Source: Candidatus Aquidulcis sp. (GTDB lineage Bacteria > Chloroflexota > Limnocylindria > Limnocylindrales > Limnocylindraceae). From it: DNA of 34,833 nucleotides. Positions 1-34,833 of the stretch are shown piece after piece. The notes beneath the pieces are model-generated. The model saw only the letters and a program-made list of their open reading frames with translations. It did no database searches and had not been told where the DNA came from. Within the stretch, counting starts at the first letter, position 1, and each line of letters opens with the position of its first letter. The position numbers and the translations under genes were made by a program. Where the stretch lies: the NCBI GenBank assembly GCA_003670455.1, contig QWRK01000003.1, forward strand, positions 1 through 34,833. The letters are read 5' to 3'.

Positions 1-29
1 AGGGGCGTGGCTCTGGCGACGGGGCCTAG

Positions 30-914
30 GTGCTTGGCGAGCTGCGTCGCAGGCTCGGCACGGGCGGCCTCTTCGGGGGCGGCTCACTGATGGTCGTCGC
101 TGGCGCTGGGCGCCTCGGGCGCACCAAGGATCTGCGCGCCAACCTCACCGACACCCTCGCCAACATGGCCCCGGGGAACGGTGTCGTCTTAGTAGATCAG
201 CGTGCACGTCGACCAAACCTCAAAGGGATGCGGCCCGATGGGCCAGGCGAACTAGGAGTGTTGGTGCAAGATCGCGGCGGTAGTGTGGTGATCTGTGCAT
301 CGCCTGGTCCTGGCGAGCTGGCGTCGTGGTTACTGGCGCGCGCAAAGAGCGCCGGCCGCGAGATCGCCGGCGATGCGGCGAAGTCGATCGCCGAGCGACT
401 CGGTGCCGAAGTGCGCGAACCCGACCTTGATCGCAGCGGTATTCGCATGACATCGGTCGTGGAGCTTGAGAAGTTGATGCTCGCGATTCCTACCGGACCA
501 ATCTCGCTACGCGCCGTTGATGCGCTCGTTGCTGATCGCGGTGTTGGGTCACTCTTCGCCTTTGCCGACGCGATCGTCTCGCGCAGTGGCACGCTGGTCT
601 CGAAGCACCTCCTACGTGCGGTCAGTGAGCCAGGGCCGATGGTGGTGGCAACACTGCATCGAAAGATGCGCGACCTTGCGCAGATTCACGGCGCAACGGT
701 TGTTGAAGGTGCGTCGGTCGCGACGGCTGCCCGAACGATTGGCATGCATGAGTTCCCCGCCGGCAAGCTTGCCGAGGCGGCGCGCAAGTGGAGCAGCACA
801 GAGATCGCCGACGCAATCAATGGATTAGTTGAACTCGATGCGATCAGTAAGGGCGACGGCGAACGGGCCTGGGGCCCGGCGCTGACTCGCTGGAGCGCTG
901 CGCGCATTCGCTAA
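30..914 (+). CDS. holA: DNA polymerase III delta subunit (HolA-like), N-terminally incomplete
   Basis: 'GGLFGGG' N-terminal motif, 'ELEKL' motif, 'SLFAFADAI' and C-terminal 'LVELDAISKG' are typical of HolA. The first ~40 aa expected for HolA are missing and an in-frame TAG lies at 27-29. Confidence 0.72.
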   Translation: MLGELRRRLGTGGLFGGGSLMVVAGAGRLGRTKDLRANLTDTLANMAPGNGVVLVDQRARRPNLKGMRPDGPGELGVLVQDRGGSVVICASPGPGELASWLLARAKSAGREIAGDAAKSIAERLGAEVREPDLDRSGIRMTSVVELEKLMLAIPTGPISLRAVDALVADRGVGSLFAFADAIVSRSGTLVSKHLLRAVSEPGPMVVATLHRKMRDLAQIHGATVVEGASVATAARTIGMHEFPAGKLAEAARKWSSTEIADAINGLVELDAISKGDGERAWGPALTRWSAARIR

Positions 915-940
915 CGCAGCGCTCCGAGCGCGTCGTTAGA

Positions 941-2185
941 TCAGCCTTCGCGCTTCTCCGGTACAGCCTGCAGCAGGTACCAGCCCACGAGCATCGTGGC
1001 GAGCAGGGTCAGCAAGCCGACCGTGTACGCGCCGGTGCCAAGCACTGGGAAGAGGAAGAAAATCGTGGCGCCATACAGCAAGCCACCGATCACCTGTGAA
1101 CCCTTACCCACGAGACCGTAGAGGCCGTAGAACTCACCGAGCTGCCTCGGTGGGGAGAGGCGGTACATGAGGATTCGGTCAGCGCCCGAGAGGCCGCCGA
1201 AGCCGAAGCCGAGCACCACGCCGGCCACGATGAACGGGATCGGCGAGACAAAGAGCGCGCCGATGACCAGTGCAACCGCCCAGAGGGCGAGCACGCGGTT
1301 CAGCGTTGCCTTTGGTCCCTGGCTGTCGGTGAGGCGTCCCCACACGAGGCCGCCAATGACCGCGGTTGATGCGAGTGCAACGAGCACATAGTTCGCCTCA
1401 CCTTGCGTGAAGCCAACCGCCTGCACCGCAAAGATCGCCATGATCGAGATCACGGTGTTCTGTGCGTCGGTGTAGAAGAAGCGTGCCGTCAGGAAGCGCC
1501 TCAGGCCTGGGTACTTCTTGAGCTCTCGAATGGTTCCGAGCGTTGCCATCAGCGAGTTGCCACCAGCAACCTTCCCTGACGGTTCTGGAACCTCCTTAAT
1601 GAAGATGAAGATTGGCAGTGAGAGCACCCCGAACAAAATCGGAGCAATCACAAAGACCTGCGCGACGGAAACGTCACCGAAGAGAATAATCACGCCGATC
1701 AGAATCGTGCCGAGGTAGCCGAGGCCGTTACCGAGCCCCGAAACCCAGCCACGGTTCGCTGGCGTGCTCACGATCTTGATCGTGGCGTCGTAATAGACCA
1801 GGGCTGACTGGTAGCCAAAGTTTGCGATGCAGAAGAGCACCACGCCCATGCCGACCGGCACCGACGGGATGAAGATCGCCGGGATGATCGCGAGAAGCGT
1901 AAAGAAGAGGAGATACGGAAGTCGTCGACCCGCACGATCGGAGATCGCACCAATCGCCGGCGAGATCAACGCATTGATACCGACGGAGAGGGCGATCGAG
2001 ATCTGCAGCCAGAGGTTTCCCTGTGACTCGCCGAGCCCCTGCTCGCTGGTCAGATAGAGACCAATCGCATACGAGAAGATTCCGTACGACCAGATGGTGT
2101 TGGCCAAGTCGTAGAGGGTCCACGAGGCGATCCAGGTCGCCGGAACGGTGATCTTGACGCCGCCAGCGGCGTTCCGTGTAGCCAT
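941..2185 (-). CDS. MFS transporter (UMF1/Atg22-like family)
   Basis: 'SWTLYDLAN', 'GAISDRAGRR', 'GEFYGLYGLVGK' motifs and ~12 hydrophobic segments. Start moved to ATG at 2185, which is preceded by GGGAGG. Confidence 0.85.
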   Translation of the reverse strand: MATRNAAGGVKITVPATWIASWTLYDLANTIWSYGIFSYAIGLYLTSEQGLGESQGNLWLQISIALSVGINALISPAIGAISDRAGRRLPYLLFFTLLAIIPAIFIPSVPVGMGVVLFCIANFGYQSALVYYDATIKIVSTPANRGWVSGLGNGLGYLGTILIGVIILFGDVSVAQVFVIAPILFGVLSLPIFIFIKEVPEPSGKVAGGNSLMATLGTIRELKKYPGLRRFLTARFFYTDAQNTVISIMAIFAVQAVGFTQGEANYVLVALASTAVIGGLVWGRLTDSQGPKATLNRVLALWAVALVIGALFVSPIPFIVAGVVLGFGFGGLSGADRILMYRLSPPRQLGEFYGLYGLVGKGSQVIGGLLYGATIFFLFPVLGTGAYTVGLLTLLATMLVGWYLLQAVPEKREG

Positions 2186-2330
2186 GTTTGTCCTCCCAAT
2201 CCCGAATCCGCAGCGCGGGCACGCTGTCGGTTCGGTCAAGAGACAGGATGAGGGTTCAGGGGGCGTTATGCCCCTCTAGGCGCGCACGGTGCGCCGTGAT
2301 TTGGTGCGGCTGGGGGGCTACGATGCGGGC

Positions 2331-3068
2331 ATGCCACCCGCACGAAAACGGCCAGTTTCCGCACGAATTAGCCCGGCGCAAGCCTGGGTGAAGCAGTTGA
2401 AGAAGCGTCGCCCTGGGGTGGTCGAGGACGCCTTATCGGGCCTCGCCACCCTCTACGGCACCCCAACCTGGAAACCTCGAATGGACCCGATCAGTGAGCT
2501 TGTCACCACGATCCTGAGCCAGAACACCAGCGACACCAATGCGGAACGCGCCTTTACGGCGCTCCGCGCCCGCTACCCAGATTGGGCCGCTGTTGAGGCG
2601 GCGCCGGTGCGCTCCCTTGCCGCCGTGATCAAGAGTGGCGGTCTCGCCGCGCAGAAGGCGCCGCGCATCAAGGCAGCGCTCCGCGCCACACGCGAACAGA
2701 GCGGCTCGTATGACCTGACGTTTCTGACAGCGATGGAGCCGCTGGCGGCGCGCGACTGGCTCACCGCCATTCCGGGGATCGGCCCGAAGACGGCATCGAT
2801 CGTGATGCTTTTCTGTTTCGGAGTGCCGCTGATGCCAGTAGATACGCATGTTGAGCGCGTCTCAAAGCGGATCGGGTTACTGCCACCAAAGGCGAGCCTG
2901 CAGTTCGCGCATGATGCCTGGCTTGATCTGGTAGAGCCGTCGCGCATGTACGAGGCGCACGTCGCGCTCATCCGCCACGGTCGCGGTCACTGTGATGCGC
3001 TGCGTCCAGATTGCGAACGCTGCCCAATTCGCCCGCGTTGTCGCTACGTTGAAAAGCGCGCGCCGTAG
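2331..3068 (+). CDS. nth: Endonuclease III / HhH-GPD DNA glycosylase with [4Fe-4S] cluster
   Basis: 'ILSQNTSD', HhH 'IPGIGPKTA', 'PVDTHV' and C-x6-C-x2-C-x5-C (CDALRPDCERCPIRPRC). Start at 2331 follows TACGAT-6 nt-ATG. Confidence 0.88.
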   Translation: MPPARKRPVSARISPAQAWVKQLKKRRPGVVEDALSGLATLYGTPTWKPRMDPISELVTTILSQNTSDTNAERAFTALRARYPDWAAVEAAPVRSLAAVIKSGGLAAQKAPRIKAALRATREQSGSYDLTFLTAMEPLAARDWLTAIPGIGPKTASIVMLFCFGVPLMPVDTHVERVSKRIGLLPPKASLQFAHDAWLDLVEPSRMYEAHVALIRHGRGHCDALRPDCERCPIRPRCRYVEKRAP

Positions 3069-3081
3069 CGCGTCGCGAGTT

Positions 3082-3723
3082 CTAGCGCGCGTCGCTGCGG
3101 TGTGCACTCACTTGTGACCAGGGTGCACTTCTAAAGTCAAGACCACCCGGCTCTCCCGACGTGCGCGATCCAAGGCCGAGCACCTCGACTGCAGCGCCGG
3201 TTGGCAGCGCAAGTCGTGGGCCACCATTCGGTAGCGCCGCATCGGTAAGGTCGGCGAGTCGCTCATCGTTGCCGCCAGTCGCATGCGCCAGAATGCTCCA
3301 CGCACCGAGTGCACCGATGCCATCAATCACGCGAATGGCGTGGCCGCCGCAGGTGCACGAGGCGGCGCGCCGACCGAGCGCCATTGCCGATGCAGAGTCG
3401 GCGATGATCGTGAGGTGCGGCAGCGTGATGGCGTTCGTCAGCTCGCGCACTCGCTCTGGTTGATCAAGCAGGCGTGTTGCGTCGCCGCCACAGAGGAAGA
3501 GGGTGGTCGGTTCGGTGACCTCATGCGGCAGATGCGCAACCAAAGTGGCCTCGCGTCCGGCGGCCGACAGGAGCTGCTGCAGGGTGCGCGCCTGGCGATC
3601 ATCGTCTGAGGCGATGGAGGCGAGCAGCAGGGGGCCAGGCTGTGCGGCGAGCCAGTGCAGCGCCTCCGGCCATGCGTGGGCCGAGCGTCCGAGTCCGCCG
3701 CCAGAGAGGTAGAGGGTTGCCAT
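3082..3723 (-). CDS. Divergent peptidase S51 / class I glutamine-amidotransferase-like protein
   Basis: 'LSGGG', 'LFLCGGDA', nucleophile-like 'DSASAMALG' and 'ILAHA' occur in the order seen in cyanophycinase/PepE folds, but are degenerate. Confidence 0.55.
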   Translation of the reverse strand: MATLYLSGGGLGRSAHAWPEALHWLAAQPGPLLLASIASDDDRQARTLQQLLSAAGREATLVAHLPHEVTEPTTLFLCGGDATRLLDQPERVRELTNAITLPHLTIIADSASAMALGRRAASCTCGGHAIRVIDGIGALGAWSILAHATGGNDERLADLTDAALPNGGPRLALPTGAAVEVLGLGSRTSGEPGGLDFRSAPWSQVSAHRSDAR

Positions 3724-3760
3724 GCAGTGATCCTACTGGGGGCTGCGCCATACTTACGGC
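3724..3760. promoter_or_regulatory. Back-to-back leaderless promoters
   Basis: Minus strand TAGGAT (3735-3730) then 6 nt then ATG 3723. Plus strand CATACT (3749-3754) then 6 nt then ATG 3761. No SD on either side. Confidence 0.65.
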
Positions 3761-4828
3761 ATGACGGCAGAAACGGCTCTAGGGCGAATTGTCCTCATCG
3801 GTTCGGGCGAGATCGGCCCATCGATGGCGCCGCTGCATCGCAGCATCGTCGCCTCACTACCGAAGCGCAGCACCCCGTCGTCACTCGTTGCCCTCGACGG
3901 CAGCTACGACTTCCAAACCAACCGCGCTGAGATGGGCGAGAAGATCGCCGTCTTCTTCCGCTCGAAGGTTGGCATTCCGACGACCGTCATCGGCCTCCCC
4001 GAGACTGACCGCGCTGGCGCCGACCTTGCCCCGTCAGCGCTTGCGCCAACGATCGCCGGGCTGAATGCGGCCGACCTCATCTTCTTGGGACCAGGATCTC
4101 CGTCGCGCGCGCTCCGTCGCTGGGGTGGCACACCTATCGTTGAGCAACTCATCGCTCGCATTCGCAACGGCGCCACGCTGATCGCATCGTCGGCCGCCGC
4201 AGCGGCATCGGGGCGACACACCATCCCGGTCTATGAGATCTACAAGGCGGGAACCAATCCTGTCTGGCTTGAGGGACTTGACATCATCGGTGCGCTCACC
4301 GGTCTCGCTGTGGCGATCGTCCCCCACTGGAACAACAACGAAGGTGCAACACACGACACCTCACGCTGCTTCATTGGCGAAGGCCGCTTGCAGCAACTAG
4401 AGCGAGTGCTCCCTGATGGTGCCGCCATTCTGGGTATCGACGAACACTCCGCCCTCACCATCGACCTTGGTGCGAACAGCGTCACCGTTGGCGGCAAGGG
4501 TGCGGTGACGATTCGCATTCCAGGGATCGGCGAAACCGCACTACACAGCGGCGCAACAGAGTCACTGGCCGCCTTTGCCGCACGATTCGGTGCGGCTGCA
4601 GGTGCCCCACGCGCAGCTCTCCCAGCAACCGAGGCGCTCCTCCCTGTGCCGGCATCAGCGCCTGGTGTAGATGTGAGTGTCGCCGTGGAGCAGCTGATTG
4701 AACTGCGAGCAACAGCTCGTGCCGAGCGCCGATTCAGTGATGCAGATGCACTGCGTGCAGCAATCGAAGCACTTGGCGTGGAGTTAGTGGACGAGCCGAC
4801 CGGAGCGCGCTGGAGTCTTCGCTCCTAG
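3761..4828 (+). CDS. Peptidase S51/cyanophycinase-like domain fused to a CysRS C-terminal-like domain
   Basis: 'LIGSGE', 'IFLGPGSP', 'ASSAAA', 'IVPHW' and 'LGIDE'. After an Ala/Pro linker comes 'VEQLIELRATARAERRFSDADALRAAIEALGVELVDEPTGARW', resembling the CysS C-terminus. Confidence 0.75.
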   Translation: MTAETALGRIVLIGSGEIGPSMAPLHRSIVASLPKRSTPSSLVALDGSYDFQTNRAEMGEKIAVFFRSKVGIPTTVIGLPETDRAGADLAPSALAPTIAGLNAADLIFLGPGSPSRALRRWGGTPIVEQLIARIRNGATLIASSAAAAASGRHTIPVYEIYKAGTNPVWLEGLDIIGALTGLAVAIVPHWNNNEGATHDTSRCFIGEGRLQQLERVLPDGAAILGIDEHSALTIDLGANSVTVGGKGAVTIRIPGIGETALHSGATESLAAFAARFGAAAGAPRAALPATEALLPVPASAPGVDVSVAVEQLIELRATARAERRFSDADALRAAIEALGVELVDEPTGARWSLRS

Positions 4829-5607
4829 CGAGGAAAGCGAGAGCTGATCGCGCCCATGCGGCGCAGAAGAAAGCTCGGCATCAGGCTCAAGAATCGTGCT
4901 GAGAGTGCGTTCATCCATCCTGGAACCACAAGCGCGCGTCCATCACGTAGCGCCTCAAGAGCAGCACGGGCAACAGTGTCCGCAGAGGTCAGTAGGAAGT
5001 TCGGCAGGCCCGAACTCTGGCTCAAGCCGCCGCGCTCTTGGAATCCGGTTGGCGTAAATCCAGGGGCAACGCAGGTCACCTTCACGCCGAACGGCTTCGC
5101 CTCTTCATGGAGCGCCAGGGTGAAGTGCCGCACGTAGGCTTTGGTCGCAGCGTAGGTGGTGAAGCCAGGGAACGGAATGAACGAGGCGAGCGACGCCACA
5201 TTCAGAATCCCGCCACTCTTTCGGGGCGCCATCGCAACAAGTGCCGCGCGTGAAAGGAGCGTCAGCGCGGTGACATTGACAGCGATCTCATTCGCCTCAC
5301 CCTCTGAATCAAGCTCGGTAATCTTGCCGAATCGTCCGTAGCCAGCATTATTGACAAGGATCTCAATCGGTCGAGCGCCATCCAAGATGCGAGCTTCTAC
5401 CTTCGCCACATCGGCACTCTGCGAAAGGTCGGCGACGATCGTCTCGCTCGCCGCGCCAAGTGCGGCGGCGAGCCCAGCGACACGCGCTAGCTCATCACCA
5501 CGTCGTGCCACCAACACCAGGTCGTGGCCGCTCGATGCCAGGCGCAGAGCGATGCGCTCGCCAATGCCCGACGAGGCTCCCGTAATCAGTGCAATTGGAC
5601 GTGCCAT
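4825..5607 (-). CDS. Short-chain dehydrogenase/reductase (DltE/YqjQ-like)
   Basis: TGASSGIG, NNAG and YAATK motifs. True start is ATG 5607; the longer ORF runs through the tRNA. Confidence 0.92.
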   Translation of the reverse strand: MARPIALITGASSGIGERIALRLASSGHDLVLVARRGDELARVAGLAAALGAASETIVADLSQSADVAKVEARILDGARPIEILVNNAGYGRFGKITELDSEGEANEIAVNVTALTLLSRAALVAMAPRKSGGILNVASLASFIPFPGFTTYAATKAYVRHFTLALHEEAKPFGVKVTCVAPGFTPTGFQERGGLSQSSGLPNFLLTSADTVARAALEALRDGRALVVPGWMNALSARFLSLMPSFLLRRMGAISSRFPR

Positions 5608-5628
5608 GTGAAGAGTATGAACGAAGGA

Positions 5629-5705
5629 TGGTAGGGGGGCCTGGAATCGAACCAGGGACCGCCGAGATATAAGCTCGGAGCTCTTACCAACTGAGCTACC
5701 CCCCC
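5629..5705 (-). tRNA. tRNA-Ile (anticodon UAU)
   Basis: 77-nt cloverleaf: GGGGGGG TA GCTC AGTTGGTAA GAGC T CCGAG CT-TAT-AT CTCGG CGGTC CCTGG TTCGATT CCAGG CCCCCCT A CCA. CCA is encoded and the discriminator is A73. A CATACT -10-like box lies at 5730-5725. Confidence 0.93.
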
Positions 5706-5754
5706 GAGGGAGACTGACCACCGCAGTATGAAGCCTGCGGGCAGCTGTTCGCTA

Positions 5755-6234
5755 CTACTTGATCGTAACGGCCACTTCGAGCGCCTCGCGCTCAAACTCC
5801 GCGGTGCAGACCACGGTCACAAACCAGACCCCCTTGGTTGAGCCCGCTCGCCAGGTGAAGGTGGCAAGGCCGCCGCTAGGAACGAAGAGCGCGGCTGGGG
5901 CCTCCCCCTCACGTGCCAGCGCAGGCACACCGATCTCGCATTCCGAGCCGGCGCTCGCCCGAACGGTGAGAAGAACCTCCGCGCCACGGGCGACGGCAAC
6001 TGGCGGGTCGACCTCAAGGGCAATCGGCAGCGATGGCACCACGGATGGTGATGGGTCTACCGAGGGCGAAGTCTCAGGGTCGTTAGAGGCGGAAGCTGTT
6101 GCGCTTGGTCGGGGCGTGCTGGTGTCAGTGCCGCCGTCAAAGAGCGAGCCGATTGCGCCGAGGATGATGAGCCCGACGATAAGGGTGCCGCAGCCAGACT
6201 TGGTCGAGCGCTGTGCCGCGCGAAGGACGTTCAT
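5755..6234 (-). CDS. Hypothetical membrane-anchored protein (TM helix, Ser/Pro/Thr linker, beta-rich C-terminal domain)
   Basis: Starts immediately after the UbiA stop. N-terminal hydrophobic stretch, 'STPRPSATASA...SPSVDPSPSVVPS' linker and two Cys in the C-terminal domain. Confidence 0.6.
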   Translation of the reverse strand: MNVLRAAQRSTKSGCGTLIVGLIILGAIGSLFDGGTDTSTPRPSATASASNDPETSPSVDPSPSVVPSLPIALEVDPPVAVARGAEVLLTVRASAGSECEIGVPALAREGEAPAALFVPSGGLATFTWRAGSTKGVWFVTVVCTAEFEREALEVAVTIK

Positions 6235-6237
6235 CAA

Positions 6238-7050
6238 TTAATCGTACGAGAGCGCAATCGCGATGGCACAAGAGGCAAGTGCAAGTGCGCTCACCTCCCA
6301 GCCACGCTGGCGCAGATCGCGACGCACACGAGTGCTAAGCGTGACCCCAACACCTAGGAGTAACCCGCCGGTGACGAGGAGAGCTGGCGAGGCAGTCGTT
6401 GGCGCGCTCACGAGAAGGAGGAGGTAGGTAAGACCGTGGAGCAGCGCGAGCAAAAGGATTGTCCGCTGATGGCCGAGCCGCACCACGGCGCCGTTTGCAC
6501 CAACTGACTTATCGAGCTCGCGATCGGCGAGTGCGTTCTGGAGCGCAAGTGCACTTCCGCCAGGAAGCGCAATCAAACAGAGTGTTGCAATTGCGGTGGG
6601 GAGCGGAGCCCCTGCGGCACTCCACGAAAATGCTGGAATGAGTGCGACCCCGAGAGCGAATGGAAGGAACGAGATCGGCGTGCGCTTGATCCCCGCGTTA
6701 TAGAGATAGCCAAGCGTTGCGCCGGCGGCGGCGATCGCCAGGCTCGTGGAGCTGAGCGCAGAGGCCGCCGCTAGCCCTGCGGTTGCGGCAACAATCACCA
6801 TCACTCGTGCCTCACGGGGCGAAACGTTTCCGCCCACCAGTGGCTTCTCTGCCCTCCCCGCATCACCAGCCTGGTCAAGGAGATCGTTCATCGCGCCAAT
6901 GGAGGTGTGCACCCCAAGCATGGTGATGGCCGCGAGTGCCGCCTGACTCGCTGAGCCCCCAGCCGTCGTCGTGAGCGCCGCCGCAACGAGCGCGTTCAGG
7001 AGCGTCGGCAGCGGATGGGCGAGTCGCACGAGGGCAGCGAGATGAGCCAT
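6238..7050 (-). CDS. UbiA-family prenyltransferase
   Basis: Asp-rich motifs 'NDLLDQAGD' and 'NALADRELD', 'KPLVGG', 'YLYN..IKRT' and multiple TM helices. Confidence 0.85.
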   Translation of the reverse strand: MAHLAALVRLAHPLPTLLNALVAAALTTTAGGSASQAALAAITMLGVHTSIGAMNDLLDQAGDAGRAEKPLVGGNVSPREARVMVIVAATAGLAAASALSSTSLAIAAAGATLGYLYNAGIKRTPISFLPFALGVALIPAFSWSAAGAPLPTAIATLCLIALPGGSALALQNALADRELDKSVGANGAVVRLGHQRTILLLALLHGLTYLLLLVSAPTTASPALLVTGGLLLGVGVTLSTRVRRDLRQRGWEVSALALASCAIAIALSYD

Positions 7051-7087
7051 AAGACGAGCCTACCCTGACAGGAGTAGGATTGCGCCG
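7051..7087. promoter_or_regulatory. Back-to-back leaderless promoters
   Basis: Minus strand TAGGCT (7062-7057) then 6 nt then ATG 7050. Plus strand TAGGAT (7075-7080) then 7 nt then ATG 7088. Confidence 0.65.
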
Positions 7088-8092
7088 ATGTCTTCTACCC
7101 CTGCAATCGTCGTCTCGGATCTCGTCAAGCGCTACAAGGGCGCCGACCGTAACGCTGTAGACGGCGTCTCCTTCTCTGTGGAGCAGGGCTCCCTCTTCGC
7201 CCTCCTCGGGCCAAACGGCGCTGGTAAAACCACCACGATCAGCATCCTGACCACCACGCTTGCCGCAACCTCAGGGAGCGTGCAGATCGCCGGCGCCGAC
7301 CTGGCGCAGGACCAGTCAGAGGTGCGCCGTCGCGTCGGCATCATCTTCCAGAAGCCGTCTCTCGACCGCGCCCTGACCGGCGAGGAGAACTGCCGCTTCC
7401 ATGCCGCCCTCTACGGCGCCTACGCCTATCGCCCAGCGTTCAGCCTTATGCCGCAGGAGTACCGCGATCGCGTCGTCGAGCTTGGCGCACTCGTTGGGCT
7501 CGACCGGAATGACTTGTTCAAGAAGATCTCAACCTACTCGGGCGGCATGCGTCGAAAGCTCGAGATTGCCCGCTCGCTGCTGCATAAGCCGCAGGTGCTC
7601 TTCCTCGACGAGCCGACCGTTGGCCTTGACCCTGAGTCGCGCCGATCGGTGGCCGGCTACCTAGACGCCATTCGCCGCAGCGAAGGAACCACCATGGTTC
7701 TCACCACGCACTACCTCGACGAGGTCGAGATCGCTGACCAGGTCTGCATCATTGATCGCGGCAAGATCGTCGCGAACGGTACGCCCGCTGAGCTGCGCGT
7801 TGGCACCGGCGTCACGCGCGTAGAACTTGAAGCGGCCGATCGCGTGGCACTTGGCGCCGAGATTGAGCGCCTGGGCCACACGCCGCAGGTGATCTCTGCC
7901 GGTTTCGCCGTTGAGGTGAAGGGTGCCGAACCAGCCCACACGCTCTTGCGCGACCTAAAGACTCCGCTCACTCGGTTCGAAGTGCGCAGCCCGAGCCTTG
8001 AAGACGCCTACCTGAAGATCGTTGCCGCAACCGCTGATGACCGCGAAGAGTCGCCACTCGATGACGCGCCGCGACGAGGGTTCCGCCGATGA
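7088..8092 (+). CDS. ABC-2 exporter ATP-binding protein (DrrA-like)
   Basis: Walker A GPNGAGKT, signature YSGGM, Walker B LFLDEP and TTHY. Confidence 0.93.
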   Translation: MSSTPAIVVSDLVKRYKGADRNAVDGVSFSVEQGSLFALLGPNGAGKTTTISILTTTLAATSGSVQIAGADLAQDQSEVRRRVGIIFQKPSLDRALTGEENCRFHAALYGAYAYRPAFSLMPQEYRDRVVELGALVGLDRNDLFKKISTYSGGMRRKLEIARSLLHKPQVLFLDEPTVGLDPESRRSVAGYLDAIRRSEGTTMVLTTHYLDEVEIADQVCIIDRGKIVANGTPAELRVGTGVTRVELEAADRVALGAEIERLGHTPQVISAGFAVEVKGAEPAHTLLRDLKTPLTRFEVRSPSLEDAYLKIVAATADDREESPLDDAPRRGFRR

Positions 8093-8901
8093 GCGCGCCG
8101 ACGACCTACTCAGCCACCTCAAAGTTCAGCCTTCGTCGCGAGGCTGCAGCGGCTGGGGCAATCGCTGCCCGCGATGTCACCAAGCTGCTCCGTGATCCGA
8201 TCCGCCTCGTTGGTGGGCTCGTCTTCCCCGCCCTCTTCATTGGAGTTCTTGGCGGTGCCTTCGCCTCAAACTTTGAGTCGCCGGGCATCGACCTGCTCCC
8301 ATTCATCTTTGCTGGGCAGCTAGCACAGGGTGTCTGGCAGTCGTCGGCCCTCGGCCTCGTCTCCATCCTTGAGGACCGCGAGAACGACTTCAGCCAAGAG
8401 ATCTTCGTGGCGCCAATCGGCCGGCGAACGATCCTTGCCGGCAAGATCCTCGGAGAGTCGTTGGTCGCCTTCCCGCAGGCCTTTACGGTGATGGCCTTCG
8501 GCATCATCCTCGGCATCCCACTCACCCTGGCGCAGGTTCTCGCGATCATCCCTGCGCTCATCTTGGTCGCCCTCTTCGGTGCCGCATTTGGCGCACTGAT
8601 CGTGAGCGTGCTACCGAACCAGCGCTCGGCGAACCTTCTCTTCCCGTTCATCTTCTTGCCGCAGTTCTTCCTCGCCGGCGCCTTCAACCCAATCCGCAAC
8701 CTGCCGTGGTACCTCGACATCGTCAGCCACATCTCACCGCTGCGCTATGCCGTTGACCTGATTCGCGGTGCCTATTACGGCTACCCAAATGAGGCGGTTC
8801 TCGCCGATCCTGCGTGGAACGTTGTCGTTATCTCTGTCGCAACGGTCGTCATGCTTTCAATCGGCACCTTCCTCTTCGTACGCAGCGAGCGCAATCGCTA
8901 A
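8089..8901 (+). CDS. ABC-2 exporter permease (DrrB-like)
   Basis: ATGA overlap with the ATPase; 'EDREND...EIFVAP', 'LAGAFNP', 'PLRYAVD' and about 6 TM segments. Confidence 0.9.
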   Translation: MSAPTTYSATSKFSLRREAAAAGAIAARDVTKLLRDPIRLVGGLVFPALFIGVLGGAFASNFESPGIDLLPFIFAGQLAQGVWQSSALGLVSILEDRENDFSQEIFVAPIGRRTILAGKILGESLVAFPQAFTVMAFGIILGIPLTLAQVLAIIPALILVALFGAAFGALIVSVLPNQRSANLLFPFIFLPQFFLAGAFNPIRNLPWYLDIVSHISPLRYAVDLIRGAYYGYPNEAVLADPAWNVVVISVATVVMLSIGTFLFVRSERNR

Positions 8902-8916
8902 CTAATCCTTACCCCT

Positions 8917-8941
8917 GCGCTATGTGATAGCGCACCGCTAT
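8917..8941. promoter_or_regulatory. Candidate operator: overlapping inverted repeats upstream of DoxX
   Basis: GCGCTAT-gtg-ATAGCGC (8917-8933) overlaps ATAGCG-cac-CGCTAT (8927-8941). Confidence 0.35.
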
Positions 8942-8986
8942 GGATTACCGATTTTCACTAAGTGGGCGCACACTCGCCTCAGCGGC

Positions 8987-9009
8987 ACGAATCGCTTCGA
9001 TTCGTTTTT
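8987..9009 (+). terminator. Terminator/attenuator-like hairpin
   Basis: ACGAATCG-CTT-CGATTCGT followed by TTTT, between the ABC-2 operon and DoxX. Confidence 0.45.
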
Positions 9010-9047
9010 GGATCGACGATCTAGGCCGAAAGCTGGAGGCAGTACAT

Positions 9048-9599
9048 ATGCGTACGACTGCATCACTTTCCTGGTATCCGAAGGCGGTCGCCATCGGGCG
9101 AATTGTCATCGGCGTCATCTTCCTGTGGGCAGGTCTCGAGAAGGTCATCGGCGGCGCCGGTGAGTGGACCGCGAAGGGATTCCTTGCGTTCGGCACCGGT
9201 GGCACGCTCGGCTGGCCATTCGTGACCGAAGTGGTCGAGGGCACGGTGTTCAACCCCACCCATGATTTCTGGGTTGGGCTCTCTGCCAATGATGGTGTCA
9301 TGAGCGTGATCAATCTTCTGGTGCCGTTCGGGCAGATTGCGATTGGCACCTCGTTGATCCTCGGAATCGCGACGCGTTTCGCCTCTCTGATGGGCTCACT
9401 GATGATGCTCTTCTTCTTCTTCGCCGCATGGGACTTCGCCTACGGCATCGTGAACCAGCACCTCACGTATGCCGTGGTTACGTTCGGGTTGGGCGTGATC
9501 GGAGCGGGGAACTACTACGGTCTTGACGCGGGCCTCGGTGGAAGCCTTCCAGCCGGCATCCGCCGCTGGTTCGCCTCGGGGGATACCGTCGCCGCATAG
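9048..9599 (+). CDS. DoxX-family membrane protein (DoxD/TQO small-subunit-like)
   Basis: 'RIVIGVIFLWAGLEK', 'GQIAIGTSLILGIATR' and 'GAGNYYGLD'. SD GGAGG at 9035-9039 precedes ATG 9048. Confidence 0.85.
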   Translation: MRTTASLSWYPKAVAIGRIVIGVIFLWAGLEKVIGGAGEWTAKGFLAFGTGGTLGWPFVTEVVEGTVFNPTHDFWVGLSANDGVMSVINLLVPFGQIAIGTSLILGIATRFASLMGSLMMLFFFFAAWDFAYGIVNQHLTYAVVTFGLGVIGAGNYYGLDAGLGGSLPAGIRRWFASGDTVAA

Positions 9600-9621
9600 C
9601 GACCTGGTGTCCTTACAGGCC

Positions 9622-9666
9622 GCGAGGGTCTGGTCGGCGAAAGCTGGCCAGGCCCTCGTTGTTTTT
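9622..9666 (+). terminator. Intrinsic terminator between convergent doxX and dppF
   Basis: GCGAGGGTCTGGTCGGC-GAAA-GCTGGCCAGGCCCTCGT then TGTTTTT. Confidence 0.8.
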
Positions 9667-9670
9667 GGGC

Positions 9671-10672
9671 CTAGACCTTGTCGGGGAAGTGACAGGCGAC
9701 CTGGTGGCCTGTTGAGACCTGCACCAGCTGCGGCGATTCCGTGTTGCAGCGCTCCGGATTGCCGAGCTTCTCTTTCAGCCAGCAGCGCGTCTGGAATGCG
9801 CAGCCGCTCGGTGGATTCGATGGCGACGGCACATCGCCCTTCAAGATGATGCGCTTGCGCTTCTTCTCAATCGCAGGGTCAGGGATCGGCACCGCGGAGA
9901 GGAGAGCGATCGAGTACGGATGCACCGGCGAACTGTTCAGTTCTGCCGAAGGTGCAACCTCAACGATCTTCCCCAGATACATCACGGCGGTGCGATCGCT
10001 AATGTGGCGCACCACCGAGAGGTCGTGCGCAATGAAGAGATAGGCGAGCCCAAGACGCTGGCGCAGCTCTGCGAGCAGGTTGAGGATCTGCGCCTGCACG
10101 CTCACGTCGAGCGCACTGACCGGCTCGTCGGCCACCACGAGATCTGGGTTGAGGGCGAGTGCACGTGCCACGCCAATGCGCTGACGCTGCCCGCCAGAGA
10201 ACTCATGGGGATACCGCTCAGCGAAGCGTGGGTCCAGCCCGACCAGTTCGAGGAGCTCAGCAACGCGGCCGGTTCGCTCGGCGCTCGTGCCAACGTTGTA
10301 GATGTCGGCTGGCTCGCGAAGGATCGCGCCAACGGTCATGCGCGGATTCAGCGAGGCGTATGGGTCCTGGAAGATCATCTGCACGCGGCGGCGTAGTTCG
10401 TGCAGCTCACGCCCTTCGGCTGTCGCAAGATTCTGTCCGTCAAAGTCAATCGTTCCAGCGTTCGGCTTTACGACGCGAGTGATCGCGCGCGCCACGGTGC
10501 TCTTGCCGCAACCAGACTCACCAACGAGGCCGAGGATCTCCCCCTTCGCTACCTCAAACGAGACGCCATCCACTGCGCGCACTTCGGCGACGGTGCGCTC
10601 GCGCACCAGCCCTTCACGGATTGGGAATCGAACGGCAAGGTCTTTGACCGTCAGCAGCGGTTCGCGGCTCAT
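9671..10672 (-). CDS. dppF: Dipeptide/oligopeptide ABC ATP-binding subunit (DppF/OppF)
   Basis: [25 protein letters not shown] and oligo_HPY C-terminus with Cys cluster. Confidence 0.92.
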
Positions 10673-11736
10673 CGGGTGGCTCCTCCTGTGCGCGGCAGTG
10701 GTCGCCCTTCGGCAACCTCGGCAGGAGCGACTGGATTGAAGCAGGCGGCCACGTGCGTTGCGGTCGGTCCGCTCGTCACGATCGGGCCCGTGCCGCCATC
10801 AATCGGCAACAGGGCAGGTGTCTCGGTGGCGCAGCGATCGGTGCGCCAGGCGCAGCGCGCATAGAACGAACAACCCACTGGCGCATCAACCAGATCGGGT
10901 GGTCGACCTTCGATGGGCACCAGCTTGCCGCCAGTCTCGCCGTCGAGACGTGGAATGGAGCGCAGCAGACCAACGGTGTACGGATGGCGTGGCTTGGCAA
11001 AGAGGTCGTCGGTGGTGCCCGACTCAATCACCGCACCGGCATACATCACGTTGACGCGGTCGGCCATGCCGGCAAGAACGCCGAGATCATGGGTAACGAG
11101 GATCGTTGCCGTGCCGCGCTCCTCGGTGAGGCGGCGGAGCAGGTCAAGCACCTGCGCCTGAATGGTGACGTCGAGCGCGGTAGTTGGCTCGTCGGCGATG
11201 AGCACGCGGGGCTCAAGGGCGAGCGCCATGGCGATCATCACGCGCTGCCGCATGCCGCCCGAGAACTCGTGCGGGTAGCTGCGAAGTCGTGACTCTGGAT
11301 TGGCAACGCCAACGGCGGTGAGGAGCTCAATGGCGCGGGTTCGCGCCGCCTCCTTCGTCACCTCGCGGTGTGCCTGAATCGTTTCGATTAGCTGCTCCTC
11401 AATGCGGAGCACCGGGTTGAGCGAGGTCATCGGGTCTTGGAAGATCATGGCAATCTCGCTGCCACGCACCTGGCGCAGCTCCTCCTCTTTTAGGGTGGTG
11501 AGCTCACGCCCGTCGAGCTTGACGCTCCCGCCCTCCACGCGGCCGGCAGGCTTCGGTAGCAGGCCAACGATCGCAAGATTGGTGACGCTCTTGCCACAGC
11601 CCGACTCGCCCGCCACACCGAGCGTCTCGCCGGCGGCAAGGTCAAACGAGACACCATTCACGGCATGCACCGCACCGTCGTGCGTGCGGAAGCGCACTAC
11701 CAGGTCACGAACCTCGAGAAGGTGCTGGTCGCTCAT
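10669..11736 (-). CDS. dppD: Dipeptide/oligopeptide ABC ATP-binding subunit (DppD/OppD)
   Basis: [27 protein letters not shown] and HPYT. Confidence 0.92.
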
Positions 11737-12617
11737 CGCTTCAACTTCGGGTCAAGCGACTCGCGCAGCCCGTCTCCAAGAAGGTTGAATCCGATCGCCG
11801 AAATGACGATTGCGCCACCGATGAAGATCACAATATGTGGGGCGGCCTGCATGAATCGACGCGCGTCCACGAGCATCGTCCCCCACTCTGGTGTGCGTGG
11901 ATCGGTCGGTCCAAGGCCAAGGAATCCGAGGCCGGCGATGTCAATGATGGCTGTGGCGAGCACCAGCGTCGCCTGCACAATGAGCGGCGTCAGAGCGTTC
12001 GGCAGCATGTGCCGAACCAGAATGCGCAGGCGCGATGCACCAATGGTTCGCGCAGCCACAACGTAGTCGGCCTCGCGGAGCGCCAGCAGTGAGCCGCGCA
12101 GCAGTCGTGCGAACGTTGGTGCGTAACTCACCGCAATTGCCAGTGTTAGCTGTGGCATCCCACGCCCAAGAGCGGTAACGATGCCGATCGCCAGCAAGAT
12201 GCTTGGAATCGAAAGGAAGACGTCAGTCGTACGCATAATCACGCCGTCGACCCGGCCGCCGAATCCGCCCGCGATTGCACCGAGGGCGCCGCCGATAACG
12301 AGCGCAATGGCTACGGCGCCAACCCCAACAAAGAGGCTGATCTGCGCACCGTAGAGAACGCGCGAGAGAATGTCGCGTCCTAGAAGGTCAGTGCCGAATA
12401 GGTGCGTGAGCGACGGCGCATCGAGGCTGCTCCCATTCATGGCGTACGGATCGTATGGCGCAATCAGCGGTGCAAGGATCGCCGCTGAGGCAAAGAGCAC
12501 GATGCAGAAGAGTCCCACCATCGCCGGTCGGTTGCGGCGCAGTCGGCGAGCAGCGTCGCCCCAAAGGCCCCGTTGCGGGCGAGCGAGCTGAGGATCCACC
12601 ATCGCAGCACGCAGCAT
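11733..12617 (-). CDS. dppC: Dipeptide/oligopeptide ABC permease (DppC)
   Basis: 'FGTDLLGRD', EAA loop 'YVVAARTIGAS', 'PEWG' and 'GDGLRESLDP'. Start ATG overlaps the dppB stop (TAATG at 12619-12615). Confidence 0.9.
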   Translation of the reverse strand: MLRAAMVDPQLARPQRGLWGDAARRLRRNRPAMVGLFCIVLFASAAILAPLIAPYDPYAMNGSSLDAPSLTHLFGTDLLGRDILSRVLYGAQISLFVGVGAVAIALVIGGALGAIAGGFGGRVDGVIMRTTDVFLSIPSILLAIGIVTALGRGMPQLTLAIAVSYAPTFARLLRGSLLALREADYVVAARTIGASRLRILVRHMLPNALTPLIVQATLVLATAIIDIAGLGFLGLGPTDPRTPEWGTMLVDARRFMQAAPHIVIFIGGAIVISAIGFNLLGDGLRESLDPKLKR

Positions 12618-13621
12618 TATTGATACCGAATCTTTGGATTCAACAAGGCATAGCCAATGTCGACGAGCAGGTTGACGACAAGGAAGATGAGGGCAAAGAT
12701 GAGGATCGTGGACTGCACGATCGGGTAGTCTCGGTTCTGGATCGCATCCACAACCCATCGGCCAACGCCGTTCCAGACAAATACGGTTTCGGTCAGCACA
12801 GCGCCGCCAAGGAGTGCGCCCGCCTGAAGTCCAACGACAGTGGTGACGGGCAGCCACGCATTCCGCATGATGTGCCGGTTATCAACCGTCTGCTCCTTGA
12901 GGCCCTTTGAACGCGCAGTTCGGACGTAGTCCTCGTTCACTACCTCAATCACCGAGGCACGCGTGATGCGGGTAATGATCGCGAGTGGAATTGAGCCGAG
13001 GGCAATTGAAGGAAGAATCAGGTGACGAACAACATCTACAAATAGATCAAGGCGGCCGGCGAAGAGGGTATCAATCAGCAGCAGCCCTGAAGTGGCATCA
13101 AAGCGAGCGCGAGCATCAATACGCCCTTGCGTTGGCAGCCATTCGAGAATGACGCCGAAGATTGCAACGAGCGCGAGGCCAAGAACGAAGACGGGGATGC
13201 TCACCCCGAAGAGGCTGACGCCTGTGATCAGGCCGTCAATCCGACCGCCCGCTTTTCGTGCGGCGAGCCGGCCGAGAGGAACTCCGACACCGAGGGCGAA
13301 GATGAGTGCGCCAATCGTCAGCTCCACCGTTCCAGGGAAGCGCGTGAGGAACTCAGCCAAGAAGGGCTGGGAGTTGACGACGCTCGCGCCAAGATCACCC
13401 GAAAGGGTGTTCATCAGGTAGCGGATGTACTGCTCCCAGAGCGGAAGATCAAGGCCAAGGTTCTCTCGGAGGGCTGCGCACGCCTCAGGGGTGCGGTGTT
13501 GCCCAAGGATGGCAACGCATGGATCGCCGGGGAGGATGCGGATGTAGGCGAAGAGCAGAATTGAGAGCCCGATCAACACGGGAATTGCGGCGATCAAGCG
13601 GCGAACGATGTATCTCCCCAT
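12617..13621 (-). CDS. dppB: Dipeptide/oligopeptide ABC permease (DppB)
   Basis: 'MGRYIVRRL', 'LPGDP', 'YVRTARSKGL' and 'LNPKIR'. Start 13621 follows TAGACT-7 nt. Confidence 0.92.
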   Translation of the reverse strand: MGRYIVRRLIAAIPVLIGLSILLFAYIRILPGDPCVAILGQHRTPEACAALRENLGLDLPLWEQYIRYLMNTLSGDLGASVVNSQPFLAEFLTRFPGTVELTIGALIFALGVGVPLGRLAARKAGGRIDGLITGVSLFGVSIPVFVLGLALVAIFGVILEWLPTQGRIDARARFDATSGLLLIDTLFAGRLDLFVDVVRHLILPSIALGSIPLAIITRITRASVIEVVNEDYVRTARSKGLKEQTVDNRHIMRNAWLPVTTVVGLQAGALLGGAVLTETVFVWNGVGRWVVDAIQNRDYPIVQSTILIFALIFLVVNLLVDIGYALLNPKIRYQ

Positions 13622-13647
13622 GCGGGTCAGTCTAGGGGTGAAACGCC

Positions 13648-13733
13648 GTCGCCGCCCCCTCAGCCTCACGGCCAAGGGAGCGGCGACAGATGCTCTCGTT
13701 AGAGCGAGTAGCGCACCGCCTTACGCGGCACGC
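13648..13733 (-). other. Three tandem RNA hairpins in the dppA-dppB spacer
   Basis: Minus strand: GCGTGCCGC-GTAAG-GCGGTGCGC; GCTCT-AACG-AGAGC; GTCGCCGCTCCCTTGGCC-GTGA-GGCTGAGGGGGCGGCGAC. Confidence 0.65.
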
Positions 13734-13740
13734 ACCTCAG

Positions 13741-15375
13741 TTACGGTCGGTCGAGCCAGACCAGGTTGAGCGGCTCGTTCAACGCTGCAGAGCCGATGAA
13801 GCCCTTCAGGTCGATCGTGGCAGCTGCCTGCGGCTTCGAGTTGGCAACCGGCACTGTTGGCATGTCAGCGCGGATCAAATCCTGCGCCGTCTCCCACAGG
13901 GCCTTCGCCTCTGCCTCGGTGCCCGCTGCAAGCGCGTCGTTCATCGCCTTGTCGAGGGCATCGTTCTTGTATGCGAACTCCTTTGAAGGGGCGCCGTTCT
14001 TATAACCGAAGAACGCCGTCTTCAAGAAGTTGTCCGGGCCGGCCCAGTCGCCGGTCCAGCCAAGGAGCCACATCTCGTACTTACCCTGGTTCTCGTCATC
14101 CAGGTAGCCTTCGCGCCAACCATCGCTGTTTGGGTTGATCGTGAAGCCGACTGCCTCGAGGTTCGCCGTGATCGCTTCGAACAAGCCCTTTGGATCAGGC
14201 ATGTACGGGCGGGACACGTCGTTTGGATACCAGAAGTCAATCGTGAGGTCGGTTTCACCCGACTCTGCGATCAACTGCTTCGCCTTCTCGACGTCATAGC
14301 CTGGAAGATTGAGGTCCTTCGCGTATGCAACGCCAGCTGGCATCCAGTTCGTTGCTCGCACCGCTGCGCCGGCATAGAAGGTCTTGATCAGGAAGTCGTA
14401 ATCGATCGCGTAGGCAATTGCCTCGCGGATCTTTGGATTGCTGATCGGTGCGTATGTGTGGTTCATCGAGATCTGGAACGTATTGAACGAGGAACCTCGG
14501 TCAATCAGCTGCAGGTCCTTGTTTGCAGTAATCTCTGCAATCGTTGCAGGAGCGATCGTCTGCGCAAGGTCGATCTCGCCCGTTGCAAGACCGTTCACGC
14601 GCTGAGCCTCTTCGGCAACTGCCTTAAAGACAATTGCGTCAAGGTAGGCGACCTTCTCCTTGTTCCAATATTCTGCGTTCTTCTCAACTTCAACGCTATC
14701 GCCAACTACCCACTTCACGAACTTGAAGGGGCCGGTGCCGACCATTGCGCCTGCGCCACCAGTGGCGGCAGTGATCTTGGTCACATCAGCCTCGGTGTTG
14801 TCAGCCTTACCAAGAACCAGCGCCGTTGGCGACTGGATGGCAAAGACCTGAAGCGTCTGGGTCAACAGGAAGTTCGAGCTCGCCTTGCGCAGCTTGATGG
14901 CGACCGTGAGGTCGTCGATCTTCGTTGCGGACTCAAGGTTGCTCTCGCTGCCATAGCCACCGAAGATGTCGCCGATATAGAAGGCGTAGTCTCGGAGCTC
15001 GGTTGGTAGCCCAATGAAGCGCTCATAGTTGAATACGACTGCATCCGCATTGAAGTCGGTGCCGTCGTGGAACTTGACGCCGCTGCGCAGCTTGAACGTA
15101 TAGGTGAGGCCGTCGGCGCTCATCTCATAGCTCTCTGCGAGCACTGGAACGACCTTTGAGGTCGAGCCTGGCTCAAGGCCAACAAGGGTCTCGACGACCT
15201 GCTGGATGACATACGACGTGTTGCTGTCGTCCATCAACGCAGCGTCGGTTCGTACGATGTCGCCTGGTAGGGCAACGATGAGGGTTCCTCCGGCCTTGCC
15301 GACTGGGGTGCTCGAGCACGCCGCGGCGACCATGAGGAGGGCGCCAAGAATGGCACCGATCCGTAGGTTCTTCAT
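13741..15375 (-). CDS. dppA: Dipeptide/oligopeptide ABC substrate-binding lipoprotein (SBP family 5)
   Basis: Lipobox 'VAAAC', 'YTFKLRSGVKFHDG', 'GTGPFKF' and 'VSRPYMPDP'. SD AAGGAG precedes ATG 15375. Confidence 0.92.
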   Translation of the reverse strand: MKNLRIGAILGALLMVAAACSSTPVGKAGGTLIVALPGDIVRTDAALMDDSNTSYVIQQVVETLVGLEPGSTSKVVPVLAESYEMSADGLTYTFKLRSGVKFHDGTDFNADAVVFNYERFIGLPTELRDYAFYIGDIFGGYGSESNLESATKIDDLTVAIKLRKASSNFLLTQTLQVFAIQSPTALVLGKADNTEADVTKITAATGGAGAMVGTGPFKFVKWVVGDSVEVEKNAEYWNKEKVAYLDAIVFKAVAEEAQRVNGLATGEIDLAQTIAPATIAEITANKDLQLIDRGSSFNTFQISMNHTYAPISNPKIREAIAYAIDYDFLIKTFYAGAAVRATNWMPAGVAYAKDLNLPGYDVEKAKQLIAESGETDLTIDFWYPNDVSRPYMPDPKGLFEAITANLEAVGFTINPNSDGWREGYLDDENQGKYEMWLLGWTGDWAGPDNFLKTAFFGYKNGAPSKEFAYKNDALDKAMNDALAAGTEAEAKALWETAQDLIRADMPTVPVANSKPQAAATIDLKGFIGSAALNEPLNLVWLDRP

Positions 15376-15597
15376 GTGTTCTCCTTTAATGGCGAGTTTG
15401 GCCCGGGCCCCTGGCTCGGCCGACGCGGGGTTTCCGCGATTGCCCCATCCTACCGCAGCGCAAGCACGAATTTGGTTCAGAAAGCGCAACCTCGGGACCG
15501 ATTTCACGCACGATTTGAGCAAATCACACGTGCGCCGCTACCCTCAACGGCATCAGGCTGAAGTCCAGTCTGCAGAATTGAAAAGGGAGGAACCTTC

Positions 15598-16482
15598 ATG
15601 GCAACAGCCAAGAAGTCCGCGCCAAAGCGCGCGGCCGCCGTCAGCACCGGGGTCGCGACAACGTTTGCCGCCATTCCGGCCGCCCGCGCGAAGCAGCTCT
15701 TTAACTGGAACCGGCTCCTTGTGCTCCTGCACGGGATCCAGGCAACCATCATCTGGTGGATCAGCCCAACTGATGCCCTAGTGCGATTCGAGGGGACATA
15801 TCCCGTATCGAAGATCGTCGACGGCCAGTTCGTAGGACTTGATTCGGCGAAGGAGCTGCTCATCAGCTTCCCACTCGCCTATCTCGTTGCTGCCTTCTTT
15901 CTCCTCTCGGCACTGGCGCACTTCCTCGTCGCCTACCCGTTCCGCAAGCGCTACGAGAGTTGGCTCGCTCGCGAGTTCAACCCAATGCGCTGGGCTGAGT
16001 ATGCGTTGAGCTCAACGCTCATGATCGTCGGCATTGCATCGCTGAGCTTCATTACTGATGCTGGCGCACTCATTGCCATTGCGGTCTGCAACGCTTCGAT
16101 GAACCTCTTCGGTTGGTCGATGGAAGAGGCAAACATTGGGCGCAAAAACGTTCAGTGGAGCCACTACATCTTCGGCTGCATCGCCGGCATCGCGCCGTGG
16201 ATTGCGCTGTTCACGACCGTCGGTCTCTCGCTGGCCAACTGGCCAACGGGCATTGGGCCAAATGGCCGCGACCTTGAGGCATTCAAGCCTGTGCTGATTA
16301 CGATCTACGTGAGCCTCTTCATCAGCTTCAACATCTTTGCAGTGAACATGGTGTTGCAGCGCTTGAAGGTTGGAAAGTGGGCTGACTACCTTCACGGTGA
16401 GCGCAGCTACATGATCCTCTCGCTCGTGGCGAAGACGCTTCTTGCGTGGCAGGTTTGGACCGGAGTGTTCATGCCAGCATAG
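15598..16482 (+). CDS. Heliorhodopsin (HeR)
   Basis: TM1 His 'LLHGIQA', TM2 'SALAHF', counterion motif 'NPMRWAEYALSS' and retinal Lys in 'LSLVAKTLLAWQ'. SD GGGAGG. Confidence 0.95.
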   Translation: MATAKKSAPKRAAAVSTGVATTFAAIPAARAKQLFNWNRLLVLLHGIQATIIWWISPTDALVRFEGTYPVSKIVDGQFVGLDSAKELLISFPLAYLVAAFFLLSALAHFLVAYPFRKRYESWLAREFNPMRWAEYALSSTLMIVGIASLSFITDAGALIAIAVCNASMNLFGWSMEEANIGRKNVQWSHYIFGCIAGIAPWIALFTTVGLSLANWPTGIGPNGRDLEAFKPVLITIYVSLFISFNIFAVNMVLQRLKVGKWADYLHGERSYMILSLVAKTLLAWQVWTGVFMPA

Positions 16483-16506
16483 GGATAGCCCTCTTACGAG
16501 GAACCT

Positions 16507-16543
16507 GGAGACCCTCGCCCACCTGGGCGGGGGTCTCCTTTTT
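16507..16543 (+). terminator. Intrinsic terminator after heliorhodopsin
   Basis: GGAGACCCTCGCCC-ACCT-GGGCGGGGGTCTCC followed by TTTTT. Confidence 0.88.
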
Positions 16544-16569
16544 GTAGCGGTGGGGCGTACTATGCAGCC

Positions 16570-17373
16570 ATGAGTAATGAGCGGGACCCTAGTGACACAA
16601 AGGGGCTGACGTACGCGAGTTACTTGGCGCTTGATGAGTTGCTCGGGCTACAGCGCCCGCGCTCAGACGAGCATGACGAACTGCTCTTCATTACGATTCA
16701 CCAAACCTATGAGCTCTGGTTCAAGCAGATCCTGCATGAGGTCCGAGGTGCCATGAGTGCCCTCGCTGCAAACGAGAGTTGGCGTGCCTCCCACAGGCTC
16801 AGCCGAGTTCGACATATTCTCAAGATTGCCGTCGCGCAAGTAGACATCCTAGAGACGCTCACCCCACTCGAGTTTGCCGCGTTCCGCAGCCGGCTCGCAA
16901 CGTCTAGTGGATTTGAATCCGCCCAGTTCCGCGAGATTGAGGCGCTCTTCGGAATCCGCAACGCGCGTCTCGCCGACCTACTCCCAGATGAGAAGGCTCG
17001 AGAAATCGTGCGCGCCACCTTGCAGGCACCAAGTCTCTGGGACGCAACGATCCACTGGCTGGCGGTTCGCGGGTCTGCGGTCCCAGCGCGACTACTCAGC
17101 CGAGATGTGTCGGCACCGTATGAGGGGGATGAAGATCTGCAAGAGGTGCTGCTTGAGATCTATCGTGCTGGAGGCGAAGCAGCGAGCATTCTCGAGCAGC
17201 TCGTCGATATCGACGAGGGTGTTCAGGAGTGGCGCTATCGACACGTCAAGATGGTGGAGCGAACCATTGGCCGAAAGTCGGGAACGGGTGGCTCTACCGG
17301 TGTGGAATATCTCGCCGCAAGCCTGCGACGTTCGCTCTTCCCAGACCTTTGGGCCATTCGCGACCGAATGTAG
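16570..17373 (+). CDS. kynA: Tryptophan 2,3-dioxygenase
   Basis: 'HDELLFITIHQTYELWFKQ', 'SGFESAQFR', 'WRYRHVKMVERTIG' and 'GTGGS'. TACTAT-6 nt-ATG. Confidence 0.96.
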   Translation: MSNERDPSDTKGLTYASYLALDELLGLQRPRSDEHDELLFITIHQTYELWFKQILHEVRGAMSALAANESWRASHRLSRVRHILKIAVAQVDILETLTPLEFAAFRSRLATSSGFESAQFREIEALFGIRNARLADLLPDEKAREIVRATLQAPSLWDATIHWLAVRGSAVPARLLSRDVSAPYEGDEDLQEVLLEIYRAGGEAASILEQLVDIDEGVQEWRYRHVKMVERTIGRKSGTGGSTGVEYLAASLRRSLFPDLWAIRDRM

Positions 17374-17382
17374 TTGGAGCGA

Positions 17383-18618
17383 TCAGGTCACCGTCTGCTT
17401 CGAAGCAAACTCTGGGGCACGCCATGCGTCGGTTCGAAGGATCTCGGCGAACGTCGCTACCGCGCGATCAATGTCGGCAAAGCTCACATAGAGCGGCGAG
17501 AAGCCGAAGCGCAGGATGTTTGGCGTACGGAAATCTCCGATGACTCCGCGGCTGATCAGCGCCTGCATGATCGGATAGCCGCTCTCGTGCGCAAAGGAGG
17601 CCTGTCCGCCGCGTAGCTGGCCCTCCCGTGGTGAGATGAGGGTGAGGCCATAGCCCTTGCACTCCGCCTCAACTCGCTCAATAAAGCGAGAGGTTTGAGC
17701 CATCGACTTGCGGCGAATCTCGGACATTGAGACCCCCTCCCACATCTTCAGAGACTCATCGAGTGCCGCCAGACTGAGCACCTGCTGCGTGCCCGTGATG
17801 AAGCGCCGAATGCCAGGAGCCGGCTCATAGTCGGGCACGAATGCGAACGGGCTCTTATGGCCAAGCCAGCCCTCGAGTGGCTGCCGTACCTGCTCAATCA
17901 GCGCCGGTGCAACCCAGGTGTACGAGGGTGCGCCTGGCCCACCATTGAGATACTTGTATCCGCAGCCGATCGCAAAGTCGGCGCCGTCGCGAGCGATATC
18001 AAGCTCAAGGACTCCAGTGGAGTGCGAGAGATCCCACACCGTCAGCGCACCAGCAGCGTGGGCCGTGGCACTCAGTTCGCGCATGTCACGGATCCGTCCG
18101 GTTCGATAATCCACGTGCGTCAACATCAAGACCCCTGCCCCATCAAGCACCGTCTCCGGGCTGACTGACTCGTTCCAGAAGCGCACCTCCACATTGGGGA
18201 GTAGTTGGCGTAGGCCCTCCAAGATGTACAAATCGGTTGGGAAGTTCTCGCGCTCAGTGACAACAACCTGCCGGTCGCCGCGTAGGCGCAACGCGGCGGC
18301 CAGCACGCGGAAGAGCGAGACGGACGTAGATTCACCAACTACCACCTCTCCCTTGCCGACACCGAGAAGTGGGGCGATCCGATCGCCAACGCTAAGTGGC
18401 AGGTTGTACCAATCAGACTCGTTCCAACTGCGGATGAGCCGCTCGCCCCACTGCCGGTCAATCACGTTGGCGACGCGCTCATGCACACCGATAGGCAGCG
18501 CCCCCAGAGAATTCCCATCGAGGTAGACGACTTCTGCCGGCAGGTTGAACCGCTCTCGCAGCGCAGCGAGAGGGTCCTGCGCGTCGAGCTCTGCTGCTGA
18601 AGGGGTGGGCTGCGTCAT
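17383..18618 (-). CDS. kynU: Kynureninase
   Basis: 'YLDGNSLGALP', 'WDLSHSTG', PLP lysine in 'GCGYKYLNGGPG' and 'GDFRTP..LRFG'. Confidence 0.96.
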   Translation of the reverse strand: MTQPTPSAAELDAQDPLAALRERFNLPAEVVYLDGNSLGALPIGVHERVANVIDRQWGERLIRSWNESDWYNLPLSVGDRIAPLLGVGKGEVVVGESTSVSLFRVLAAALRLRGDRQVVVTERENFPTDLYILEGLRQLLPNVEVRFWNESVSPETVLDGAGVLMLTHVDYRTGRIRDMRELSATAHAAGALTVWDLSHSTGVLELDIARDGADFAIGCGYKYLNGGPGAPSYTWVAPALIEQVRQPLEGWLGHKSPFAFVPDYEPAPGIRRFITGTQQVLSLAALDESLKMWEGVSMSEIRRKSMAQTSRFIERVEAECKGYGLTLISPREGQLRGGQASFAHESGYPIMQALISRGVIGDFRTPNILRFGFSPLYVSFADIDRAVATFAEILRTDAWRAPEFASKQTVT

Positions 18619-18630
18619 GCGTCTATCGTC

Positions 18631-19497
18631 TCACGTACCTGAGAGCTGCAACAACGCACGCGCATCTCGTAGTAGGGAGCCTCCCGGCGTATCAAGCTCT
18701 TCAAGCACATCGAAGTGATCGCGGCCAGGAACAGTCGCAAGCGAAACGGTGGCGTGGCTCGCCCACTTCTCGCGGAGGAGTTCTGACTGCCGGTGGAACT
18801 CCGATGGCTCATGTTCGCCGATCCGCAGAAGCACCGGAATGCTGCGATGTGGCACGTAATTGACAGGTGAGAGTCGCTTCGCCTCATCGGCACTCATGCC
18901 CACCAGGTTGTTGACGTAGCTCTCGGCGATTGGCTCAAGGTCAAATGCACCACCAATGAGCAGCAGCCCTGAAATCGCACTCCGTACCTTGGGCGGCGCC
19001 AGTTCGGTGACCAGCGTCGCGGCAAGATGCGCCCCCGCAGAGTGCCCGCCCACAACGATCCTGCTCGCGTCGCAACCGAGCTTCGTGGCGTGTTCAATTA
19101 AATGGGTCACCGCAGACGATGCTTCCGCGACAATCTCTGAGAGGGTGGCGGCTGGCGCTAGGGAATATCCAACGGCAACATGAGTTGCGCCGAGCGGGGC
19201 GAGCGTCGCTGCGTAGCGACCGCCATCATCAATCGAGCCCTCCTGCCACCACCCACCGTGAAACATCAGCAGCGCGGGGTGGGCTCCTTCACGATCCGCA
19301 AAGATCTCGAGGCGGTTGGCCTCACGCGGCCCGTAGGAGACGCGGTGATAGATGCCACTCGCCTGTGCGGTGCTCCGTGCAAGCGTGGTGCGCTCACGAC
19401 CGGCTGACATGGAACCAGCGGCGTCTCGCGCGGTGCGGCTTGGGGAGTACTCCGCATCGAGCCAGGCTCGCCGCTGGGGATCAGGGAACGAACTCAA
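18631..19497 (-). CDS. Alpha/beta-hydrolase, probable kynurenine formamidase (AFMID-like)
   Basis: 'FHGGWWQ', nucleophile 'GHSAGAHL' and 'DHF'. Directly upstream of kynU. TTG start is less certain. Confidence 0.8.
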   Translation of the reverse strand: MSSFPDPQRRAWLDAEYSPSRTARDAAGSMSAGRERTTLARSTAQASGIYHRVSYGPREANRLEIFADREGAHPALLMFHGGWWQEGSIDDGGRYAATLAPLGATHVAVGYSLAPAATLSEIVAEASSAVTHLIEHATKLGCDASRIVVGGHSAGAHLAATLVTELAPPKVRSAISGLLLIGGAFDLEPIAESYVNNLVGMSADEAKRLSPVNYVPHRSIPVLLRIGEHEPSEFHRQSELLREKWASHATVSLATVPGRDHFDVLEELDTPGGSLLRDARALLQLSGT

Positions 19498-19593
19498 TCG
19501 GCCTCGGCGGCAACGAATTGGATAAGGGCCTCAGCTTCAATGATTTCACTGATTGCGAGACCTGACACGGCGCGCCGTCCCTAACCAGCTGAC

Positions 19594-20199
19594 TTAGATG
19601 AAGTACAGCAGCGCGAAGAGCAGAATCCAGACCACGTCAACAAAGTGCCAATAGATCGACGATGCCTCAACCATGTCGTGGTGCTCTGCCGAGAACTGGC
19701 CGAGGCTACCGCGGTAGAGGCAGACCGCCAACATCAGCACGCCGCCAAGCACGTGTGCGCCGTGGAATCCGGTGAGCACATAGAAGGTGCTGCCGAAGAC
19801 GCCATCAGAGATGCCGAAGCCGATCTGTGTGTAGTCGTACACCTGGCCGATAAGGAAGATCACGCCGAGAAGTACGGTCATTGCCAACGCGCGATTCATT
19901 CCCTGTCGGTCGCCTTTGCGAATGCGCCACACCGCAAACTGGCAGGTAACGGAACTCAGCACGAGCAGGGCCGTCATGATTCCTGGGAAGAGCGCCTCGC
20001 TGTGCAGTTCAAAGGCGGGGTTTCCTTCAGGTGGCCAGACCCCTGTTGCCGTTCGCAAACTGAAATATGCAGCGAAGAGTCCGGCAAAGAACATGATCTC
20101 CGAGACGATGAAGAGAAGCATCCCGAGTACTGGGTTGCCGAGCCCCTTCTTGCCGTGTGCGGCGCCGTGGCCGCTCGTTGCTACTGCGCCGTCGCTCAT
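19594..20199 (-). CDS. ctaE: Heme-copper oxidase subunit III (short form)
   Basis: 'LFIVSEIMFFAGLF', 'TGFHGAHV' and 'YWHFVDVVW'. ATGA overlap with subunit I. Confidence 0.95.
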   Translation of the reverse strand: MSDGAVATSGHGAAHGKKGLGNPVLGMLLFIVSEIMFFAGLFAAYFSLRTATGVWPPEGNPAFELHSEALFPGIMTALLVLSSVTCQFAVWRIRKGDRQGMNRALAMTVLLGVIFLIGQVYDYTQIGFGISDGVFGSTFYVLTGFHGAHVLGGVLMLAVCLYRGSLGQFSAEHHDMVEASSIYWHFVDVVWILLFALLYFI

Positions 20200-21821
20200 C
20201 CGTGATCCTTCTCGGAGCGAGCATGTCGAGCATCAAAGAGTGGGCGCTCTGAGGTGATTGGCGGCAGCTTGTCGAAGTTCCACGCCGGTGGCGGGGATGA
20301 GGTTGCCCACTCCAGGGTATTCGCCTCCCACGGATCGTCGCCCGCAAGCTTCCCGTTGCGCAGGCTGATGTACACGTTCCAGAAGAGTGGCAGCAACGAG
20401 ATGCCGACCAAGATGCCACCGATCGTGGCGGCGAGGTTGAGGTCGTTCCAGCCAGCCGTTGGGGAGTAGTCGGCGATGCGACGTGGCATGCCGGCAAGGC
20501 CGAGCGCATGCATTGGAAGGAAGGTCAGGTTCAGGCCAACCATCATGAGCACGAAGTGCACGCGCCCGAGACCCTCATCGAGCATGCGCCCCGACATCTT
20601 CGGGAAGTAGAAGTAGAACCCAGCCATGATCGCAACGAATGAGCCGCCGAAGAGCACATAGTGAATGTGCGCAACGATCCAATAGGTGGCGTGGATGGCG
20701 TAGTCGACCGGGACCGAAGCGCTGAAGACGCCATTGATGCCGCCGATCAGGAACATGCTGAGGAAGCCCAGCGCGAAGAGCATTGGCGTGGTGAAGCTGA
20801 TCTGACCGCGCCACATGGTCGCGATCCAGTTGAACATCTTCACCCCAGTTGGCACGGCGATCAGGAAGGTCATCACTGAGAAGAAGGGCAGGAAGACGCT
20901 CCCCGTCGTGAACATGTGGTGCGCCCAAACGCTGAATCCGAGTGCGCCGATACCGGCGGTGGCGAAGACGAACGCCTTGTAGCCGAAGAGCGGCTTGCGA
21001 CTAAAGACTGGGATGATCTCGGAGATCACACCCATCCCCGGCAGCACCATGATGTACACCGCTGGATGCGAGTAGAACCAGAAGATGTTCTGCCAGAGAA
21101 TCGCCGAGCCACCGAGCGTCGGATCGAAGAATGCCCCGCCGAAGTTTCGGTCGATGAAGAGCATCACCAGGGCGCTGGTCAGTACCGGTGTGCCCATGAG
21201 TACGAGCACGCTCGTCACAAGAACGGTCCAGACAAGGATTGGCATGCGGAAGAGAGTCATACCTGGTGCGCGCATGCGGAAGACCGTGACCATGAAGTTG
21301 ACGGCGCCAAGGATGGAGCTGGTGCCGACGAGGATGACGGCGACGATCCAGAGATTCATTCCCGGCCCTGGGCTGTATTTGATGTTGCTCACTGGTGGAT
21401 ACGCGGTCCAGCCGGCGTCTGCGGCGCCGCCGAGGAGGAATCCTGAAGCCGCAACGAGCCCAGAGAACGGAACCATCCAGAAGCTGAGCGCATTGATGCG
21501 CGGGAAGGCCATGTCTGGCGCGCCAATCATGAGCGGCACCACGTAGTTGCCGATCGCCGCAAGGAACGGAATGATCACCCAGAAGATCATGATCGAGGCG
21601 TGCATCGTGAAGAGCTGGTTGTACGAAGACTCGTCGAGGAACTGCAGCCCTGGCATCGCGAGCTCAGCGCGAACGCCGAGCGCCAAGAGGCCACCGATCG
21701 CCAAGAAGATGAAGGACGAGATCGTATAGAGGATGCCGATCTTCTTATGGTCAGTTGTCGTTAGGTAGTCATAGAGTGCCGACGGAGCCGACTTCTGTGC
21801 CACTGCTGAGTTCGTTGCCAT
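20196..21821 (-). CDS. ctaD: Heme-copper oxidase subunit I, A2 type
   Basis: 'DHKKIG', 'TMHA', D-channel 'PDMAFPRIN', 'YSHPAVY', 'WAHHMF', K-channel 'PTGVK', 'AHIHY' and 'GMPRR'. Confidence 0.97.
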   Translation of the reverse strand: MATNSAVAQKSAPSALYDYLTTTDHKKIGILYTISSFIFLAIGGLLALGVRAELAMPGLQFLDESSYNQLFTMHASIMIFWVIIPFLAAIGNYVVPLMIGAPDMAFPRINALSFWMVPFSGLVAASGFLLGGAADAGWTAYPPVSNIKYSPGPGMNLWIVAVILVGTSSILGAVNFMVTVFRMRAPGMTLFRMPILVWTVLVTSVLVLMGTPVLTSALVMLFIDRNFGGAFFDPTLGGSAILWQNIFWFYSHPAVYIMVLPGMGVISEIIPVFSRKPLFGYKAFVFATAGIGALGFSVWAHHMFTTGSVFLPFFSVMTFLIAVPTGVKMFNWIATMWRGQISFTTPMLFALGFLSMFLIGGINGVFSASVPVDYAIHATYWIVAHIHYVLFGGSFVAIMAGFYFYFPKMSGRMLDEGLGRVHFVLMMVGLNLTFLPMHALGLAGMPRRIADYSPTAGWNDLNLAATIGGILVGISLLPLFWNVYISLRNGKLAGDDPWEANTLEWATSSPPPAWNFDKLPPITSERPLFDARHARSEKDHG

Positions 21822-21833
21822 CTTCTCTCCCCC

Positions 21834-22919
21834 TTACGGCTGCGCTACGACGACGAGATCTGCGTACATGCCCTGTGCGTAATGACCTGCGATGTTGCAC
21901 ATCACGACATAGTTGCCTGGCTCAAGGGTAACGGTGACCATGCCTGGAGTACCTGGCTGCCACTCAGCCTGCTCGTCAATCACGTCGAGTGTCGCCTCGT
22001 CGAGGCGGCTCGTCGCCGAGTCCACAAGGTCAACCAGTTGCTTCCCTGTCTTGTCGCTGCGGACTACGAGGAACTCGTGCGCGATGCTTCCAGCGTTCGT
22101 CAGGTTGAATTCGATAGAGCCTGCGACATGCTTGGCGGCGGAAATCGTGATCCCCCACTCCTTCACCGTTCCCGTCATTGGGCCGGTGGCGGCTGCCTCC
22201 TCCTTCGGGCGGGTCGCCTCAATCCATGCGTCGTACTCTTCGCGAGTTACCACGCGCACCGTGAAGCCCATCTGGTGGTGCAACAGTCCACAGAATGCCG
22301 AGCACTGGCCGGTAAAGGTGCCGAGCTTGTTCGGCGTGAACTCGAAGTAGTTGGTCTTGCCCGGCACCATGTCGCGCTGGAAGAGGAACTGCGGAATGTA
22401 GAAGCCGTGGTTCACATCTTGGGCGACCAGGGTGATTTCGATGCGCTCATTGATCGGCACGACCATCTCTGGGTAGGCCGTAGCGGCACCGAAGATCTCG
22501 ATCTTCTCGGCTGGATAGGCGAACTTCCACTGCCACTGGTAGCCGACCACCTCGATCTTGACCCCAACGTTCTCCGGCTCTCGGGCATCAACAATGTTGA
22601 GCACGCGAGCCGAGGCGAAGAAGAGGGCGATGACGACAATGAGGGGGATCACCGTCCAGATGATTTCTAGGATGAGATTGCCGTGGGTCTGAACTGGGAG
22701 GGTGGAGTCACTTGGCTTGCGGCGGTAGCGGATGACCGACCAGATAATGAGACCCTGGACCAGCAAGAACACGACGGCGGCGACGGCGAAGACGAGGTCG
22801 TAAAGAGCCCGAACCTCCAGCGCCTGCTCGGTAACCGCAGGCAGGGGGAAGGCGGACTCGCAGCCACCCGCAATGAGGGCAACGGCGCCCAGCCCCAGCA
22901 GCAGAGAGAGTTTCTTCAT
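21834..22919 (-). CDS. ctaC: Heme-copper oxidase subunit II (CuA) with C-terminal type-1 blue-copper domain
   Basis: Lipobox-like 'IAGGC', 'LEIIWT', 'GYQWQWKFAY', CuA 'VNHGF...CSAFCGLLHHQM'. Extra domain 'N.GSIAHEF...CNIAGHYAQGM'. Start 22919 follows TATCAT-7 nt. Confidence 0.93.
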   Translation of the reverse strand: MKKLSLLLGLGAVALIAGGCESAFPLPAVTEQALEVRALYDLVFAVAAVVFLLVQGLIIWSVIRYRRKPSDSTLPVQTHGNLILEIIWTVIPLIVVIALFFASARVLNIVDAREPENVGVKIEVVGYQWQWKFAYPAEKIEIFGAATAYPEMVVPINERIEITLVAQDVNHGFYIPQFLFQRDMVPGKTNYFEFTPNKLGTFTGQCSAFCGLLHHQMGFTVRVVTREEYDAWIEATRPKEEAAATGPMTGTVKEWGITISAAKHVAGSIEFNLTNAGSIAHEFLVVRSDKTGKQLVDLVDSATSRLDEATLDVIDEQAEWQPGTPGMVTVTLEPGNYVVMCNIAGHYAQGMYADLVVVAQP

Positions 22920-22992
22920 GGTTGAGATGATACGCGCCCTCGGCGGGAGGCGCTCCGCCGCTATCCCGAGTGCGCCGGTCGGATTCCTGAGG

Positions 22993-24285
22993 TCAGCGCT
23001 CCGTGTGGGCAGGCTGGGCGTGCACCCGTGCGATGCCAGAGGTGAGGAGCGGGAGGGGCCCGAGAATGATCCCAGCGGCGCCAACGAACAGGGTGGCGCG
23101 GAGCCCAAAGTTCTCTGCGATCACTGAGCCAATGAGGGCTCCCAGGGGAAGGCCGAGCAGCATGACGGTCTTCATGGAGGCGTTCATGCGCCCGAGCAGT
23201 CGAGCTGGCGTAATGAGCTGTCGATACGTCACCTGATTCACGTGGAAGAGCCCCGCTCCGAAGAAGGCGATGAACTGCGTAAGGATGGCGAGTGCGGCAA
23301 TCAGCGGCACACCCATGGAGCGATCGAGCAGGGCAAATCCGAGCGGCATCACCGGCAAGATGAATCCGCCAAGAATGAGCGTACGTCCCATGCCGAGCCA
23401 CTTGACCACCTTGGCGTTGATGATCGTGCCCACAACGATGCCGACCGTCCCTGCGCCAATGACAAACCCGATTAGTTCAGTCGGTAGCGCGAGCTCACGT
23501 CGCGCGTAGGCGATGAGCAGCGGCCCACTCGCCAGTCCACCAAAGAAGTTGAAGATGAGGGCGGCGAGCGCATTGCCGCGAAGGTGCGGATGTTGCACGA
23601 CCCACGCGAGCCCTTCGCGCATCTCTCTCCAGAGACTTCGCTCCTCCACCTCCTGTTCGGTAAAGGTGGGAACTTCTTCAACATGGCGCACGCGTTGCAC
23701 CATCAGTGCCGAGACAAGGAAGCTGAACGCATCCACAACTAGGGCGATCGGGCCACTAAGGCGCGCCACGGCGATGCCCGCAAGCGCCGGGCCCGCAACA
23801 CCGGTTGCCGACTCCATTGCCATGAGGCGTCCGTTCGCGACGCCGAGCTGCGGTCCACGCAACAGTGCTGGGAGGTACGACTGATGTGCCACGTCGTACA
23901 GGAGAGTGCATGCACCAACAAGGAAGAGCACCGCAAGGAGGAGCGGCATGCTCAACGCGCCAAAGGCGAACGCGATCGGCACGACTAAGAGGAGTCCCGT
24001 TCGTGCAAAGTCTGTCGCAATCAACACGGGGCGACGGGTGCGCCGATCAAGCAGGGCTCCAGCCGGAAGGCCGAGTAGAACAAATGGAAGCAAGAAGGCG
24101 AGTTCTAGCAGCGCGATTGATCCGTTACTTGCTTGAATGACGTCAATGGCGATCAGGGGGAAGGCGATGTGTGAAACCTGCGAGCCGAGTGAGCTGATCC
24201 CCTGCGCGCCGAAGAGGAGGCGTACGTCGGCGTTCTGGAACGGATCGTCGACGGCGAGGCGAAGGCGCGCAAAGGGGTTTCTCAT
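22993..24285 (-). CDS. MFS transporter (DHA3/EntS-like)
   Basis: 'GALLDRRTRR', 'QSYLPALL' and 'RQLITPARLLGRMNA'. Start moved to ATG 24285 (TATCAT-6 nt); the longer ORF overlaps pirin. Confidence 0.87.
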   Translation of the reverse strand: MRNPFARLRLAVDDPFQNADVRLLFGAQGISSLGSQVSHIAFPLIAIDVIQASNGSIALLELAFLLPFVLLGLPAGALLDRRTRRPVLIATDFARTGLLLVVPIAFAFGALSMPLLLAVLFLVGACTLLYDVAHQSYLPALLRGPQLGVANGRLMAMESATGVAGPALAGIAVARLSGPIALVVDAFSFLVSALMVQRVRHVEEVPTFTEQEVEERSLWREMREGLAWVVQHPHLRGNALAALIFNFFGGLASGPLLIAYARRELALPTELIGFVIGAGTVGIVVGTIINAKVVKWLGMGRTLILGGFILPVMPLGFALLDRSMGVPLIAALAILTQFIAFFGAGLFHVNQVTYRQLITPARLLGRMNASMKTVMLLGLPLGALIGSVIAENFGLRATLFVGAAGIILGPLPLLTSGIARVHAQPAHTER

Positions 24286-24331
24286 TGGGCGATGATAGGC
24301 GGCACGCCGCCACCCCGCGTATGATCTGCGC
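24286..24331. promoter_or_regulatory. Back-to-back leaderless promoters
   Basis: Minus strand TATCAT (24297-24292) then 6 nt then ATG. Plus strand TATGAT (24320-24325) then 6 nt then ATG. Confidence 0.7.
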
Positions 24332-25336
24332 ATGCCAGCAGTGACCGTTCCAGACATTACGCTTCTTGCGCGCACACCTGTTGCCGACCTGCTCACCGCA
24401 CGGCCACGACCGGTGATCTCGCTGAGTACGGCACCGAGCGGCTTCGAGGGCGAAGGCTTCCCCGTGCGCCGCGCCTTCATGGGCGCGCCGCTGGCGGCGA
24501 TCGATCCGTTCATCATGCTCGACCAGATGGGCGAGGTGGAGTACGCCCCCGGTGAACCGAAGGGGACCCCGTGGCATCCGCATCGCGGTTTTGAGACGGT
24601 CACCTACATGCTCGACGGCATCCTTGATCACCGCGACAGCAATGGCGGTGGCGGGCGCATTAGTGATGGCGACACGCAGTGGATGACCGCCGGCGGCGGC
24701 ATCTTGCACATTGAGACACCACCAGAGTTCTTGGTCGCGAGCGGCGGACTCTTCCACGGATTCCAGCTCTGGGTGAATCTGCCACGCGCCAAGAAGTGGT
24801 CGCCGCCCGCCTATCAAGACATCCGTTCAAGCGAGGTGAAACTCCTCGCCTCGCCAGATGGCGGCACCCTCCTTCGTCTGATCGCCGGTGACGTTGGTGG
24901 CCACAGCGGACCAGGCTCCACGCAGACGCCGATCGCGCTGGTGCACGCCACGCTGCAGCCTGGCGCCGAACTCGACCTGCCGTGGCGCCCCGACTTCAAT
25001 GCACTCGTCTACGCCCTCTCAGGTCGCGGCACGGTTGGCGCCGAGCGCGTCGGTATTCAGGCAGGGCAGCTCGCCGTCTACGGCGCGGGTGATCGCATCG
25101 TCGTCAAGGCATCGGAGCATCAGGACCAGCGCACCCCAGCACTCGACGTGCTGATCCTTGGCGGTCTCCCTATTAAGGAGCCGGTCGCCTGGCTCGGGCC
25201 GTTCGTCATGAACACGCGCGACGAGGTGGTGCAGGCGTTTGAGGATTATCAGGCTGGAAAGCTCGGCGTGATCCCCGCCGCCCATAGCAATCCACACAAC
25301 ACCCCAACGAGCGTCGTGGAGTCGGGGAACGAGTAG
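24332..25336 (+). CDS. Pirin-family bicupin
   Basis: 'DPFIMLD', metal ligands in 'WHPHRGFETVTY' and 'GILHIE', 'QLWVNLP' and 'GPFVMN'. Confidence 0.95.
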   Translation: MPAVTVPDITLLARTPVADLLTARPRPVISLSTAPSGFEGEGFPVRRAFMGAPLAAIDPFIMLDQMGEVEYAPGEPKGTPWHPHRGFETVTYMLDGILDHRDSNGGGGRISDGDTQWMTAGGGILHIETPPEFLVASGGLFHGFQLWVNLPRAKKWSPPAYQDIRSSEVKLLASPDGGTLLRLIAGDVGGHSGPGSTQTPIALVHATLQPGAELDLPWRPDFNALVYALSGRGTVGAERVGIQAGQLAVYGAGDRIVVKASEHQDQRTPALDVLILGGLPIKEPVAWLGPFVMNTRDEVVQAFEDYQAGKLGVIPAAHSNPHNTPTSVVESGNE

Positions 25337-25338
25337 CG

Positions 25339-25986
25339 GTGGAGATCTTCCTCCTTGGCGCCGCACTCGCCTTCTCCATCAATATTGAACTCGGTGTCGT
25401 CAACGTCATGATTGTGCGTACCGCGATTGATCGCGGCGCATGGCCCGCCCTCCTGATCGGCCTCGGCTCCTGCATTGGCGATGTGATCTGGGCATGCGCC
25501 GGCGCGCTCGGTGTCAGCGCTCTGCTCCAGTGGCCACCGGCCGCATGGGTACTCTGGATCGGCGGGAGCGCGATCCTCTGCTGGTTCGCCGCTGCTGCAC
25601 TACGCGATGCGGTGCGCGGCGGCTCAATTGATGACTCATCGCCACTCCGTCGCGCCACCGGCCTGCGTGCCGTTGGGCTCGGACTCGGCGTTGCTCTCAG
25701 CTCCCCCACGCTGATCCTGTGGACCGCAACGGTTGGCGGTAGCGTCGTCGCCTCGCAAGCAACGAGCATTGCTGGATTCATTCCGTTTATCTCTGGATTC
25801 GCGACGGCGGCGGTGCTGCACTCCGTTGTGCTCGCCGGCGTGGTCGGCGCAACGCGACGCTTTACTGGACCGCGCACCATTCGCGCAGTATCGCTGGTCT
25901 CTGCACTGATGTTTGCCGCGTTCGCAATTGGAATCTTTGTTGACGGTGCAAACCGTCTTGCGTTGCCACTACTCGCGGGGAAATAG
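25339..25986 (+). CDS. LysE/RhtB-family exporter
   Basis: Hydrophobic 215 aa with 'LGVVN', 'GLGSCIGD' and 'LSSP..ILW' in LysE spacing. Starts 2 nt after pirin. Confidence 0.8.
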   Translation: MEIFLLGAALAFSINIELGVVNVMIVRTAIDRGAWPALLIGLGSCIGDVIWACAGALGVSALLQWPPAAWVLWIGGSAILCWFAAAALRDAVRGGSIDDSSPLRRATGLRAVGLGLGVALSSPTLILWTATVGGSVVASQATSIAGFIPFISGFATAAVLHSVVLAGVVGATRRFTGPRTIRAVSLVSALMFAAFAIGIFVDGANRLALPLLAGK

Positions 25987-25996
25987 TCCGAGCGCG

Positions 25997-26524
25997 CTAG
26001 GAGTTAATCGGCTCCGCGTTCTTTGCGGCGATCTTCAGCAGATCGCGCGTTAGCCGTTCCATCTCACTTGCTGGCAGCGCGCTGCCAAATCGCTCAGCGA
26101 CTGCAGCGAGGTGTGCCGGCGCAGCACCCTTGAATGCACGTAGGCCAAGCGGCGTGAGTGTTGCCCAGTGCACGCGGCCATCTTCGGTACAGCGGCGTCG
26201 TGTCACCCAGCCATTCACGGCGAGTCGGTCAATACGACGCGTGAGGCCACTCTTAGAGATGAGTGCGGCATCGGCAAGTTCGCTCATGCGGAGCCGGTAC
26301 TCCTCGGATCGAACGAGCTGCGCCATCACATCGAAGTCGGCGAGGCTCATTCCTGAAGCATCCATAAGCTCTGTGGAGAGGGCTCGCGTCACGCGGCCGT
26401 AGGCAATCAGGAGGGCGAACCAGGCGCGGGCGACCGCCGGATCAAGAAGTTTGGATGCGTCGGTGCCAAGCACTGCAGAGAGTGCTTCAATTTCGGCGCT
26501 CACTGGTTTGTTTGCTGTTGCCAT
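25997..26524 (-). CDS. MarR-family transcriptional regulator
   Basis: 'LRMSELADAALISKSGLTRRIDRL..GWV.R....DGR....LT..G'. Start is ATG 26524 or TTG 26548. Confidence 0.92.
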   Translation of the reverse strand: MATANKPVSAEIEALSAVLGTDASKLLDPAVARAWFALLIAYGRVTRALSTELMDASGMSLADFDVMAQLVRSEEYRLRMSELADAALISKSGLTRRIDRLAVNGWVTRRRCTEDGRVHWATLTPLGLRAFKGAAPAHLAAVAERFGSALPASEMERLTRDLLKIAAKNAEPINS

Positions 26525-26533
26525 TACTTGCAA

Positions 26534-26585
26534 TAGTTGCACTTGCAATCATTCTGGTCAAGGGGTATGGTTGCGTCTGCAACTA
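26534..26585. promoter_or_regulatory. Two MarR-type palindromic operators overlapping a sigma70-like promoter
   Basis: TAGTTGC-ACTT-GCAATCA (26534-26551) and TGGTTGC-GTCT-GCAACTA (26568-26585). TTGCAA (26543-48)-17 nt-TATGGT (26566-71). Confidence 0.75.
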
Positions 26586-26626
26586 CCTGGGCGTTCGCGC
26601 GGGGGTTGATATGAAGGGGGTCCACG

Positions 26627-27238
26627 ATGCCAGCAGCACGATTCAAGCAGGTGGCCGACAGCGCCAAGATCAATCGCGCCGTAGCGGCGTTGAACAAGCA
26701 CGGCTTCTCCGCGAAGGTCGTCGCCACTGGTGCCGACGCTAAGGCCGCTGTCCTTGCCCTGATCCCGGGAGGCTCGGAGGTCTTCACCTACACGTCGGCA
26801 ACACTCGACGCGACCGGCCTTACCGAGGCGCTGAACGCAGCTCCATATAAGAGCCTGCGCGACAAGATGTACGGCCTTGACCGCAACACACAGGGCGCAG
26901 AGATGCGTGCCATTGGCGCAGCCCCCGCATTCGCTGTTGGCAGCGCCAACGCCGTTACCGAAACGGGCGAGCTGATGTTGGCTTCTGCAACCGGTTCACA
27001 GCTCCCCTCGTACGCCTACGGCGCAGGCCACGTGGTCTTCGTTGTTGGCGCACAAAAGATCGTGAAAGATCTTGCTGAGGCGACAGAGCGCATCGCTACG
27101 TACACCCTGCCACTCGAAGATACGCGCGCACAGGCCGCCTACGGCGTAAACAGCGCGATCAACAAGACGCTGATCCTGCACGGCGAGATGCCAGGTCGCA
27201 TTGATGTGGTGATCGTCGCTGAAGAGCTCGGCTTCTAA
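26627..27238 (+). CDS. LUD-domain (LutC-like) protein
   Basis: 'GSANAVTETGEL..AS.TGSQ', 'VVGAQKIV.DL' and C-terminal 'EELGF'. Confidence 0.85.
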   Translation: MPAARFKQVADSAKINRAVAALNKHGFSAKVVATGADAKAAVLALIPGGSEVFTYTSATLDATGLTEALNAAPYKSLRDKMYGLDRNTQGAEMRAIGAAPAFAVGSANAVTETGELMLASATGSQLPSYAYGAGHVVFVVGAQKIVKDLAEATERIATYTLPLEDTRAQAAYGVNSAINKTLILHGEMPGRIDVVIVAEELGF

Positions 27239-27648
27239 TGCGCGCGGCGGTCGTACGCGGTGCAGCACTCGCCGCAGTTGTTAACCTCGCCATCTGGTTC
27301 GTAGCCGCGCTAGCGGGCGTAGTTCCGCCACTCGCCGAATCTGTACCGACAGTTGTTGGCGTTGCGTTTGCATCTGCTGGCGGCGTTGGTGCGGCTGGCA
27401 TGGTGGCGCGGATCTTTCTCAGTAAATGGCGCCGGTACCTGTGGGATCGCGCCGCACTCCTCGTCTTGCTCATGTCGCTCGGTTCGCCGCTCGGCTTGGC
27501 TCTGGGAGTGATTCCGGTATCGCCGATCGATCCAACGAACGAGCTATTGATTTCGTTCAAGGAGGGGATCGCCCTGATCTATGCGGTACTGCACTTCACG
27601 ACGTACTTCGCGGTGCAGCGCACGGTTGCCAAAGAGTTCAGTGCGTAA
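27238..27648 (+). CDS. Small hypothetical membrane protein (about 4 TM)
   Basis: TAATG coupling to the LUD gene, four hydrophobic segments and a His in the last helix. Confidence 0.65.
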   Translation: MRAAVVRGAALAAVVNLAIWFVAALAGVVPPLAESVPTVVGVAFASAGGVGAAGMVARIFLSKWRRYLWDRAALLVLLMSLGSPLGLALGVIPVSPIDPTNELLISFKEGIALIYAVLHFTTYFAVQRTVAKEFSA

Positions 27649-27725
27649 GTTCGCTTCAGAAGTTGAGCTGACCCGCTTGGGGTGATCCATCGCACTATCA
27701 ACGGCGCTCCGCTACGCTGCTGGGC

Positions 27726-28571
27726 ATGAGCTTTGATCCACTCGGTCCACTGCACGCACAGCCGCGACTGGTCACCTTCATGACCGACTTCGGCCTGCGC
27801 GACCCCTCCGCTGGGGTCCTTTCGGGCGTGGTGCTCGGCATTGCGCCGGAGGCGCGAACCCTCGACCTCACCCACGCCATTCCTCCGTATGACGTGGAGG
27901 CGGGGGCCGAAGCGCTCGTTGAGTCGCTCGTGCACCTGCCAATCGGCGCCCATGTGGCGGTGGTGGATCCGGGCGTGGGCACCCAGCGCCGGCCGATCGC
28001 CATTCGTTGCGGGCGTGGTGATGCCCTGATCGGCCCAGACAACGGACTCCTGCTCCCTGCCGCAGCGGCGCTTGGCGGCGCGGTGGCGGCGGTCATCCTT
28101 GATGACGAGCGCTGGTGGGGCTCGAGCCGCTCACACACCTTCCATGGCCGCGACCTCTTTGCCCCAGTGGCCGCGCATCTTGCCGCGGGGGTCCCATTCG
28201 GCGACCTCGGCACGCCGATCTCCCCGAGCGACCTTGTCCCAGCAACCAAGCTGCCGATTGAGATCGGCGCGGGTGTCTTGAACACATCGGTTCGCATCGT
28301 GGATGGCTTCGGCACGCTGGTACTGACGGGCGATCGCCAGGCGATTGAGGCGTCGATCGGCACCCTGACCTCTGGGGATCCGCTGAAAATCAGCGTCGGT
28401 GACCAGCAGCTGACGACCGTCTGGGCGAACCGATTCGGGGATGTGCCTGAGTCGCAACCCCTCTGCTACATCGATTCGGCTGGGCGGCTTGCCTTGGCAA
28501 TCAACCGCGGCAGTGCCGCCGAGCGATATGGTGCAGTCCGCCGAACTCCTGTGGTGATTACCCGCGCATAA
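27726..28571 (+). CDS. SAM hydroxide adenosyltransferase (DUF62 / SAM halogenase superfamily)
   Basis: 'TDFG', 'VVDPGVGT.RR', 'GPDNG' and 'TFHGRDLFAP'. Confidence 0.92.
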   Translation: MSFDPLGPLHAQPRLVTFMTDFGLRDPSAGVLSGVVLGIAPEARTLDLTHAIPPYDVEAGAEALVESLVHLPIGAHVAVVDPGVGTQRRPIAIRCGRGDALIGPDNGLLLPAAAALGGAVAAVILDDERWWGSSRSHTFHGRDLFAPVAAHLAAGVPFGDLGTPISPSDLVPATKLPIEIGAGVLNTSVRIVDGFGTLVLTGDRQAIEASIGTLTSGDPLKISVGDQQLTTVWANRFGDVPESQPLCYIDSAGRLALAINRGSAAERYGAVRRTPVVITRA

Positions 28572-28594
28572 CCCGGTTCCCAGCGCGCACCCCC

Positions 28595-28710
28595 TGCTAT
28601 CCTTCCGCTCGTGGGGGCATAACGTCGACGGCGCGCCGCGCGCCGATCACCGCCCCACCGTCGCACTGACGCTGTGTCAGATCGTCGCCAATAGCGGCTG
28701 TACAGGAGGT
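28595..28710 (+). promoter_or_regulatory. Extended -10 promoter and ~100-nt structured 5' leader
   Basis: TGcTATCCT at 28595-28603; hairpins GGCGCG-CCG-CGCGCC and CTGAC-GCTGT-GTCAG; GTGGGG...CCCCAC long-range pairing; SD AGGAGG. Confidence 0.45.
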
Positions 28711-29637
28711 ATGGATATGAGCACAACGCGCTCACGCATCGCAATCGGCCAGACCACACGTATGGCGGTCGTGGTCATGGCGATGGCAATGTTCCTCGCC
28801 GCCTGTGGCGGCTCCGCAGCTTCACCATCAGCATCTGTTGACGCTTCATGCGCAAAAGACACGTTGGCACTGAAGACCGCAGGGAAGCTCACCCTCTCCA
28901 CCGACAACCCGGCCTACAGCCCGTGGTTCCAGGGTGGCAACGAGGGCGCCACGGTGTGGACTGGTGATTACAACAATGATCCAGTAAAGGGTCAGGGCTA
29001 TGAGGGTGCAGTGGCGTACGCCGTTGCCGCCAAGCTCGGATTCACTGCTGACGAGGTTGTGTGGATTCACACCACCTTCGACAATTCGTACGCCCCAGGG
29101 GCAAAGAGCTTCGACCTCTACTTGGCTCAGGTCTCGATTAAGCCAGAGCGCGCAGAGGCCGTAGATTTCAGCAGCGGATACTACGACGCTGCCCAGGGTG
29201 TGGTAACGATCGAGGGTTCGCCAATTGCTGGTGCCACGAGCATTGCCGATCTCAAGACGGCGAAGCTTGGCGCGATGATCGGCACGACGAGCCTTGATGC
29301 GATCAGCGAGATCATCAAGCCAGACACGGAAGTCGCCGTGTTCAACACAAACGATGAGGCACTTGCAGCGCTTAACGGCGGCCTCATTGACGGCATCGTG
29401 ACCGACGTTCCAACGGCGTTCTACATGCGAGATGCGCAGCTCACGGGTGGCATCATCGTTGGGCAACTCCCTTCGGATGGTGGCGCTCAGGAGCAGTTCG
29501 GCTTTGTCCTTGAAAAGGGCTCAGCACTCACGGCCTGTGTCTCGGCCGCTGTCGACGCCCTAAAGGCTGATGGCACGTTTGCGGCACTGCTCACGGAGTG
29601 GATCGCGGATAAGGCGAGCGCGCCAGTCCTGAAGTAA
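28711..29637 (+). CDS. Polar amino-acid ABC substrate-binding lipoprotein (SBP family 3)
   Basis: Lipobox 'FLAAC', 'TDNPAYSPWF', 'SIKPERAEAVDFS' and 'GAMIGTTS'. Start may be ATG 28717. Confidence 0.9.
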   Translation: MDMSTTRSRIAIGQTTRMAVVVMAMAMFLAACGGSAASPSASVDASCAKDTLALKTAGKLTLSTDNPAYSPWFQGGNEGATVWTGDYNNDPVKGQGYEGAVAYAVAAKLGFTADEVVWIHTTFDNSYAPGAKSFDLYLAQVSIKPERAEAVDFSSGYYDAAQGVVTIEGSPIAGATSIADLKTAKLGAMIGTTSLDAISEIIKPDTEVAVFNTNDEALAALNGGLIDGIVTDVPTAFYMRDAQLTGGIIVGQLPSDGGAQEQFGFVLEKGSALTACVSAAVDALKADGTFAALLTEWIADKASAPVLK

Positions 29638-29649
29638 GCGAATCGCACG

Positions 29650-30456
29650 ATGACGGCGGCGAGGTCAGCCCGTAAGGGAACCCTCGTCGCCGTTATCAGC
29701 ACACTCGTCGTCGCGACGCTGCTCGCGATCTCCATCGGCTCATCGCCGAGCTGGCCACTCGTTCAGAAGGCCTTCTTTGACGGTACCTACTTCTCAACCT
29801 CTCTCCCTAACGTGATTGGCGCATTCGCCATCAACATCCAACTCTTCGTGCTGGCAGAGATCCTCATCCTGCCGATCGGGCTCCTGGTTGCCCTCGCCCG
29901 ATCAATCACCAGCCCAGCACTCGCACCTCTACGCATCTTCGCCACCATCTACACCGATTTCTTCCGCGGTGTGCCGAGCATCTTGCTCATCTATGTGCTC
30001 GGCTTCGGCGTGCCGGCGTTGCGTCTCCCTGGCGTACCGAGCGAGCCCTTCTTCTGGGCGCTGGTGACGCTGGTGCTGATCTACAGCGCCTACGTGAGCG
30101 AGGTCTACCGCGCCGGGATTGAATCCATTCACCCATCACAAGAGCGCGCGGCACGAGCGCTCGGCCTGACCCGCTTCCAGGCGCTGCGCTACGTCGTGCT
30201 GCCGCAGGCGCTTCGTCGCGTGGTGCCACCGTTGTTGAATGATTTCATTGGCCTCCAGAAAGACACGGCGCTCGTTTCTATTCTTGGTGTCGTGGAAGCC
30301 TTCAAGCAGGCGCAGATTTTGAAGTCGGCCAACTTCAACTTCACGCCACTCATGGTGACTGCACTCATCTTTTTGGTGATCACGATTCCAATGACACGAC
30401 TCGTTGATCGCCTCGCGGCGAAGGATCGTGCGACGCAGCAGGGAGGAACCCGCTGA
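29650..30456 (+). CDS. Polar amino-acid ABC permease (HisM-like)
   Basis: 'FFRGVP', 'SAYVSEVYRAGIESI' and 'QKDTAL'. Confidence 0.93.
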   Translation: MTAARSARKGTLVAVISTLVVATLLAISIGSSPSWPLVQKAFFDGTYFSTSLPNVIGAFAINIQLFVLAEILILPIGLLVALARSITSPALAPLRIFATIYTDFFRGVPSILLIYVLGFGVPALRLPGVPSEPFFWALVTLVLIYSAYVSEVYRAGIESIHPSQERAARALGLTRFQALRYVVLPQALRRVVPPLLNDFIGLQKDTALVSILGVVEAFKQAQILKSANFNFTPLMVTALIFLVITIPMTRLVDRLAAKDRATQQGGTR

Positions 30457-31241
30457 TGGCCCGCAAGGCGACGAAGCGGGTTGCAGCGGCGCCGGTGCTC
30501 GAGTTGCATGGTGTCTCAAAGCGCTACGGGCGCGCCCTGGTGCTCGACAAGATTGATCTCTCACTCGCGGAGCACGAAGTGGTCTGCCTGATTGGGGCCT
30601 CGGGTTCAGGCAAGTCAACCCTGCTCCGCTGCGCCGACCTTCTTGAGCCGATTGACGGAGGAAGCATCACGCTCGACGGTCGCACGGTGAGCGCTGATGA
30701 CCGCGATGCAGACGCGACGCGACGTCAGCTCGGGATCGTCTTCCAGGGGTTCAGCCTCTTCCCGCACCTCACCGCACTCGAGAACGTCGCCCTTGCGCCG
30801 CGCGTAGCACTCGGACTGACCGCCGCTGCGGCGGAGAAGCGTGCCCGCGCACTCTTGAAGCAGCTCGGGCTTGCCGCGAAAGCGAACGCGTACCCAGACA
30901 GCCTTTCGGGTGGGCAGCAGCAGCGCGTTGCCATTGCGCGTGCGTTAGCGACGGAGCCAAAGGTCTTGTTGCTCGATGAGATCACCAGCGCGCTCGACCC
31001 GGTCTTAGTTGCCGATGTGCTTGAAGCGCTGCGCGCACTCGCAAAGGGCGGCATGACGATGCTCATCGCAACGCATGAGATGGCCTTTGCCGCCGACGTC
31101 GCCGATCGCATCTGCTATCTCGAGGGTGGACGAATTGTGGAAGCGGGAAGCCCAGAGAAGATCTTTGGCGCACCTCGGGATCCGCGCACTCGGGCATTCC
31201 TGAAGCGGGTGCGCTCTGTTGGGGCCAGCGCCCTTCGCTAA
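30456..31241 (+). CDS. Polar amino-acid ABC ATP-binding protein (GlnQ-like)
   Basis: GASGSGKS, LSGGQQQR, LLDEITSALDP and THEM. TGATG overlap with the permease. Confidence 0.94.
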   Translation: MARKATKRVAAAPVLELHGVSKRYGRALVLDKIDLSLAEHEVVCLIGASGSGKSTLLRCADLLEPIDGGSITLDGRTVSADDRDADATRRQLGIVFQGFSLFPHLTALENVALAPRVALGLTAAAAEKRARALLKQLGLAAKANAYPDSLSGGQQQRVAIARALATEPKVLLLDEITSALDPVLVADVLEALRALAKGGMTMLIATHEMAFAADVADRICYLEGGRIVEAGSPEKIFGAPRDPRTRAFLKRVRSVGASALR

Positions 31242-31289
31242 CGGGCTGGTGGTACGCCACCAATAAGTGGTTCGCGATAGGGTGAACTC

Positions 31290-31829
31290 ATGAGCCGTAT
31301 GTATCGCGTCAAGATCGCCGGGCGTTGGACCGAGGCGCCGAAGTGGGCGCTGGACCTCCCATTTGAAGTTCGTCCGATGCGTGGCTTCACTGTTGCTGCA
31401 TGGCCAAACTGGCGCCCAACACTCGAGCTCCTCGCAAACGCCACCGCTCGTGCCAAGCGCAAACTTGAGTGGGTGCGCATTCACGACCACACCGGAACGC
31501 GCCGTGAACCATCGCATCCGTTTGGTTGGGTGATCACTGAAACGGGGGAAATGTTCCTTTGCTCGTACGACAAGGGGACGGCGTTGCACGAACTCGCGCA
31601 CCTCATCAGTGGCGATTCGCATGGGGATGCGTGGGCGCGGAAGTGCTTTGAGCTGCATCGCACCTGGTTACGCGGGGCGGCAATTAAGGCGGCTGACCTT
31701 GAGGTAACGCGCTATCTCTCGGGGCGACGTGAGTGGAAACGACGATTTGGCGAGCGGCCGCCGAAGCAGCCGGTGCCGAAAAGCTCCTGGGTTAGCGAGG
31801 GTCGACGGGCGGCGGCAGCAGCGCGGTAA
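31290..31829 (+). CDS. Hypothetical HEXXH (zincin/SprT-like) protein
   Basis: 'ALHELAHL' followed by 'HGDAW'. TAGGGT-6 nt-ATG. Overlaps the convergent GT4 by 38 bp. Confidence 0.65.
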   Translation: MSRMYRVKIAGRWTEAPKWALDLPFEVRPMRGFTVAAWPNWRPTLELLANATARAKRKLEWVRIHDHTGTRREPSHPFGWVITETGEMFLCSYDKGTALHELAHLISGDSHGDAWARKCFELHRTWLRGAAIKAADLEVTRYLSGRREWKRRFGERPPKQPVPKSSWVSEGRRAAAAAR

Positions 31830-33024
31830 GTCGCTGCACGTAAGCAGCACCAGCCGCCTCCCAACTGAGGCCGCCGTGAATCGCCGCGAGGCCAGACGCA
31901 ATGCGACTCGCGCGTTCTGCTGGATCTGACGCTAGTCGCCGAATCACCGCGGCCGCCTCCTCCGCACTCCCTGATGTGTAGCGTGCGACCGACGATTCTG
32001 GAACAAGATCGTCAAGCGTCTTGAGACGCGTACCCAACACCAGCCGGCCGCTCGCCATTCCTTCAAACACCTTGTTCGAGATTGAGAGATCGGTGAACTC
32101 GTCGAGACGCGTTGGTGCCAAGGCAATGTCGGCGCCTCGAATGAGCGCCGGCACCGCTTCAAATGGGACACGGCCCATGAATTCCACCGCATCCGCGACC
32201 CCAAGTTCTGAGGCAAGTGCCTGAAGAGCCTGCTCACGATCACCGCGCCCCGCAACAACCAGGTGCACTGGAAGCGGTGCTGGCGCAGCGCGCAGTAGCG
32301 CGACGGCGCGAATGATGACGTCGACTTCGTAGATCGGCGTCAGCGCGCCGGTATAGACAAGACGGAGCGTTCCGTCTGCCATCCATGTGCGATCGCTTGC
32401 TGCAGCGGCGGCGAATCGCTGCGTCTCGGGGACGTTGAGGAGGACTTCCACCGAATCTACGCGTCGAGGGGCGATCTTGATCAGCCGATCGCGCAAGCGC
32501 GGTGCCGTGACGAAGACCCAGTCGGCGATGGCAATAGAGCGACGTTCAGCAAACGCGACGAGCGAGACCATCGCCCGGGCGGCGACACGGGTGAGAAGCG
32601 AGCGCGACGATCGCGCGAAGCGCATGCGGAAGAGTTCGGGGGAGGCTTCGTGAAGATCCAGGATCAGCCCGATGCGGTGCCGGCGGCGGAGTGGGAGTGC
32701 CGCGAAGACGAGCCAGTCAGGGACGCTGTTGGCATGGACGACGTCGATCGGATGATCGCGGTCGATGCGGAGCAGCTCGCGTGCGGCCAGCACAGCGAAG
32801 CGACCGTACTCAACGACGTAGGTGCTGATCCCCGCCCCTTGGTGCCGCTGAACGGGCTGGCGGTAGAGCTGGGCACCGTCGAGCTCGCCTCGTGCGGGAT
32901 CGCCGTCGCGCTGCAGGGAGATGATGCTGACCCGCCAACCGGCGGCAACCGCGGCGCGGGCGGCGCGGCGAACGCGCGGATCTTCATCTACGTAGGAGTG
33001 CACCACGAGTGCCAGGTGTGGCAT
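31792..33024 (-). CDS. Glycosyltransferase family 4
   Basis: 'DPRVRR', 'DVVHAN', 'DLHE', 'YTGAL' and 'NKVFEGMASG'. Start moved to ATG 33024 after GAGGGG. Confidence 0.88.
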   Translation of the reverse strand: MPHLALVVHSYVDEDPRVRRAARAAVAAGWRVSIISLQRDGDPARGELDGAQLYRQPVQRHQGAGISTYVVEYGRFAVLAARELLRIDRDHPIDVVHANSVPDWLVFAALPLRRRHRIGLILDLHEASPELFRMRFARSSRSLLTRVAARAMVSLVAFAERRSIAIADWVFVTAPRLRDRLIKIAPRRVDSVEVLLNVPETQRFAAAAASDRTWMADGTLRLVYTGALTPIYEVDVIIRAVALLRAAPAPLPVHLVVAGRGDREQALQALASELGVADAVEFMGRVPFEAVPALIRGADIALAPTRLDEFTDLSISNKVFEGMASGRLVLGTRLKTLDDLVPESSVARYTSGSAEEAAAVIRRLASDPAERASRIASGLAAIHGGLSWEAAGAAYVQRLTALLPPPVDPR

Positions 33025-33126
33025 GGATCCCCTCGCCTTCTCTGAATAACTCTGGGCGATCGTAGCAGGGGCTCCCCGCGCATCAGGCACGCAGGCGGGG
33101 AGCGAAACCCGTAGACTCTCCCCCTT

Positions 33127-34107
33127 ATGGAACGCCGAAAGATCTTGCTGGACGCCGATGTGGGGATCGATGATGCGATCGCCATGCTCCACCTCGCTGG
33201 GCGCAGCGATGTTGAACTGATCGCCGTTGGCAGCGTGCACGGCAACATCCCCGCTGACCTTGCCGCCGTCAACGCTCGTCGCCTCCTCGAGCTCTGCGGC
33301 CTCGACGATGTGCCGGTCGCCTACGGTGCGCGCCGACCCATGGCGCAGCCGCTAGCCACCGCCGAGTGGGTGCATGGCGAAGACGGCCTCGGCAACACCA
33401 ACCAGCCGGCGCCGAAGCGCGGACCTGGCACGGAAGACGCGGTGTCGCAGATCTTGCGCCTCACCCGCGAGATGCCTGGAGAGATCGACCTGCTCGCCGT
33501 TGGCCCACTGACTAACCTCGGACTCGCCCTCTGCCTCGACCCGGACCTCGCGGGGCGTGTGCGCTCTGTGGTGGTGATGGGCGGCGCGATTGCTCACGAA
33601 GGTAATGCCTCCGCCACAGCTGAGGCGAACATCTGGCACGACCCCGAGGCGGCGAACCTTGTCTTTGGTGCCGAGTGGCCGGTGACCATGGTGGGCCTTG
33701 ATGTGACCCAGGTCACGCGCCTGCGCACCAAGGAGCTTGCTGAAATTGAGGCGATCGGCTCGGTGCGTTCGAAGTTCGCCCTCAAGGTGTTGAGCCACTA
33801 CCTCGACGTCTATCAGCGAACGTTCGGCACGCGCGAGTGCCCACTCCACGACCCACTCGCCGCCGGCATCGTCGCCGACCCTACCTACATGACGGAGTGG
33901 CTTGACCGCGCAGTAGAGGTGAACACCACCGGCCCAACCCGCGGCGCCACGATCATTGATCGTCGTGCCTGGATGGCGCCCGCCGCCGATGCTCGCGAGA
34001 CGCGTGAGCGCAACGGTGGCAAGGATGCCACCCCGCCACTTGTACGAGTGCCAATGAAGGTTGATGGTCCGCGCTTCGTCGCCGATCTGATCGCCTCACT
34101 CAAGTAA
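33127..34107 (+). CDS. Nucleoside hydrolase (IU-NH family)
   Basis: 'DADVGIDDA', 'HGEDGLG', 'GPLTNL', 'AEANIWHDPEAA' and 'LHDP'. Confidence 0.95.
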   Translation: MERRKILLDADVGIDDAIAMLHLAGRSDVELIAVGSVHGNIPADLAAVNARRLLELCGLDDVPVAYGARRPMAQPLATAEWVHGEDGLGNTNQPAPKRGPGTEDAVSQILRLTREMPGEIDLLAVGPLTNLGLALCLDPDLAGRVRSVVVMGGAIAHEGNASATAEANIWHDPEAANLVFGAEWPVTMVGLDVTQVTRLRTKELAEIEAIGSVRSKFALKVLSHYLDVYQRTFGTRECPLHDPLAAGIVADPTYMTEWLDRAVEVNTTGPTRGATIIDRRAWMAPAADARETRERNGGKDATPPLVRVPMKVDGPRFVADLIASLK

Positions 34108-34168
34108 GGCGCCCTTCTCGGCGCGACCGTGCCACGCTGCTGGCACGCACACCTGCCACACTACGAAC

Positions 34169-34833
34169 ATGAAGGAGACTCAACGCACCCCTTGGCTTGT
34201 GGCCGCAGCTCTGGTCGCCCTGATCGTTGGCTCTGCTGCCGCACCACGAACGTTTGGCTGGGGTGCCGGGCTGGTCGCTGCGGCCGACGAAGAGCTAATC
34301 GACGGGGACCCGATCACCGACGAGAGCGCCGATCCCGATGAGAGCACGTCGCCAGACGAGAGCCTCGATCCCGATGCCTCCGCACCTGCTGAGGAGGAGC
34401 CTGAGCCTGACCCGGGGCAAGATCCGGGAGAGGAGATCGACCCTGACGCCACGGACGGCGAAGGTGGCGAAGACGGCGATGTTGAGGTATCTCCAAGTGA
34501 TGAGCCGTCCACGCCAACTCCACCAGAGCTCACACTCGGCGATCTGCTCGCCGCCGCCACTGCCAGCACACCCTTTGATGCCGATCTCGCGCTGCAGATC
34601 CTGCAGGACTATGCGCCACCGGGCGCACGTGCGATTGAAGTCGCCGATCGACAAACCTTCCGCAACGCGCGCACCTACACGATCCGCGAAGTGCGTAGCT
34701 GGTCGCGACTTCCGCAACTCGGCACGTCGAGCGCAACGGTATGGATGCGGTTCGTTGGCGGATCAGAGCGAACGCCGTTCGCCGTTGCCGCTGGACGCGA
34801 CCGTAGCGATCCGCGAATTAGCAGTGTGCGTGT
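34169..34833 (+). CDS. Secreted/anchored protein with acidic low-complexity linker (3' truncated; absent from the ORF track)
   Basis: ATG 34169 after TGcCACACT-6 nt. Reads MKETQRTPWLVAAALVALIVGSAAA..., then an Asp/Glu/Pro-rich tract. Frame is open to the window end. Confidence 0.75.
   Translation, partial: MKETQRTPWLVAAALVALIVGSAAAPRTFGWGAGLVAAADEELIDGDPITDESADPDESTSPDESLDPDASAPAEEEPEPDPGQDPGEEIDPDATDGEGGEDGDVEVSPSDEPSTPTPPELTLGDLLAAATASTPFDADLALQILQDYAPPGARAIEVADRQTFRNARTYTIREVRSWSRLPQLGTSSATVWMRFVGGSERTPFAVAAGRDRSDPRISSVR
34319..34372 (+). repeat. Three imperfect 18-bp in-frame tandem repeats (DESxxP)
   Basis: GACGAGAGCGCCGATCCC / GATGAGAGCACGTCGCCA / GACGAGAGCCTCGATCCC. Confidence 0.65.

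Follow-up and report, generated by a model that had tools for sequence, protein, structure and literature searches.

The window analysed here, a stretch of 34,833 nucleotides, is contig C23 of a genome of 872,547 bases (62 contigs, 63.5% GC) that is an estimated 67% complete and that probably belongs to the genus Ca. Limnocylindrus, class Limnocylindria, Chloroflexota. ARAGORN, applied to the whole window, reports a single tRNA, a tRNA-Ile(tat) (Table 1), which is also matched by Rfam RF00005 at 68.6 bits (gathering score, 29), with model positions 1-71 of 71 covered. Its anticodon loop reads C32-U33-UAU-A37-U38, and its GGGGGGG acceptor stem comprises seven pairs, of which G1-U72 is the first; A73, A35 and U36 agree with isoleucine identity. 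The original prediction had described this cloverleaf, with its UAU anticodon and a U in place of the usual A at position 38, and on each point it is borne out: among the 11 U36 tRNAs (readers of ANN codons) of G004, a relative from the same genus, ten have A38 and the sole exception is tRNA-Ile(UAU), with U38. The prediction had also singled out the G1-U72 pair and the encoded CCA. Both are present, but neither is a special mark of this gene, because both occur in other tRNAs here: G1-U72 in 6 of the 43 tRNAs of G004, and CCA in 34/34 tRNAs of the window's own genome and 41/41 in G004. The tRNA-Ile(UAU) gene is real, and not an error.

Table 1. Features at and near the tRNA gene; positions count from the first nucleotide of the window.
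Feature	Positions	Strand	Evidence or remark
tRNA-Ile(UAU) gene, 77 nt, encoded CCA, A73, G1-U72	5629..5705	-	ARAGORN, Rfam RF00005, cloverleaf, orthologues
Anticodon TAT (U34 A35 U36)	5669..5671	-	ARAGORN, sequence, cloverleaf
A37	5668	-	
Position 38 = U (C32/U38)	5667..5667	-	sequence; pyrimidine order-wide
CATACT hexamer, candidate -10 element	5725..5730 (5730-5725)	-	19 nt upstream of tRNA; conserved
Second CATACT	5614-5619	-	6 nt before the SDR gene's ATG (5607-5605)
SDR oxidoreductase	4825-5607	-	neighbour of tRNA
355-aa protein	3761-4828	+	weak cyanophycinase (peptidase S51-like) match
213-aa protein	3082-3723	-	no family; divergent to the 355-aa protein

The gene had also been credited with its own -10-like box. 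Generic scans of positions 5400-6000 return neither a sigma-70 promoter nor a terminator; the hexamer CATACT itself fares better. The genus offers six unrelated flank contexts upstream of the orthologous tRNA: CATACT stands in five and TAGGCT in the sixth, and the 872-kb genome holds 40 copies of CATACT, counting both strands. Because it recurs in this way and is rare genome-wide, we consider the box to be probably real. Also of interest is that a second CATACT lies just downstream of the tRNA, at a spacing from the SDR start codon that fits the -10 box of a leaderless mRNA; two of the 40 genomic copies are thereby placed within ~110 nt at the tRNA/SDR gene. The surroundings are otherwise ordinary: GC content around the tRNA is 0.627 (range across the window, 0.56-0.66), further neighbours encode a UbiA-type prenyltransferase, an ABC exporter pair and an endonuclease III-like glycosylase, and there is no sign of a mobile element near the tRNA. 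The flanks vary among species of the genus, with no conserved neighbour gene. In the 355-aa protein encoded nearby, the C-terminal ~45 aa are similar to the final part of cysteine-tRNA ligase (E 3e-5).

We compared this locus with those of relatives, all of which are metagenome-assembled. Our class sample holds 91 genomes, the relatives in it all being at least 85% complete: the order is represented by the family of the genus (f1, five genomes including the window's own) and by f2 (26 genomes), and the sister families are f3 (30), f71 (29) and f72 (1). Thirty of the 31 order genomes are at least 91% complete, and some are in 2-7 contigs. Since the window's own genome is just 67% complete, absences from it rest on these relatives. 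A DNA search recovers tRNA orthologues from 22 of the 24 other genomes of the genus (the two without one are 82% and 54% complete), and ARAGORN calls tRNA-Ile(tat) at 23/23 genus loci and at three loci of f2. In the class sample, a UAU-tRNA pattern occurs in 5/5 genomes of f1 and 26/26 of f2, and in 0/30, 1/29 and 0/1 genomes of f3, f71 and f72, respectively; the lone f71 match, from an unpublished genome, is un-tRNA-like by eye. ARAGORN classes 30/30 order loci from this sample as tRNA-Ile(tat) with anticodon TAT; position 38 is a pyrimidine in every one of them, and at position 72 there is a U in 27 loci and a C in the other 3. A tRNA identical to that of the window is present in a further Ca. 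Limnocylindrus record (L044).

The proposed reading depends on base 5671, for which a check in relatives and reads had been suggested. That base is T in the 23 genus loci, the three f2 loci and the 30 class-sample loci, and a DNA run from another study (X5) spans the anticodon with no difference listed: the anticodon is TAT throughout, and never CAT. Metagenome runs from lakes and rivers, belonging to 12 studies, also contain the region around the tRNA. Among RNA libraries, X15 yields a contig over 5629-5697, with four differences, a non-matching end and possible DNA carry-over, together with a second contig over 5688-5875; contigs from X16 and X17 do not cover the body of the tRNA.

TilS is normally near-universal in bacteria. 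We searched for it with TIGR02432, an N-terminal model, at a cut-off of 93.6 bits, which TilS exceeds in 10 of 14 named control genomes. No order genome yields a match over this cut-off, either in a first sample (0/41) or in the class sample (0/5 in f1 and 0/26 in f2, hence 0/31). In the sister families the same search succeeds in 58 of 60 genomes (f3, 29/30; f71, 28/29; f72, 1/1), and in a sample of the whole phylum in 273/301. These counts include some unpublished genomes (G078, G213, G196 and G283 in the phylum sample, G345 and G366 in f71, and G374 in f3); when they are removed, TilS is found in 269/297 genomes of the phylum, 26/27 of f71 and 29/29 of f3, and the UAU-tRNA pattern in 0/27 of f71 and 0/29 of f3. 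No conclusion drawn here depends on them. Weak TilS matches in the order fall in a protein of ~530 aa; the only one in the window's own genome is GMP synthase (GuaA, 788 bits), and was rejected. Markers employed to estimate genome completeness and to build phylogenies include the TilS N-terminal model; where it serves as a completeness marker, these lineages would score as slightly incomplete.

The absence of TilS is visible as an empty slot. In G359, a TilS-bearing genome of f3, a tRNA-Met is followed by tilS (157.5 bits) and then by ftsH. In G004 and the window's own genome (contig C62), the same tRNA-Met has ftsH as its immediate neighbour, across a gap of at most ~150 nt, and tilS is missing; the ftsH orthologue at this slot has 70% identity and scores 680 bits with the FtsH model. 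Gene order thus indicates that tilS was cleanly lost from between tRNA-Met and ftsH, and this synteny settles its absence. The proposal that the lineage had lost tilS, which the original prediction had offered as an inference, is upheld by both the slot and the contrast between the order and its sister families.

Another key observation concerns the tRNAs with a CAU anticodon, among which we looked for the substrate of TilS, Ile2(CAU). The five genus genomes that are at least 90% complete each contain only two kinds of CAU tRNA; an extra CAU-pattern match in G016 is not a tRNA. The Rfam inventory of G004 (f1, 93% complete, 20 contigs) tallies with this: its 43 tRNAs carry 42 anticodons, and include one Ile(tat) and two with CAT. 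Missing from that inventory are the tRNAs Ile(GAU) and Ala(UGC). These two are usually located within the rRNA operon, which, to judge from their absence, is apparently unassembled in these genomes. One of the two CAU kinds is the initiator, recognised by an anticodon stem with three G-C pairs and by a mismatch between positions 1 and 72. The acceptor of the other is of the GGC type, and the same tRNA adjoins tilS in TilS-bearing families. We assign it as elongator tRNA-Met because it persists where TilS is gone, and elongator tRNA-Met is indispensable. This assignment is made mainly on logic, as the match to E. coli is weak or absent: the sister-family version aligns with E. coli tRNA-Met at 74% (E 0.2), and the genus version has no E. 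coli match. A third kind occurs in the TilS-bearing sister families, with a GGGCCC acceptor (C4-G69, C5-G68), the loop CUCAUAA and A38; aligned from end to end, it shows 79-80% identity with the gene between mug and nfeF in E. coli that is annotated as tRNA-Ile(CAT), and on this similarity is of the Ile2(CAU) type. An Ile2-type backbone with CAU was not found in the order when the class sample was searched.

Two further features of these tRNA-Met genes attracted our attention. The genus initiator tRNA has A1 opposite A72 (L205:1501-1572, equivalent to G004:C6:52085-52156; C13:10454-10528 in the window's own genome), and in that of f3 the base opposite A72 is C1, as is usual in bacteria. In addition, within one genus of f2, species carry either of two elongator tRNA-Met backbones, GGCGGAG-type or GGCTGGG-type (L262-L268, from G349, G040, G036, G026, G025, G038 and G033), and the chosen tRNA-Met is the only non-initiator CAU tRNA, even in a 2-contig genome.

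The codon that this tRNA would read is exceptionally scarce. ATA is the rarest sense codon of the window's own genome, with 113 occurrences in 207,371 codons (0.54 per 1000, or 1% of Ile codons), spread over 86 of 641 ORFs; our ORF caller is crude, and since some called ORFs will be false, the ATA counts are upper estimates. The frequency is 0.65 per 1000 codons in G004 (f1, the genus; 64% GC), 0.26 in G036 (f2; 73% GC) and 0.34 in the TilS-bearing G359 (f3; 71% GC). This scarcity across the class implies that AUA was already very rare when the decoder changed. With the drop in GC content in the genus, ATT rose ~15-fold and ATA just ~2-fold. ATA nevertheless occurs within real genes: 17 of 20 ATA-bearing ORFs tested in G004 have strong family matches, and genes with this codon there include ftsZ, gatB, glmS, glmM, acnA, murJ, ispH, ftsK, alr and others. 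We aligned codons of the window's own genome with 400 kb of G004 (191 orthologue pairs, 66,345 columns), and found 47 columns with ATA in at least one genome. Its partner is ATA in 11, ATC in 11, ATT in 6, a Val codon in 8, ATG in 3, Thr in 3, Ala in 3, Leu in 1 and Lys in 1. An Ile codon is therefore the partner in 28/47 of these columns, as compared to ~94% for ATT and ATC, and ATG in 3/47; conversely, 1.6% of ATG columns have an Ile partner. As Ile codons are far commoner than ATG as the partner, we read ATA as a weakly constrained Ile codon, and not as Met.

Bringing these lines together, we conclude, with a probability of about 0.82, that tRNA-Ile(UAU) is apparently the only reader of AUA in an order that, by its gene content, is devoid of TilS and Ile2(CAU). 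The TAT anticodon of the relatives, the lack of a TilS match in 31 genomes, the empty slot and the missing Ile2(CAU) all support the TilS-independent decoding that had originally been proposed. It could be argued that TilS and tRNA-Ile2(CAU) are present but unassembled or too divergent to be recognised, so that the UAU tRNA is redundant, as in Lactobacillus casei: after all, the window's own genome is 67% complete and its relatives are metagenome-assembled, and species with both a UAU tRNA and TilS do exist (PMC3575796). We regard this argument as very improbable, because a hidden TilS would have to have evaded, in all 31 order genomes, an identical search that detects it in 58/60 from the sister families, and to have left its syntenic slot empty; moreover, with just two CAU tRNA kinds, there is no Ile2 backbone with CAU for it to modify. 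It is no less far-fetched that the tRNA carries some different amino acid in place of Ile (such as Met, by which AUA would become a Met codon, as it is in many mitochondria), or that AUA is effectively unassigned and the gene is a relic. The rarity of AUA and the three ATA columns paired with ATG are compatible with such a scheme, but ATC or ATT is the partner of ATA in 17 columns, ATG columns are seldom paired with Ile, ATA lies inside ftsZ, gatB, acnA and glmS, and the tRNA is strongly conserved order-wide, with its stems compensated.

For tRNA-Ile(UAU) to function as the AUA reader, it would have to be charged by IleRS. The enzyme of the genus (~1,100 aa; split over two contig ends in the window's own genome) is of type 2: Pfam DUF5915 is present and the Zn-finger domain is absent. 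Among solved structures, the 8c8w group, 1ile and cytoplasmic IleRS come closest, and type-1 structures score far lower. We take the 8c8w group to be P. megaterium IleRS2 (8C9E of the series is cited in PMC13752280, and the residue numbering fits). That paper reports two Arg residues without which P. megaterium IleRS2 cannot recognise the anticodon, and the equivalents of both are conserved in the genus IleRS. It also reports that this IleRS2 is stricter towards the anticodon than IleRS1; the variants named in the passages concerned do not include U34 (PMC13752280). A type-2 IleRS is also found in the TilS-bearing sister families (5/5), which indicates that the synthetase type pre-dates the switch in decoder and alone is no explanation for it, although type 2 may have permitted that switch. 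This enzyme would be the one that charges the UAU anticodon. We discarded two candidate adaptations of the synthetase: substitutions specific to the TilS-less clade, which in a comparison of five versus four sequences are inseparable from phylogeny (the G359 sequence, moreover, proved to be an ORF in the wrong frame), and a His/Arg difference near an essential Arg, since Arg also occurs in the IleRS of the TilS-bearing P. megaterium.

Comparative genomics shows a history of gain followed by loss, which we reconstruct from these genomes as follows. The ancestor of the order was a high-GC organism with a type-2 IleRS and ~0.3 AUA per 1000 codons; it acquired a tRNA-Ile whose UAU anticodon is encoded in the genome, and tRNA-Ile2(CAU) and TilS were both lost afterwards, tilS being cut out cleanly between tRNA-Met and ftsH. 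In the present-day cell, the tRNA would be transcribed from its own promoter (for which CATACT is the candidate -10) and trimmed, then charged with Ile by the type-2 IleRS, eukaryotic cytosolic homologues of which naturally charge tRNA-Ile(UAU); its U34 would pair with the A of AUA.

How such a tRNA might avoid AUG bears on the modification of its anticodon loop. We searched five genomes for modification enzymes (G000, the window's own; G004 and G023, both from the genus; G036 from f2; and the TilS-bearing G359 from f3). MnmG has no match in any of the five, and MnmE exceeds its cut-off in none, there being just GTPase-domain matches below it. MnmA and TsaD are present in 5/5. An xm5 modification of U34 is therefore unlikely in these genomes. 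The presence of TsaD makes t6A37 possible, though its formation is uncertain, as A37-U38 departs from the A38 of all ten other U36 tRNAs in G004. We note that MnmG and MnmE are missing even from G359, and that Corynebacterium glutamicum, one of the named controls, also has no MnmG match.

The same TilS-free system could also operate with a different means of reading A specifically, namely a modified U34: 2-thiolation by MnmA, pseudouridine, or the product of another enzyme. We consider this unlikely, if far from negligible. MnmA is encoded in all five genomes, but this enzyme is known to act on tRNAs for Lys, Glu and Gln, which have U35 and not A35; MnmE and MnmG were not found, and no conserved gene that might encode another enzyme sits beside the tRNA. 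Precedents in PMC3575796 point in both directions: eukaryotic tRNA-Ile(UAU) has pseudouridine at position 34 and a possible modification is raised for M. suis, but the tRNA-Ile(UAU) of M. mobile has an unmodified U34.

We hypothesize instead that tRNA-Ile(UAU) avoids AUG through one or more of five means, which we give in order of preference. U34 would lack xm5, MnmE and MnmG not having been found; the loop formed by C32 and a pyrimidine at 38 may weaken binding in the A site, such that only the Watson-Crick partner AUA is accepted; tRNA-Met would compete for AUG; the ribosome itself might discriminate, as it does in Mycoplasma mobile; and strong avoidance of AUA may contribute. The suggestion that the anticodon loop has been tuned to tell AUA from AUG is consistent with the pyrimidine at position 38, where the Ile2(CAU) tRNAs of the sister families have A.

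The mechanism is already known in kind. PMC3575796 documents as exceptions nine species, from three clades, that are without tilS and have a tRNA-Ile(TAT), and counts 371 distinct TAT tRNA genes in metagenome data. The M. mobile tRNA-Ile(UAU) described there has t6A37 besides its unmodified U34; the type-1 IleRS is adapted by a Trp-to-Arg change, and the ribosome rejects AUG, which that of E. coli does not (PMC3575796). Our lineage resembles M. mobile in its small genome, in having neither tilS nor Ile2(CAU), and in relying for AUA on a tRNA with a genomically encoded UAU anticodon and on no other. It differs in that M. mobile has a type-1 IleRS, with Arg865 in place of the wobble-stacking Trp, and the IleRS here is type 2; furthermore, M. 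mobile is AT-rich, whereas this lineage has 63-73% GC and 0.3-0.65 AUA per 1000 codons. The closest set of components is that of Bifidobacterium and Neorickettsia, which, again according to PMC3575796, are TilS-less with a tRNA-Ile(TAT) and a eukaryote-like type-2 IleRS. As these belong to different phyla, the origin here would be independent; the loss is also fixed order-wide in this case and the TilS-bearing sisters already have the type-2 IleRS, and the likeness is one of components. Lactobacillus casei, L. plantarum, Cyanothece and Ferrimonas share a bacterial TAT-anticodon tRNA gene (PMC3575796) but keep TilS, and so decode redundantly, whereas here both TilS and Ile2(CAU) are gone. Finally, eukaryotic cytosol pairs a type-2 IleRS with a U34 Ile tRNA, as here, but turns both U34 and U36 into pseudouridine, according to PMC3575796.

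Full-text literature searches brought up no relevant paper in which tilS or lysidine is tied to Chloroflexi or Limnocylindr-, to Saccharibacteria or Patescibacteria, or to the candidate phyla radiation. What is new is the phylum, the order-wide fixation and the ancestral state kept in the sisters. A whole order of free-living freshwater bacteria without TilS, within an abundant freshwater lineage, amounts to a clean natural experiment: families of one class are alike in IleRS type and in their very low use of AUA, and differ only in the decoder, which is TilS plus Ile2(CAU) in one case and tRNA-Ile(UAU) in the other. How a U34 tRNA avoids reading AUG, a long-standing question, thereby becomes open to direct test, and position 38 is a concrete candidate for the answer.

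UAU tRNAs also occur beyond the order. Three other Chloroflexota genomes, G126 and G153 (both f25) and G233 (f54), have a UAU tRNA and no TilS that we could find. Their tRNAs, with an Ile2-type backbone (GGGCCC-type acceptor) and the canonical A38, look like simple C34-to-U derivatives, in contrast to the GGGGGGG acceptor and U38 of the window tRNA. Two additional Chloroflexota genomes, G252 (1.0 Mb, 99% complete) and G072 (88% complete), have neither a TilS match nor the UAU-tRNA pattern. The origin of the window tRNA is ambiguous by pairwise identity, which is 73-81% to both elongator-Met-type and Ile2-type CAU tRNAs, and we claim no donor.

We extended this comparison by scanning species genomes with an acceptor pattern. 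At least 120 stretches match as G-rich-acceptor UAU tRNAs, and those listed include records from Ca. Limnocylindrus, Limnocylindrales, Limnocylindria and Chloroflexota/'Chloroflexia', besides others from Saccharibacteria, a single one from Uhrbacteria and several that carry the label Anaerolineaceae or Binatia. Among the genes thus obtained, at least 119 are tRNA(UAU) genes with this acceptor, and 117 of those 119 have a pyrimidine at position 38. TilS was found in none of ten Patescibacteria-labelled genomes with a tRNA of this type (0.7-1.0 Mb; completeness not given). Identity between UAU tRNAs of the two phyla reaches 84-91% for some pairs; when they are compared with the CAU tRNAs of the class, it is 74-77% at best, though the former values are inflated, since the search pattern forced ~25 shared bases. 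We tentatively raise the idea, which we think rather doubtful, that a G-rich acceptor, C32 and a pyrimidine at 38 define a distinct and possibly horizontally shared family of self-sufficient AUA decoders, in which the C32/Y38 combination would let an unmodified U34 read AUA and not AUG, and which might have allowed independent loss of TilS in Limnocylindrales and in Patescibacteria (Saccharibacteria and one Uhrbacteria). Common descent, transfer and convergence could each account for the likeness between the tRNAs of Limnocylindrales and Patescibacteria, which extends over just ~75 nt and is in part forced by the search pattern. In the Saccharibacteria and Uhrbacteria records (L041-L117), the tRNA-Ile(UAU) is of like design, with a GGGGG acceptor and C38.

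Follow-up and report, generated by a model that had tools for sequence, protein, structure and literature searches.

We found that subunit II of a haem-copper oxidase in a freshwater Chloroflexota bacterium, a relative of Ca. Limnocylindrus, ends in a fused cupredoxin domain with the ligand set of a type-1 copper site. The gene, ctaC, lies in the window, by which we mean the whole 34,833-nucleotide stretch of DNA that was analysed; the genome to which it belongs amounts to 872,547 bases in 62 contigs and is 67% complete. The fold of the domain, its ligands, its position, a Rosetta-stone neighbour and the selection acting on it suggest an electron-transfer module that serves CuA. We propose that the domain is probably a tethered accessory that relays electrons to CuA, one among several interchangeable tethered cupredoxins.

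Results

The ctaC gene and its oxidase

The ctaC gene occupies 21834..22919 on the minus strand and encodes 361 aa, with its stop at 21834-21836. It sits inside an open reading frame (23108..21834, minus strand) in which the likely ATG is at 22919, giving a coding region of 22919..21837. Downstream on the same strand follow ctaD (subunit I, 541 aa; 20196..21821; PF00115, 6.2e-161) and then ctaE (subunit III, 201 aa; 19594..20199; PF00510, 3.4e-46). The other neighbours of ctaC within the window are an MFS transporter, a pirin, LysE and genes of the kynurenine pathway. A survey of five genomes (G000, G150, G001, G004 and G082, of which three reach 90% completeness or more) returned a single COX1 match in each.

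The N-terminus of CtaC reads MKKLSLLLGLGAVALIAGGC... and resembles a lipoprotein signal. This signal peptide (residues 1-20; 22860..22919, minus strand), as read from the sequence, closes with the lipobox-like ...IAGGC; the lipobox Cys is kept in an alignment of close homologues and is putatively lipidated. Two transmembrane helices follow (residues 31-64 and 82-110; 22590..22829, minus strand), supported by AF2 helices and by Pfam COX2_TM at 1.5e-12. The CuA domain (residues 115-236; 22212..22577, minus strand) was identified by Pfam, TIGR02866, invariant columns and Foldseek comparison with solved subunit II structures. All five CuA ligands, H171, C206, C210, H214 and M217, are present (CSAFCGLLHHQM) and are invariant in alignments of 22 and 44 homologues, and the conserved Trp is W131 within YQWQWKF. 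The residue between the cysteines of CuA subunits is usually Glu; in the CtaC sequence it is Ala. CtaC scored 177.9 bits against TIGR02866 CoxB (cut-off 147.7), which makes it an A-family subunit II, and 222.3 against the actinobacterial model NF050117, below the cut-off of 250. In Pfam it matched COX2_TM, COX2 and SoxE.

The fused cupredoxin domain

After the CuA domain come the 11-residue linker RPKEEAAATGP (residues 237-247; 22179..22211, minus strand), without regular secondary structure in the AF2 model, and an extension of 114 residues (248-361; 21837..22178, minus strand). A preliminary description of this DNA, made from the letters alone, had read the extension as a type-1 copper domain standing in for a cytochrome c, with ligands in NAGSIAHEF and CNIAGHYAQGM and no CxxCH in the subunit. 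The extension was found as described, and the ligands were exactly where they had been placed. CtaC has four cysteines (C20, C206, C210 and C341), and its 361 aa contain no CxxCH haem c motif and, in a Pfam scan, no cytochrome c match; CtaC is not a caa3-type subunit II.

Pfam, phmmer, AF2 and Foldseek support the type-1 copper domain of the preliminary description and point to a sulfocyanin/auracyanin-like cupredoxin. The predicted ligands are H281 of NAGSIAHEF (22079..22077) together with C341 (21899..21897), H346 (21884..21882) and M351 (21869..21867) of CNIAGHYAQGM. Their C-x4-H-x4-M loop is of the auracyanin/rusticyanin type. This type-1 set is conserved, and copper binding is predicted from it. 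Pfam SoxE matched the extension alone (24.5 bits, cut-off 21) and Copper-bind matched weakly, while the sulfocyanin equivalog TIGR03094 gave 18 against a cut-off of 168.4. By these scores the domain is placed within the SoxE-domain superfamily yet is not sulfocyanin proper. It is likewise no member of the EfeO (20.3 against 270) or CopI (14.8 against 280) families of NCBIfam, both far under cut-off.

In an AF2 model of the domain by itself, made with 52 relatives, a Greek-key beta-sandwich cupredoxin fold is predicted (pLDDT 96.8, pTM 0.89). In Foldseek the best PDB fold was Roseiflexus auracyanin 6kol (E 2e-8, TM 0.63). Second came E. coli EfeO through its cupredoxin domain (7wgu, 2.5e-7), and many azurins and then auracyanins A and B followed; the auracyanin, azurin and EfeO matches have a probability of 1.00. 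The best PDB matches by sequence were auracyanin B 1ov8 (E 0.025) and 6kol (0.026), at the copper loop; the phmmer match to auracyanin spans just 39 residues and is not a whole-domain similarity. With the full-length model, Foldseek returned only subunit II chains aligned over the CuA part, and no PDB entry spanned both domains. A predicted complex of the CuA domain (residues 112-238) with the cupredoxin scored 0.01, the mark being 0.32, a result that weighs neither way.

A full-library phmmer search with a 125-residue query found 3127 cluster representatives at E<=1e-3, 588 of them at E<=1e-10. The best 150 of the 3127 hits are mostly proteins of 140-190 residues or tandem arrays of 2-6 domains, and just one among these 150 is a CtaC fusion (P0008, 371 aa). 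Source databases, if they name such proteins at all, call them "sulfocyanin-like copper-binding protein" or "uncharacterized cupredoxin-like copper-binding protein". We aligned 52 members, most of them with a lipoprotein-type signal, picked from the best 150 hits. N, H, G, C and H, including the H/C/H ligands, are invariant; in domain numbering, E46, N106, G114 and M115, the M ligand among them, occur in at least 90% of the members, as do the acidic residues E46, D53, E72 and E80. The fused domain is thus a genuine cupredoxin from a large, unstudied family. Within its own 872-kb genome, 67% complete, a tblastn search with the domain matched the fused domain itself and nothing else.

Distribution, loss and selection

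CtaC was matched in 112 of 121 genomes of the class, six unpublished ones among them. For the genus, we searched 42 genomes with CtaC and inspected the loci. Twenty genomes hold the complete fusion in one frame (G000, G001, G002, G008, G150 and 15 more at 63-69% identity), and in three others a contig end cuts it (G003, G015, G148). Seven have an unfused CtaC next to a divergent gene for a triple cupredoxin (G082, G073, G142, G009, G061, G153, G005), and another seven have lost the domain by an in-frame internal deletion (G004, G149, G156, G155, G010, G014, G018). The rest have ctaC fragments alone (G007, G006) or no CtaC match (G121, G011, G144).

The preliminary description had named one way in which the fusion could be spurious, reads that show a stop or frameshift between the domains. 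This was not seen: four other genomes of the genus also carry the fusion as one 361-aa frame, and contigs from two independent lake DNA runs cross the junction between CuA and cupredoxin without an indel. These findings rule out an assembly error as the source of the fusion.

The unfused CtaC of G082 has 258 aa, and its divergent neighbour is a protein of 424 residues with an N-terminal anchor and three copies of the domain. Across the seven genomes, the copies in the triple protein share 51-65% identity with the domain of the window, and each carries HEF...CNI[AE]GHYK[AN]GM; window-type fusions read HEF...CNIAGHxxxGM in the alignment. Three genomes (G138, G141, G015) have both the fusion and the triple neighbour. 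Beside the window's ctaC the triple gene is absent.

A domain-architecture search had been suggested, and fusions of COX2 with a cupredoxin are not unique to this gene. A second, more distant group of CtaC proteins (360-400 residues) carries an amicyanin-like C-terminal cupredoxin with PHNV...CxVHPxM. When the search was restricted to the window's domain, 55 proteins were matched at E<=1e-5, 14 of them also with COX2. Within the domain, 11 of these fusions have an identity of 63% or more; one partial copy and two remnants of deletions, which match just 25-62% of the domain, make up the 14. By this word-based search, the window-type fusion appears to be confined to the Limnocylindrus lineage.

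The seven deletions show four junctions: one shared by G004, G149 and G156 (plus a Cys to Ser change), one in G155, one in G010 and one shared by G014 and G018. Such genomes retain the single oxidase. In a tree of the CuA/TM core, built from 30 rows of the genus and three outgroups with G142, G009, G153, G005, G007, G006, G003, G015 and G154 left out, deletions fall at two places inside the 13-row clade to which the window's gene belongs (support 99/98). This placement indicates at least three independent losses. Intact copies of the domain show purifying selection. In 10 close pairs their dN/dS lies at 0.06-0.24, with 0.04-0.08 for the remainder of CtaC; in another 19 pairs, retained after a dS filter, the values are 0.03-0.17 and 0.02-0.06, respectively. 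The C...H...M loop is intact in all 19 fused copies inspected.

Intact and deleted alleles in lakes

The stretch was found in 20 public runs from nine studies, mostly metagenomes of lakes and other freshwater. Over 21700-23000 we compared four runs, as contigs: X2 and X5 (DNA) and X15 and X17 (RNA). Contigs of X2 and X5 span the entire interval without an indel, and two of them cross the junction with 0 differences from the window (X5 record 25, 22148-22275; X2 record 15, 21823-22208). The same runs hold a second allele that lacks 21853..22173 (minus strand). Its joint runs from 21852 to 22174 with three replacing letters, a net loss of 318 bases that keeps the frame, and the result corresponds to the alleles with ...GPMTGVVAQP in G014 and G018. 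In contig depth, the deleted form stands at 28.7 against 27 for the intact form in X2 and at 30 against 16.5 in X5. The deleted form has flanks about 9% different from the window and therefore belongs to a co-occurring sister population.

A contig of RNA run X15 crosses the 21852 to 22174 joint at a depth of 14. Contigs of X15 and X17 have no cover at 21876-22139, which weighs neither way on expression of the intact allele. X17 also has a loose end of 15 letters at 21852 that fits the deleted allele.

Probable tethered carriers in the rest of the respiratory chain

The preliminary description had suggested an all-copper entry wire independent of cytochrome c, and proposed a check for ccm/ccs genes, CxxCH proteins and bc partners. 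All of these turned up as one kind or another, a CcsA-type gene, one haem c protein and a b6-type bc operon, and they rule out a cytochrome-c-free organism; the suggested independence of cytochrome c is not supported. Most likely, electrons still cross one haem c. PF01578, the CcsA-type cytochrome c assembly family, was matched in the window's own genome and in 23 of the 31 relatives searched, G000 counted in. The own genome has 30 stop-to-stop open reading frames with CxxCH; among the ten largest and most plausible, which were scanned with Pfam, one is a cytochrome c, the P0122 protein of the bc operon. The bc operon, on contig C13, encodes cytochrome b6 (PF00033, 1.9e-44), subunit IV, a Rieske protein and, as its fourth product, P0122. 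This last protein, of 341 residues, has a transmembrane anchor and a haem c domain (CARCH), which a Pro/Ser linker joins to a cupredoxin of the amicyanin/plastocyanin type (PHNV...CTVHPNM). The haem domain is weakly similar to actinobacterial QcrC (E about 1e-4 to 1e-3). All 41 genomes of the genus that were compared have a match to P0122.

About 4 kb from the bc operon lies the gene for P0303 (361 aa), with two membrane repeats like subunit IV (CtaF) and an amicyanin-like cupredoxin; PF12270 scored 24.6 bits, just under its cut-off of 26.9, and the amicyanin match had an E of 1e-5. Its counterpart, a frame of about 366 residues, recurs throughout the genus, and G082 has an additional subunit-IV-like/cupredoxin gene after ctaE.

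In the five surveyed genomes a PF13442 search found no free cytochrome c; the matches over cut-off were the bc subunit alone, and G082 had one match of 17 bits below the family cut-off. Nor did these genomes yield a free cupredoxin, as every PF00127 match, including one extra in G082, is part of a membrane protein. Searches for Sco1/SenC and PCuAC, which did recover both from control genomes, gave 0 of 5 for each, and cytochrome bd was present in one of the five. That no free cytochrome c or cupredoxin was found in the searched genomes suggests that this lineage tethers its carriers. A single membrane, as Chloroflexota are usually taken to have, would fit tethered carriers.

Discussion

Comparison with known systems

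The nearest parallel in layout is the caa3 oxidase. Its subunit II likewise has two transmembrane helices, CuA and a C-terminal one-electron donor domain tethered on the outer face, but the tethered domain holds haem c, whereas that of the window's CtaC is a type-1 copper cupredoxin. The caa3 chain 2yev_B was the top Foldseek match of the full-length model (E 2.8e-19) and aligned over 201 columns of the CuA part alone, which agrees with the preliminary description that the cupredoxin takes the place of the caa3 cytochrome c.

Blue copper proteins are known as donors to terminal oxidases: as cited in PMC3062577, sulfocyanin in the SoxM supercomplex of Sulfolobus and halocyanin in Natronomonas act in this way. 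The same text describes S. acidocaldarius sulfocyanin (SoxE) and Natronomonas halocyanin as membrane-bound blue copper proteins between Rieske/cytochrome b and CuA, in place of cytochrome c. Sulfocyanin has a C-x4-H-x4-M loop of the same type as the window's domain. Both proteins are separate archaeal polypeptides, however, whereas the window's domain is bacterial and fused to subunit II. The auracyanins of Chloroflexus and Roseiflexus (6kol, 1qhq/1ov8, 2aan) come from the same phylum, share the spacing of the copper loop, are membrane-tethered and give the best fold match; in contrast to our domain they are free-standing, are 17-20% identical to it in sequence and lack its acidic insertion (residues ~290-320). 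Three-domain copper nitrite reductases (PMC7201279, PMC6400189) offer a case of a cupredoxin donor fused to its copper enzyme, but these belong to the NirK family and are not haem-copper oxidases.

The actinobacterial bcc-aa3 supercomplex (Mycobacterium/Corynebacterium; 9qef, 7e1v, 7q21) dispenses with a diffusible carrier, and CuA is reached by a second redox domain tethered to the c subunit of bc. The window's CtaC resembles the actinobacterial chains (Foldseek ranks 2-3), and a CtaF-like subunit-IV protein, with its weak PF12270 match, occurs here too. Where QcrC has a second haem c, the Limnocylindrus c subunit has an amicyanin-like cupredoxin, and Limnocylindrus carries extra cupredoxins on CtaC and the CtaF-like protein. 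Gene content suggests a possible supercomplex in Limnocylindrus.

A model for the tethered domain

CtaC is subunit II of the bacterium's single A-family haem-copper oxidase, and in the model that we propose its fused blue-copper domain would face the outside of the cell. The tethered domain probably hands electrons to CuA, and thence to haem a and haem a3/CuB. As a set, the tethered cupredoxins would stand in for diffusible cytochrome c, and the path probably runs from quinol to Rieske, haem c, the tethered copper domain or domains and CuA. Its conserved core is the c subunit of bc with its cupredoxin, together with the cupredoxin protein that resembles subunit IV, both genus-wide, and the sulfocyanin-like module is a variable accessory that is fused to CtaC, present as the triple neighbour, present in both forms or deleted. 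The data show the fold, the ligands, the architecture, the neighbouring genes, the selection and the losses; from these we infer that copper is bound, which way and between which partners electrons move, and whether a supercomplex forms.

By analogy, the relay is favoured by the location of the domain where caa3 enzymes hold their donor cytochrome c. Against it stands the runner-up fold, EfeO, which belongs to an iron-uptake protein and is no carrier. That the domain is an obligatory point of electron entry is contradicted by the in-frame deletions in 7 of the 42 genomes. Together with the comparable depth of the deleted form in lakes and the RNA-run contig across its joint, the deletions argue that electrons can reach CuA without the domain. 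Thus, the fused domain appears to be an optional add-on and not the sole electron entry.

Such optional use could have other explanations. In iron oxidisers, rusticyanin and sulfocyanin accept electrons from outside donors, a part that amicyanin and azurin play for amine dehydrogenases. The module might likewise be a separate input port, not in line with the bc complex, that takes electrons from an optional outside donor; Fe(II), reduced organic matter and an extracytoplasmic dehydrogenase would be examples. An optional branch would explain why the module was lost repeatedly while the amicyanin-like modules of the bc and subunit-IV-like proteins stay genus-wide, and the tandem arrays in the family, the EfeO fold and the conserved acidic residues lean the same way. 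In addition, PMC10654088 has Ferroplasma sulfocyanin as a proposed Fe(II) acceptor. However, no candidate donor gene is linked to ctaC, whose neighbours are the transporter, pirin, LysE and kynurenine-pathway genes, and the habitat is oxic lake water; we consider a separate port unlikely. That the domain is a decaying leftover, of no further use in this subclade and simply not yet deleted from the window's copy, strikes us as improbable. At least three independent in-frame deletions inside the 13-row clade of the window's gene, and the missing triple-cupredoxin gene, would be expected of a leftover, but every ligand is intact, and the domain dN/dS of 0.06-0.24, at dS 0.13-1.0 among five intact close relatives, is far from neutral.

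A role in copper handling, in which the domain would capture, store or deliver copper for CuA/CuB assembly or buffer copper at the surface instead of carrying electrons, is in our view also improbable but retains some weight. That Sco1/SenC and PCuAC were not found in the five genomes, and the weak matches to CopI and EfeO, speak for it. Those matches are far below threshold, though, and genomes with the domain deleted still have the single oxidase. Moreover, a full Cys/His/His/Met site in a rigid cupredoxin signals electron transfer and not a chaperone, which counts against copper handling.

Besides the accessory relay, we entertain a further version of the chain, to which we assign a small chance: a copper relay free of mobile carriers in which the sulfocyanin-like module, whether joined to CtaC, tripled in the neighbouring gene or part of longer tandem arrays elsewhere, is a swappable, outward-facing port that draws electrons from sources other than bc. 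Electrons of the main relay would then pass from haem c to the amicyanin-like copper of the bc c subunit and the subunit-IV-like protein, and on to CuA. If this were true, the repeated gain, fusion and in-frame loss of the module among lake populations that occur together would reflect selection by niche, copper supply or phages that target the surface.

Significance

We found no description of a fusion of subunit II with a cupredoxin in the literature within the scope of our search, which excluded subscription journals and supplements, and the suspicion of an undescribed system has held to that extent. No such fusion appears in the accessible portions of PMC3750248, PMC8756737, PMC10654088, PMC9240420, PMC7300363 and PMC13212565; in the last, which deals with Limnocylindria, the available main text uses "copper" and "cupredoxin" 0 times. 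Blue copper replacing cytochrome c as the oxidase donor and cytochrome c fused to subunit II are each known separately, and a cupredoxin on subunit II combines both traits. What is specific here is the second fused kind, the triple neighbour, the bc subunit that joins haem c to a cupredoxin, and the domain's repeated deletion in frame, intact and deleted alleles occurring side by side.

In sum, an abundant freshwater lineage has a second, sulfocyanin-like fused cupredoxin, the amicyanin-like kind being found in other Chloroflexota/Actinomycetota-like sequences, and one genome also hangs cupredoxins on its bc cytochrome c and on a subunit-IV-like protein. Lakes supply matched alleles with and without the domain, and these offer a natural comparison for the value of a tethered donor in cells without a periplasm.

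Cupredoxins in the bc complex and in subunit-IV-like proteins

The genome from which the window comes (G000) encodes a b6-type bc operon on its contig C13 (locus L094, 4156-7173), consisting of genes for cytochrome b6, subunit IV, a Rieske protein and a c subunit. This c subunit consists of a haem c domain and a fused amicyanin-like cupredoxin, and a bc c subunit carrying a cupredoxin was matched in all 41 of the 41 genomes of the genus. The c subunit resembles a QcrC in which copper has taken the place of the second haem domain.

Amicyanin-like cupredoxins are also found in membrane proteins that resemble oxidase subunit IV. On L094, a gene at 11081-12166 (minus strand) encodes a 361-aa protein in which two subunit-IV (CtaF)-like membrane repeats are followed by a C-terminal amicyanin-like cupredoxin. 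The sister species G082 has an extra gene after ctaE (locus L096, 2138-3124, minus strand); its product is a subunit-IV-like membrane protein that bears an amicyanin-like cupredoxin (IPHNF...CEVHPNM), and the window lacks this gene. The gene that comes after the 361-aa gene encodes a thioredoxin-fold protein (Redoxin/AhpC-TSA), a possible assembly factor of the Sco/TlpA type. Searches of five genomes of the genus (G000, G150, G001, G004 and G082) for Sco1/SenC and PCuAC found neither, while both were detected in control genomes. Among the same five, cytochrome bd was found in G001 only.

Surroundings and relatives of the oxidase operon

Directly downstream of ctaE lies a kynurenine-pathway cluster (window 16570-19497, mixed strands) encoding tryptophan 2,3-dioxygenase (plus), kynureninase (minus) and an alpha/beta hydrolase (minus) that may be a formamidase. 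A heliorhodopsin gene (15598-16482, plus strand; PF18761, 5.1e-71) is separated from the oxidase operon by about 3 kb.

A CtaC 91% identical to that of the window is encoded on the public contig CAMAXG010000024.1, titled Thermoflexus hugenholtzii JAD2. The closest relatives of this contig carry the title Ca. Limnocylindrus, and the record itself is probably mislabelled.

The wider sulfocyanin-like family

Immediately after the bc operon on L094 is a gene for a Kelch-repeat protein (7047-8687, plus strand), and a 630-aa protein encoded elsewhere (P0307) combines a SoxE-like cupredoxin with Kelch repeats. It is possible that the Kelch-repeat protein is a further partner of the cupredoxin family. 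Sulfocyanin-like cupredoxin domains of the same kind as that of CtaC also occur as four to six tandem copies in the database proteins P0123 (836 aa), P0126 (919 aa), P0127 and P0128; these proteins may be chains of copper centres.
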